Below are positions 1 through 64,000 of a DNA stretch of 64,000 nucleotides, in pieces; the first letter of the stretch is position 1, and each line of letters opens with the position of its first letter. The stretch is from a virus (Duplodnaviria > Heunggongvirae > Uroviricota > Caudoviricetes): positions 353,291 through 417,290 of the IMG/VR virus record IMGVR_UViG_3300021431_002946. The stretch is one strand, 5' to 3'. Both the position numbers and the translations under genes were made by a program. The notes under the pieces were generated by a model that was given only the letters and a program-made list of their open reading frames with translations, searched no databases and was not told the DNA's origin.

Positions 1-615
1 GATGATTCAATATTAACACAATATAATAAAACTCATCCTTATATGTATAAAAGAAAATTAACAGATGAGGTTATTAAAAAATTTAATATTGGATATGATC
101 CTGATTTTACAATAACTAAAAATGGAAAAATTTGGAAATTTGGTGAATGTATAACATTTCCAGTTAGAGATGAATCTGGACATTTGTTATTTATTGCTAG
201 ACGTGCTATAAATCAAAAATTATTCCATTATCCTGAAGGTGCTGAAAAACCTTTATATGGTTTATATGAAATTTATAGAGAAATGAAATCAGGAAAAAGA
301 ATTAATGAAGTATATATTTGTGAGAGTATGATTAATGCTCTTACTTTGTGGGGTTGGGGCAAATATGCAATTGCTTTAAATGGTACTGGAAATAAAGAAC
401 AAATTGAAGCATTAAAGAAAACTCCATTTAGACAAATCTTTTTAGCATTAGATCCTGACTCTGCAGGTAGAAATGGAACTAAAAAGATTAAGGCAGCTTT
501 AAGTTCACATAAATTTGTAAGTGAGTTAATTATACCTGAAGGTAAAGATATTAATGATCTTACTTATGAAGAATTTTGTAATTTGCCTATTAAAGACGAT
601 TCTTGGTTTATGTAA
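1..615 (+). CDS. dnaG: DNA primase, Toprim region (5'-partial, frame open from base 1)
   Basis: FPVRD..G...FIAR, YICESMINAL and ALDPDSAG..G plus GKDIND Toprim motifs; no stop between base 1 and the ATG at 43. Confidence 0.85.
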   Translation, partial: DDSILTQYNKTHPYMYKRKLTDEVIKKFNIGYDPDFTITKNGKIWKFGECITFPVRDESGHLLFIARRAINQKLFHYPEGAEKPLYGLYEIYREMKSGKRINEVYICESMINALTLWGWGKYAIALNGTGNKEQIEALKKTPFRQIFLALDPDSAGRNGTKKIKAALSSHKFVSELIIPEGKDINDLTYEEFCNLPIKDDSWFM

Positions 616-625
616 CTAAAACTAG

Positions 626-654
626 TTTACGATTTGATAAATTTGTTTTATAAT
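626..654 (+). promoter_or_regulatory. sigma70/sigmaA-type promoter
   Basis: TTTACG-17 nt-TATAAT directly after the primase stop. Confidence 0.7.
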
Positions 655-660
655 ATAACT

Positions 661-757
661 ATTATAAATTGTGCATAAATTATCCATGTACATTTATACT
701 GTTCTCCTTTATGAAGAGAGGGTAAGCGATTGAGATGCTTGCCCTCTTAAATTTTTT
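661..757 (+). ncRNA. candidate ~95-nt sRNA carrying an anti-Shine-Dalgarno tract
   Basis: lies between the promoter at 626-654 and the terminator at 717-757; no convincing + strand CDS; contains GTTCTCCTTT. Confidence 0.45.
717..757 (+). terminator. intrinsic terminator
   Basis: stem AGAGGGTAAGC/GCTTGCCCTCT (one G:U) followed by TAAATTTTTT. Confidence 0.75.
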
Positions 758-769
758 ATATAAAATATA

Positions 770-798
770 TTTACATTAAACAATGCTTGTGATATAAT
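770..798 (+). promoter_or_regulatory. sigma70-type promoter with extended -10
   Basis: TTTACA-17-TATAAT with TGn. Confidence 0.8.
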
Positions 799-829
799 TA
801 TAAAAAATAAAAATAAAGGAGACTACAAT

Positions 830-1759
830 ATGTCACTTAATTTTCTTGATTCAAATAAGCTCAAGACTGGTTTTGGTAATGAGATTGTTAATGCAACTTC
901 ATATGAAGATGCACTTAATCAGTCAGGTCTTAATTGGACAGTTTCAATGAGAGATGCTTATGCTGATTTTGATGGAAAAAAGATTTTGATTCCTGGTCAA
1001 AAAGTTGTTGTAAGAGATGTTGATCAGACTCCGCTTGGTATAGTTTCAGATAAATACAAACCTGTAGACAATGTTGATGCATTGATGATTATGGACTCTA
1101 TTATTGATACTGGAGAGGTTGTACCTCTTCGTGGCGGTTCATATGGTAATGGTAAAAAGGTTTGGATTGAAACTAGAATTAATAAAGATTTTAATGTTTT
1201 TGGTGATGATCTTGATTGTTATTTGATTTTTATGAATTCTCATGATGGTTCAGGTTCAATTAAGTGTATGATAGTTCCTGAAAGAAGAGCTTGCTTAAAT
1301 GTAATGAATTTTCCTTTGAGAGGTCAGGCAAGATATTGGAGATGTATTCATACAGGTAATCCTAAAGAAAGAATTGAAGAAGCAAAGCAGATTTTACTTG
1401 CTGGTTCAAAATATATGGATCAGTTGACTAGATCAATTGAAATGCTTAGTAAGATTAAAATTCCTTATGAAAAGGTTAATGATATAATTGCTTTACTGTT
1501 TCCTATAGATTCTGATATGTCAGTAACTCAAGTTGAAAATACTACTAGAAGAAGAAATCAGTTGCTTGAAGTATTCATTAATAAAGAAGACCTTGCAGAT
1601 TTTGATAGTAATGGATATAAGTTTATGTCTGCAGTAGCAGATTATGCAGATCATAGTAATGGTAAGAAAACAAAAAATGCAGCAATCAATAGATGGATGA
1701 TGACAACACATGGACATCCTCTTGTTGATAGAGCATTTAATATAATTATTAGCCTTTAA
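830..1759 (+). CDS. DUF932-like phage/plasmid protein
   Basis: GLNWTV, LGIVSDKY, GKKVW, YLIFMNSHDGSGS..C..C motif pattern; RBS AAGGAG. Confidence 0.75.
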   Translation: MSLNFLDSNKLKTGFGNEIVNATSYEDALNQSGLNWTVSMRDAYADFDGKKILIPGQKVVVRDVDQTPLGIVSDKYKPVDNVDALMIMDSIIDTGEVVPLRGGSYGNGKKVWIETRINKDFNVFGDDLDCYLIFMNSHDGSGSIKCMIVPERRACLNVMNFPLRGQARYWRCIHTGNPKERIEEAKQILLAGSKYMDQLTRSIEMLSKIKIPYEKVNDIIALLFPIDSDMSVTQVENTTRRRNQLLEVFINKEDLADFDSNGYKFMSAVADYADHSNGKKTKNAAINRWMMTTHGHPLVDRAFNIIISL

Positions 1760-1777
1760 AAGGCTATTTAATTATAT
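1759..1777 (+). promoter_or_regulatory. class-2 (phage-specific) motif, copy 1
   Basis: AAAGGCTATTTAATTATAT, identical to the copy at 25277; intergenic. Confidence 0.6.
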
Positions 1778-1801
1778 ATTGCTTCTTAAGGAGATGACTA
1801 A

Positions 1802-2278
1802 ATGGGAGAAAAATATTCAGGTTCTGATTTACTTGATACAGTAAAAAAAGAAGCTAAAAAGTATATACATAACTTATATAAACCTAGTCGAATTGTAGGT
1901 GGAATTTTTATGTATCTTAATGGTATTGTTACAATAATATTAGTAAAAATATTTATAAATGCATTTAATTCAAATAATATTGGAGATTGTATAATTCTTA
2001 TATTTATTGGTTCAATATCTATAGCACTTTTTAGAATGGGACATAATTTATTTCAAGCAGGTTATAGAATAATTGGAGATATAGATAATAATAATTTCTA
2101 TTATTATGATACTTGTATTTTAGATAAGATTAATGATATAAAAGTATTATCTAAAATTGGTAAAGAAAAGAAAGAATTGATTGTAAGACCTGCAGAATAT
2201 GATAATTTGAATGTAAATGATAAAGTTTTTATATTTTACATTGGAAAAGATTTAAAACAGTTTATTATTAAACAGTAA
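1802..2278 (+). CDS. hypothetical membrane protein (2 TM)
   Basis: two hydrophobic segments, RBS AAGGAG. Confidence 0.7.
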   Translation: MGEKYSGSDLLDTVKKEAKKYIHNLYKPSRIVGGIFMYLNGIVTIILVKIFINAFNSNNIGDCIILIFIGSISIALFRMGHNLFQAGYRIIGDIDNNNFYYYDTCILDKINDIKVLSKIGKEKKELIVRPAEYDNLNVNDKVFIFYIGKDLKQFIIKQ

Positions 2279-2292
2279 TGGAGGTAAATTAA

Positions 2293-2490
2293 ATGAATAT
2301 TTCGGATAAGGATGCAATTTGTTATTTAAGCGCATTGAAAGATCAGATTCGTGGTAAGTATAAGAATGATGAACAGATTATTGCTTCAATTGATAAGGCA
2401 ATAAATAAAATCAAGGAAGATATGGCACCAGAATTTGATGATACGCCTGTTGATTTTGGAAATTCTGATAACGGATTTATTGATTTTTAA
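2293..2490 (+). CDS. hypothetical protein; IS inserted at its 3' end
   Basis: RBS GGAGG, ORF track. Confidence 0.65.
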   Translation: MNISDKDAICYLSALKDQIRGKYKNDEQIIASIDKAINKIKEDMAPEFDDTPVDFGNSDNGFIDF

Positions 2491-2611
2491 TGTAACGGAC
2501 GGGAATTCTCGGTAACTTGTTTCCGAGATGAAAGTCCGTAAATGAACTATATGTATTGCTAAAACTCCACTAATTATTGATACCATAGGATAAATCTGTT
2601 ATACTATCTGT

Positions 2612-3025
2612 ATGAAACAGAAATATATACACGGAAGAACTTGCGTCTATAACATAAATTATCATATTATTTGGTGTGTCAAGTATCGTAGAAAGATACT
2701 CACGCAACAGATTAGTGATAGATTATATGAACTTCTCAAATCTATTGGTGATGAGAAAGGCTTTGAAGTTGTAAGGTGTCAGGTTGGTGAGAATGACCAC
2801 ATTCATTGTTTTGTGTCTGCTCCACCGAAGATTTCAGTAACCCAAATCGTTAAATACCTTAAAGGTATTAGTGGTAATACTCTTCTCAAAGAATTTCCTG
2901 AAATTAGACATTATTTATGGAAAGGTCATCTGTGGAGCGGTTCTTACTTCTGTGAGACTATTGGGTCAACTTCTGAAGAAAATATACTGAAATACATAGA
3001 AAGGCAAAAGACCTGTCAGATATGA
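2612..3025 (+). CDS. tnpA: IS200-type Y1 (HUH) transposase
   Basis: YHIIWCVKYRR, DHIH (HUH), KYLKG.S, W.GSYFCETIG and catalytic YIERQ. Confidence 0.95.
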   Translation: MKQKYIHGRTCVYNINYHIIWCVKYRRKILTQQISDRLYELLKSIGDEKGFEVVRCQVGENDHIHCFVSAPPKISVTQIVKYLKGISGNTLLKEFPEIRHYLWKGHLWSGSYFCETIGSTSEENILKYIERQKTCQI

Positions 3026-4152
3026 ACAAGGCAATTAAGTACAGATTATATCCTACCTCTGAACAAGAGGTTATGTTTGCCAAGACATTTGGCTGTTGCC
3101 GAAAGGTCTATAATCTGATGCTTGGAGATAAGATTGCGTCTTATCGAAGTAACAAAACTTTTGGTAAGCAGACACCTGCTATGTATAAGACTGAATATCC
3201 GTTTCTTAAAGAAGTAGATAGTCTTGCCCTTGCTAATGTCCAGTTAAACATGCAAGGTGCTATGAGAAGCTGTTTTGACAAAAATCGTAAGAAGAAAAAT
3301 GGTTTTCCTAAATTCAAGTCTGCAAAGCATAGTCGCAAATCTTATACCACCAATAATCAAAATGGTACTGTTGCAATAATCGACAATAGGTATATTAAAC
3401 TTCCTAAAATCGGCGAAGTCAAAGCAGTAATTCACAAAGATCCGGAACTTGATTGGGTAATTAAGTCTGCTACTATATCACAGGATAGCGATGGAAAGTT
3501 TTATGTCTCTGTTCTGTTTGAATTTGACAAAGTAATTGAGCAAATTCCTGTATCAGATAATGTGATTGGTTTAGACTATGCTTCAGATGGATTATATGTT
3601 GATGATAAAGGAAATGTAGGTTCTAACCATAAATTCTATAGAGAAAGTCACAAGAAACTTGCGAAAGAGCAGAGAAGGTTATCCAGAAAAGTAGGTTCTA
3701 AAAAGAACTCTGTGAAATCTAACAACTACTTAAAGCAACTTCGCAAGGTAAATAAGATACATAAACATATCGCAAATCAGCGTTTAGACAATCTCCACAA
3801 GAAGTCTACTGCGATAGCCAAGCAGTATGATGTTGTTTGTGTTGAAAGTCTGAATATGCAGTCTATGTCAAATAGAGGTTTTGGTAACGGAAAAGCCACT
3901 ATAGACAATGGTTATGGTATGTTCCTCAATATGCTTGAATACAAACTGACAGAAAGAGGAAAATACTTTGTCAAAGTCGATAAATGGTTTCCGAGTAGTC
4001 AACTATGCCATTGTTGTGGAACAATCCATAAAGAGATGAAAAATTTGACTATCCGAACTTTGCGATGCAATTGCGGTATGACAATCAGTCGTGACCAAAA
4101 TGCGGCTATCAACATCAGAAATGAGGGATTGCGAATACTGAATTCTGCATAA
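3022..4152 (+). CDS. tnpB: TnpB RNA-guided endonuclease
   Basis: KYRLYPT..Q HTH, RuvC GLDY / VESL / RDQNAAINI, Cys zinc finger. Confidence 0.95.
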   Translation: MNKAIKYRLYPTSEQEVMFAKTFGCCRKVYNLMLGDKIASYRSNKTFGKQTPAMYKTEYPFLKEVDSLALANVQLNMQGAMRSCFDKNRKKKNGFPKFKSAKHSRKSYTTNNQNGTVAIIDNRYIKLPKIGEVKAVIHKDPELDWVIKSATISQDSDGKFYVSVLFEFDKVIEQIPVSDNVIGLDYASDGLYVDDKGNVGSNHKFYRESHKKLAKEQRRLSRKVGSKKNSVKSNNYLKQLRKVNKIHKHIANQRLDNLHKKSTAIAKQYDVVCVESLNMQSMSNRGFGNGKATIDNGYGMFLNMLEYKLTERGKYFVKVDKWFPSSQLCHCCGTIHKEMKNLTIRTLRCNCGMTISRDQNAAINIRNEGLRILNSA

Positions 4153-4313
4153 CCTTTTATATTTACGGTAGGGTTGGAGCGACCCAAACCTAACGCCTGT
4201 GGACATTGTGTAAGACACAGATTATAGACTTCTATGATAGGTGCAGTAGTGGTTGAAGCAGGAAGCACGACAACTTGTTGACGTGTAGTTCACTAGACAT
4301 TAATATACTTTTT
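4153..4313 (+). ncRNA. putative omegaRNA of TnpB (scaffold to 4293, guide from flank); 5' end unknown
   Basis: structured GC-richer right-end region; by TnpB precedent the guide is the flank after TCAC (TAGACATTAATATAC...). Confidence 0.55.
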
Positions 4314-4330
4314 ATAATTAGGAGGTTTAT

Positions 4331-5152
4331 ATGAGTAAACCTATTTTAAACTGCGATGGATTAGATAAAACTAACGTCGCAGAATATAATTTAGCAATAA
4401 ATATTAAAAATTATTTAGTTGCTGGAAATAGAGTTATTGGAGATCCTGGTGAAGGATTAAAACAAACTTTAGCTGCATTAGAATTAAAAAGAGATAGTAG
4501 AGTATTTGGAGTAACTGATTGGAAAACAAAAGATCCTGAACTTGAGGATCAAATTGCAAAGACTAAAGCAGGAATTAAGGGAGAAGAAGATCTTTGTGAG
4601 TATTTAGCAACTTTAATCAAATATGATGATAAGTTAGATGGATTGGTTGCTTTTGCTTCTCTTGCTTATAATTTCGGTGAAGAAAATAATTTAGATTATA
4701 TTCCAGATACTGATACTTTGTTAGTTTATGGTAGTCATATTTTAGTAGTTGATGCTAAAAATCTTAAAACTAAACCTGGAAATCCTCTTATGTTAGTAGA
4801 AAATTCAGTTGTAGACGCAGAAAAAATGAAAGAATTAATTACTGTACATCCATCTACTCATATTTGGGAAAAGGTAATGGCTGATGCAGGCATTCCATTG
4901 TTATCAATTGATGGTTATGTTTGTATTGTAAATGATCTTGAAACTGAGATTATTAGAGATCAAAGTTGGTATGAGTCTAATACTAAACTTATTCATATTT
5001 CAGAATTAAAAGATATTCTTGAAGAATGGGTAGAAGGTAAAGAAAATAAACTATCTTTGAAGATGCTTACTGAGATAGGAAAGGCTCAAATCAAGAAAGA
5101 AAAAGAAAGTACAATTGATACAGATAAAATTAAAAGACAATTTAATATCTAG
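4331..5152 (+). CDS. NERD-like PD-(D/E)xK nuclease-domain protein
   Basis: AGIKGEEDL...DTDTLLVYGSHILVVDAKN motif spacing. Confidence 0.6.
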   Translation: MSKPILNCDGLDKTNVAEYNLAINIKNYLVAGNRVIGDPGEGLKQTLAALELKRDSRVFGVTDWKTKDPELEDQIAKTKAGIKGEEDLCEYLATLIKYDDKLDGLVAFASLAYNFGEENNLDYIPDTDTLLVYGSHILVVDAKNLKTKPGNPLMLVENSVVDAEKMKELITVHPSTHIWEKVMADAGIPLLSIDGYVCIVNDLETEIIRDQSWYESNTKLIHISELKDILEEWVEGKENKLSLKMLTEIGKAQIKKEKESTIDTDKIKRQFNI

Positions 5153-5181
5153 TTTACTTTTGTATTATTTTATATTATAAA
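5153..5181 (+). promoter_or_regulatory. sigma70-type promoter of the RNAP operon
   Basis: TTTACT-17-TATAAA. Confidence 0.6.
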
Positions 5182-5214
5182 TAAATATTAAACTATGAAA
5201 GGAGTACTATTGCT

Positions 5215-5808
5215 ATGGCAAGTACTATGAGAGCTAATGTAACTGATGAGTTTGAGAAGATTAAGATAACAAAGGCGTCAACCAATAAGGTTGCATGTAA
5301 CCTTTATTATGATTCATTTGGTATTGAGAAGGTAAGAATTCAGAATTTCAATTATGACCAGAAGGTTGGCATTGATAGTTATATCGATTTTGAAGATGTA
5401 ATTAGAATTGCTGCAGATTGTATGTCTGGTAAGATTATTAAGGATATTGAAAAGGCTGGAGCTGAGAATAAGCAGTATAGCCTTGGATATAAGGGTTCAA
5501 AGTCTTCACCTAATTATGATGGTAAGCCAGAATCTAGACAGATTACTTTTGGTTTGAGCGGTGATAAGATTTTTATTAATATGACAAGATGTGAAGGTGT
5601 AGTTGACCCTGAAAACAAGACAATTAAACCTAATCCTTCTAGAGATAAGTCCAAGGATTTGAAGCTTTCTGTAGGTGTAACAATTGATAAGTTTAGAGCA
5701 ATGTTTTTGACTGCAAATGCTTGGATTAATGCGTATCTCTCTAGAGAAGTACCTGCACTTTATGATGAAGCTAATGCAAAAAGAAAGGAAGCAGGTAAGA
5801 CAACCTAA
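5215..5808 (+). CDS. hypothetical protein, first gene of the RNAP operon
   Basis: RBS AAAGGAG, 197 aa, codon usage like the RNAP genes. Confidence 0.75.
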   Translation: MASTMRANVTDEFEKIKITKASTNKVACNLYYDSFGIEKVRIQNFNYDQKVGIDSYIDFEDVIRIAADCMSGKIIKDIEKAGAENKQYSLGYKGSKSSPNYDGKPESRQITFGLSGDKIFINMTRCEGVVDPENKTIKPNPSRDKSKDLKLSVGVTIDKFRAMFLTANAWINAYLSREVPALYDEANAKRKEAGKTT

Positions 5809-5838
5809 CACAATTCCACACACATTGGAGGTACCAAA

Positions 5839-8073
5839 ATGACAATTCCGGAATTATTTGAAAACGAATTGAAATTTTGGATAGAAGCAAACGAAAAATT
5901 CCTGGGTGTCACCCCTATTGATGACACCTGGGATTATGCTATTATCCAAGAATCTATCAATCAATCATGTGATAAGTTTTGGAACACTGATAAGCCATGT
6001 AAGTTGGCAGTAAATTTAAATAAAGGTCTTTTAAATAGAGACGCTCCAAAACAAACAAAAAATTCATACAGACTTGAACTTAATTTTAAAAACATGTGTA
6101 TCGACATCTTTGGAGATTATGGTGCACTTGGTGAAAAGAAAATTGGTGCAATGCCTACTCCTTGTCGAGATCTCTGTTGGATAATTAATCATACACATTA
6201 TGTAACAAGAGTTGCAGCAACTAAAGATTTATTTGGTTGTGTAGGTAAGGTTAATTATGATACAATTAATGGTGAAGGTTGGAAATATACAATCTCTACA
6301 GATACATTTGAATGTGTTATTACAAAAGATGAATTCCAATTTGAACCTACTTTAGATGAAATTTTTGATAATCATCTTTCAAGACGTTCAAGATATTTGT
6401 TAGAGGCAGTACTTAAAGAACCTTTAACTAAAGACAATTTTATTTCTGGTTTGAAGAAGCTTCCTATCTTTGATAAAGCTTCTGTTTTTAATTATAAGTT
6501 CACTAGAATGGAATATTTTGAGAGTATTGTTCTTAACTCAAAGAAGTTTGCTCAACCTACTAAGAATATTCTTCTTGGTGTTAATATGATTATCTCTTCT
6601 AAGTCTAAACAGTATACAGCTACCGGTGAAAAGATTGATGGCTGTCTTGTTCGTTCTGAATCAAAGATTTTTGCTCTTGAAAACTTCAGAACTTGCGCTA
6701 ACTTCTTCAATGTTGAAGATCCTAAAGCATCTGTAAATAATGTTCACTCAAAGTTTACATATAATGATGCAAATGGTTTCTTTGACTCATTTAAGACAGT
6801 TACATCTAAGTCTGCAGGTCGTCAGAGATTATTGCTTGATAACATTGTTACAAAGCATGGACTTCTCTGGGTTGTAGATGAAAATGGTGAAATGCATAAT
6901 ATGTATGAGTACATAGATATGCCTCAGAATGAGAGACTTTCATGTTTATCAAAAGCTCCTTTCTGTAATAATGATAAACCTAAGAGAATCATGATGAATG
7001 CTAAGATGACATCTCAAGCTGTTCCTCTTAAAGATGAAATTGATGATCTTACTCATAGAATCCAAGCTAGAGTTGGATTTACAGATATTGAAGGTTATAC
7101 AGCGGCTGACTCAATCATTATTTCTGAGTCATTTGCTAAGAAGCTTAGAACATATGATCAAGAAATCTTATATGTAGATAAGAGTTCAAATCTTTATAAG
7201 AATATTACAAATGCAGACAAATTTGATCTTGAAATTCTCAAGCAGATTTTTCCTAAAAAGAATGATGCAATTCTTCTTTCATTTGAGAATGTAAAGATTG
7301 ACCATATTGATCATGTAGATAATTACAGAGCTAGAATCTTCATTACTTGGGAGATTCCATTCAGACTTGGTGATAAGATTACAAATCTTCATGGTGCTAA
7401 GGGTACAGTTGGTTTGATCTTACCTGATGATAAGATGCCTCGCCTTACTAAGAAGGTTGGTAATATGAAAGCTGGACCTCTTGAAATTATTATTTCAGGC
7501 TATTCAGCTATGAGACGTGGATCTCTTGGCCAGATTTTTGAAGCTTGGTCATTAGCTTCTGGCTATACAGATGTTGATTTTGCTGCAGACGCTATTGAAA
7601 AGCACGGTAAAGCAATGGAAACATATAGTAATAACTCAATCGTTGAATATAATGGTGAACAGAGTATTATTCCTGTAGGCTATAACTATATTATGAGACT
7701 TTACCACCATGCATCAACTAAGGTTTCTTGTTCTTCTGCTGATTTTGCATATAAGAGAACACTTAGATTTGGTGAGATGGAAAAGCTTAATCTTGTAGCT
7801 AATGATTGTCCTGCAATTCTTACTGAGCTTGGTATTAGATCAGTTACTAAGTATATTGGTTCTCATAAGCTTATTAATGAAATTGAAACAACAAGAGAGC
7901 TTCCTAAGAATGCACATATGTCACTTCAGTTTATTGAAATCCTTAAGTCTATGGGATATAAGTTGAGTGTTGCTAGAGTATCAGATAACTATAGTAATAC
8001 TGATGAAGTAGATGATGAAAACTATAATATGATGATTAAAAAGGAGATTAACAAAAATGAAGATAACAATTGA
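5839..8073 (+). CDS. rpoB: multisubunit RNA polymerase beta-like subunit (miniaturised)
   Basis: MNAKMTSQAVPL, ADSIIISESF, GDKITNLHGAKGTVG (cf. GDK...RHGNKGV), IIISGYSAMRRGSLGQIFE, LRFGEME. Confidence 0.9.
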   Translation: MTIPELFENELKFWIEANEKFLGVTPIDDTWDYAIIQESINQSCDKFWNTDKPCKLAVNLNKGLLNRDAPKQTKNSYRLELNFKNMCIDIFGDYGALGEKKIGAMPTPCRDLCWIINHTHYVTRVAATKDLFGCVGKVNYDTINGEGWKYTISTDTFECVITKDEFQFEPTLDEIFDNHLSRRSRYLLEAVLKEPLTKDNFISGLKKLPIFDKASVFNYKFTRMEYFESIVLNSKKFAQPTKNILLGVNMIISSKSKQYTATGEKIDGCLVRSESKIFALENFRTCANFFNVEDPKASVNNVHSKFTYNDANGFFDSFKTVTSKSAGRQRLLLDNIVTKHGLLWVVDENGEMHNMYEYIDMPQNERLSCLSKAPFCNNDKPKRIMMNAKMTSQAVPLKDEIDDLTHRIQARVGFTDIEGYTAADSIIISESFAKKLRTYDQEILYVDKSSNLYKNITNADKFDLEILKQIFPKKNDAILLSFENVKIDHIDHVDNYRARIFITWEIPFRLGDKITNLHGAKGTVGLILPDDKMPRLTKKVGNMKAGPLEIIISGYSAMRRGSLGQIFEAWSLASGYTDVDFAADAIEKHGKAMETYSNNSIVEYNGEQSIIPVGYNYIMRLYHHASTKVSCSSADFAYKRTLRFGEMEKLNLVANDCPAILTELGIRSVTKYIGSHKLINEIETTRELPKNAHMSLQFIEILKSMGYKLSVARVSDNYSNTDEVDDENYNMMIKKEINKNEDNN

Positions 8074-9325
8074 GCCTATCAACATTATTGAAGATCCTGC
8101 TAATCAGGTAACATCAGATAAAATCTTTCCAAAGAGAAAGATTAAGGATAAAGATGGTAATTATCTTTTTCATGAGGAAGGTATTTTCTCAGAAAAGATT
8201 TTTGGTAAGTTTGGTCACTGCAAGTGTGGTAAGTTAAAGAAACCTGGCTATTGCGAAAGTTGTAAGTGCAGAGTTCTCAATAAGAGAAAGATGCCTGACT
8301 TCTTTATTAAGTTTGGTTTTGATCTTCCTAATAGAGTTATTAAATACGGAAAGTATAATAAGACTCTTCTTAATAATTTACTTTATTACAGAGGATTTAT
8401 GTATGAAGGTAAGTATATAGAATTTGATCTTAAAGCAGATCTTTCTGTATATGATACTAAAAAGATACTTTTTGGTAAAGACGCAATTCTTTCACTTGGA
8501 ATTCCTGAAGAGTGGTATAATAGTGCAACTCACAGATTAATTTCTATTCCTCATACTTCATTCAGAAAGATTACTTTCCAGAATGGTGAACATTATCTTG
8601 GTCCTCTCAATACTACTTATATTGATATGATCAAGCAAAATCTCTTATATGAAGATCTTAAAGAACTTTCTAAGCTTGATATTAAAAATGAGCTGAATAT
8701 CAGATATAAGATTTGTAAGAGTCTCGAAGAACTTTATAAGCAGCTTTTCCAGATTCTTGCTAAGAATAAGAGAAATGTTATTGATAATGAGCTTCGTGGT
8801 CAGCCTGAAACAGGTATGATTCGTGCAGTTATGACAAATAACTTCAGTCTTGACGAAGATACTGTACTTATTGGTAGTTACTTTATTGAGACACTTTATC
8901 CTAAGATCTTTAGAGAAAATCTTATTGATAGCGAAGGTAATCCTGTCAATTTAGATGATTGTCCTATTGATTATAAGCCAAATATTGCTGAAATTAATAA
9001 GATACTTAAAAAAGAAGATTATGTAGTTTTGTTTAACAGACAACCTACGATTGGAGCTAAGTCAATTATCGCAATGAGACCTGTCTTTTCTGAAAAAGAT
9101 TCAGAGAAGTTCGTTATTCAGGCAAATCCTATTGTATATGATGGACTTGCTGCCGATGTTGATGGTGACTCTTTGAATGTAATTGCACTTTATTCTAAGG
9201 AAGCTTGTGAAGAAGCAAAGAAACTATTCCCTTCAGTAAACTATCTTGAAGGTTCTAATGGTTCTATTAGAAATGGTATTCTTGAAGAGTTTAGATACGT
9301 TGAAACTAAGACTGGAGAAGAATAA
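8057..9325 (+). CDS. rpoC: RNA polymerase beta'-like subunit, N-terminal half (catalytic DxDGD)
   Basis: EGIFSEKIFG..CKCG...CESC zinc site, LFNRQPT, ANPIVYDGLAADVDGDSLNV. Confidence 0.92.
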   Translation: MKITIEPINIIEDPANQVTSDKIFPKRKIKDKDGNYLFHEEGIFSEKIFGKFGHCKCGKLKKPGYCESCKCRVLNKRKMPDFFIKFGFDLPNRVIKYGKYNKTLLNNLLYYRGFMYEGKYIEFDLKADLSVYDTKKILFGKDAILSLGIPEEWYNSATHRLISIPHTSFRKITFQNGEHYLGPLNTTYIDMIKQNLLYEDLKELSKLDIKNELNIRYKICKSLEELYKQLFQILAKNKRNVIDNELRGQPETGMIRAVMTNNFSLDEDTVLIGSYFIETLYPKIFRENLIDSEGNPVNLDDCPIDYKPNIAEINKILKKEDYVVLFNRQPTIGAKSIIAMRPVFSEKDSEKFVIQANPIVYDGLAADVDGDSLNVIALYSKEACEEAKKLFPSVNYLEGSNGSIRNGILEEFRYVETKTGEE

Positions 9326-9744
9326 TGGTTGAAGCAAAAGAAAAGAAGAAGACAACTTCTGGTAAAAAATCTAATAACAAATCAACTTATATTATCTTTG
9401 GTATTTTAGTTGTTATTCTTATAGTATTTACTATTATACTTCTTAAACCAAAGACAGTTAAATATGCTGCTAACTTTGGAGAAAATATTACAACAACTAT
9501 TGAACTTAATGCTGAAAAAATTAACATGAATGTAAAAGTTGGTAGTACAGAAGTTAAGCAATCAGGTAAGCTGGTTGAGTTACAAAAAGGTAAAGATGAT
9601 GCAGGTAAATGGGTAATTTATGAAGCAACATTAGATCCTAAGACTGAAAAAGATAAGCCTGAAGTAGTACAAATTAAAGTATATGATAAATCTTTAATTT
9701 TAGCATATGATTCAGGAGAAACAGTTACATACTACGCAAAATAA
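9325..9744 (+). CDS. single-TM membrane-anchored protein between the beta' halves
   Basis: basic N-terminus, IIFGILVVILIVFTIILL, beta-rich C-terminus. Confidence 0.7.
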   Translation: MVEAKEKKKTTSGKKSNNKSTYIIFGILVVILIVFTIILLKPKTVKYAANFGENITTTIELNAEKINMNVKVGSTEVKQSGKLVELQKGKDDAGKWVIYEATLDPKTEKDKPEVVQIKVYDKSLILAYDSGETVTYYAK

Positions 9745-9758
9745 GAGGTATACAAACT

Positions 9759-18426: not shown

Positions 18427-19008
18427 ATGAAAAAGATACCAACACTATTTAAGAGAGAGTTTGAAGGGCACAATATTGTAAACATACTCCCTGAAGTTAC
18501 AGAGGGTATGGAATGGGTACTCAACGGAGAAGGTACAGCAACTGTAAAGATTGACGGTGCTTGTTGTGCAATTATCAACGGTGAATTTTATAAAAGATAC
18601 GATGCAAAGAAAGGCAAGCCTATTCCAGATGGTGCAATAAAGTGTCAGGAAGAAGCAGACCCCATTACAGGTCATTTGCCTTGTTGGGTTAAGGTTGATG
18701 TTGATAATCCTGCCGATAAATGGTTTGTTGAGGCTGAAAAGAATGTAAATTATTTGTCTACTCAGTTAACAGAATTTCGTACTTACGAAGCAATAGGGAA
18801 GCATTTTAACGGTAATCCTTATAATCTTGATTATGATATACTTATTCCTCACGGAGAAGAAATCATCGAAGTAGAAAGAACATTCGAGGGCATCAAAAAG
18901 TATCTTGAAGAAAACTACATAGAAGGTATTGTCTTTTGGAAAGATGGAGAACCTAAATGCAAGATTAAGAGAAGCGATTTTGGATTCGAGTGGGGTAATA
19001 GATATTGA
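18427..19008 (+). CDS. RNA-ligase-like nucleotidyltransferase (DUF5565-like)
   Basis: MKKIPTLF, KIDG motif I, EAIG..FNGNP, EGIVF, KIKRSDF. Confidence 0.6.
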   Translation: MKKIPTLFKREFEGHNIVNILPEVTEGMEWVLNGEGTATVKIDGACCAIINGEFYKRYDAKKGKPIPDGAIKCQEEADPITGHLPCWVKVDVDNPADKWFVEAEKNVNYLSTQLTEFRTYEAIGKHFNGNPYNLDYDILIPHGEEIIEVERTFEGIKKYLEENYIEGIVFWKDGEPKCKIKRSDFGFEWGNRY

Positions 19009-19110
19009 CTTACAAGCAGAAAAAGATATGTATATAATAAGAAATTTTGATGACTTAAACACCCTTGTAGCAGAAATTAAAGCCAGATATAATAAATGAG
19101 GTGAAGTATA

Positions 19111-19374
19111 ATGAAAATTGATAATGAAGACTTTGGAATTCTTGCAGTATGTGCAATAAGATATTGTCAAGGCAGAGAAACCTATATGCCGGAGTTAATT
19201 CGAGGAATAATCAGAAGTCATATTAATGAAGTAACAGATAAAGATTTGCAAGTAATGATAAATGATTGTGAATGCCAATATGCTTTTGGGGACGAAAATA
19301 TTGATAAGCCTGGCTGGTTAGAGTGGAAAGAGTTCTTAATAAATGAGCAGAAAAAGAGGAAAGAAAATGACTAA
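19111..19374 (+). CDS. hypothetical phage protein
   Basis: RBS GAGGTG. Confidence 0.7.
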   Translation: MKIDNEDFGILAVCAIRYCQGRETYMPELIRGIIRSHINEVTDKDLQVMINDCECQYAFGDENIDKPGWLEWKEFLINEQKKRKEND

Positions 19375-19687
19375 TGAAGAGGCTATTAAATTAATTCAAG
19401 AAATAGAAGAAGATGGTAGAAATGTTACTTCTGAGCATATTAAAGCTCTCGCGCGTGCTATTCAAGCATTAGAAACAGGCGAAGTATATATGACAGGTGA
19501 AGATTATAACTTGTATATAGAGGGGTACAAAGCAGGTAAAAACGATTTTGAACCAAAGTTAGGTGAGTGGATAGACGTTAATGGAGATGGTTCTCTTTGG
19601 AAATGTAGTGTTTGTAAAGAACAGTCTTGTTGTAGAGGAGCTTATTGTCCAGATTGTGGATCAAAAATGAGGAACGCAAAATTATGA
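19367..19687 (+). CDS. phage zinc-ribbon protein
   Basis: MTNEEAI..., GEWI...CSVC...CPDCGSKM. Confidence 0.7.
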   Translation: MTNEEAIKLIQEIEEDGRNVTSEHIKALARAIQALETGEVYMTGEDYNLYIEGYKAGKNDFEPKLGEWIDVNGDGSLWKCSVCKEQSCCRGAYCPDCGSKMRNAKL

Positions 19688-19877
19688 TGTCGTAAGAGGT
19701 AAAAATGATAACAATTAAATGTACTGAAAAAGAGTATCAAGTACTTAAAGAGCCTAAAAATATGGTTACATGTTATATTATGAATGCTCTTGGTTATTGT
19801 AGAGAAGATAAATGTCTTGAATGTAAACAAGATCAAAATAAAATAATTAAATGGGAAATTATTAAAGAGGTATAACT

Positions 19878-20099
19878 ATGTCAGATTTTCCGTGTCATGA
19901 TTGTATTGCAAGAGAATGTGATAATGATGCATCTTTTATTTGTCCATTTCTTGAAGAATATAGTAAAATTAAACCTGAATGTAAAAATTGTATTGAATGG
20001 GAATATTTTGAAGGTTATGGATATGGTTGTTTTGTAGGACAAACTATGAAACCTATTGATGCTACAAAATGTGAATTTTATCATTATTATAAGAGGTAA
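19878..20099 (+). CDS. small Cys-rich protein
   Basis: CHDC..C...C / CKNC..C...C duplicated motif. Confidence 0.65.
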   Translation: MSDFPCHDCIARECDNDASFICPFLEEYSKIKPECKNCIEWEYFEGYGYGCFVGQTMKPIDATKCEFYHYYKR

Positions 20100-20275
20100 T
20101 TTTCTATGAATATGGAATATATATTGCAAGAATTATGTAAAAAGATTGAACATATGGATAAGCAATCTTTTGAGAAAATGATTAAAAGATTAACAAAGGC
20201 ATATAATAAAAAGCATATTTCAAAAATAAATGATTTATATGATTTAAATGACTATGAGGATTAATTTTTAATAAT

Positions 20276-20893
20276 ATGAAGTGGACATTAATGACAATAC
20301 CAGCTTATTCAATTTTTATATATAATAATGAAAAATGGGCAAAAATAGGTAGTGTTAGCTTTAATGAAGATAAAGCTATATGTAGATGTCGTAATATAAA
20401 TACAAATTTATATACAGATGATATATCTATAGATGAAGAAGTTCAACTTATAATTGTTGATCCTAATGCTATAAAATATTATAATATATTAGATAAAATG
20501 TATGATAATGAAAATTTTAATAAGACAATAGAATTATTAAAGTTAAAGCCTTATTATGATGCATTTTATACAATGTATTTAGAAAATACTAATATAACTA
20601 ATTATTATTATCATTTAAAAAAAGCAAAATTTTATATTATAAATGATTTACTTTATTTTGAAGATACATTTTTTGAAATAAGTATAGATTTAACTGAAGA
20701 AGAAAAAGAATTTAATAAGGAAGCTAAAATCTATAAAGATAATCGAAAACATATAATGCTAAGAGTTAAAGATATTTATAAATATTTAAAGCAGGATAAA
20801 TGGAAAGATTTACATCCTAAAAATGATACTATTGATTTAACAAAGAAAAGTATTAAAATTACAAATGCTGCTTATATAAGCATTAGGTATTAA
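20276..20893 (+). CDS. hypothetical protein
   Basis: ORF track. Confidence 0.6.
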   Translation: MKWTLMTIPAYSIFIYNNEKWAKIGSVSFNEDKAICRCRNINTNLYTDDISIDEEVQLIIVDPNAIKYYNILDKMYDNENFNKTIELLKLKPYYDAFYTMYLENTNITNYYYHLKKAKFYIINDLLYFEDTFFEISIDLTEEEKEFNKEAKIYKDNRKHIMLRVKDIYKYLKQDKWKDLHPKNDTIDLTKKSIKITNAAYISIRY

Positions 20894-20903
20894 AGTCTAT
20901 TAT

Positions 20904-20923
20904 TATAACACCATGGTGTTATA
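20904..20923. repeat. perfect 20-bp palindrome
   Basis: TATAACACCATGGTGTTATA, intergenic. Confidence 0.8.
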
Positions 20924-20950
20924 GTCTACTTAAAGGAGAATACCAATAAT

Positions 20951-21475
20951 ATGATAGATTCAATTAAAAATAGTATTGAAAAAAGAGAAAAATTTCAAAA
21001 ACATCAATTTGATACAATTACATATTTTTTAAAACGTATGGTTATAAGTGATACAAAAAGAGCAAATGCAATTTATGATTCACTTAGACTTTTTATAGAA
21101 TCAGATTATAGAGATTGTGATCCTGAAACAATATTTCAGTATGGAGTACTATATGGTATAACTGAAGAAGCACATGAAAAATTACAAAAACAACATAATA
21201 ATAAAAGTATTGCAAATGCATTAGATAAAATAATTAATGATGAAGATTTTTGCGCACTTTTTAAAATATTCAAATATGATGTAGAATTCAAAGAAGATAA
21301 TCTATATACTAAAGCAAATATAGATATAGGAAAATTTAGAGATTATATTTGGTATTTAGAAGATAATAAATTTATTATTGCAAGACATACAGCATATCAT
21401 AAATATTATAAACTTACTGATTTAGGCATAGAATTATATCAAGAATATATCAAATTTTTAAAATGGCTTGAATAA
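20951..21475 (+). CDS. hypothetical protein, possible C-terminal winged helix
   Basis: RBS AAAGGAG; YYKLTDLG wing-like motif. Confidence 0.6.
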   Translation: MIDSIKNSIEKREKFQKHQFDTITYFLKRMVISDTKRANAIYDSLRLFIESDYRDCDPETIFQYGVLYGITEEAHEKLQKQHNNKSIANALDKIINDEDFCALFKIFKYDVEFKEDNLYTKANIDIGKFRDYIWYLEDNKFIIARHTAYHKYYKLTDLGIELYQEYIKFLKWLE

Positions 21476-21476
21476 A

Positions 21477-21510
21477 AAACTGTACTATTATTAGTACAGT
21501 TTAATTTTTT
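21477..21510 (+). terminator. intrinsic terminator
   Basis: AAACTGTACT-attatt-AGTACAGTTT plus T run. Confidence 0.75.
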
Positions 21511-21524
21511 AACTTAAAAAACTA

Positions 21525-21553
21525 TTTACATATATTATATTATATGATAATAT
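21525..21553 (+). promoter_or_regulatory. sigma70-type promoter
   Basis: TTTACA-17-TAATAT with TGn. Confidence 0.65.
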
Positions 21554-21583
21554 ATAATCATACCAAATATATAAGGAGTTTAT

Positions 21584-22429
21584 ATGAACTATATTATCGT
21601 TGCTTCTTCAAACTTCAATGACAAAGCACTTTTCATAGAAAATGTTAAGTTGCCTTCTGACGCAACAGTTATTGTAAAAGCAAAGTCTGCAGTATCTGAG
21701 TGGATCAAAGAAATGAACTTTATTCCTGCGGAATTCAACAACTACGATGAAATGCTTTCATTTGATCCTGCATCAACAAAGCTTATTGCTTTTTGGGATG
21801 GTGCATCAAAGAATGTAGAAAAGATGATAAACGCATTTTCTAATCAGCAGGTAATCAAGTACGAGAACCCTACATTGAAGTCATTCAATGAAATGATTGA
21901 GAAGATACAGAACGAGAAGTGGAAGCTTGGATGCAAAGAGCTTGTAAAGAAGTTGCCAAATTACTTTTGGGTAGTAGCTGCTTCCTCTTCAGGAAAGTAT
22001 CACCCTAAGTGCGACCTTGGAACTGGTGGTTTAGTAAGACACTCAGTAATGGTTGCAATCAACGCAATTGATCTGGTAACAGCTGAGATCTTCGTAGAAG
22101 ATAATATCATCAACAAAGATATGGCATTGATTGCTGGTTTGTTCCACGATTGCATGAAGCAGGGAAATGCGCACTCTGGTCATACAGTATTTGATCATCC
22201 TATTCTTGCAGCAGAATTCATGGCAACAGAGTTAAAAGATTACATTGAGGAACCTTACCTTTCAACAATATGTGGAGCTGTAAGAACTCATATGGGAAAG
22301 TGGACAACATCAGACTATGCACCTGAAATCACACTTGAAAAGCCTACAACCGCTTTCCAGAAGCTTGTACATACAGCTGACTATGAAGCAGCAAGAAAGT
22401 ACATTGCAGGCCTTGAAGAATGGCAGTAA
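21584..22429 (+). CDS. SLOG-like (DUF2493/YspA) + HD phosphohydrolase fusion
   Basis: N-terminal IIVASSNFND...LIAFWDGAS; C-terminal SSSGKYH..GGLVRH, FHD, HP, HM, ADY. Confidence 0.7.
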   Translation: MNYIIVASSNFNDKALFIENVKLPSDATVIVKAKSAVSEWIKEMNFIPAEFNNYDEMLSFDPASTKLIAFWDGASKNVEKMINAFSNQQVIKYENPTLKSFNEMIEKIQNEKWKLGCKELVKKLPNYFWVVAASSSGKYHPKCDLGTGGLVRHSVMVAINAIDLVTAEIFVEDNIINKDMALIAGLFHDCMKQGNAHSGHTVFDHPILAAEFMATELKDYIEEPYLSTICGAVRTHMGKWTTSDYAPEITLEKPTTAFQKLVHTADYEAARKYIAGLEEWQ

Positions 22430-22460
22430 TTAAAAAATAATATAAAGGAGCAAAAAACAA

Positions 22461-22649
22461 ATGGAAATCGCAAAGTCAACATTTCTTGATACTATGGAAG
22501 AGGTACTTTATGAGGACTGTCTTTCAGATTATATTACAAAGTCAGAAATGAGAGACTATATTAAGGACATTAAAAAGTTTATTAGACATGCCAAGGATGG
22601 AGATGAATATTGGTATGCTGGTAGCAAGTATGTAATTACAGAATGTTAA
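22461..22649 (+). CDS. hypothetical protein
   Basis: RBS AAAGGAG. Confidence 0.6.
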   Translation: MEIAKSTFLDTMEEVLYEDCLSDYITKSEMRDYIKDIKKFIRHAKDGDEYWYAGSKYVITEC

Positions 22650-22650
22650 T

Positions 22651-23124
22651 ATGAAAATCGGATTTTATCCTGGATCATTTGATCCATTTACAATTGGACA
22701 TCTTGAAGTTGTAAAAAAGGCCTGTCAAATTTTTGATCAGGTCATTATTGGTATTGGAGACAATCCGCATAAATCAAGACGTTTTGATAAGGATGAAATG
22801 TATAATGCTATTCATAAAACAATTAGAAAAGAAGGATTAGAAGATCAAGTTCAAGTTATTTCATTTCATGGTATTTCAGCTGAAATTGCAAAAGAATATA
22901 ATGCAGTTTGTTTAATTAAAGGTATTAGAAATACTGAAGATTATGAATATGAAGAAAAGACTGCAAAAGCTAATGTAAAAAGATTTGATATTGATACAAT
23001 TTATATTAGATCTGGAGACTATTGTAATATTAGTTCTAGTATGGTATATGAATGTCATTTGAATAATGAAGATATTTCTCAATATGTACCAAAAGATATT
23101 TTTGATGTAATTTATAAGAAATAA
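22651..23124 (+). CDS. coaD: phosphopantetheine adenylyltransferase
   Basis: YPGSFDPFTIGH, NPHK, KGIRN..DYEYE, ISSS. Confidence 0.85.
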   Translation: MKIGFYPGSFDPFTIGHLEVVKKACQIFDQVIIGIGDNPHKSRRFDKDEMYNAIHKTIRKEGLEDQVQVISFHGISAEIAKEYNAVCLIKGIRNTEDYEYEEKTAKANVKRFDIDTIYIRSGDYCNISSSMVYECHLNNEDISQYVPKDIFDVIYKK

Positions 23125-23136
23125 TACTTAAAGTAT

Positions 23137-23580
23137 ATGAAGATTAAAGATATTACAGAAAAAGGTATATATTGGGAAAAAGACTATAAAAGTAGTCCAC
23201 CTAAAAATGTAGAAACTTATATTGATATTACAATAGAATTATTTAGATATATAGATCAGCACAATGAATCAATTGAAGATATTGAATTTTTAATACCATA
23301 TTTATATTATTATTGGAGAGAAGATGTTATAAATGAATGTTGGTATAATGAAAATATAGATAAATATGCAGAATTTCAAATAGATAGATTAGCTTTGAAA
23401 TTAAAATATTTTTATATAAATTTTAAAATAGATAAAAATTTTAAAAAGAATTTTGATATAAATTTTAAAAATTGTTTATTTCCAAATAATGAATTTATAA
23501 CAGACCATAAAGATGAAATAGAAAAATTTTATAATATATTTAACGCAAAATTAAAAAAATATGAGAAATTATTTTATTAA
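23137..23580 (+). CDS. hypothetical protein, paralogue of the next gene
   Basis: shares LxPYLYY and I.KYA..Q with 23561. Confidence 0.65.
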   Translation: MKIKDITEKGIYWEKDYKSSPPKNVETYIDITIELFRYIDQHNESIEDIEFLIPYLYYYWREDVINECWYNENIDKYAEFQIDRLALKLKYFYINFKIDKNFKKNFDINFKNCLFPNNEFITDHKDEIEKFYNIFNAKLKKYEKLFY

Positions 23581-24007
23581 AGAAATTGCAAATAAAGGTA
23601 AATTCTTTAAAGAAAAAGATAGTATACCTCCAATACATTTATCAGATTTTATAGAAGATTTAATAGCATTTGATAATTTTTTATGGACTAATGACGATAA
23701 TAATTGTGGAGATATGCTTATATTAATGCCGTATTTATACTATTTTTTAAAAATTGATATTCAAACGTCTTTTGTAAAAAAAGATGATATAGAAAAATAT
23801 GCAAGAGAACAATGTTTTACATTAGTTAAAAATACACTTTATTTTAGTCTTATACCTATTCAACTTTTAGTATTGTATGAAAAGAATTTTGATAAATTAT
23901 TTAATGGTTATAAATTTCCAGATGGCTCTTTAATTATGGATTATAAAAAAGAAATAGATCAACTTTATATATGGTATAACGAAGAAGTAGATGAAACTTT
24001 TGATTAG
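23561..24007 (+). CDS. hypothetical protein, paralogue of the previous gene
   Basis: LMPYLYY, IEKYAREQ. Confidence 0.65.
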   Translation: MRNYFIKEIANKGKFFKEKDSIPPIHLSDFIEDLIAFDNFLWTNDDNNCGDMLILMPYLYYFLKIDIQTSFVKKDDIEKYAREQCFTLVKNTLYFSLIPIQLLVLYEKNFDKLFNGYKFPDGSLIMDYKKEIDQLYIWYNEEVDETFD

Positions 24008-24131
24008 AAACTAAATGAAAAAAATTTACAAATTGGCAGTTTAAAATTTTCAAAAAGAGGGTATAATATAATTAGAACGAAAAAAATATTGAAAGAAATG
24101 AAAAGAAAATGAAAAAATTTTAAAAAAGTGG

Positions 24132-24159
24132 TTTACTTTCTGAAAAAAAGTATTATAAT
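24132..24159 (+). promoter_or_regulatory. sigma70-type promoter of the sigma gene
   Basis: TTTACT-16-TATAAT; predicts a ~55-nt CA-rich leader. Confidence 0.65.
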
Positions 24160-24222
24160 ATAATTATAAAATTACGCACACTTATAACACACACAATACT
24201 TTAAATAAAGGAGTTACTTTGA

Positions 24223-25212
24223 ATGAGCAACATTATTACTATTATTAATGCTATTTCCCAAAACAAGTGCATAAAAATGGAAGATCTTAAACCTTATTTG
24301 GAAGAGGTTGAAGAGAAGGAATACAATGAGATAATGAACTATTTACTTGATAATAGTTATTATATCATTGATGATGAAGATTATGAAGAGTTAGATGTTG
24401 AAGCAGAAGAAAAGAATTCTTCAATTGGCGGTACAAAGTGGTGGTTAGAAGTAATTCAGCAGTACCCTTTGCTTACTAAGGAACAGGAACAGGACCTGTA
24501 TATTTCAGGAGATTATGATACTCTTATTTGTTCAAATCTTCGTCTTGTTGTTTCAATTGCAAAGAAGTATTTGAACAGAGGTATTTCTTTAGATGACCTT
24601 ATTGCAGAAGGTAATATGGCGCTTACAAAGATTGTAAAGAAGTTTGACCCTGAAAGAGGTACAAAGTTTTCAACATTTGCAACTTGGTGGATTAGACAGG
24701 CAATTACAAAGTATATTACAGATAACTCTAAGTCAGTAAGACTTCCTGTTCACGTAACAAATGATATTAACAAGTTGTATAAGGCAGCAAAGAAACTTAC
24801 AGATAAGTTCAATAGAGAACCTACAATGGATGAACTTATTGAAGAAACTGGTTTTACTGAAGATCAGATTGTAAAATTCAATAAATATAACCAGGCTGTA
24901 ATTTCTTATGATAGTTCTATTTCTGACGACTCTGATAACACTATTCTTGATTTTATTGGACATCAGGACGATGCTTCTCAGAATGAACAGAACTTCTACA
25001 AAGAAGCAGTTACTGATCTTATGACTGTTTTGACAAAAAGAGAGCAGACAGTAATTAAACTTAGATTTGGTCTTAATAAGGAACAGAAATGTTATGGTCT
25101 TGAAGAGATTGGTAATCTCATTGGTGTAACTAAACAGATGGTTAAACAGATTATAAAGGGTTCTATTAGAAAGATGGCAATAAGCAAAAAAGCTAGAAAA
25201 TATGAAGATTGA
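24223..25212 (+). CDS. RpoD-like sigma70 factor (regions 1.2-4)
   Basis: YPLLT.EQE, SNLRLVVSIAKKY, DLIAEGN, KFDPERGTKFSTFATWWIRQAI, VRLPVH, LTKREQTVIKLRFGL. Confidence 0.93.
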   Translation: MSNIITIINAISQNKCIKMEDLKPYLEEVEEKEYNEIMNYLLDNSYYIIDDEDYEELDVEAEEKNSSIGGTKWWLEVIQQYPLLTKEQEQDLYISGDYDTLICSNLRLVVSIAKKYLNRGISLDDLIAEGNMALTKIVKKFDPERGTKFSTFATWWIRQAITKYITDNSKSVRLPVHVTNDINKLYKAAKKLTDKFNREPTMDELIEETGFTEDQIVKFNKYNQAVISYDSSISDDSDNTILDFIGHQDDASQNEQNFYKEAVTDLMTVLTKREQTVIKLRFGLNKEQKCYGLEEIGNLIGVTKQMVKQIIKGSIRKMAISKKARKYED

Positions 25213-25243
25213 TGGTTTCATAGTGTTTTTTCCTTTTATAAAG

Positions 25244-25273
25244 TAAGGTCGTTGAAAAACGACCTTATTTTTT
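25244..25273 (+). terminator. intrinsic terminator after sigma
   Basis: TAAGGTCGTT-gaaa-AACGACCTTA plus TTTTTT. Confidence 0.85.
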
Positions 25274-25276
25274 ACG

Positions 25277-25295
25277 AAAGGCTATTTAATTATAT
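25277..25295 (+). promoter_or_regulatory. class-2 motif, copy 2
   Basis: AAAGGCTATTTAATTATAT. Confidence 0.6.
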
Positions 25296-25309
25296 AATGA
25301 TAAATTAAG

Positions 25310-25338
25310 TTTACATTATAAAATTTTGTAATTATAAT
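25310..25338 (+). promoter_or_regulatory. sigma70-type promoter
   Basis: TTTACA-17-TATAAT. Confidence 0.75.
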
Positions 25339-25375
25339 ATAATGATGTATTAATTTTGTAATTAGGTGGAAAATA

Positions 25376-26101
25376 ATGAATAAATTTATAAAACATACAC
25401 TAAAAGGTTTAAATATTAAAGAAACTGACCCCAAAATGAGTATTGGCTTCAAAGTAAGAAATAATAAAGAAGAAGATACTATATTGATTTTTGGTATTAA
25501 TCCTGCCGGATATGAAAAAGAAGCTGAATATAGTAGAACGCATGTTCTATATTTAGGTTATACAGGTGGATCAAATATTCCAGATCAAGTAAATAATAGA
25601 TATTATGGTGGTATATATAGATTTGTTAATGCAATAACAAATAATTCATGCAAATTTGAATGGTGTAATGATAAATTTGAAAAAATTGAGCAACAATTAC
25701 CTAATTTAACACCAAGACAAATAAAGAATATAAGAAAATTTTATGATAGTCATAAAGATAATCAATATACTATTTATTTAGGAGACCTTTTCTCCTATCA
25801 TACAACAGCAGCTAAAAAGCTATATAAATATATTAAAAAAGATATTGATAAAAGAGAATATGCTCTTAAGATGCTTCAATATCATATAGAAGAACTCCAA
25901 AAACACAATAAAAAACCAAAGCTTATTTATATAAATAATGCAGAAGTCTCAAGTTGGCTTCAAAATGGTGAAAATAAAACTTTTGAGTATATTGAAGACA
26001 TTCCTGTCTTCTATGGAGGTATGCTCACTGGTCAACATGCAATGGATATTACTTCTGTATATAGATTAATTAATGAAATAAAAAATAAAATAAAATTATA
26101 A
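25376..26101 (+). CDS. hypothetical protein, possible UDG-superfamily fold
   Basis: ILIFGINPAG (GxNP), GDLF, KPKLIYINN. Confidence 0.4.
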   Translation: MNKFIKHTLKGLNIKETDPKMSIGFKVRNNKEEDTILIFGINPAGYEKEAEYSRTHVLYLGYTGGSNIPDQVNNRYYGGIYRFVNAITNNSCKFEWCNDKFEKIEQQLPNLTPRQIKNIRKFYDSHKDNQYTIYLGDLFSYHTTAAKKLYKYIKKDIDKREYALKMLQYHIEELQKHNKKPKLIYINNAEVSSWLQNGENKTFEYIEDIPVFYGGMLTGQHAMDITSVYRLINEIKNKIKL

Positions 26102-26113
26102 GGATTTTTAAAA

Positions 26114-27124
26114 ATGTTTTGTTGTAAAATTTGTAATAAAAGTTATTTAACTAATAGAGGTTTATTATATCATGTTAGTCAAACACATAAAATAAAACAA
26201 AAAGACTATTATGATACATATTTTAAAAAAGGAAATGAAGGAATTTGTAAAAGATGTGGTAAACCAACATCATTTTGGGGATTAGCTGCTGGTTATAGTG
26301 AATATTGCTCGCATTATTGTTGTAATAGAACAATGTTTGATAATGAAACAGAAGAACATAAACATGCTAGAGGACAAAAAGGCGCTATTTCATATAAAAA
26401 ATATAGAGCAAATATGACGCCTGAACAAAAAGAAAAAGATCATATTAGTCATGTTAATGCATAGAAAAATAGAAGTATAGAAGATAAATTAAAAACAAGT
26501 CAAAAATGTAAAGCAGCAGCTGCAAATAGATCTGAAGAAGATAAAATAAAAATGTATAAAAAAATGGTTGAAACAAATAAAAATAAACCAGAATACATTA
26601 AACAAAAAGAATCTGTTATATGAAAACAAGGAATGAAAAATAGATGGAAAAATATGAGTAAAAAAGATAAACAACAATTTAAAGAAAATTGTAAAAAGTC
26701 TTATCATGAAAAAACAGAAAAACATATTTCTGAAATAAATGACAAACGACGTGAATCTCGAAGACAATTTATGAAAAATAAACCTAATTATAATGGAGTT
26801 TATTTTGACTCTATATGGGAATTAAATGTATATAAATATTGTATAAAAAATAATATTTCTATTATAAGAGAACCGATCTCAATTGAATATATATTTAATA
26901 ACAAAACATTAAGTGCATATCCAGATTTTTTAATAAAAAATACACTTGTTGAAATTAAAGGAAATCAATTTGTAAAACAAGATGGAACCTGGATAAATCC
27001 ATACGCAAAAGAAGATTCTGGTGCTATGGAAGCAAAACATCAAGCATTATTAAAGGCAAATGTAAAAATATGGTATGAAAAAGATGTAAATGATTTTTTA
27101 AGTAGAAATTTGGAGGTAAATTAA
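26114..27124 (+). pseudogene. homing endonuclease (C2H2 finger + repeats + PD-(D/E)xK) broken by TAG 26462 and TGA 26621
   Basis: track ORFs 26114 and 26633 are in the same frame; nuclease motif DSIWE..YPDF..VEIKG; N-terminus homologous to 33360. Confidence 0.75.
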
Positions 27125-29226
27125 TGGGTAAGAAAAATTTGTATGATGAATTTAGTATTATCACAGAAGATAGCAGAACCTTTTGTCGAAGAGTTCCAGC
27201 AACTTATTTGGGAAGCCAAAAATATAATACTAATCTCATCAAAGAAATCTTTGCAAACTCAGTTGATGAATTTGCAATAGGTCACGGTAATAAAATTGAT
27301 ATTACAATTGACACAAGTAAAAATATGTACTGTGTTGAAGATAATGGCCAAGGTTTCTTAGTTAATGCAGGTATTGATGAAGATGGAGAAACAATACTTC
27401 AAAGATCGTTTGATAAACTCAATACTTCAGGTAAATCATCTGTAAATGGCGTTTATAATGGTACTGCATTAGGTTTGAATGGTATTGGTGCAAAACTCAC
27501 CAACTGGTTGTCACTTAAATTGAATGTTATTACATATAGAGATGGTGAGTTTGAGGAACTTAATTTTAAAGATGGTATTTTTAAAGATCGAAAAGTTGGA
27601 AAGACTAAACATGAGTCAGGTACAAAGGTAACTTGGTACCCAGATCCGCAATTCTTTAACGAAAATACTCCTGATATTAATTTGTTAAAAGCACATTTTG
27701 ATATTATTACGTCACTTTGTCCAGGTCTTACAATTAATCTTAATTATAATGGTAAGACAACTACATATTATGAACCAGGCGGACTTAATTCTTATGTTGA
27801 TCGTAAGGTTAAAGGTAAAGAATTATTTACAAATAGATTTATAATGGATAGAACTATTGATGTAAATTATTATTCTCATCCTAATTATTCTGGACTTATT
27901 TTGAAAGATAGTGATTTTAATAAGAATAATGAATATATTTATGATAGATCTTATGAATTAAATGTTGGTGAGAATACAAGTTCAACACCTGAGCCTAAAA
28001 AGGTAGTTCAAACTATTAAAAAGTCTGAATGTGAAGTTATTACAAGACAAGAGAAGCTTAATATTTGTATGACATATACGTCTGATTATACAGAAAATAT
28101 TGATGCATATGTAAATCTTGGTCATACAGATTCAGGTGCTCATATTCAAGCATTCCATACAGCATTTGTTAGAGCAGTTAATAAATATGCAACTGATGTT
28201 AATTTACTTAAGAAGAGTGATAAGAATTTTAGTAGTCCTGAAATTTCTGAAGGTCTTTATGTAGTATTTAATATGACAACTACAACAGCAAAATATGATG
28301 CTCAGAATAAATCTCGTATTGATGATATTGATTCAAGAGTTATAAATGCAGTTGTTGGTGGCGACTTTGCTACTTGGTTAATGAATAATCCAAGCGATGC
28401 TAAGATTATTGTTGATAGAGCTTTAACTGCAAGAAAAGCTAGAGAAGCAGCTCAAAAAGCAAAGGAAAAGATTAGAGATGCTTCAAATGGTAAAGGTGCA
28501 AAATCAATGTTTGCAGATCTTCCTACAAAGCTTTCTGATGCATATCCTAAGAATAAGAAAGATAGAAGTAAGTGTGAGCTGTATATTTGTGAAGGTGATT
28601 CAGCTGCATCTTCTATCAATGCTGTAAAAAATTCTGAGTTCCAAGCTACATTCCCTATAAGAGGTAAAATATTAAATTGTCAAAAAGCAACTGCAGATAA
28701 GGTTTACGGTAATGCAGAAATTGCAAATATTACTAAAGCACTTGGTCTTGAAATTGATAAATCAACAGGCAAGTTAATTTATGATTTAAAGAAGCTTAGA
28801 TATGACAAGATTATAATTGCATCAGATGAGGACGTTGATGGTCTTGATATTGCAAGCTTATTAATTACTGTATTTAACTGGATTTGCCCAGAATTAGTTG
28901 AAAATGGTCACATTTATCACGTTCATGGTGCATTGTTCAAAGCAATCTTTAGTGATAAAACATATCAGTTATTCCAGACAGAACAAGAACTTGAAGCATG
29001 GAAAAAGAAGAATAAGAAACCTTATACACTAACACGTGCAAAAGGTCTTGGTGAGCTAACTAAGGAAGAAACTAAGGAACAGTTAGTCAATCCTGCAACT
29101 AGAAATCTTCATAGATTAGTTGTAGATGATGTTGATGAATTTAATAAATATCTCGACATGGCTAAAGGTCCTGATGTTGGTCCTCGTAAGGAATTTCTTG
29201 ATGAACATTTTAATGATTATGATTGA
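27124..29226 (+). CDS. gyrB: type IIA topoisomerase B subunit (GyrB/ParE-like)
   Basis: ANSVDE, DNGQG, GLNGIGAK GHKL motifs; EGDSA, PIRGKILN, DEDVDG Toprim. Confidence 0.93.
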   Translation: MGKKNLYDEFSIITEDSRTFCRRVPATYLGSQKYNTNLIKEIFANSVDEFAIGHGNKIDITIDTSKNMYCVEDNGQGFLVNAGIDEDGETILQRSFDKLNTSGKSSVNGVYNGTALGLNGIGAKLTNWLSLKLNVITYRDGEFEELNFKDGIFKDRKVGKTKHESGTKVTWYPDPQFFNENTPDINLLKAHFDIITSLCPGLTINLNYNGKTTTYYEPGGLNSYVDRKVKGKELFTNRFIMDRTIDVNYYSHPNYSGLILKDSDFNKNNEYIYDRSYELNVGENTSSTPEPKKVVQTIKKSECEVITRQEKLNICMTYTSDYTENIDAYVNLGHTDSGAHIQAFHTAFVRAVNKYATDVNLLKKSDKNFSSPEISEGLYVVFNMTTTTAKYDAQNKSRIDDIDSRVINAVVGGDFATWLMNNPSDAKIIVDRALTARKAREAAQKAKEKIRDASNGKGAKSMFADLPTKLSDAYPKNKKDRSKCELYICEGDSAASSINAVKNSEFQATFPIRGKILNCQKATADKVYGNAEIANITKALGLEIDKSTGKLIYDLKKLRYDKIIIASDEDVDGLDIASLLITVFNWICPELVENGHIYHVHGALFKAIFSDKTYQLFQTEQELEAWKKKNKKPYTLTRAKGLGELTKEETKEQLVNPATRNLHRLVVDDVDEFNKYLDMAKGPDVGPRKEFLDEHFNDYD

Positions 29227-29246
29227 TATTAAGTGAGGAAATTATT

Positions 29247-31328
29247 ATGACTAAAAGAACTTCAAAAAGTACAGACGTTGAAATAGTTGAAAAAGAACCT
29301 ATTTTGATGCCAATTACTGAAGAGCTTTCAAAGAATACAGTATTATACGCTAAAGACATAAACAAAAATAGAGCCTTTCCACATGAATTATCTGGTATTA
29401 AACCAATTGGTGCTCATGCTTTATGGGCAATGTGGGTAAAAGGTAGAAAGTTTAATAAACCTTATACAAAGTCTGCTACTATTACGGGTGAAGTTATGAA
29501 TTATTCACCTCATGGTGACTCTTATAGTTCACTTGTAAGACTTTGTCAAGATTTTACATATCATATTCCATATCTTGATGGTCATGGTTCATTTGGTTCT
29601 GTTATAGGTGGTCCAACTGCAGCTTCTGCAAGATATACAGAAATGAGACTTAGTGAATTTATTCAAGATGTTCTCTTCTATAATACAAAGTTATTAGATA
29701 TGGGAATGAACTATCTTGATGCTGATCCTGAGCCTATTCTTGAAACTTGGGTAGCATTATTACCTTTACTTTTTATAACAAATACTTCTGGTATGGGTTA
29801 TACTGTTTCAAATACTTGGTCTTCAGGTAATCTTTTTGAATTCAGAGATCAGTTAGTTGAATATCTTAAAACAGGTAAAGTTGATTGTTCAAAAATTTAT
29901 CCTGACTTTCCAACTGGTGGTATTATTATCAATAAGTCTGAAATGAAAGAACTTTATGAAACAGGTAAAGGTACAATCAGACTTAGAGGTAAGACTGAAA
30001 TAGTTGGTGATACAATTAGAATTTTGTCACTTCCTTACCAAACATATCCTGAACAGTTTATGGAAGATGTTAAGAAATATGTTACTGGTACTCAAACAAC
30101 AATTACTGATGTTGCAAATAGATGTGGTGACGATAAATTCTTAATTGAAATTGAATGTGAACCTGGTACTGCTGAATATGTAAGAGAAGTTCTCTTTAGA
30201 AAGACTTGCTTACAGGTAAGTATTTCTGATGAGCATAAAGCTGTTACTAAAGCAGGTAAACCTGAACTTATTACATTCCCAGATTATATGAAAACTTTCG
30301 TTGATGCTAATATTGAATTAGTAATTAAAGAAGCAAAACTTAATCTTTCAGAAATTATTGATAGATTAGAATTAGTTGATGGTTTACTTAATGCACTTCA
30401 AATTATTGACGAGATTATTAAGACAATTAAGAAATCAAAGTCAATGGATGATGCAAAGAATGCTATCATGAAGATGCCTAAGTATAAGTTTACTGAAAAG
30501 CAAGCTGATTATATCGTACATACTCCTCTTGGTAGATTAGCAAATCTTGAACAAGTTAAACTTCAAGATGAACAGAAGGAACTTAATAAACAAAAAGCTA
30601 AGATGGAAGACCTTATTGTTAATCCTAAATCTCAGAAGAAATATTTCCTTGACAGATTTAATAGATTGGTTGACAAATATGGTTGGCAAAGAAAAACTGA
30701 GCTTACAGATATTGAGATGCAAGATCTTAGAGTTGCTGTTGATAAACCTGAAAAACTTGCTAGACCTAAGAAAGAATTCTTTGTTGTTCTTACAGATGCT
30801 GGTACACTTAAGAGAATTGAAGTTACTAAGTTTAGATCTACTGGTGAAGATAGTAAAAATATTAAGGTTCAAGGTAATCAAAAGGTTACATTGGTTACAG
30901 ATAAAGGTAATATGTATAAAGTTATGTCAAATCAGATAAGTATATGTTTACCTGCTGCAGCTGGTACGCCTATTAAAGATCTTAGACCTGAAATCAGATC
31001 AGATGAAAAAGTTCTTGCAATTTATGATGAATCTGTAACTGCGCCTTACATTTATTTTGTTACTCAGAATGGTATTGGTAAGTGTGGTAAGGTTAAGGAT
31101 GTAGTTGGTCTTAGTAAAAAGATTGGTGCTACTGTATGTGGTCTTAAGAGTGATGATGATAAGATTATTGCAATCAAATTACTTAATGATAAAAATAAGA
31201 TTGAAATCATTACAAATAAGAGAAAAGAAGTAATTGAACCTGGTAAAGCTCAAGGTAGAGGTTCTGCAGGTAAGAAGATTATTTCACTTAAGAAAGGTGA
31301 AACTATTATTGAGGTTCACTCAATTTAA
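29247..31328 (+). CDS. gyrA: type IIA topoisomerase A subunit (GyrA/ParC-like)
   Basis: SGIKP, YSPHGDS, DGHGSFG, SARYTE catalytic Tyr, PDFPTGG; short CTD; start re-assigned after RBS GAGG. Confidence 0.93.
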   Translation: MTKRTSKSTDVEIVEKEPILMPITEELSKNTVLYAKDINKNRAFPHELSGIKPIGAHALWAMWVKGRKFNKPYTKSATITGEVMNYSPHGDSYSSLVRLCQDFTYHIPYLDGHGSFGSVIGGPTAASARYTEMRLSEFIQDVLFYNTKLLDMGMNYLDADPEPILETWVALLPLLFITNTSGMGYTVSNTWSSGNLFEFRDQLVEYLKTGKVDCSKIYPDFPTGGIIINKSEMKELYETGKGTIRLRGKTEIVGDTIRILSLPYQTYPEQFMEDVKKYVTGTQTTITDVANRCGDDKFLIEIECEPGTAEYVREVLFRKTCLQVSISDEHKAVTKAGKPELITFPDYMKTFVDANIELVIKEAKLNLSEIIDRLELVDGLLNALQIIDEIIKTIKKSKSMDDAKNAIMKMPKYKFTEKQADYIVHTPLGRLANLEQVKLQDEQKELNKQKAKMEDLIVNPKSQKKYFLDRFNRLVDKYGWQRKTELTDIEMQDLRVAVDKPEKLARPKKEFFVVLTDAGTLKRIEVTKFRSTGEDSKNIKVQGNQKVTLVTDKGNMYKVMSNQISICLPAAAGTPIKDLRPEIRSDEKVLAIYDESVTAPYIYFVTQNGIGKCGKVKDVVGLSKKIGATVCGLKSDDDKIIAIKLLNDKNKIEIITNKRKEVIEPGKAQGRGSAGKKIISLKKGETIIEVHSI

Positions 31329-31338
31329 AAATAATAAT

Positions 31339-31374
31339 AACTCTAGCTGTGTAAAAGCAGCTAGAGTTTTATTT
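31339..31374 (+). terminator. intrinsic terminator
   Basis: AACTCTAGCTG-tgtaaaag-CAGCTAGAGTT plus T-rich tail. Confidence 0.85.
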
Positions 31375-31389
31375 AAAAGGATAAAATAT

Positions 31390-31818
31390 ATGATTAATAC
31401 ATCAACTGTTTATTTAGGTGTAAGTAGTAATAAAGTTGTATATATTATTACTGAACCTAATGGAAATAAAAATATTTATTATTTAGAAAATAATAGAACT
31501 TATGAAGGTAATTTAACTGAACAATGTAAAAAATATATGAGAGACGTAATTGAAGAAATTGTATCTCATATTTATACTGATACAATTCATTTGTATGCTA
31601 ATATATGGCATGGAGTATTTGATTTTTCTGGAATAAATAAAAAAATTTTAACAAAAAGAGATTTTGCTTTAATGGGTCGACAAACTCCTATAAGTGCAAT
31701 TCGTCTTATGGATTTAGTAGATGAATTAGCACATGCTGCAAATAATATTGAATTTACAGATTATAATATAATTTTAGAAGATTTGTCATACTTATTTGAT
31801 ATAGATAAGAATAAATAA
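31390..31818 (+). CDS. hypothetical protein
   Basis: RBS AAAAGGA before the ATG at 31390. Confidence 0.6.
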   Translation: MINTSTVYLGVSSNKVVYIITEPNGNKNIYYLENNRTYEGNLTEQCKKYMRDVIEEIVSHIYTDTIHLYANIWHGVFDFSGINKKILTKRDFALMGRQTPISAIRLMDLVDELAHAANNIEFTDYNIILEDLSYLFDIDKNK

Positions 31819-32059
31819 CATATAGAGACAACAATTATAATAACATGATAGTATATTTAATTAATAATATTATATATTATTATTACTTGTAAATTTTTGC
31901 AAAAATGAGATTATTTTTTGAAAAATATATTATATTCAAATTAAGGAAAATGAATATACTTCTGATTAACAAGGTTGATCCATGTGATTATCAAAATTGA
32001 TATACAAATAATATAAAATAAATTATAATAAAATAATTGAGTAAAATAAGGAGTTAAAA

Positions 32060-33370
32060 ATGGATTTAGTACAAAAGAATAGAGAAATGCTTTTGGCTGG
32101 TAAATATAATATATCAGACACAAGGCAATTGTCTAGAATTGCAAGTCTTAAAGAACCAAATGATTATGACTTGTATTTAATTGCATGCGCATTATGTAAT
32201 TATGATATTCCAGAAATAGTAGAAGTTCAAGATTTAAGAATGAAATATTTTACTATTACTAAGAACTCAGGTCTTGATTATTCTCATGTACCTAGTGATT
32301 ATGGTAATATTGAAACAAAATTAAAGTGCACAAATACTGGACGTATAAACAATTATGGTTTATATGAATATGAAATTAATGTAAATGATAGAGATTTAGT
32401 TTCTGATCTTTGGGAATATAAGAGCAGAGATTGTCTTAAGTATGTTGATAATAAGAATGCAGATAAGATTGTTATTTCAATTAGTAAAAATCAGTTACAA
32501 AATTTTCAAAATATGCTTGATAAATTGAATATTTCATATAATAAGAAAAATCTTGAGGAAGGTATTATATATACAAATAAATCGACACAAAAATTAATTG
32601 ATATAAATAGATTAAGCCCACCTTGGGAACCTAAAGATTACCAAATAGAGGACGCTACTGCAATTCTCAAAACCAAAAGAAAATTAATAGGCCATGAGAT
32701 GGGATGTATATTTGGAGACGCAATTGTTTCTATAAAAGAAAACAATAATTATCAAAATATTACTTTGGCTGAATTATTTAATAAGTTTAATGAAAATTCA
32801 AATATTTATATTGAATCATTTGATATAAATCAATTTAAATATATGAAAATTAAAAATGTATTAGATAAAGGTAAGCAAAAAGTATTACAAATAAAAACAA
32901 CTAATAATTCTCTTATTTGTACATTTGATCATGAAATTTTAACAATGCGTGGTTGGGTAGAAGCACAAAATTTAACTACAAATGATTTAGTATATGTAAA
33001 AAATGAAAATACTAATTGTGAAAAAGTTATTGAAATTACAAAATTAAATGAAGAAAAGACTGTATATGATGTAGTAATTGACAGTCTTGATGTACATAAT
33101 TTTGTTGCAAATAATATTGTAGTACATAATTGTGGAAAAACATTTATAAGTATTTTAGTTGGTGAAAGTATAGGCGATTCTAAAAATGTAACATATCATA
33201 CAACAGATAATTTAAATTATGATGATATTGTTATTACAGACAAAGGACCTTTACCTATTGGAAAAATTGTAGAAGAAAATATTGATTGTAAAGTTAAAGT
33301 AATTAAAAATGGTAAAGAAACATTTGTAAATATTTTAGATCGAAAGTGTATAGAAGAAGATGATTTGTAA
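32060..33370 (+). CDS. SNF2-like helicase, N-terminal fragment (with mini-intein and intein-like tail)
   Basis: PKDYQ Q-motif, GHEMG|intein|CGKT Walker A. Confidence 0.85.
   Translation: [436 protein letters not shown]
32705..33130 (+). mobile_element. 142-aa cis mini-intein in the helicase Walker A (no endonuclease)
   Basis: C1 (CIFGD), block B TFDH, block F VYDVV..HNFVAN, VVHN followed by Cys+1. Confidence 0.93.
33209..33370 (+). other. degenerate split-intein N-like segment
   Basis: [29 protein letters not shown] resembles the DnaE intein N-terminus [30 protein letters not shown]; Asn at the C1 position; no TxxH. Confidence 0.65.
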
Positions 33371-34274
33371 TATTTGCAAAAAAGATTTTAAATCTAATAG
33401 AAGTTTAGGTATTCATATTGTTAGTACACATAATATGACTACTAAACAATATTATGATTTATATCTTAAAAAAGAAAATGAAGGTGCTTGTTTAAATTGC
33501 AATAAGCCTACTCAATATAGAAATATTACAAAAGGATATAGATTATTTTGTTCAAAAAATTGTTGCAATACTTCTGACTATCATATAACAAATATGCAAA
33601 ATACAATTATTTCAAGATATGGTGGAATGGGTACTGCATCTAATATTATAAATAATAAAATAAAGAAAACAAATATTCAGAAATATGGATCTGAAAATGT
33701 ATATTCGTCTGAATATGGAAAAAATAAAATAAAACAAAGTAATCTTGAACATTTTGGAGTGGAATGTAGTTTACAATCTCCTATAGTACGAGATAAAATT
33801 ATACAGACGTCTTTAAAAAAGTATAATACTACAAATCCTGGAAATTGTAGACAAGGCAGACAAAAAGCTGCATATACAAGAAGAGCAAATGATAATGATT
33901 CATCTTGGGAAGATTATTTTGAAATACAGTTAAAACAAAGAAATATTACATATAAAAAGAGATATAATTCTGATTCACGTTATCCATTTATGTGTGATTT
34001 TTATTTACCTAATTCAGATACTTTTATTGAGATAAATGGTTATTGGAGTCATGGTAAACATTGGTTTAATAAAAATTCAAAAGAAGATGTAAAAAAGTTA
34101 TCTAGTTGGATTGAAAAAGCAAATAATGGTCATAAACAATATAAAAATGCTATTAACGTTTGGACAATTAAAGATGTTAAAAAGCTACAAACTGCAAAGA
34201 AAAATAAATTAAATTATATTGTAATTTGGAAATTTGAAGATATTGATAAATTTTTTAGTAATTTGAAAGGATAA
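33360..34274 (+). CDS. free-standing homing endonuclease (C2H2 finger + PD-(D/E)xK/Vsr-like domain)
   Basis: CNIC..HIVSTH, CLNC, YPFMCDFYLP..FIEINGYWSH. Confidence 0.8.
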   Translation: MICNICKKDFKSNRSLGIHIVSTHNMTTKQYYDLYLKKENEGACLNCNKPTQYRNITKGYRLFCSKNCCNTSDYHITNMQNTIISRYGGMGTASNIINNKIKKTNIQKYGSENVYSSEYGKNKIKQSNLEHFGVECSLQSPIVRDKIIQTSLKKYNTTNPGNCRQGRQKAAYTRRANDNDSSWEDYFEIQLKQRNITYKKRYNSDSRYPFMCDFYLPNSDTFIEINGYWSHGKHWFNKNSKEDVKKLSSWIEKANNGHKQYKNAINVWTIKDVKKLQTAKKNKLNYIVIWKFEDIDKFFSNLKG

Positions 34275-35564
34275 ATGTATATGAAAAAATATTCATTAAC
34301 TTTAGAAAATGCAGATACATTTAGTGGAAATAAATTTTTACATATACCTAAATTAGTTATTTGCCCTGAATCACTTAGATTAAATTGGAAGAAAGAAATT
34401 AGTACAATTTGTCCAAGTGATGATGTTCAGGTTCTTTATAGTAAAGATTCACCTCATTTTGGTAAAGACTGGACAATTATTGGTTATAAATCTGTTCAAA
34501 AGTTTTTACCTAATCTTAAACATTTTAAATGTATATTTGTTGATGAATGTCAGAATTGTAAATCTGTAAATAATTGGGGTAAGCCTACTTCAAAGAGAGC
34601 AGCTGCAATTATGGAATTAGCACAATCAACAGATCATTTATATTTATTATCAGGAACACCTCTTCCTTCGCATAATAAGGATTTATTTAATATTCTCAAA
34701 ATGTTAAAGTGTGAAAAATATGACTTTAATAGTCAATGGGCATTCAAGCATTTTGCAGATAAATTTTGTGATCCAAAGGAAACACCTTTTGGTAAAGATT
34801 ATAGTGGTAGTTCAAATTCTGCAGAATTACATGAATTATTACAATCCTTAATGGTTAGAAGATTAAGAAAAGACGTATTGCCTAATCTTAAGAAACAAAG
34901 ACAATTTATTCCTATTGAACCTGCATTTAAAAAGGATTATAAGGATATTGAAAAGAGATTATATACTCAAGGTAATGGTGATACTTACATGGCTCTTGCT
35001 ATGACAGGCAGACAATTACTTAGTCAGTATAAATTTGATGCTGCAGTTGAATTAGCTGATAGTTTATTAAATAGTGATGAAAGTGTAGTTATTGTAACTA
35101 ACTTTGTTGAAACTGCAGATAGACTTAAGGAATATTATGGAGATCAAGCTTGTGAAATTCGTGGTGGTATGACTGATAAACAGAAAGAAAAAGCTAAAGA
35201 GCAATTTCAAAATAAAGAAAAGACAGTTTGTATTTTGAATATGGCTGCTGGCGGAGTTGGTATTACACTTACTGCTGCGCATGCAATGGTTGTTGTAGAT
35301 TATGCTTGGATTCCAGCTGATATGATTCAGGTTGAAGATAGAATTTGTAGAACAGGTCAAACTGAAGAATATTGTATATATTATTATGTATATTGTGATA
35401 ATGCAATTTTTGATAATGTATTTATCAATATGCTTACTGAAAAATCAGAAAATATTGATTTAGTAGTAGATAATGCAAAAAATACTTTTAATTTGATTAA
35501 AGAAAAAGAGAAGTCTGATACTTATATTAAGGCTCTCAAAGCATATGTTAAGAAAGCAGCATAA
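34275..35564 (+). CDS. SNF2-like helicase, C-terminal fragment
   Basis: own RBS AAAGGA; LVICPESLRLNW, VDECQ, LLSGTP, MVRRLRKDVL, GVGITL, QVEDRICRTGQ. Confidence 0.9.
   Translation: MYMKKYSLTLENADTFSGNKFLHIPKLVICPESLRLNWKKEISTICPSDDVQVLYSKDSPHFGKDWTIIGYKSVQKFLPNLKHFKCIFVDECQNCKSVNNWGKPTSKRAAAIMELAQSTDHLYLLSGTPLPSHNKDLFNILKMLKCEKYDFNSQWAFKHFADKFCDPKETPFGKDYSGSSNSAELHELLQSLMVRRLRKDVLPNLKKQRQFIPIEPAFKKDYKDIEKRLYTQGNGDTYMALAMTGRQLLSQYKFDAAVELADSLLNSDESVVIVTNFVETADRLKEYYGDQACEIRGGMTDKQKEKAKEQFQNKEKTVCILNMAAGGVGITLTAAHAMVVVDYAWIPADMIQVEDRICRTGQTEEYCIYYYVYCDNAIFDNVFINMLTEKSENIDLVVDNAKNTFNLIKEKEKSDTYIKALKAYVKKAA
34281..34343 (+). other. degenerate intein C-like segment
   Basis: MKKYSLTLENADTFSGNKFLH resembles blocks F/G (YdlxVe..hnF..N..lxH) but has no terminal Asn or +1 nucleophile. 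Confidence 0.45.
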
Positions 35565-35577
35565 GAAAGGATTTAGT

Positions 35578-36351
35578 ATGAATAAAAGAATTATTACAAG
35601 CTTTTTGATTACTAGCCTGCTGTTTTCTTTAACTGCATGTAAGAAAAATAAACCTATTGAAACTACAATATCTGAAATAACTACTATTACAGAAGAAACA
35701 ACTACAGTTGAAACTACTGCTGAGACTACTGCAGAAATATCTAAGTCACGCTCTCCAGAAGTTATAATTGATACATCAGTTGAAACAGATCAAGAATCAG
35801 CGGTTATTGGTAAAACTACAGTAACAGATCAATATAAAAAGACATTTAAAAATGAAATTTTAGGTAAAGTTACTGCAAGAATTCCAAAAGTAATAATTGA
35901 AGGTATAGATACAAAAGAAATCAATAGTGAAATTTTAAAGAGCATTAGCAAAAAAGCAAAAGGTAATAAATGTAGTTATCAGTATTATATTGGTAAAGAT
36001 TATGTTTCTATTATTATTGAAATAGATGATAGTGGTATTGATCTTGAACAACATTATATTTATAATATTTCAAGAATAACTGGTAAAAAGTTAACTCAAG
36101 CTGAAATGTATACTGTTCTTGGAATTACTGAATCATCTTACAAATCAAGAGTAAAAACTGCAATTAAGAAAATGTGGAAGAAGAATGGCTGGATTACAGG
36201 ACAAAAGAAGTTATATAATAAAGCCATTAGTAATAAAACAATAAATAAAGCAGTCCTTTATGTTAATAAAAAAGGTAAGGTCAGTTTCTTAGTTAGAAAT
36301 ATGAACTTAGGAGCTGGAGCAGATGGTTATGATGTCTTAGGCACCTGTTAA
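35578..36351 (+). CDS. lipoprotein with T/E-rich linker
   Basis: signal peptide with lipobox LTAC; start re-assigned after RBS AAAGGA. Confidence 0.8.
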   Translation: MNKRIITSFLITSLLFSLTACKKNKPIETTISEITTITEETTTVETTAETTAEISKSRSPEVIIDTSVETDQESAVIGKTTVTDQYKKTFKNEILGKVTARIPKVIIEGIDTKEINSEILKSISKKAKGNKCSYQYYIGKDYVSIIIEIDDSGIDLEQHYIYNISRITGKKLTQAEMYTVLGITESSYKSRVKTAIKKMWKKNGWITGQKKLYNKAISNKTINKAVLYVNKKGKVSFLVRNMNLGAGADGYDVLGTC

Positions 36352-36372
36352 CTATAATAGGAGAATAGTTAT

Positions 36373-37383
36373 ATGAAAGATGATAAATTTGATTATGGTT
36401 CAAAATTAGATGAAAAAGATTTTGAACAAAAAACTGCAAAAGTAACTAAAATTTCTGAAGACGTATTAGATGATGTACAAAATGAAGAAACTGATAAAGA
36501 AGAAAATAATTCATTATCTGGTATACGTCCAAAGATGCTTAATAAAGATTCAATATTGACAATAGTTGCAACTTTAGTTCTTGCATTATTAATTATTGGT
36601 ATTGCTTATTTAAGAACTAAGAAAACTATTGATGATAATAATAAAGTTATCGAACATAATTATGCAGTTAATACTACAACAACTGAATCTTCTGAAGAAG
36701 ATGAAACTACAAAAGATTATGGTAAAAATAATGATTTAATGGATCGTTATTTAAAAGGTACAACTGTAGATGAACCTTATCCTGATGATTATTGGGAAGT
36801 TCAAAATGAATCAGGAAAAGCAAATGAAAATGAAGAGCATTTAACTCAACTTTATTTCAATATTACAAATGATAAGTATTATAATCATCATTTATTAGAT
36901 ATTGATACTTTAGCAATTGATGGTAATCTTGTTGATTTTCCAAATACTTATGAATATTTAAAGAAAATATTTGGTGAATTTACATTTGATTATCAAACTT
37001 ATGGTGAAAATTTTAATGAAAATTCTATAGTTGAAGATGAAGTTGAAGTTACTGCTGAAGGTAAAACAGGTATTGGTGAAATAGTTCTTACATTTAGTTG
37101 TGAAGGTACACCAAAAGCATTAAAAGATTGTAAATGTTCTGAAGTTCAATTAACAAGTTTTAATTATTATTCAGATAAAAAGAATATGACAATTGCTTTA
37201 CCTGGTAATGTTAAATTTGGTGATAATTATGAAACTATAACAAATAATTTTCCATTTATTGGTGAATTGATTAGTTCAACTGATAATTCATTTACAATAG
37301 AGTATTCCACTTCTCAAGGTTATAAAGTATACTTAATAGGTGATATGGGTGGATTAACTCAAGTTATTATAAAATATAAGTAA
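36373..37383 (+). CDS. single-TM membrane-anchored protein
   Basis: one TM helix, acidic extracellular domain. Confidence 0.7.
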   Translation: MKDDKFDYGSKLDEKDFEQKTAKVTKISEDVLDDVQNEETDKEENNSLSGIRPKMLNKDSILTIVATLVLALLIIGIAYLRTKKTIDDNNKVIEHNYAVNTTTTESSEEDETTKDYGKNNDLMDRYLKGTTVDEPYPDDYWEVQNESGKANENEEHLTQLYFNITNDKYYNHHLLDIDTLAIDGNLVDFPNTYEYLKKIFGEFTFDYQTYGENFNENSIVEDEVEVTAEGKTGIGEIVLTFSCEGTPKALKDCKCSEVQLTSFNYYSDKKNMTIALPGNVKFGDNYETITNNFPFIGELISSTDNSFTIEYSTSQGYKVYLIGDMGGLTQVIIKYK

Positions 37384-37394
37384 AGGAGGTATTT

Positions 37395-38618
37395 ATGGAA
37401 AGAATATTTAAAACAATCGCTTGGGTAGCATTACTCTTAGTTGTTTTATATTTTGGTGGTTATTCAATTCAGTCTTTCTCAAAGTCTGTAGAAATTGGAG
37501 ATCCTCAAAAAGTTTTAGCTCCATTAACTCAAAAATTACCTGAAATCAAAGGTGATATTGAATTTACAGAAGGTACTCCTCTTGCAGATGAAACTATTGC
37601 TTCATCTACTATGGAAGGATTTGGTGGAGACGATGAATCACTTCCAAGTGGTACAGGAATTGATACTGATGAATCAATTGAATCCTCTACAATACCTTCT
37701 GATACTGGAAGCTCAGATAAAAAAATTAGTTTTGAATATACAAGAATATTCAAAATTAATGTTGATGGAAAAGAGTTAGATCTTTCTAGTACAACTTCTG
37801 CAGAATTTGTAAAATGGTTATCATTAAATTATAATAATAATATTACTTATATTGATGATAAAGGTAATAATGTAACACCATTATTAAAAACAAATGTTAA
37901 TGCAAAAATTGGTAAAAATGAGACTACAACAACTGTAACCTCTGAGGTTACAACTACTAAAAATACAAGTAAAGTAAGTTCTACTGAAGCAAATAAGAAA
38001 ACTAAAACAAAAGTTACTTATTCAGAAGTATTAAAAGACGAAAAACAACTTACTAATTTAATCAACTCTATTGAAATAGTTGATAAATTACCTTCAGTTA
38101 AAGGTTATAACAGAAAAGATTACGAAAGTCCTGAAAAGAAATTTAAATTGAATGGTAAAAAGATAAATAGAAATGACTACGCTTGGAAAACAAGTAAGTA
38201 TTTCAATGAAAAGAACTTTACTTATACTTGTCCTTATACTGGTAAAGTAATTAAAGATATGGATGATGGTAAGAAAGATAATGATTACGGTACTGTAGAT
38301 TATGATCATTTGTGCCCTCTCAAATCTTGTTATATCCGTGGTGGAAATAAGTGGACTAAAGAACAAAAGAATGCATATGCATATGATCAATGGGTTGCAG
38401 TAGATGTTTTATATTCTGCAAATAGAAGTAAAGGCGATAAAGGACCTCTTGAATATTTACCTGATATAAATATTGAAGATTATTGCTATTCTTGGTTACA
38501 AATTTGTAGTAAATATGAATTAAAGATGACTAAGAAAGAAGTTGATCTTTGTAAAAAGTATATTACAGCAGCCTTGAAAAAAGGTGAAAAAGTTGAACAC
38601 ATGTGTGGAAAAAATTAA
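37395..38618 (+). CDS. membrane-anchored DUF1524-type HNH nuclease
   Basis: N-terminal TM, S/T-rich stalk, DYDHLCPL..AYAYD...SANRSKGDKGP.EYLP. Confidence 0.75.
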   Translation: MERIFKTIAWVALLLVVLYFGGYSIQSFSKSVEIGDPQKVLAPLTQKLPEIKGDIEFTEGTPLADETIASSTMEGFGGDDESLPSGTGIDTDESIESSTIPSDTGSSDKKISFEYTRIFKINVDGKELDLSSTTSAEFVKWLSLNYNNNITYIDDKGNNVTPLLKTNVNAKIGKNETTTTVTSEVTTTKNTSKVSSTEANKKTKTKVTYSEVLKDEKQLTNLINSIEIVDKLPSVKGYNRKDYESPEKKFKLNGKKINRNDYAWKTSKYFNEKNFTYTCPYTGKVIKDMDDGKKDNDYGTVDYDHLCPLKSCYIRGGNKWTKEQKNAYAYDQWVAVDVLYSANRSKGDKGPLEYLPDINIEDYCYSWLQICSKYELKMTKKEVDLCKKYITAALKKGEKVEHMCGKN

Positions 38619-38643
38619 ATAAAAAAGGAGTTTAAATAATTTT

Positions 38644-38799
38644 ATGCAAGGTAGAAAACCTACTAGAGAAGAATGGAAGATTTTGGAAGCTAATGATCTT
38701 AATACCAGAGAATGGTTAGTTCAAAAGAATGGAAATGAAATAATGCAACTAATTAATAAAGAATCTGGTAAAATTATTACAATTAGCAAAGAAATCTAA
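38644..38799 (+). CDS. small phage protein (51 aa, not in track)
   Basis: MQGRKPTREE...EWLVQK...LINKESG; RBS AAAGGAG. Confidence 0.6.
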   Translation: MQGRKPTREEWKILEANDLNTREWLVQKNGNEIMQLINKESGKIITISKEI

Positions 38800-38828
38800 A
38801 AATAACATATATTGTAATAAAAATCTAA

Positions 38829-38858
38829 TTTACTTTATATGTTCTAGTATGATATAAT
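38829..38858 (+). promoter_or_regulatory. sigma70-type promoter
   Basis: TTTACT-18-TATAAT with TGn. Confidence 0.65.
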
Positions 38859-38895
38859 TATTTAAATAAAAGTATAAAGGAAAATTAGGAAGTAC

Positions 38896-39402
38896 ATGAA
38901 TATTATTATTGAAGGTCCTGACGCTACAGGCAAAACAACATTAGTTGAAAAAATTCTAGCAAAGCATCCTGATATGTCTTTGCTTCATGATACTGGAAAG
39001 ACTAAGAATGATAAAGAATATTATATGAGTCTTCTTGAAAAAGATAATTATATCTTTGATCGTTTTCATCTTAGTGAATATATCTTTCCTCAAATATATG
39101 GTAGACCTGCCAAACTTACTTGGCAGGATTTTAATGAAATCACAGATGGCTTAGATGCAAGACATACTTATATGATTATCTTCATCAGTTCAGATATAAA
39201 TATCCTTAAAGATAGATTAGCTGAGCGCGGTGAATATAATTATTTTAAAGAAATTGTTCCGCAAGAAGAATTATTTGAACTCTATGGAAATTATATTTCT
39301 AAGATGTATAATTTTGGAGCTCAAAATATTTTTGTTGCAGATATTGCCAATAATGGTTATGAACTTTTAGATAAATGGCTTAAGGAGAAGGAAATTATAT
39401 GA
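38896..39402 (+). CDS. dNMP/thymidylate kinase-like P-loop protein
   Basis: IIIEGPDATGKTT, FDRFHLSE, RLAERG. Confidence 0.8.
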   Translation: MNIIIEGPDATGKTTLVEKILAKHPDMSLLHDTGKTKNDKEYYMSLLEKDNYIFDRFHLSEYIFPQIYGRPAKLTWQDFNEITDGLDARHTYMIIFISSDINILKDRLAERGEYNYFKEIVPQEELFELYGNYISKMYNFGAQNIFVADIANNGYELLDKWLKEKEII

Positions 39403-39914
39403 TAGTTAATAATATTGCTATTGAAATCGAGGGAATGGATAGAGCAGGTAAAGATACACTAGCTGATTATATTAAATATCTTGGAAATTATGCATATACA
39501 ATAAATGTTAGAGGTATTTTAACACAGATCGTTTATAATGATAAATTTGATAGAAATAATACATATGTTCTTCCTTATAAACCTTTTATCGTATTTCTTG
39601 ATATAAATAATACAGATCAAGCAATTAGAGCAAAGAAAACTGATGAAGCAAAAATAAATGTAAATAAAGATAGAGAAGCATTTTATACTTATGCAGATGA
39701 ACTTAAAAAGCATGGAATAACAGTTCTTACATATAATACGTCAGAAATTACAATGATGAATATTGCAAAAGATGTAATGAAGCATCTTGCAAATGTTAAG
39801 ATTGAAGATTATATTTTAACTGAACCAATTATTCTTAATAGTTTAAATGTATATACAAAAGAAGATCTTAGAGACGAAGATGTATTTTATAAATTTACAG
39901 CGGAGGAAAATTAA
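39399..39914 (+). CDS. second NMP-kinase-like P-loop protein
   Basis: IEIEGMDRAGKDT, INVRG. Confidence 0.65.
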   Translation: MIVNNIAIEIEGMDRAGKDTLADYIKYLGNYAYTINVRGILTQIVYNDKFDRNNTYVLPYKPFIVFLDINNTDQAIRAKKTDEAKINVNKDREAFYTYADELKKHGITVLTYNTSEITMMNIAKDVMKHLANVKIEDYILTEPIILNSLNVYTKEDLRDEDVFYKFTAEEN

Positions 39915-39917
39915 AAA

Positions 39918-40919
39918 ATGAGTGAGTTTAATGTAAATGATAGACGTTTTCCTAGATGGGAAAATCTTGAAAATAAAACAACTTTTGTAAATGATCTTGA
40001 AAATATTAAAGTTGAATTACTTATGGCGCCTTCTTTAGAAGAGTTACTTGATATTACTGCACCTGTTTTACTTGCAACTTGGGATAAATGTGCTAGACAT
40101 AAAGATTCAAGTTTAAATAAAACAGAACTTTGTAATGTTTCTTATGAAGAAAAGATGAAACTTTTTTATAGAGCTATGCGAGGTGGATTTTTACCTGCAT
40201 TTAAGGAATATTTTAATATAGTTGCAATGTTTGATGGTATTACTTTCCATGATTGTAGCCATATTTTTAGATCAAGACAACTTGCATTTCAAGCAGATTG
40301 TACTGGAGACAAGGTACTTAATGAGAGAGAAATTACTGTACCTGAATCATACGAAATTTGTGGTTATGCAGACGAATATAAGAGAATCATGATAGATATG
40401 ATGAATCTTTATTGTAAGATGTATAATGATAAAAGAATTTCACACCATGATGCAAGACTTGTTACACCTAAAACAATGGGAACATTTGTAACAGCAAAAA
40501 TGAATATTGGTGATGTTATGAGACTCGTTCATCAAAGAAATCCTCAAACTGAACCTTCAGCTGATGTAATTATGATGGAACAACTTTGGGTAGAAATTTG
40601 CAAGAAATATCCATTTATGGCGTCACTCATTGATATTGATGAACCTTCATTTTTCTATAAGAAAGAAGAAACAACTTGTAAGAATTTTGCAAGTCACTTT
40701 TATCCTCCTATGAATGATAGAAATAATCTTCCTGAAGGTGCAAATAATGAATGGCTTTATGATCAGCCTAGATCAGAAATGCCTGGTTATGATGAAAACT
40801 CTATCTTTAATAAACTTAGAACCGGTTATAGAGAAGAACTTAAGAGATTAGATACTCTTGCAAGAGAAACTTGGCCATATCTATATACTGAAGAATATAA
40901 TAGAGATTACGGAGTATAA
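39918..40919 (+). CDS. thyX: divergent ThyX-fold flavoprotein
   Basis: FDGIT...RSRQLAFQADC (cf. RHRx7S), VP, DARLVTP, MN...R pattern. Confidence 0.6.
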   Translation: MSEFNVNDRRFPRWENLENKTTFVNDLENIKVELLMAPSLEELLDITAPVLLATWDKCARHKDSSLNKTELCNVSYEEKMKLFYRAMRGGFLPAFKEYFNIVAMFDGITFHDCSHIFRSRQLAFQADCTGDKVLNEREITVPESYEICGYADEYKRIMIDMMNLYCKMYNDKRISHHDARLVTPKTMGTFVTAKMNIGDVMRLVHQRNPQTEPSADVIMMEQLWVEICKKYPFMASLIDIDEPSFFYKKEETTCKNFASHFYPPMNDRNNLPEGANNEWLYDQPRSEMPGYDENSIFNKLRTGYREELKRLDTLARETWPYLYTEEYNRDYGV

Positions 40920-40921
40920 TT

Positions 40922-41578
40922 ATGGGATATATTTATATTATGGAAACACCTGCAAAACTAAATGTAGTTAAATTAGGTTATGCGGATGATGTCAGCAAAC
41001 GTTTATCACAATTAAATGGAGCTAATCCAGATTCATTTCATGTATATGCAATTTATAAAACTGCAGATAGATTAACAGATAAAAGTTTGCATAATCTTAT
41101 TGATGCATTAAATCCAAATTTAAGATATGATCCACATAAAGAATTTTATGAAATGTCTGCAGAAAATGCATATAAAATTTTTGAATCAATTGCAAAAATA
41201 AATGGTTTACAAGATTCATTAATATTAAATCCATATCATGATGATTATTTTAAAAATCGTATTGAAAATATGACATCATATGGAAGGCCTAAAGTACCTG
41301 GACGTGTTTCATTTGAAAAATTAAATATTCCAGTAGGTGCAATTTTAACATTAAATATTGATACGTCTATAACAGTAACAGTTGCAGATACTAAAAATCA
41401 TGTTATTTATGATAATAAAAAGAAAGGTACTGTTAGTGATGTTGCATCAATACTTCGTAAAAGATTAAAGCATCCATATAAAAGTATAAATGGTTGGATT
41501 GAATTTAGTTATAACGGAATATCACTAGGAGAATTAAGAGATCAATATTGGACTAATAAAAATTGGTCAAATGAATAA
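40922..41578 (+). CDS. T5orf172/GIY-YIG-domain protein
   Basis: GYIYIM, KLGYADDVSKRL, EFYE. Confidence 0.7.
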   Translation: MGYIYIMETPAKLNVVKLGYADDVSKRLSQLNGANPDSFHVYAIYKTADRLTDKSLHNLIDALNPNLRYDPHKEFYEMSAENAYKIFESIAKINGLQDSLILNPYHDDYFKNRIENMTSYGRPKVPGRVSFEKLNIPVGAILTLNIDTSITVTVADTKNHVIYDNKKKGTVSDVASILRKRLKHPYKSINGWIEFSYNGISLGELRDQYWTNKNWSNE

Positions 41579-41583
41579 TTAAA

Positions 41584-41615
41584 AAGAGACATCTATATGG
41601 TGTCTCTTACTTATT
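41584..41615 (+). terminator. hairpin, probable terminator
   Basis: AAGAGACATC-tatat-GGTGTCTCTT; weak T tail. Confidence 0.6.
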
Positions 41616-41633
41616 ATATAAATGAGGTATAAT

Positions 41634-42653
41634 ATGTCAAAAGGTTATGTTTATATTATGACTACTGCTGTTGATGGTATTATTAAAATTGGTAGAACAG
41701 ATAGTTGGACAAGAAGATGTCAAGATCAATTAGAAATAAATGGATATAAAAATATGAATGGTCTTAAAACGTATTTTGTTGTCCAGGTTGATAATATGGA
41801 AGAAATTGAATCTATTATGCATGATATTTTTAGAGAATCTAGAGTATCTAACTTTGAAATGTTTGCTGTAGATAAAGATAGAGCAAAAAGAGTACTTTCT
41901 AAAATGGGTACACAAGTATATCCAGCCCAAAAAGTTATAAATAATAATATGAAATCTACAAACAATAAAAATGAAGATCATTTTAGAAATTCAACTAAAT
42001 TAATATTTAGAAATTTACAAATACCAATTGGTGAAAAAATAAATGTACGAAAAAATGGTTATGATCTTGAATGCAAAGTCGTAGATAATTTTGATAAAGT
42101 AGAATATAATGGAAAAATTATGTCTATTACAGACGTAGAAAAAATAATAAATCCAGATGCTAAAAATGGTATATATGTAAGTTATTACAAAGGCATAAGA
42201 TTACCGGAGCTTCCAAAAATGCACGAATATCAATATAATACTGATTTTTGGAATGCATTTAATAAAGAATTAGATAAATATAATATACCAGCAGATAATA
42301 ATAAAAAAATAAATGTTAAAAGATGGTATAGTAATGATAGATTTAAATTAAAAACTGGTTTTAGAATAGCTGTAGATTTTTTCTTAGATAAAAATAAAAT
42401 TTGTATAGATATTTTTACACATAATAATAAAATTTTTGAAAAGCAAAAAATTTATTTAGCACATAAAAATGATATTGAAAAACAATTAGGATATTCATTA
42501 AATTGGAATGATATATTTCCAAGAGATGATATAAGCAAAAATAGAATTTCATATTATATTGATAATGATTTTGCAATTATAGACCAAAAAGTAATTGCAG
42601 AAGTTGCAAAAAAGATTGTAGAAATTTATAATGTATTTAATCAATATGAGTAA
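41634..42653 (+). CDS. T5orf172/GIY-YIG protein with DUF4268-like C-terminus
   Basis: GYVYIM, KIGRT, EMF; FW..F, KNDIEKQLGYSLNW. Confidence 0.7.
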   Translation: MSKGYVYIMTTAVDGIIKIGRTDSWTRRCQDQLEINGYKNMNGLKTYFVVQVDNMEEIESIMHDIFRESRVSNFEMFAVDKDRAKRVLSKMGTQVYPAQKVINNNMKSTNNKNEDHFRNSTKLIFRNLQIPIGEKINVRKNGYDLECKVVDNFDKVEYNGKIMSITDVEKIINPDAKNGIYVSYYKGIRLPELPKMHEYQYNTDFWNAFNKELDKYNIPADNNKKINVKRWYSNDRFKLKTGFRIAVDFFLDKNKICIDIFTHNNKIFEKQKIYLAHKNDIEKQLGYSLNWNDIFPRDDISKNRISYYIDNDFAIIDQKVIAEVAKKIVEIYNVFNQYE

Positions 42654-42661
42654 GGTGTAAA

Positions 42662-42880
42662 ATGTTAATAAAATTTAATGAACTAACAGATAAAGAATTT
42701 TATGAAATTCTTGAACAAAATACTGATATAACAAAGTATTTTAAAAAGAAGGTATTGAAGTGCTTTAAAAAACATTTGGAAGAAACATATCCTAATGGAT
42801 TAGAATTAAATTATTTTATAGAAACTTGTCCTAGTGGAAAAGAATTTTACGAATTATTTGGTTATTTAGGAGAAAAGTAA
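42662..42880 (+). CDS. hypothetical protein
   Basis: RBS AAGGTG. Confidence 0.6.
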   Translation: MLIKFNELTDKEFYEILEQNTDITKYFKKKVLKCFKKHLEETYPNGLELNYFIETCPSGKEFYELFGYLGEK

Positions 42881-43845
42881 TGTTACCAATTAAGTTAAAC
42901 ATTCCAAAGAAATTTTTTAAAGAAGAACTTCGAGATGGTTATCTTGTTACAGAAGATGTTAAAAAATTATGGGCAATTCAATTAGATTTGCTTAATGAAT
43001 TAATTAATGTTTGTAAAAGAAATGATTTAAAAGTTTTTGTTGATAGCGGTACTTTACTTGGTACTATTCGTCATAAAGGTTTTATTCCATGGGATAATGA
43101 TGTAGATGTTATTATGCTTAGACCTGATTACGAAAAACTTTGTAAGATTACAAAGAAGGAATTAAAGAAACCTTACTTTTTACAGACTATGTATAATGAT
43201 AAAGGTTATGCGCATTTACATGCAAAGCTTAGAAATTCAGCTACTACTGGAATAATGAAAGTAGAAGCTGAGTCTAGTATTTCATATAATCAAGGAATAT
43301 ATATTGATGTATTTGTTTTAGATTATGTACCTAATGAAGGTGAAGATAGAGCAAGTAAAAAAGAACGAATTGATTATATGAATGCAGTTGAAATAGAAAG
43401 AAGAAAGCTTTATCATTTAATGAGAGCTACTGTAAATTATCGAGTAAGACGAGATAAGTATATGGTTCAAACTGATTTTCTTAGATCAATTGCTGATGTA
43501 TCAAATAAGACTTATGAAGAAATTTGTCAAGAACAAGCAATTGTTTGTGATAAAGTTATTAAAGAAACTGGAATAAGGCCAACAGATAGACTTTATACTC
43601 ATGAATTTTTCTCATGGAGAGAAAGACACTTTTTTGATCCAAAGTGGTTTAGAAAAGTAAAGTATGCAAAGTTTGAAATGTTGAAAGTACCTATTCCAGT
43701 AGATTATTTGAATGTACTTGAAACTTGGTATGGTAAAGAATGGCAAACTCCAATTATTGGCGCGCATGCATTACATGGAAATATGATTGTTGACGCTGAA
43801 AAATCTTATAAAGCATATATAAAGGAACAAAACAAAAATGGATAA
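42880..43845 (+). CDS. licD: LicD-family nucleotidyl/phosphotransferase
   Basis: GTLLGTIRHKGFIPWDNDVD, YIDVFVLD, YLNVLETWYG. Confidence 0.9.
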   Translation: MLPIKLNIPKKFFKEELRDGYLVTEDVKKLWAIQLDLLNELINVCKRNDLKVFVDSGTLLGTIRHKGFIPWDNDVDVIMLRPDYEKLCKITKKELKKPYFLQTMYNDKGYAHLHAKLRNSATTGIMKVEAESSISYNQGIYIDVFVLDYVPNEGEDRASKKERIDYMNAVEIERRKLYHLMRATVNYRVRRDKYMVQTDFLRSIADVSNKTYEEICQEQAIVCDKVIKETGIRPTDRLYTHEFFSWRERHFFDPKWFRKVKYAKFEMLKVPIPVDYLNVLETWYGKEWQTPIIGAHALHGNMIVDAEKSYKAYIKEQNKNG

Positions 43846-44182
43846 ATTATTAACATTTATAGGGATTATTAGTTGACTTATTTGTTTTGTAGGAATTTGT
43901 ATATTATTACATATACCAATTATGCTTAAAGAATATAAAAAATATTGTAAAGAATTAGTTAATAAATATTTTAATGAAAATTTATCATATGAAGAATTTG
44001 AAATAATTAAACAAGAATATTTAAGTCATTATATAGAAAATTATAAATTCAAATATATTACAGAAAGCTCTATTAATAATGTTGCATTTAATACATTTTT
44101 TGATAAATTTGCGCTTAAAATTTTTAAATATAGTGACTCTAAATTATCCACTAAAGATTTTGTTATAAAATATATAGCTTAA
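43838..44182 (+). pseudogene. membrane protein gene with an in-frame TGA at 43874
   Basis: ATG 43838 has RBS AAAGGA and is in frame with track ORF 43922; the stop lies inside a TM helix (IIS*LICF). Confidence 0.6.
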
Positions 44183-44200
44183 AAGACTATTTAATTATAT
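44182..44200 (+). promoter_or_regulatory. class-2 motif, copy 3
   Basis: AAAGACTATTTAATTATAT. Confidence 0.6.
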
Positions 44201-44227
44201 ATTAAAATTAGAAAGGAAATTACACAT

Positions 44228-44734
44228 ATGGGAAAGAAAGTTTATTTTGCAGGTCCTTGGTTTACTGCTGCTCAAGCTGAAAGAGAACAAAGATTGATTA
44301 AGAAATTGAGAGATTTAGGTTTTGAGGTATTCTCTCCTAGAGAAAGTTCAAATATTACTGGTACATTTTCAGATCCTAAGGTTCAGAAGGCTACATTTGA
44401 AGGTAATATTGTAAATATCGACGATTGTGATATTCTCTTTGCAGTTACAGACGGTAAGCAAGGAACTTGTACAGAACCGGATCAAGTTGGTAGACCTATG
44501 TCAGCAATTGATGCTGGAACAATGATTGAATGTGGTTATGCATATTGTTTAAGAAGAAAGTCTGGTAAGGCTCCAGTTATTGTATATTATGCAGAAACTC
44601 TTGGTGATAGACCTTTTAATCTTATGCTTGCACAGTCTGCTGATATTGTTATTAAGAAGTATGAAGATCTTGATAATCTTCCTTCAATGATTGAAAATTC
44701 AGAAAGAACAATTTATACTGGACTTATTGAGTAA
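44228..44734 (+). CDS. nucleoside 2-deoxyribosyltransferase / nucleotide N-glycosidase family
   Basis: VYFAGPWF, VFSPR, IDDCD, DAGTMIECGYAY. Confidence 0.85.
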   Translation: MGKKVYFAGPWFTAAQAEREQRLIKKLRDLGFEVFSPRESSNITGTFSDPKVQKATFEGNIVNIDDCDILFAVTDGKQGTCTEPDQVGRPMSAIDAGTMIECGYAYCLRRKSGKAPVIVYYAETLGDRPFNLMLAQSADIVIKKYEDLDNLPSMIENSERTIYTGLIE

Positions 44735-44758
44735 TTAAATAATAAAATATATTTTATA

Positions 44759-44795
44759 AAATACGCATAGTTAGATAGCTGTGCGTATTTATTTA
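44759..44795 (+). terminator. intrinsic terminator
   Basis: AAATACGCATAG/CTGTGCGTATTT stem plus T-rich tail. Confidence 0.75.
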
Positions 44796-44824
44796 TTTAC
44801 AAATAAGATATTCGAAATTATAAT
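44796..44824 (+). promoter_or_regulatory. sigma70-type promoter
   Basis: TTTACA-17-TATAAT. Confidence 0.8.
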
Positions 44825-44854
44825 ATAATATACTAAAATAAATGGAGAATAAGA

Positions 44855-45361
44855 ATGATACAGATTAGAAATGGTAGTTTTGAGACTAATTCGTCTTCAG
44901 TACATGTATTGGTAATTCCAAAGGAAAATCCTATAGATATTCCAAATGAAGTAATTTTGACTGGAGGAGAATGGGGTTGGTCTCCTGGAATTGAACAAGA
45001 TACAATAAATTATTTTTATCAAGCATGTCTTGATCGTGGTCCTAAATATGTAACTAGATTTATAAAATTCCTTAAAAAGAATGGAGTAAATAATATCGCA
45101 GTTGATCCAATTAGTTGGCATACTACAGATTATAAAGGTAATCCACTTGATGAAGATGAGTATTGGCCAGATTGTGAAGGCAGTATTGATCATTCAGGCT
45201 GTGTTCCTATAGATGAGCTTTTTGCTGACGAAGAAATGTTAATTAAATTTTTATTTGGTACTCGTTCTTTTATAGAAACTGGTAATGACAATAGCGATAA
45301 TTGTCCTGAAGAAGAAGGTTATGATAAAAATAAATTTGATGTATTTGAAAAAGGTAATTAA
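44855..45361 (+). CDS. phage protein with RxxxFETNSSS motif
   Basis: MIQIRNGSFETNSSSVH; paralogue at 54318. Confidence 0.7.
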   Translation: MIQIRNGSFETNSSSVHVLVIPKENPIDIPNEVILTGGEWGWSPGIEQDTINYFYQACLDRGPKYVTRFIKFLKKNGVNNIAVDPISWHTTDYKGNPLDEDEYWPDCEGSIDHSGCVPIDELFADEEMLIKFLFGTRSFIETGNDNSDNCPEEEGYDKNKFDVFEKGN

Positions 45362-45373
45362 GAGGTAAAATAA

Positions 45374-45913
45374 ATGAAAGATTTTGATGAATTTATTGAA
45401 GAAATTGAATCTTTGAAACTTTATAGACAAACAAGAGTAAAGCGTTGGCAGCTCAGAGATTATGTATTTACTTCAGATGATGCTCAACATCAATTATTTG
45501 TAAGTCAAATAATTGTTATTCTTGTAAAGATGTTTAATATTCCAGAGAATACTGCATATAAAGCATTGAGTTATGGTTGTTGTCATGACTTTGTTGAATC
45601 TACTGAAGAGTCTTTAGGCGATGTCAATTATATGGTAAAAGAAAAGAATCCATCATTAAAAGCTTTAGTTAAAGATCTTGAAAGAGAATCAATGAAGAAA
45701 GTACCTGCATTTTATAATGCAATGTGTATTTGTGAATCTGATGATAATGCGAATCTTATTGTAAAACTTGCTGATAGTCTTGAAGCTTTGCTTTATGTAA
45801 ATAGAGAAATTAGATTTAATGAAGTAAAAGATGAGTGGATTCAAGTTAAATCTGAATTAATGATTAGATTAACTGAATATTGGCTTAAGATTAATGAAAT
45901 TTATAGTGAATAA
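45374..45913 (+). CDS. YfbR-like HD-domain deoxynucleotide phosphohydrolase
   Basis: VKRW, AQHQ, CHDFVE..GDV, VKLADSLE. Confidence 0.8.
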   Translation: MKDFDEFIEEIESLKLYRQTRVKRWQLRDYVFTSDDAQHQLFVSQIIVILVKMFNIPENTAYKALSYGCCHDFVESTEESLGDVNYMVKEKNPSLKALVKDLERESMKKVPAFYNAMCICESDDNANLIVKLADSLEALLYVNREIRFNEVKDEWIQVKSELMIRLTEYWLKINEIYSE

Positions 45914-45915
45914 TT

Positions 45916-46362
45916 ATGTATATTTATAAGTCATTTAAATGTCCATATTGTGGTAAAGTTTTTGATAGCGATCTTGGTGTAACTGAGTTTTATAAATATA
46001 AAGATAAAAAAGTAATAGGTCAAGATCACGGATGCGGACCTTTTATTACTGAATTAAATGATTCATATTTAGATGTTATTAATAAATATTATGGAATAGA
46101 AAATATTCCACTTTCAGTAAGAAATTCTATTTATGAACTTGTAGAAAATAATATACAAAATGTTAAAGATGAAAATGATATGTTTAATATTGTAGTTCAA
46201 GAATTACAAGAAGAACGTCCAATAATTGAATTACAATTAACTAATATTGTAATATTTATACAAATATGTATGTCATATCTTACTATGCCTAGATTTTCTT
46301 TACCTTTAACTGAAGATATAAAGAAAGAATTAATTCTTGATCACATAATTTGTTTTGATTAA
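45916..46362 (+). CDS. hypothetical protein
   Basis: CPYC, ORF track. Confidence 0.6.
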   Translation: MYIYKSFKCPYCGKVFDSDLGVTEFYKYKDKKVIGQDHGCGPFITELNDSYLDVINKYYGIENIPLSVRNSIYELVENNIQNVKDENDMFNIVVQELQEERPIIELQLTNIVIFIQICMSYLTMPRFSLPLTEDIKKELILDHIICFD

Positions 46363-46381
46363 AAGGCTATTTAACTATAAT
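46362..46381 (+). promoter_or_regulatory. class-2 motif, copy 4, ending in TATAAT
   Basis: AAAGGCTATTTAACTATAAT directly upstream of the candidate sRNA. Confidence 0.65.
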
Positions 46382-46384
46382 ACA

Positions 46385-46456
46385 GAGTCAAAGTAACTCG
46401 TATTGTGTGTGTATGTGTAATAATGTCTTAGCAATTTATTTTGCTAGGACATTTTT
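46385..46456 (+). ncRNA. candidate trans-acting sRNA antisense to the sigma-factor 5' UTR
   Basis: promoter plus terminator unit; 46388-46399 complementary to 24211-24222, 46400-46412 to 24187-24199, 46414-46421 to 24171-24178 (one G:U). Confidence 0.7.
46422..46456 (+). terminator. intrinsic terminator
   Basis: AATGTCTTAGCAA-tttatt-TTGCTAGGACATT plus T run. Confidence 0.85.
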
Positions 46457-46506
46457 ATTACTTCAATTTAATTAGTTATATATTTATAAAGGAGAAAAAA
46501 TAAGAT

Positions 46507-46746
46507 ATGTCTTTACAAAATGAAAATGCATTAAATGCTTTAAGAATTAGTGTAAAATATATGGAATCTCAATTAGAGGCAACACATAATTATATTGTAA
46601 CTATTCAAAATGGCAGAAATGAAGATTCAAGCGCTTATGCATTAACTGAAGAAATGCAAAAGTTAAGAGATTCATATGCAAATACTATGAGTAATTATAA
46701 AAAATTATGTGAACTTCAAAATGTAGATTTTAATGATATTATTTAA
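46507..46746 (+). CDS. small coiled-coil protein
   Basis: RBS AAAGGAG. Confidence 0.7.
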   Translation: MSLQNENALNALRISVKYMESQLEATHNYIVTIQNGRNEDSSAYALTEEMQKLRDSYANTMSNYKKLCELQNVDFNDII

Positions 46747-46758
46747 GGAGGTAATATT

Positions 46759-46962
46759 ATGAAAAAGATAATAAAGTCTCGTAAAGGTTTTACTTTAGTA
46801 GAAATGGTTCTTACTATTGCTATAATTGTTATTCTTGCTGCAGTTTTAATACTTGGTATTGGTACATATCTTAATAAAGCAAAGGCTGCCGCTTCTTCTG
46901 TAACACATCATAATTCTTCTATTTCTATTCTCACAAGTGAGATTGATGACGCAATGCAATAA
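46759..46962 (+). CDS. type IV prepilin-like peptide
   Basis: basic leader KSRK-G|FTLVE plus hydrophobic helix. Confidence 0.9.
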   Translation: MKKIIKSRKGFTLVEMVLTIAIIVILAAVLILGIGTYLNKAKAAASSVTHHNSSISILTSEIDDAMQ

Positions 46963-47008
46963 GTTTATTATAAAAAATTAATTAAAATAAATTAAGGAGA
47001 AACTAATT

Positions 47009-47359
47009 ATGGAAAGAAATGATGTTATAAAAGTTTATGATACTTTTTTAAAATATTTTGAAAATATTATGGCTAAAGGTGGTTTAGGAAGACTAGATGG
47101 TGATACCAGTCCTATGGATTGGGAACCTCAATTAAAAGCATTTCCTATATTAACTGATGATGATATAGCAAATATAAAAGATCATTCTACTAATGATATT
47201 GATACTTGTATAAAATTTATTATGTTTTATTCTTTTTATATAGTATCTGAACCAGATATATTTGATATTATTCGTTTTGTTAAAGATGAAACTAATATTC
47301 AATTAGATACAGATACAATTAAAAGAATGCAAATTTTTATGAATGAATTATATAATTAA
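47009..47359 (+). CDS. hypothetical protein
   Basis: RBS AAGGAG. Confidence 0.7.
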   Translation: MERNDVIKVYDTFLKYFENIMAKGGLGRLDGDTSPMDWEPQLKAFPILTDDDIANIKDHSTNDIDTCIKFIMFYSFYIVSEPDIFDIIRFVKDETNIQLDTDTIKRMQIFMNELYN

Positions 47360-47455
47360 AGAAAATATATTTATATAAAGAAATTTTATAAATTATGAAA
47401 TTAAATTTAAAAATCCACTTAAATAATTATATTAATAATTAAAAGGAGTTACATT

Positions 47456-47872
47456 ATGGAAAGTAAAGATATTGAACAGTTTAAGAAAGACCTTAAAGAC
47501 AAATTAAATAGTGAACTTGAGTATTATGATTTTGAAATTACTCCTGCTTGCACAAAATGGGTTAATAGTGTAGTTGATTATTATGTAGATTTTGGAGATT
47601 TTGAAAATAATGATCTTAAAACAGCTATTGATATTATAATTGATGAATCAGATGAAATGGAAGAAGATAGTTGTTTTGAATGGCCAACTTTAGCAGAATC
47701 TGCAGTTATTGTAGGTCGAGCGTTAAAAGATGATTCTAGTCATTTTATGTATATAACAGATGCTCTTAATATGTCTATGAGTCCTGATGATTGTTTTAGA
47801 GCTGAATGGTTCTGGGAAGGTAGTATAAGACCCTCAATTTTAGACTTTATTAAAGATTATACGCTTGATTAA
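47456..47872 (+). CDS. acidic hypothetical protein
   Basis: RBS AAGGAG. Confidence 0.7.
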   Translation: MESKDIEQFKKDLKDKLNSELEYYDFEITPACTKWVNSVVDYYVDFGDFENNDLKTAIDIIIDESDEMEEDSCFEWPTLAESAVIVGRALKDDSSHFMYITDALNMSMSPDDCFRAEWFWEGSIRPSILDFIKDYTLD

Positions 47873-47883
47873 GGAGAATTATT

Positions 47884-48456
47884 ATGGGACACGCTATTGG
47901 TGGCGGATTTTTAAATGCTAAAACTAAAGAGCAGGCTATGAAAGAAGGTTTAGCAGATGCTTGTGAATTTGCTGCGTATAATGTAGATCGATATGAAGAT
48001 CCTTCTGGCTCTTATCATGGAAATTTTAGATTTTATGATAAAGTTTTTAATTCTGAAGAAGAAGCTGAAGAATTTTTTGATAGTTTAGGTTCTTATTGTG
48101 ATGGCGTATGTATGGTTAAAGAAGGCGGAAAAGGTGCTAAAAATAGATACGCTAAAAAAGTAGAATCTATTCATAAAAAGCAAAGAGAATTCTTTAATAA
48201 AGTAATCGAAAAATTTAAAGAAAGAACTTCAAAATCTGTAGGCTGTAAAAAATGTGGAACTAGAGTTGCAAGTGATATAGCACTTAAAAGAAATTTAAGA
48301 TGTCCTAATTGTGGTAATTGGATGGTACCTGATAATGTAAAAGAAAAATATAATAAATTTGATGAACAATTAGCTTTAGCGAAGAAACAATATAATAAAG
48401 ATTGTGCAGAATCTGGTAAAATTAGATATTGGGCAAAATATGAAGTTCATTGTTGA
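47884..48456 (+). CDS. zinc-ribbon phage protein
   Basis: CKKCG...CPNCG, C-terminal HC. Confidence 0.7.
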   Translation: MGHAIGGGFLNAKTKEQAMKEGLADACEFAAYNVDRYEDPSGSYHGNFRFYDKVFNSEEEAEEFFDSLGSYCDGVCMVKEGGKGAKNRYAKKVESIHKKQREFFNKVIEKFKERTSKSVGCKKCGTRVASDIALKRNLRCPNCGNWMVPDNVKEKYNKFDEQLALAKKQYNKDCAESGKIRYWAKYEVHC

Positions 48457-48598
48457 GGTAATATATAATTTATTCAGTTGTTTTGAATACAAATGAAACA
48501 CTTTTAATTATTTAATAAATCAAAAAGTAATTAGAAATAATCCTGAATTATTAAGATTTGCCGATAATATTTTATCTATTGAATAAGGAGAAATAAAA

Positions 48599-48796
48599 AT
48601 GTATTATTTACTTGTAGATAATAAAGATATTCCTTTTGATGGAGTAGTTCAATCAAATAAAACCGCAGAAGAAGTTCAAAAGATTGTTGATTCATTACTG
48701 TCACAAGGAGTTGCAGGTAGTGAATTAATTGATGCATTAGAAGAATATGGTATAAAATATGTACATTTAGAAGATGATCATATTATTATAGAATGA
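48599..48796 (+). CDS. hypothetical protein
   Basis: RBS AAGGAG. Confidence 0.65.
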   Translation: MYYLLVDNKDIPFDGVVQSNKTAEEVQKIVDSLLSQGVAGSELIDALEEYGIKYVHLEDDHIIIE

Positions 48797-48804
48797 GGTA
48801 ATAT

Positions 48805-49140
48805 ATGTACTGGAAAGAATTATTTAAAGATAAAAAGATGGAAATTGTAGATAGTTTTACTGGTGAAGTAGATTGTGATTATTATAATAATTCTGATGAT
48901 ATGATTAGCTTTGATGTATATTCTGATGAATTAGAACAATACGGTTATTTTCAAGGTCAAGCAATTTTTGAAGAAATAACAACTAAACGAATTTTAGATA
49001 TGAATCTTAAAACTGGCGATAGAGTTAATTTAGATATTTATAAAGCATCTCCTGAAGATTATGCTGAAGTTATGAATATACCTTTAGACAAAGTAAACAA
49101 ATATGAGTTATATTTTGTAGACATTGTTGACAAATATTAA
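48805..49140 (+). CDS. acidic hypothetical protein
   Basis: RBS GAGGT. Confidence 0.65.
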   Translation: MYWKELFKDKKMEIVDSFTGEVDCDYYNNSDDMISFDVYSDELEQYGYFQGQAIFEEITTKRILDMNLKTGDRVNLDIYKASPEDYAEVMNIPLDKVNKYELYFVDIVDKY

Positions 49141-49222
49141 AGGAGTTTTATATGTTAAAAGATTATGAATTAAGTAAAGCGCTTGATATTATTGAAAAAT
49201 GGTGTTTAGAAAATAATTTTAC

Positions 49223-50546
49223 ACAAAGACTAGGTAGAAAGATTCCACCTTTCAAGGTGGGATATGAATACCATAAATCTTTTTAGTTTAACTTTTAATA
49301 ATACATATATTATAATTAAAATATACTTTAGAAAGGAGCTAAAGCTCATGATTAAACAAAATAAAGCAGTTGAGCTTCGGCTCTACCCTAACAAAGAACA
49401 ACAAGTTCTACTAGCTAAAACTTTCGGTTGCTGCAGAAAAGTCTATAATTTAGCACTTGCTGAATCTATTGAATCTTATAAGCAAAATGGTAAATTTGAA
49501 CATTCAAACTACATTACATATAGAGAACAATTCCCATTTTTAGGTGAGGTTGAAGCTCAGGCACTTAATCAATCACTTCAAAACTTAAAATCTGCTTTTA
49601 AGAATCGGTTTTCTAAAACTGCTAAAAGACAAACTGGGTTCCCGAAGTTTAGATCCAAAAGAGATAGACAATCTTATCGTACTTGTATGCCAAGTCCTAA
49701 TGCACTACAAGACAGTTATCTTAAACTACCTAGAATTGGTAAAGTTAAATTTAGAGCAAAACCAAAAGTTCAAAATAATTGGAAGTTAAAATCCATAACA
49801 GTTAGTAAATCACCGACAGGAAAATATCATGCAAGTTTATTGTATGAATTTTATGTTGAAGAACCGCATAATGAATTAAATATTTATAACTCTATAGGAT
49901 TAGATTATAAATCAAATGGTTTGTTTGTTGATAACCAAGGTAACGAATCTGATTATCCTAAGTTCTATAGATTGTATGAGCAAAAGTTAGCTTTTGAGCA
50001 AAGAAAACTTTCTCATATGAAAAGAGGTTCTAACAACTATTATAAGCAAAAACTTAAAATAGCAAAAGTTCATGAAAAGATTGCAAATTGTAGAAAAGAC
50101 TTTCTGCATAAGCTCTCATATCTTTATGCTAAAAATTATGATTATGTTTTTGTGGAAAATTTAAACATGCAGAATATGAAGTCATTTCTTCACTTAGGAA
50201 AATCAACAAGTGATAATGGTTTTGGTATGTTTAGGTCTATGCTAGAGTACAAACTACAAGACAGAGGCAAAGTCTTTCACAAGATAGACAAGTGGTATGC
50301 TTCAAGTACAACTTGTTCTAATTGTGGAACTAAACACAAAGAGATTGTTAACAGTTTAGCGGTTCGTAAATGGGTTTGTCCTACTTGTGGCTGTTCTCAT
50401 AACAGAGATGTCAATGCTGCAGTTAATATAAGGCAGCAAGGTATAAAAGAAATAACCGTAGGGACTACGGGGTTAGCTTGTTTAGGCTTAGTGCATTAGC
50501 ACTATCGAACAAGAAGATTCCACTCTTTAGGGTGGGGTTAGTTCAC
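49223..50546 (+). mobile_element. tnpB-only (IS1341-type) IS200/IS605 element
   Basis: TTAC target at 49219-49222, guide AAAG at +16..+19, matching LE/RE hairpins ATTCCAC..GTGGG, RE guide GAAG and terminal TCAC. Confidence 0.92.
49348..50499 (+). CDS. tnpB: TnpB RNA-guided endonuclease
   Basis: RBS AAGGAG; ELRLYPN, GLDY / VENL / RDVNAAVNI, CSNCG..CPTCG. Confidence 0.95.
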   Translation: MIKQNKAVELRLYPNKEQQVLLAKTFGCCRKVYNLALAESIESYKQNGKFEHSNYITYREQFPFLGEVEAQALNQSLQNLKSAFKNRFSKTAKRQTGFPKFRSKRDRQSYRTCMPSPNALQDSYLKLPRIGKVKFRAKPKVQNNWKLKSITVSKSPTGKYHASLLYEFYVEEPHNELNIYNSIGLDYKSNGLFVDNQGNESDYPKFYRLYEQKLAFEQRKLSHMKRGSNNYYKQKLKIAKVHEKIANCRKDFLHKLSYLYAKNYDYVFVENLNMQNMKSFLHLGKSTSDNGFGMFRSMLEYKLQDRGKVFHKIDKWYASSTTCSNCGTKHKEIVNSLAVRKWVCPTCGCSHNRDVNAAVNIRQQGIKEITVGTTGLACLGLVH

Positions 50547-50873
50547 TGAAAATAATTCTTATATGTACAGCGAAAAGCCAGAATATCATAGATCTGAAAC
50601 AAGTATTCAAATTAATTTTGTAAATGATTTAGGTTTAAAATATACTGTAACAATAAATAATGGAGTAGGTTTTGATATTACAAAAACTGAATTTGGAAAA
50701 GGCGAAAATGAATATGGTCAAACAGTTGAAAAAGAATGGCTTTATCAATATTCTCCAATCAATGAATTAAATATTGATTCATTTATATTAATTCAAAGTT
50801 GGTTTATTCAAAATAGTAATTTTACAAAATTTCCAAATGTAAGAGATTTAATAGTTTATAGAGGTAATAATTA

Positions 50874-51215
50874 ATGTTTTTAGTTATAACATTTAATCAT
50901 CCTTATGGAGCAAAAAATATTGTATATATTCCAAATGATGATCCAGAGACAATAAAAGATGCTATTGAAAATAGTATAGATGAATATCCTTTTATATTTT
51001 TTAAAAATGATGAAATATTTGATTTAGACTATATTGAAGATCTTTTTAGTGATAATGAAAAATGTTTAGATGAAACTGGTAAATTTAATTTGGATATTTT
51101 TAATAAAAAATTAGATAATAACGAAATTAATCTTTGTGGTGTTGAACGAATTGGATCTGTAGAAATAATTGATGAAAATTATTTAAAACTTGATAAAAAT
51201 GGAGATATAATATAA
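50874..51215 (+). CDS. hypothetical protein
   Basis: RBS GAGGT. Confidence 0.65.
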   Translation: MFLVITFNHPYGAKNIVYIPNDDPETIKDAIENSIDEYPFIFFKNDEIFDLDYIEDLFSDNEKCLDETGKFNLDIFNKKLDNNEINLCGVERIGSVEIIDENYLKLDKNGDII

Positions 51216-51261
51216 TATAAAATAATAAATATAGATATAGATGATGAAGGTGACATTTATT

Positions 51262-51280
51262 AAAGGCTATTTAAATTAAT
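51262..51280 (+). promoter_or_regulatory. class-2 motif, copy 5
   Basis: AAAGGCTATTTAAATTAAT. Confidence 0.5.
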
Positions 51281-51298
51281 AGTATGAATGCGCACAAT

Positions 51299-51331
51299 GC
51301 CCAAGTCTTTAAAAGATTTGGGTATTTTTTT
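51299..51331 (+). terminator. intrinsic terminator ~20 nt after the class-2 motif
   Basis: GCCCAAGTCT-ttaaa-AGATTTGGGT plus T7. Confidence 0.75.
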
Positions 51332-51347
51332 AAGGAGGATAAATAAA

Positions 51348-52076
51348 ATGGCAGTAGCTCGTAAATTAGTTAAGAAAAAGAAGGCATTTGTAATAAATTT
51401 TGATACATTAGATCAAATGGAATCAATTGAACCTGGAATAAAAGAAGCAATAAAGTATGATTCAGATAGTAAACAATTTTTACTTGATAGTGTTGAAATG
51501 GGTCATTTTGGTAATATTGCTCAAATGGGAGATGTAGTTGCATATGAAGTTGTTTCAGATTGCAAAGAATGTCCTACAGGTTATAATTTATGGTGTATGG
51601 GAAATGTTGATAAAGCTTCTCAAAGAGTAACCATAAAATCTGAAACAGAGATCTATACTAAACCAACTTCTGATGATATTATTTTCTTTAGTGATGTTAA
51701 AGAAGCAATTGAATTTATTAATGAACATTCATCTGAAGGTTATTTTGAAAAGAATGTAATTATCGACGAAGAAGGTAATATTACAATTCATACAAAATAT
51801 GGAGATGCTAAAGGTAAAATTGGAAATTGTTATATTATTTGTCATAAACCAGATAGTTTACAGCTTATTACTTTAGGAACTCCATCATTAGATGATTATT
51901 ATATTTTTGAACCATATAATATGTCTGTTCAAAAAGCAAATGAATATAAAAAAATAGTTGCTAATACAAAAATAAAATTTAATCAGAATAATTGGACTCA
52001 TATTACAAATGCAACTCATAATGATGATAAAAAGTATAAAGATATAAAATATACTAAATCAGATAATTTAATTTAA
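51348..52076 (+). CDS. hypothetical protein
   Basis: start re-assigned after RBS AAGGAGG. Confidence 0.7.
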   Translation: MAVARKLVKKKKAFVINFDTLDQMESIEPGIKEAIKYDSDSKQFLLDSVEMGHFGNIAQMGDVVAYEVVSDCKECPTGYNLWCMGNVDKASQRVTIKSETEIYTKPTSDDIIFFSDVKEAIEFINEHSSEGYFEKNVIIDEEGNITIHTKYGDAKGKIGNCYIICHKPDSLQLITLGTPSLDDYYIFEPYNMSVQKANEYKKIVANTKIKFNQNNWTHITNATHNDDKKYKDIKYTKSDNLI

Positions 52077-52086
52077 GGAGTTAATT

Positions 52087-53010
52087 ATGTATTTAGATAA
52101 AGATAGACTTTTTGATGATTTGGTGAATATTGCAAAAAGTTGGCAAAGTAATTTTCATAATACAAAAGAAATAGGTTCATACTTAACTTCAACATGTAAA
52201 AGTGTTTGGAATAAAAAAAGTATAATTACTCATATAGAAAAAGGTTGGGACGAAGAAGATAAAGAAAAACAATTTTATGTATATGATAGTAATGGATTTT
52301 ATTATTATTTTGATAAAACAAAAAAGATTTTTTATTTAGTAGAAACAATTAATGATATGTTTATGGGCGCTCATCAAATGTTATTAGATTTTAAAAATGA
52401 TGAGTATCATTGGGATTTATTTTTTATATTTTCAAAAGATAAAACATCTGATTATTTAGACGCAGGAGATATTACAAATCTTACTGATGAAAATACAGAT
52501 TTTAAGAGCCATAATAGCAAAGATGTTTTTAAGATATTAAATTATTGGAGTGAGCCTGGTTGGTATGAAAATAGAGAAGACTTTGTTGAAAAAATTCTTA
52601 ATAAAAAAGATACTTATTATATAGAATCTCAAGTTGAAAAAGTAACAAAAGATTTTATTTATAAAATAAATGATTCTAAAAAATTAAAAATAGAAATGTA
52701 TAATTATAATAATATTGACGAATATTTTAATGATGATTCAAATGATTCATATGAAAATCATGAATCTATAAATATTATTTCTATTGACACTAAAGAGACT
52801 ATTATCTCTTTTGAAAAAGCTATAATTAATGATGAAAAAGTTTGTAAATTTATAGTTAATGTAACTAATATGGATGGAGATAATTTTAGTGTTAATGCTA
52901 TTCTTAAAACAAAAGAGCAATTAAATCAATTAGTTGTAAATACTGCAAATGCATTAAAACAATATCCAGAATTTAGCAAATATGCTGAAGATTTAGAAAG
53001 TTGTATATAA
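52087..53010 (+). CDS. hypothetical protein
   Basis: RBS AAGGAG. Confidence 0.7.
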   Translation: MYLDKDRLFDDLVNIAKSWQSNFHNTKEIGSYLTSTCKSVWNKKSIITHIEKGWDEEDKEKQFYVYDSNGFYYYFDKTKKIFYLVETINDMFMGAHQMLLDFKNDEYHWDLFFIFSKDKTSDYLDAGDITNLTDENTDFKSHNSKDVFKILNYWSEPGWYENREDFVEKILNKKDTYYIESQVEKVTKDFIYKINDSKKLKIEMYNYNNIDEYFNDDSNDSYENHESINIISIDTKETIISFEKAIINDEKVCKFIVNVTNMDGDNFSVNAILKTKEQLNQLVVNTANALKQYPEFSKYAEDLESCI

Positions 53011-53020
53011 GGAGAATATT

Positions 53021-53401
53021 ATGACAAAAGAAGATTTTATTGGAGAACTTAATGGTTTTTATATATATAACGCGGAATTGACATACAGATGTGATTCTAC
53101 AGATGAATATGATGGTGATCCAGATGATGTAGATATTGATGATGTAGATCCATATGAAATACTTGCGTATAGTTTAGAAGAAGAAAATTTTACAAAAGAA
53201 GAAATAGAAGAACTTGCAAATGCATATAAAAATAATACAAATGTTAATGAAAAACTTATGTATAAATTTTTAGCTTTTGTATATTATGATTCTAATATTG
53301 ATAGAATAAAAACAAACATTAAAAAGCATGAATTTTCTAATGTTGAAAATTATACAGACGAAGATTTTGAACAAATAGTTGCAGCTTTAAAATTTTTTTA
53401 A
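53021..53401 (+). CDS. acidic hypothetical protein
   Basis: RBS AAGGAG. Confidence 0.7.
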   Translation: MTKEDFIGELNGFYIYNAELTYRCDSTDEYDGDPDDVDIDDVDPYEILAYSLEEENFTKEEIEELANAYKNNTNVNEKLMYKFLAFVYYDSNIDRIKTNIKKHEFSNVENYTDEDFEQIVAALKFF

Positions 53402-53650
53402 GGAGCAAAATATAATAGAACAAGAAAAATAATGATGACGATGGTTGGGATCCAGTAGAAGATTATGAAGAAATAGATAATAAAACATTTAAAACAATTA
53501 ATGTCGCATTTAAATTTTTCTATAATATTATAAATGATACTACTGATTTATATCATGGTTATGATAGTGAAAAATTAGATGATTTTATTACATATACAAT
53601 TACGTTATATGAAAAATAAAAATATTTAGATAAAGTAGGAGAAATTAACT

Positions 53651-53991
53651 ATGTTAAAAGCTACTAGAACTAAAGTATATCAAACTGAATTTGGTCCATT
53701 TAAAATTACTACATATGAAGGAAAATCTAAAAGAAGAAATGGTTATACTGGTAAAAAAGAATGGTACAAATTAAAGATACTGGCGGAGTTTTTGAAGAAT
53801 GGCCTAATGCCATATATTTCTTTATTGAAAGAGATGGTCAAAATAGATGTGTAGCAAGTTCACAAGGTGAAGATTCTTATGAATGGATAAAATCTATTCA
53901 TGCTAGAAATTATGACGATGCATTAAGAAAAACAAATGATGCAGTTGTAAAAGCATTTAGAGATTATTATGATGACGACTCTATTATTTAA
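53651..53991 (+). pseudogene. probable single gene frameshifted at an A6 tract (53753-53758)
   Basis: overlapping ORFs 53651 and 53761; one extra A fuses them (..GYTGKKRMVQIKD..); the second ATG has no clear RBS. Confidence 0.5.
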
Positions 53992-54000
53992 GGAGATACT

Positions 54001-54318
54001 ATGGAAAATATAATTATTAATGATCAAAATGCTAAACAAGTTATAGAAGGTATTTTAGAAAAATATCCAAATATAAGAAGTGAAAGTGATTATCAAAATT
54101 GGTATAAAATTTATATAAAGGCAAAAAGTAGTGCAAGTTTTGAAGAAACATTAAAATCTATTATTTTAAGACATTTAACTAAGGATGTTGATCAAATAAT
54201 TAAAATAAGAGATGTTTATAAACAACCAGATATGTCAAGAATATTTGAAAGAGAATCATGTGTTCAAGCAGTTGTAGCATTTGATATTTTAGAAAAAGAA
54301 GTATATGGAGAAGAATAA
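54001..54318 (+). CDS. hypothetical protein
   Basis: RBS AAGGAG. Confidence 0.7.
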   Translation: MENIIINDQNAKQVIEGILEKYPNIRSESDYQNWYKIYIKAKSSASFEETLKSIILRHLTKDVDQIIKIRDVYKQPDMSRIFERESCVQAVVAFDILEKEVYGEE

Positions 54319-54806
54319 TGTTATCAATAAGAAAAGGTCAGTTTGAAACTAATAGTTCAAGTTGTCATGTATTTATATATGATAAAAAAGATAATGTGGA
54401 AGTACCATCTGTTGTTGAATTAAAAACAGAAGAAGCAGATGATCCATTAAATGTATATTTTTATGATAAATATATTTGGTTTAAAATGGATGTTGAAAGA
54501 TGTCCTGCTACTTTGCTTGACCAAACTGATATGATTGGTTTTCTTAAAGACTTATATTCTATAGGTGTGTCAACAATTATTTGTAAAGATAAATATATTA
54601 CAAGTTTAATTGAAATGATTAAAAATGGTGAAGAGCTTAATGGTTGGGGATTTATAAGAGAACCTGGTGATAAAGAATTATTAAAAATTATTTTATTTAG
54701 TCCAAATAATATAATTGATACAGTATCAGACGATTATGATATGAAAAAATATGTACAAAAAAAGTATGGTAAAAATAAATCATTTATCGCGTATAGATTA
54801 ACTTGA
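54318..54806 (+). CDS. phage protein with RxxxFETNSSS motif
   Basis: MLSIRKGQFETNSSSCH. Confidence 0.7.
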   Translation: MLSIRKGQFETNSSSCHVFIYDKKDNVEVPSVVELKTEEADDPLNVYFYDKYIWFKMDVERCPATLLDQTDMIGFLKDLYSIGVSTIICKDKYITSLIEMIKNGEELNGWGFIREPGDKELLKIILFSPNNIIDTVSDDYDMKKYVQKKYGKNKSFIAYRLT

Positions 54807-54815
54807 GGAGTAAGT

Positions 54816-55049
54816 ATGACTGACGAAGAAAGATTACAAAATACAATTGAATGTATTGAAATGTATGCAAAAACTTTAAGCCGTTATTGTAATGATATAG
54901 TTGAAGCAAAAAATAAAATCAATGATCCAAAAGAATTAGCAAAAAGGCTTGATTTATATATGGATGGTGTAAGATATAATAATAAAAAAATTTCGTCTTG
55001 TTATAAAAAATTATGTGATATGACAGATTATGATCCAGAATATGAATAA
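54816..55049 (+). CDS. small helical protein
   Basis: RBS GAGGAG. Confidence 0.65.
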   Translation: MTDEERLQNTIECIEMYAKTLSRYCNDIVEAKNKINDPKELAKRLDLYMDGVRYNNKKISSCYKKLCDMTDYDPEYE

Positions 55050-55067
55050 ATTAAAAGGAGAATAAAT

Positions 55068-55481
55068 ATGGCAAATCCAACTTTACGACAACTTATGCAT
55101 GCTAAATGGTTAAATTTTGATAAAAATAATTTTGTTCAATATGGTATTATTCGTACCGATTTTATGATTAGTAAATTAAATGCGTTACCTGATAGAGATA
55201 AAGAACAAATATATGATATTGTTGGTCATGGAGATCGTGTTAAAGGTGAACAATTAATGCAATCACATGAAGTAGGTCGAGATGAACTTATACAATGTTT
55301 AACAAAAGTCTTTCCTAGATGCGGTGAAAATGAAATAGAAAGTATTAATCGTACTGCAATAGTAATTAGACACTTTAATATATATTTTGGTGGTGAATTT
55401 AATCTTGAAGATTGGTATGTTTATGAATTAGATTTTGCAAATCATAAATTATACCTTATAGAACCAAGTTTAACAAATTAA
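55068..55481 (+). CDS. hypothetical protein
   Basis: RBS AAGGAG. Confidence 0.7.
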   Translation: MANPTLRQLMHAKWLNFDKNNFVQYGIIRTDFMISKLNALPDRDKEQIYDIVGHGDRVKGEQLMQSHEVGRDELIQCLTKVFPRCGENEIESINRTAIVIRHFNIYFGGEFNLEDWYVYELDFANHKLYLIEPSLTN

Positions 55482-55503
55482 TTTATATTGGGAGGAAACT
55501 TAT

Positions 55504-56019
55504 ATGTTAGAAATATATGGAGAAAAGTTAAATAACTCAATGTTATTTGAAATTAAAGAAAAATCAGTTACTGAGGATATTATAAAATTAATAGTAAAAA
55601 AGATACATTCAAATAACGTTTTTAATGTTTGTACAGTTTATAATTTTATTATAAAAGATATTGTGGCTACTAGTAATGGAATTGAAATTACAATTAGTAG
55701 CGCAGAAGATAATATGGAATTTTCAACTAATAATAAAAAATCAGTAACAAAAGAATTAGTTGAAGATTTTTATGAAGATTTTAATGATATTATTTATAAT
55801 GTATTAGTAAATTTTCTTAAATCTGAAAAAGAAAAATTACAAAGTAAAAAGAAAATTACAAAATCTGATCAAGTATTATTAGATTTTTTAAATACAAAAT
55901 ATAGAATAGTTCCAGAGAAACCAGAAATATATAAAGCTAGAGTATCAGCTCAAATATATAATACATTAAATGAAATTGATGATGATCTTGTATATAATGC
56001 GGATTTCTTTAAAGATTAA
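55504..56019 (+). CDS. hypothetical protein
   Basis: RBS GGAGG. Confidence 0.7.
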   Translation: MLEIYGEKLNNSMLFEIKEKSVTEDIIKLIVKKIHSNNVFNVCTVYNFIIKDIVATSNGIEITISSAEDNMEFSTNNKKSVTKELVEDFYEDFNDIIYNVLVNFLKSEKEKLQSKKKITKSDQVLLDFLNTKYRIVPEKPEIYKARVSAQIYNTLNEIDDDLVYNADFFKD

Positions 56020-56030
56020 GGAGCAATTTT

Positions 56031-56465
56031 ATGAAGAAGCAAAAATTTGAAATTATTAATACAGCGATCGCACATTTTACATATGAAATTGCAGATAAAT
56101 TATTAACTGAAGAAAATATTGAAAATACTATACTTCAGAATTGTCTTAGAGATTTAGATGGAAAAATAAATGGTTTTAGAGTTTATAGTGATTTTAATGA
56201 TAATACATTAACTATTACTATTGGTTTATTAGTAAATAATCATTTTTATAAAATTGGAGAGTCTGAACAAATGCTTTATGATTTAGATGATGCGACTAAA
56301 CAAGATTTATTTGATTTTTCAAATACTATTTCTTCAAAAGTTATTAAAAATTTAAGTTATTTTGCAAGATATAATCCAGAAAAAGGAAATATTGATTGTA
56401 CATTAGATGATAGAAATATGCCTAATAAAATTTGGACAGATATAAGAATTTCTGTAAATTTATAA
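56031..56465 (+). CDS. hypothetical protein
   Basis: RBS AAGGAG. Confidence 0.7.
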   Translation: MKKQKFEIINTAIAHFTYEIADKLLTEENIENTILQNCLRDLDGKINGFRVYSDFNDNTLTITIGLLVNNHFYKIGESEQMLYDLDDATKQDLFDFSNTISSKVIKNLSYFARYNPEKGNIDCTLDDRNMPNKIWTDIRISVNL

Positions 56466-56485
56466 TTTTTTAAGGAGGTACCATT

Positions 56486-56749
56486 ATGGGAAATACATAT
56501 TATGCTGTAGGATATATTGTTGGTAATGATGATATAGATTTTAGTTCATTAAAATTCTTTGAAAAAGAATCTGAAGCAGAACAATACTATATTACAAAAT
56601 TAACTGAATTTGGTTTTAAAGTTGCAGATGTATTAGCAGTATTTAAAGTAGAAAATAATAGAATTACTAATGTAAGTAGATTACATTCTTATAATTATGA
56701 AATAGATAAAGGTCCTGTAGGTCCTGTTAGTGGTATTGAATCAATATAA
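56486..56749 (+). CDS. hypothetical protein
   Basis: RBS AAGGAGG. Confidence 0.65.
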   Translation: MGNTYYAVGYIVGNDDIDFSSLKFFEKESEAEQYYITKLTEFGFKVADVLAVFKVENNRITNVSRLHSYNYEIDKGPVGPVSGIESI

Positions 56750-56765
56750 AAAGGAAAGTAAGAAA

Positions 56766-57116
56766 ATGGCAAAGTTAAGTTTTAGATATGGCGCAATGGG
56801 AAGTTGCAAGACAGTAAATGCTTTAATGATAAAGTATAATTTTGAAGAAAAAGGTAAAAAAGCTGTTCTATTAAAACCAAAATGTGAAAATAGAGATGGT
56901 GCAACAAAACTAAGATCAAGAATTGGATTAGAATCTGATTGTATGTTTGTAGAAGATTTTTTAGAAAATCCAGAGAAGTGTGATTGTATTTTAGTTGATG
57001 AAGCGCAGTTTTTAACACATGAACAAGTTGATAAACTTACTGACTTTGTTGATTTTGAAAATACACCAGTAATTTGTTTTGGATTAAGAACAGATTTTCA
57101 AAGTAAGTATTATTGA
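56766..57116 (+). pseudogene. tdk: 3'-truncated duplicate of thymidine kinase
   Basis: MAKLSFRYG.MGSCKT..VDEAQF..GLRTDFQ then stop; lacks the C-terminal zinc/lasso domain. Confidence 0.85.
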
Positions 57117-57127
57117 GGAGAATAATT

Positions 57128-57442
57128 ATGAAACTAATGGGAATTAATGTAGATAAAAAAATTGAATGTGGTTGTAGATTAGATTTTTGTAAAGATGATG
57201 AAATGTCTTGGGTAGTTGTAAGACCATGTGGTGATTCAGATACTGATAAAATATTTTTGTATAAAAATATGGAAATAGGCTGCATAATATGTGATGAAGG
57301 CACTTTTGGTGGTAAAATAGAAGAAATTTATGTAGGCACTGGTCATGATTGTTATTTTAAAATAAATGATGTCATTTTTGATGAAGATTCTAAAATATAT
57401 GCTATAGGTATTGTTGGTGAAGATAATAGACCTACTATATAA
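57128..57442 (+). CDS. hypothetical protein
   Basis: start re-assigned after RBS GAGGAG. Confidence 0.6.
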   Translation: MKLMGINVDKKIECGCRLDFCKDDEMSWVVVRPCGDSDTDKIFLYKNMEIGCIICDEGTFGGKIEEIYVGTGHDCYFKINDVIFDEDSKIYAIGIVGEDNRPTI

Positions 57443-57470
57443 GGAGAAGTTTGACTGATTATTTTGGAGG

Positions 57471-57608
57471 GATATTAAAATAGGTAAAGGTTCTATAATT
57501 GGTGCTGGTTCTATAGTAAATAAAGATGTTTCAGCCGGAATGGTGGTAGCTGGGAATCCGGCAAGAGTTATTGAAACTGTAGAAGAATATAAAAATAAAC
57601 ATAAATAA
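57471..57608 (+). pseudogene. C-terminal relic of a hexapeptide-repeat (LbH) acyltransferase
   Basis: DIKIGKGSIIGAGSIVNKDVSAGMVVAGNPARVIE; no in-frame start. Confidence 0.8.
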
Positions 57609-57654
57609 AAAGAAAGGAAATTATTAAAAACGAAGATTATTAAGGAGAATAATT

Positions 57655-58929
57655 ATGAATATAGAAAAACTATTAAAATTATGTAAAGGCATTAATGATA
57701 CAATAGGAAACACAGAAGAACGCGATAATGTTATTCAAGAATTTGCTAATTCTATTCATCCAGAAAAATATATTACAAAACAAACTGTATTAAAGTTAAT
57801 TGAACGTGATAAGCAGAAGAAAAATACTAATGTAGAAAATATTAAAGATGAAGATAAACTTATAGCGTATATGTTTATTGAAAGAACATTAGGATTATGT
57901 ATTAATGTTATTGAAAACGTATTGCCACTATTAAAATGCAGTATTTATTCTGGAGGAGAAATTTTTAAAGAATTATATCTGAAAGTGGGAATCAAGTATC
58001 AGTCTTTAATATTTAATATATATGATGAAGTTAATAATTTTCATAATAGACTCTCTATTTTTAGTAATAAATATCCTTGTTATATTTGGACAAATAAATG
58101 GGATGGATCAAAACATTTATGTGTAAAAGAACCAGATCATTTGCGTAAAGATGGCTTACAATTTGATTATGATAACCTTGACAAATTGATAGCAGATTTA
58201 TCTAGATTATATAAAAAACTTGAAGAATGGTTTGAATTTAGAAATAAAATATATAAAGAAGAGCAAAAATATAAAGATTTATATAAAGAATTAGAAAAAG
58301 ATCCATTATTTGTTAAAAAAGATGATATTCATGATATTCAGTATGAATTTAGTGTTTGGTTCAATTCAAGAAGCCAATGGTATATAGAATATCAGATATA
58401 TTTATGTCAAAAATATCATGAAAAACGAGCATATCTTATAAACATAGAACAATCAATTCACTTTAACAATAATGAATATATTTCTAAGTTAGATAATATT
58501 AAAATTAATGATTTAGTAGATAATATTAAATTAACTAATGGAAAACCATATGAATGTGAGGTAACAATAGAAAATTTACCAACTAGAAGCAAGGCAGATT
58601 CATCAGTTATTCAATATATTATTGATAAAGATAATTCTAATAGTAATTGTAGTAATCTTTATATGTTAGCTAAACAAATTGATAGTAATGTATTTTTAGA
58701 TATTACTAATAGTTATATTATAAATCGTTCTGATGGTCAAGGACACGGAAGTATTGGTATTGTAATGTCAGTATTTTATTTTGATCAAGACTTTGATGTT
58801 CATAAATTCATAGCAGAACTTAAAAATTTGTATTATAGAAATATGTTAGCTGGTTTAGCAGTTTGGCATGCAGATATAACAATTAAAGATTTAGGTCAAT
58901 CTAATAAAGAAATTGTTAAATTAATATAA
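57655..58929 (+). CDS. hypothetical protein (424 aa)
   Basis: RBS AAGGAG. Confidence 0.7.
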   Translation: MNIEKLLKLCKGINDTIGNTEERDNVIQEFANSIHPEKYITKQTVLKLIERDKQKKNTNVENIKDEDKLIAYMFIERTLGLCINVIENVLPLLKCSIYSGGEIFKELYLKVGIKYQSLIFNIYDEVNNFHNRLSIFSNKYPCYIWTNKWDGSKHLCVKEPDHLRKDGLQFDYDNLDKLIADLSRLYKKLEEWFEFRNKIYKEEQKYKDLYKELEKDPLFVKKDDIHDIQYEFSVWFNSRSQWYIEYQIYLCQKYHEKRAYLINIEQSIHFNNNEYISKLDNIKINDLVDNIKLTNGKPYECEVTIENLPTRSKADSSVIQYIIDKDNSNSNCSNLYMLAKQIDSNVFLDITNSYIINRSDGQGHGSIGIVMSVFYFDQDFDVHKFIAELKNLYYRNMLAGLAVWHADITIKDLGQSNKEIVKLI

Positions 58930-58951
58930 AATAATTTAGAGGGAAATTACA

Positions 58952-59509
58952 ATGGCAAAGTTAAGTTTTAGATATGGTTCGATGGGAAGTTGTAAAACAG
59001 CAAATATACTTATGATTAAGTATAACTTTGAAGAAAAAGGAAAAACAGCTATTTTACTTAAACCAAAATGTGAGAATAGAGATGGCGCTCATAAACTTAA
59101 ATCAAGAATAGGATTAGAATCTGAATGTCAATTTGTAGAGGACTTTCTAGAAAATCCAGAGAAGTGTGATTGTATTTTAGTTGATGAAGCTCAGTTTTTA
59201 ACAAAAGATCAAGTAGATCAATTATCTGATATAGTAGATATTAAAAATATTCCAGTAATTTGTTTTGGATTAAAAACAGATTTTCAGAGTAATTTATTTG
59301 AAGGTTCAAAAAGATTAATTGAACTTGCTGATGAAATAGAAGAAATTACTACTATATGTTGGTGTGGTAAAAAAGCGAGATTTAATGCAAGAGTTATAGA
59401 TGGTAAAGTTGTTAAAGATGGAGAACAAATTCAATTAGGTGGAAATGAATGTTATACATCTTTATGTAGAAAACATTATAAATTAGGCCAATTATATAAA
59501 ATAGATTAA
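58952..59509 (+). CDS. tdk: thymidine kinase
   Basis: YGSMGSCKT, VDEAQF, FGLKTDF, C.CG..A.FNAR, Y.SLCRKH. Confidence 0.95.
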   Translation: MAKLSFRYGSMGSCKTANILMIKYNFEEKGKTAILLKPKCENRDGAHKLKSRIGLESECQFVEDFLENPEKCDCILVDEAQFLTKDQVDQLSDIVDIKNIPVICFGLKTDFQSNLFEGSKRLIELADEIEEITTICWCGKKARFNARVIDGKVVKDGEQIQLGGNECYTSLCRKHYKLGQLYKID

Positions 59510-59527
59510 TAGACTATTTAATTATAA
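59509..59527 (+). promoter_or_regulatory. class-2 motif, copy 6
   Basis: ATAGACTATTTAATTATAA, followed by hairpin AACTGTAAC-taaac-GTTACAGTT at 59550-59572. Confidence 0.5.
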
Positions 59528-59587
59528 GTAGTAATACTTAGTAAAGAAGAACTGTAACTAAACGTTACAGTTAGGAAATAAAAGTTA

Positions 59588-59616
59588 TTTACAATATAAA
59601 AAATTTATATTATAAT
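59588..59616 (+). promoter_or_regulatory. sigma70-type promoter
   Basis: TTTACA-17-TATAAT. Confidence 0.8.
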
Positions 59617-59643
59617 AAACTAAATTTTATAAGGAGGAATATA

Positions 59644-60507
59644 ATGACAGGAATAAAAAGTAAAATATTTGCTACAATTATTTCAATTATAATGGTAATT
59701 ACATTGATTCCAGTTACAGCTTTTGCAGATTCAAATTGGTCATATAATCCAACGACGCATACATTAACTATTTCATATTCTGGTGCTATGCCTAATTATA
59801 CATATCAGTCTTATACACCTTGGTATAAATATGAAGGTGATATTACAAAGATTGTTATTGAAAATGGTACTACATCAATTGGTAATTATGCATTTAGTAT
59901 GTTCTTTAATGTAAAAGAGATTGTATGGCCTACAGATGGTAAGTTAACATCTATTGGTAAATATGCATTCTATTGTACTGGAATTACTGAAATCGTATTA
60001 CCTACTGGTATTACTACAATTGGAGAATCTGCTTTTGGTGATTGTGATCAAGTAACAAAACTTGTATTACCTTCAACATTAAAGACAATTGGTTCTGGAG
60101 CTTTTTGCGCTGAGAATGGTATGAAGTTTACTTCTCTTTCAATACCTTCAAAAGTTACTTCAATTGGTACTTATGCATTTGCAAGAAATACAAGATTAAC
60201 TACTGTAACAGGTGGCGCAGGTCTTGTAACAATTGGTAGTAGCGCATTCTTAAAATGTTCAAAGCTTACTACATTTAAGATAACATCTCCAGTACTTAAA
60301 ACTATTGGCGCACATGCTTTTGGTAGCTGTTCAAAGCTTAAGACAATATACATTCAAAAGACTACAAAACTTACTAAGAAATCAGTTAAAAAGAGTCTTT
60401 GTAATTCAAAGATTAAAACTGTGAAAGTTAAAAAGTCTAAGGTTAAGACTTATAAGAAATATTTCACAAGTAAGAACTGTGGTAGATATGTAAAAGTTAA
60501 GAAGTAA
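59644..60507 (+). CDS. secreted BspA-type leucine-rich-repeat protein
   Basis: signal peptide ending TAFA, repeated lP.tlt.IG..AF, Lys-rich C-terminal domain. Confidence 0.9.
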   Translation: MTGIKSKIFATIISIIMVITLIPVTAFADSNWSYNPTTHTLTISYSGAMPNYTYQSYTPWYKYEGDITKIVIENGTTSIGNYAFSMFFNVKEIVWPTDGKLTSIGKYAFYCTGITEIVLPTGITTIGESAFGDCDQVTKLVLPSTLKTIGSGAFCAENGMKFTSLSIPSKVTSIGTYAFARNTRLTTVTGGAGLVTIGSSAFLKCSKLTTFKITSPVLKTIGAHAFGSCSKLKTIYIQKTTKLTKKSVKKSLCNSKIKTVKVKKSKVKTYKKYFTSKNCGRYVKVKK

Positions 60508-60511
60508 ATTA

Positions 60512-60544
60512 AAAATCCTGCTCTAGTAATAGAGTGGGATTTTA
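60512..60544 (+). terminator. intrinsic terminator
   Basis: AAAATCCTGCTCTA/TAGAGTGGGATTTT. Confidence 0.75.
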
Positions 60545-60568
60545 TTAAATTAAGGAGCGAGAAAAATA

Positions 60569-61531
60569 ATGGCAGATTTAAAAACAAAGATTTTTACAGG
60601 TATTTTATCTTCTACGATGGTATTCACGTCACTTCCAGCTTTAGCATCTCATGCAGATACTGTAAAAGCAAATGATACTGTTATTAGTATTGAAAAAGAT
60701 GATGGTGATTATGATCCTTATGCACCAGTTGATAGCGGATATTGTGGAACAAATTATGCATATTGGAGTTTAGATAAATATGGAACTTTATTTATCTCTG
60801 GTGATAAAGGTGCTAAAATGAATAATTATAAAAAGATAGGAGAAGCACCTTGGTATAAATATAAAGATCAAATTACTTGTATATATGTTATGGGTGGTAT
60901 AACTAATATTGGTAATTATGCTTTTGCTAATATGTATGGTTTTATTCGTATGGATGAAGCAACTGATTTGAAAACAATTGGTAGTTATGCATTCTATAAT
61001 ACTCAGTATGATTATGTAGATCGTCCATTTGTATTTCCAAGTGGTGTAACAAGTATTGGTTCTTATGCATTCTATAATGTTAATATTATAGATGTTAAAT
61101 TACCTGCTAGTTTAGTTAGTATTGGATCACACGCATTTGAAAAGACACTTTGTCCTTCAATTGTACTCCCAAGTAAGGTTTCTAGTATTGGCTCATCTGC
61201 ATTTGCAAATATGCCTAATTTAGTATCAGTAACAGGCGGTTCACTCGTTAAAACTATTGGAAGTTATGCTTTCCATAAAAATCCTAAGCTGGTTACATTT
61301 AAGCTTACATCTTCTAAGTTAACTACAATTGGTAGTTATGCATTTAGTGGAGATTCAAAACTTAAAACAGTATATATTCAGAAAACTAAAAAGTTAAAGA
61401 AGAAGAAGGTTAAGAAATCACTTAAAGGTTCTTCAGTCAAGACTGTAAAGGTTAAGAAATCAAAGGTTAAAACTTATAAGAGATACTTTACAAAGAAAAA
61501 TTGTGGTAGAAAAGTAAAAGTTAAGAAGTAA
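60569..61531 (+). CDS. secreted BspA-type leucine-rich-repeat protein, paralogue
   Basis: signal peptide, IGSYAF repeats, same Lys-rich tail (KKNCGRKVKVKK). Confidence 0.9.
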   Translation: MADLKTKIFTGILSSTMVFTSLPALASHADTVKANDTVISIEKDDGDYDPYAPVDSGYCGTNYAYWSLDKYGTLFISGDKGAKMNNYKKIGEAPWYKYKDQITCIYVMGGITNIGNYAFANMYGFIRMDEATDLKTIGSYAFYNTQYDYVDRPFVFPSGVTSIGSYAFYNVNIIDVKLPASLVSIGSHAFEKTLCPSIVLPSKVSSIGSSAFANMPNLVSVTGGSLVKTIGSYAFHKNPKLVTFKLTSSKLTTIGSYAFSGDSKLKTVYIQKTKKLKKKKVKKSLKGSSVKTVKVKKSKVKTYKRYFTKKNCGRKVKVKK

Positions 61532-61554
61532 TAAAAAATTTGATAAGGAATTTG

Positions 61555-61590
61555 AAAAATGCTCTGTGTAAAAAGCAGAGCATTTTTATT
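61555..61590 (+). terminator. intrinsic terminator
   Basis: AAAAATGCTCTG-tgtaaaaag-CAGAGCATTTTT. Confidence 0.85.
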
Positions 61591-61613
61591 GTAAAAAATA
61601 AGGAGTAAATAAA

Positions 61614-62060
61614 ATGAATGAAGATTTTAACTTAAAAAATGAGTTAAAAAATAATATAAAGGCATATAATGAACAGTTACAAAATGAAGTAACTGAATTT
61701 GAAAAATATTTAAATACATTTTTTGAGAAAAAAGAAGATGAAATTTATGATACAATTAAATATGCATTAATAAATAATACTAAACAAGGTGATTCTAGAT
61801 TAAATATAAAAATTGAAACTGCGTGGGATATATTTATAATAATTATTGAAGATAAATGTTTAAATTTAAATATGTTGATTCAGCAAAATGCAAATAGACG
61901 CGAATGCGTATTGTTAACTGCTGTAAGATTAAATCAATTTTTATTATCTTTAAAGTCAATAGATTTTAAAGTACCAGAATTAAATATAAATGATGTAGCT
62001 AACAGAGATGACGAAAATATTGATTATTATATTCGTTATACTGTTTATGCTAATATATAG
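61614..62060 (+). CDS. tandem paralogue family member 1
   Basis: MNEDFNL..., EDEIY, SLKSIDFKVP. Confidence 0.75.
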   Translation: MNEDFNLKNELKNNIKAYNEQLQNEVTEFEKYLNTFFEKKEDEIYDTIKYALINNTKQGDSRLNIKIETAWDIFIIIIEDKCLNLNMLIQQNANRRECVLLTAVRLNQFLLSLKSIDFKVPELNINDVANRDDENIDYYIRYTVYANI

Positions 62061-62072
62061 AGGATTAATATT

Positions 62073-62513
62073 ATGAATGAAGATTTTGAATTATCTAAAA
62101 ATGTAAAAAATAATTTAAATAAAAAAGAACAAAAAGACATAGATAGATCAGTTGAAAATAAAATGAGAGTAATTAACTTTTTTGAATCTAATGATGCTGC
62201 AATTTATGAGGCTATTAAATACGCTGCATTATATCAAAGTAAAAGAGGAGAAATAGATATAACTATTGTTATAACTGCATTAAATAGTGGTAGTTTAGAA
62301 TTAAAAATTGGTGAAGCTGAATCTTTGTTTATACATACATTATATGTAGATGAAGAGATAATTAGATATACTGCAAAAAGAATGAATAAATTTTTATCTT
62401 CTTTGAAATCAATAAAATTTAAAATTCCTGCTTGGTCTTGTACAAAAGAAATAAGCAAAAATTTAAAAGATAATTATTATTTATATTATCCAATTAAAAT
62501 TAAAGGAGTATAA
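62073..62513 (+). CDS. tandem paralogue family member 2
   Basis: MNEDFEL..., SLKSIKFKIP. Confidence 0.75.
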   Translation: MNEDFELSKNVKNNLNKKEQKDIDRSVENKMRVINFFESNDAAIYEAIKYAALYQSKRGEIDITIVITALNSGSLELKIGEAESLFIHTLYVDEEIIRYTAKRMNKFLSSLKSIKFKIPAWSCTKEISKNLKDNYYLYYPIKIKGV

Positions 62514-62514
62514 T

Positions 62515-62961
62515 ATGAAAGAGGACTTTAATTTATTAAATGAGATAAAAAATAATTTACAAAATTATAAACAAGCAAATACACCTGATTACTCAAAATC
62601 AAAACAAAAAGTTGATAAGTTTTTTGTTGATAATGAAGATAAGATATATGAAGCAATTGAAGTAGCAGTACTTGATTTAAGAGATAGAGGATTAACAGAT
62701 TTATGTGTATGTATTCGTGGATTTAGTGATATAGTAATAGGTATAGAACATACTTCTTTTAAGATAGAATTAAATCTAAATAAATCTGATGATACATATG
62801 AAATGATTAAATATATTATTAAGAAATTTAATGAATATATAGCATCATTAAAATCTATAAAATTTAAAGTTCCAAAATTGGATGAAAATAGCATAAAACA
62901 AGATTGGAAAAATTATGACGAATTTGAGTATTCAATATATTATAAGCTTCATATAAAATGA
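62515..62961 (+). CDS. tandem paralogue family member 3
   Basis: MKEDFNL..., EDKIY, SLKSIKFKVP. Confidence 0.75.
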   Translation: MKEDFNLLNEIKNNLQNYKQANTPDYSKSKQKVDKFFVDNEDKIYEAIEVAVLDLRDRGLTDLCVCIRGFSDIVIGIEHTSFKIELNLNKSDDTYEMIKYIIKKFNEYIASLKSIKFKVPKLDENSIKQDWKNYDEFEYSIYYKLHIK

Positions 62962-62996
62962 GCATAAAAAAAAATAATTAAAGGAGAAAAATACTT

Positions 62997-63491
62997 ATGC
63001 CAAATGGATTAGACTTTAACGCTATTAAAAAGAATTTACAACAATATAAAGATAATATAAATGGTGAAGTTGAGCAATTTAAAAAACGTATAGATGATTA
63101 TATAGATAATAATGAAGATGAAATTATTGAAAAATTACAAGAAGCTTTTAATACTACTGCATTAAAACATGGAACAACCTCTATTGAAATTAATGTTACT
63201 TATTATAATAATTTTGATAGAACTTACCCAAATTCTTGTGCAATTAAATTTGATCGTGATGTACTTGTAAAATTTTTTAAAGATTGTAAAATACCTCGTG
63301 GTAAAGAAGAAGAATGTATTTCATATGCTCTAGAAAAATTAATTAGTATATTAAGAATTGTACCATTTACTAGTGATACATCAAAGAAAACTATAAAACC
63401 TAATATTAGTAAACCTATTGTACGTGATTCTATGACTGGTAATTTTGCTTATGGTTATTTTAATGTTTCTATAGATATAGAGAGGTTATAA
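62997..63491 (+). CDS. tandem paralogue family member 4 (divergent)
   Basis: DFNAIKKNLQQY...NNEDEII. Confidence 0.6.
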   Translation: MPNGLDFNAIKKNLQQYKDNINGEVEQFKKRIDDYIDNNEDEIIEKLQEAFNTTALKHGTTSIEINVTYYNNFDRTYPNSCAIKFDRDVLVKFFKDCKIPRGKEEECISYALEKLISILRIVPFTSDTSKKTIKPNISKPIVRDSMTGNFAYGYFNVSIDIERL

Positions 63492-63492
63492 A

Positions 63493-63801
63493 ATGTTTTT
63501 TACTAGATTTATTTATGGTGATCGAATAAAATGTGATACTAATCAAACAATTACTAATAAAAATCCAGAAAAAGCAATAATATTTGAAGGAAATACAGTA
63601 CATATATTTCATGATGAAAATGGTAAAAAAGTAACTCTTATTGATGGTAAAAAATATGAATTATTTGTAATAACGCAAGACGGTCATGCTTGGGATGGAG
63701 TATATACTGGATATATATTAGATAGAGACGAATTTTGTATTAAATTAAATGATATAATATTACCATTAAATACAATAATATTTTTAGGTATAAAGGAGTA
63801 A
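63493..63801 (+). CDS. hypothetical protein
   Basis: RBS GAGGT. Confidence 0.65.
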   Translation: MFFTRFIYGDRIKCDTNQTITNKNPEKAIIFEGNTVHIFHDENGKKVTLIDGKKYELFVITQDGHAWDGVYTGYILDRDEFCIKLNDIILPLNTIIFLGIKE

Positions 63802-63805
63802 TAGA

Positions 63806-64000
63806 ATGACAGTAGTTACAAAAGAACAATATAATACATTATATTCTAAAATTGAGCAGGAAATCAAAGAAACTACAAATAATATATTAGATGAAAAACA
63901 ATATAATGAATTTGTATTATGTACTATTGGTGTGTATAAAGATAATTATAGCACAAAATATATTTTTGATGGTTATTTTGATTCTGAAGAAAAAATTGAT
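63806..64000 (+). CDS. hypothetical protein (3'-partial)
   Basis: RBS AAAGGAG, open to the window end. Confidence 0.65.
   Translation, partial: MTVVTKEQYNTLYSKIEQEIKETTNNILDEKQYNEFVLCTIGVYKDNYSTKYIFDGYFDSEEKID

Follow-up and report, generated by a model that had tools for sequence, protein, structure and literature searches.

The window analysed here is a stretch of 64,000 nucleotides (353291-417290) from an IMG/VR phage record of 467,383 bp, a genome with direct terminal repeats, 27% G+C and almost all of its genes on the + strand. Coordinates below are those of the window unless they are marked as genome positions. Gut metagenomes of sheep, goats and cattle contain near-identical DNA; the phage, which is uncultured, is one of the rumen and gut. 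A blastn search of the phage GenBank collection gave zero matches, and IMG/VR, queried with the sigma factor, ORF148 and ORF79 described below, returned only distant or unrelated contigs that differ in GC and lack the class-2 motif with which this account begins. A family of inverted repeats of 25-29 nt (TATCTATATATATCAAATAAGTATGACAA...) sits at three distant genome sites, 67452, 211197 and 385069 (the last is position 31779 of the window), and could be a homing or recombination site.

The unit under study lies on the + strand between ORF148 and ORF79. It starts with a class-2 phage promoter motif, AAAAGGCTATTTAACTATAAT (46361-46381), recognised by its recurrence and its fixed spacing before genes. 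The motif begins within the stop codon of ORF148 and ends in the -10-like TATAAT (46376-46381). It probably acts as a promoter, and the usual spacing predicts a transcription start at 46385-46388, 4-7 nt downstream of the -10. There follows a segment of 25 nt (46388-46412), made of two blocks and delimited both by exact, unique reverse-complement matches and by a MAFFT alignment, and then a third block, TGTGTAAT (46414-46421), delimited by pairing and alignment, which lies in a family-conserved box, rTGGATGTGAAyAAT, before the hairpin. In that terminator-like hairpin (46422-46453), of the AATRCCTWAG family, 13 pairs enclose a loop of 6; TTTATTACTT, a T-rich tail, follows. The 5' third of the unit RNA is predicted to be mostly unpaired.

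On both strands, 46363-46506 is free of ORFs of 30 aa or longer. The first gene downstream is ORF79 (46507-46746, + strand), with AGGAG at 46490-46494, and the next is a 67-aa pilin-like gene (46759-46962). An earlier note on this DNA had claimed a promoter-like motif, a terminator-like hairpin and no coding sequence in the unit, and all three are as it described them. Rfam gives nothing that reaches the gathering score in the whole window and nothing at E <= 1 in 46300-46560, so the unit is taken to be without a riboswitch. On its upstream side, ORF148 contains a stretch (46040-46063) that has a split 24-nt inverted match to genome position 261847.

The second locus is a sigma-70-family gene (24223-25212, + strand) whose product of 329 aa contains Sigma70 regions 2, 3 and 4 (Pfam, PHROG). 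By pattern match it stands behind a host-type promoter, TTTACT-16-TATAAT (24132-24159, + strand), as had been claimed. This is one of about 38 class-1 matches on the + strand (consensus AAAGTTATTTACA-N17-TATAAT), and it is kept in the two relatives, A and B, discussed below. The sigma leader is predicted to be unstructured, and the blocks to which the unit is complementary lie at 24171-24222. Elsewhere in the genome, tRNA-like sequences follow host-type class-1 promoters at 286461, 286816 and 314464, so the phage tRNA genes are seemingly of the early class; the 64-kb window itself contains no tRNA genes.

This sigma gene has company. At least four genes of the phage belong to the sigma-70 family and have regions 2 and 4, and a fifth match is to region 4 alone; outside the window, the matches are at genome positions 36148-36858 (- strand), 219094-219801, 220365-221090 and 275353-275445 (all + strand). 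Such a set suggests that the phage has a cascade of sigma factors.

A repeated module of promoter and hairpin

The earlier note took the unit for a dedicated sRNA gene. This does not stand, for the unit is 1 of about 30 copies of a promoter with a proximal hairpin, copies that normally precede genes. With up to 4 mismatches allowed, the + strand has about 40 copies of the motif AAAAGrCTATTTAAnTATAAT and the - strand two; for a looser class-2 core the counts are 84 and 21, respectively. The class-2 motif is found at a fixed distance 5' of genes, and its copies are of two types. In the first, which ends in TATAAT, a spacer of 11-17 nt (consensus rTGGATGTGAAyAAT) nearly always leads to a hairpin. 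The base of this hairpin is conserved, AATRCCTWAG...CTWAGGYATT, its interior varies with compensating changes, and a T-run comes next; after the hairpin come a Shine-Dalgarno sequence (SD) and then, mostly, a small gene. In the second, which ends in TATATA or TATACT, the promoter leads directly into SD and ATG, 23-32 nt on. Within the window, 1758, 25276 and 44181 exemplify the TATATA type and 46361 and 51267 the hairpin type. The split may reflect control by attenuation or antitermination, or else insulation from upstream read-through.

About 30 family hairpins exist in the genome, 19 of them at 11-17 nt behind a recognisable class-2 promoter, and the composite of promoter and hairpin is also present in more distant relatives (contigs L021, L023 and L033). 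When 21 units are aligned by MAFFT, the unit of the window is the family consensus with a 24-nt insertion right after the -10. This insertion, of 24-25 nt, coincides with the first two blocks of the antisense segment, and the third block is the family-conserved box.

Other units with long spacers are found at genome positions 92838, 143426, 157373 and 158256. No convincing target for them was found among start regions, which counts against reading the insert in the window as a regulator. The spacer unit at 158256-158330 does have a perfect complement of 17-18 nt at genome 334618-334635, inside a 123-aa ORF (334542-334913), but this is probably chance, since inverted matches of at least 17 nt are common in the genome.

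Complementarity to the leader of a sigma gene

Reverse-complemented, block 1, TCAAAGTAACTC (46388-46399), gives exactly the sequence of 24211-24222, which runs from the GAG of the SD to the base before the ATG of the sigma gene. In the same way block 2, GTATTGTGTGTGT (46400-46412), gives exactly that of 24187-24199, and block 3 pairs with ATTACGCA (24171-24178) with one G:U. Bulges of 8 and 11 nt separate the target blocks in the mRNA. If the sigma transcript starts near 24166, the three blocks take up 33 of the 57 bases of the leader, from about +6 to -1. Blocks 1 and 2 and the reverse complements of both each occur once in the genome of 467,383 bp. The colinear pairing in three blocks drawn in the earlier note, from SD to ATG included, thus holds in every coordinate and every pair.

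It might be argued that an AT-rich genome, a GT-rich spacer and a CA-rich leader would produce such complementarity by chance. Exact inverted matches of 17-18 nt are indeed common across this genome, and shuffled GU-rich spacers already reach -18 on the sigma leader. The observed pairing goes far past this. When the whole + strand is scanned with RNAduplex, the sigma leader comes out on top at -38.6 kcal/mol, with a runner-up at -31.8 and a background of -12.6 +/- 3.4. Of the 600 start regions that were predicted, that of sigma ranks first, -38.6 against -24.7 for the next, a gap of 14 kcal/mol. The best value over all regions for 120 dinucleotide shuffles of the spacer averages -24.6 +/- 1.9, with a minimum of -31.5, so that the real value lies 7 SD beyond these shuffle extremes. 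This comparison with phage start regions and shuffled controls, suggested when the pairing was first noticed, therefore puts the sigma leader well above the shuffles. It gives no such standing to two leaders proposed as weaker targets: that of the RNAP beta gene, at -24.7, is at shuffle level (mean of the shuffle best -24.6), and that of NDT falls outside the top ten of the 600.

A cofold leaves the hairpin intact and gives a ddG of -31.6, against -14.2 +/- 3.1 for shuffled leaders. Inverted matches of 24 nt in split form link about 10 pairs of loci genome-wide, and that between unit and sigma is the only complex pair beyond one repeat family. The match is very probably beyond chance. Uniqueness in the genome, the scan of the whole strand, the shuffles and the census of inverted matches together effectively refute the idea of chance complementarity, whose likelihood I put at next to nothing.

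I propose that the unit RNA is a trans-antisense regulator of one phage sigma mRNA, and I would give this a probability of about 0.45. According to the model, a standard module of promoter and proximal hairpin gained an insert of 24-25 nt at the extreme 5' end of its transcript. Two RNA species would then be probable, one of about 70 nt that terminates at the hairpin, the other a 5' leader to the ORF79/pilin mRNA. The unit RNA would pair in trans with nearly the whole 57-nt sigma leader, including part of the SD and the spacer to the start codon, where such RNAs classically repress, and the duplex would block binding of the 30S subunit, trigger cleavage, or both. Synthesis of this early sigma, driven by its host-type promoter, would be shut off once class-2 promoters fire. 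I infer from sequence the transcription start, the short species, the pairing in vivo, the repression and the timing of the class-2 promoters. A feedback loop of this kind requires that the 24223 sigma be the one that reads class-2 promoters, and the presence of at least four sigma-70-family genes leaves it unproven. The RNA could equally well belong to a hand-over from one sigma to another or to an autoregulatory loop.

Contigs from the locus are present in two metatranscriptome runs, each from a different study; one covers 46395-46545 with no mismatches and the other 46434-46614 with 2, both in ORF79. At a depth of 2-3 these contigs cannot define RNA ends, and with carry-over of DNA a possibility they are unproven as transcripts. 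The first contig base, 46395, is 14 nt past TATAAT, and in neither run does a contig fall on the 210 nt upstream of the unit; these positions fit initiation at the class-2 promoter. The contigs cross the hairpin into ORF79, so the antisense segment is at least in part an mRNA leader. The claim that the locus makes its own sRNA of about 70 nt is thus favoured by the hairpin and its T-run and disfavoured by contigs that run on past both. For the sigma leader no true RNA contig was found.

The fact that pairing stops exactly at the base of the hairpin (46421/46422) invites the reverse view: that an abundant early sigma leader pairs with the nascent leader of ORF79 and thereby alters termination or the stability of the ORF79/pilin mRNA. 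The module family, too, suggests control at the level of the hairpin. Still, the hairpin survives in the cofold, the SD of ORF79 is about 70 nt distant, and the family offers no precedent. Regulation in this direction seems to me highly improbable.

Exchange at the locus and the descent of the insert

Relatives of the sigma factor consist of one cluster at 98%, one group at 66-67% and then none above 47%; the YfbR-like neighbour gene has many relatives. Relative B (contigs L018, L019, L020 and L026) has a sigma 67% identical to that of the window. Directly after YfbR it has an orthologous unit, with an insert of the same length and in the same place as the insert of the window, and one contig, L026, holds both loci, unit and sigma. 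Relative A (L014-L016) is 88% identical to B; its unit was not recovered.

In B, the lineage-specific 5' part of the insert is an anti-SD that forms a duplex of 10 bp, with one mismatch, with the SD region of B's own sigma leader; to this is added GUGUGU:ACACAC. Both sigma leaders, of B and of the window, have the ACACAC that faces the shared GUGUGU. The cognate pairing in B, at -20.3, ranks third among 44 start regions with a shuffle p of 0.028, and the non-cognate pairing reaches -19.0. The sigma leader is thus not the best site in B, and cognate is barely above non-cognate. As a check on covariation in relatives this provides one informative genome, in which a rank of 3/44 and a p of about 0.03 are suggestive only. 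A perfect target for the B insert is absent from about 31 kb of B and from the window genome, where it meets only generic start regions that contain an SD. Pattern scans in IMG/VR, with the conserved 3' spacer and with the complement of the B insert, returned only unrelated phages, and a scan of JGI metagenomes returned one copy of the window type.

The similarity between the window and B changes abruptly within the unit. The backbone is 67-80% identical, and 46406-47406 (L018:10621-11609) is 94-97% identical, a segment that comprises the 3' spacer, the hairpin, ORF79, the pilin-like gene and ORF116. The jump, in mid-spacer, points to recent lateral exchange of a cassette whose breakpoint would lie inside the spacer. 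Because identity jumps at 46406, the first 18 or so nt of the insert are peculiar to each lineage, and opposite them in the pairing lies the stretch from SD to ATG of each sigma leader, which is likewise peculiar to the lineage. This is suggestive but falls short of proof.

Closer strains show little variation at either locus. The unit is identical in at least three independent samples. In one strain (X3, contig L038) both loci are the same as in the window; 34 of 3893 bases differ, with 0 in the last 210 (P about 0.16), so the lack of SNPs in the unit is not significant. In another (X5, contig L042) the leader has one change, C24199T, which retains a G:U pair with G46400; this is the only leader variant seen. 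Neither strain provides an informative compensatory change, the second being covered at the leader and not at the unit.

Around the unit, variation is considerable, with five or six gene arrangements among strains. ORF148-unit-ORF79 is found in the window and L038, unit-ORF79 in L018, unit-ORF103-ORF79 in L019 and L026, and unit-ORF158-ORF79 in L020, and L034 has ORF79 without the unit. In the mosaic contig L036 (1-240), a 3' end of ORF148 like that of the window is joined, inside the promoter, to a B-type unit and to ORF158, an ORF of 158 aa found also in L020. The combination of a window-type flank with a B-type unit implies that the insert is exchangeable. Crossovers fall inside the promoter (L036) and inside the spacer (46406). 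Variable small ORFs flank the unit, and breakpoints between close genomes lie in the promoter-hairpin motif.

All this must be held against the possibility that the insert does nothing. A recombination-prone cassette may have taken in, by a templated event such as template switching seeded on (GT)n/(CA)n microhomology, a stretch of the sigma leader in inverted form, the segment being merely carried in the ORF79 leader with no regulatory effect. A functionless insert of this sort is a quite plausible if doubtful reading, close behind that of a regulator: the identity is perfect, the context prone to recombination, the insert swappable and the conservation weak. Recent copying typically leaves identity as perfect as this over 25 nt, which has the look of a templated origin more than of a seed shaped by evolution; apart from two deletions, the spacer in reverse complement can be aligned along the entire leader. 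The locus is hyperplastic, as judged by its arrangements and crossovers, L036 shows its insert to be swappable, pairing in relative B is weak, and the RNA contigs are those of an ordinary read-through leader.

It is harder to see why a useless copy should agree in place and length with the insert of another lineage, given a sigma identity of only 67% between the two. A relic that old should not stay 25/25, when strains at 98% already differ by a SNP in the leader. Orientation, position at the 5' end and coverage from SD to ATG would all have to come together by coincidence. The segment is antisense and stands at the 5' terminus, it covers the ribosome-binding region, both partners are predicted to be open and the specificity is extreme; on these grounds, a trans-antisense regulator of the sigma mRNA is the best single reading.

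The exchange of inserts may be taken one step further. The modules of this clade might be a platform for exchangeable riboregulators, in which a guide of 24-25 nt placed at +1 makes a trans-acting antisense RNA and recombination inside the module exchanges guides among genomes. The guide of the window, perfect for one sigma start region, and the anti-SD guide of B would be two examples. I regard so general a scheme as unlikely. If true, it would place an RNA switch within the phage's cascade of four or five sigma factors.

Comparison with known systems

RNAs directed at phage regulators have several precedents. P1 c4 acts against icd/ant, and P22 sar acts against ant; c4 lies upstream, in the operon of its own target. 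Lambda has antisense RNAs on its own transcription regulators, aQ against Q and OOP against cII (PMC12197685). Like these four, the unit RNA would be a small, perfectly complementary phage RNA aimed at a regulator of the phage's own transcription programme. Unlike aQ, OOP and sar, which mostly lie opposite their targets, the unit is 22 kb away on the same strand, so its RNA must act in trans. It does not lie on the opposite strand of the same locus, as a cis-antisense RNA does.

Trans-encoded phage sRNAs that occlude ribosome-binding sites include VpdS of vibriophage VP882 and DicF of prophage Qin (PMC12197685). The unit resembles them in having a promoter, an unpaired 5' seed, a hairpin of the Rho-independent type and pairing across a distant SD and start. 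It differs in that its pairing is far longer, with 25 perfect nt, that its target is a phage sigma factor, and that its RNA is set within a repeated promoter-hairpin module and runs on into mRNA. There is also a bacterial parallel. SreA and SreB of Listeria are terminated leader transcripts that act in trans on prfA, and here too a short RNA ended at a promoter-proximal terminator would double as a trans antisense on the leader of a regulator. The unit differs from them in having no riboswitch.

The module itself can be compared with the PeSLs of T4-type phages, repeats made of a promoter and a stem-loop (PMC2839356, PMC4122927). The likeness extends to dozens of such composites, small variable ORFs and recombination that shuffles cassettes. 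In PeSLs the stem-loop lies mostly between or over the -35 and -10, a placement by which it chiefly halts transcription arriving from upstream (PMC2839356), whereas here the hairpin is part of the transcript and follows the -10 after 11-17 nt. The promoters here are also of a phage-specific class without a -35, and one copy has an antisense insert. Even if that insert is only a templated relic, the locus documents PeSL-like cassette shuffling beyond the T4-type phages.

A huge phage that has RNA polymerase subunits of its own and several sigmas must time its gene expression, and very little is known of how this is done. In the review cited above, no earlier example was found of a phage sRNA aimed at a phage sigma gene (PMC12197685). 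A trans-encoded RNA directed at the start region of a phage sigma, and set within a promoter-terminator module that recurs in the genome, would represent a form of its own among the systems compared here. If the proposal is correct, sigma is shut off by an RNA acting in trans, through a short guide placed in a standard promoter-terminator cassette, and phages would have in this a simple, evolvable device for timing.
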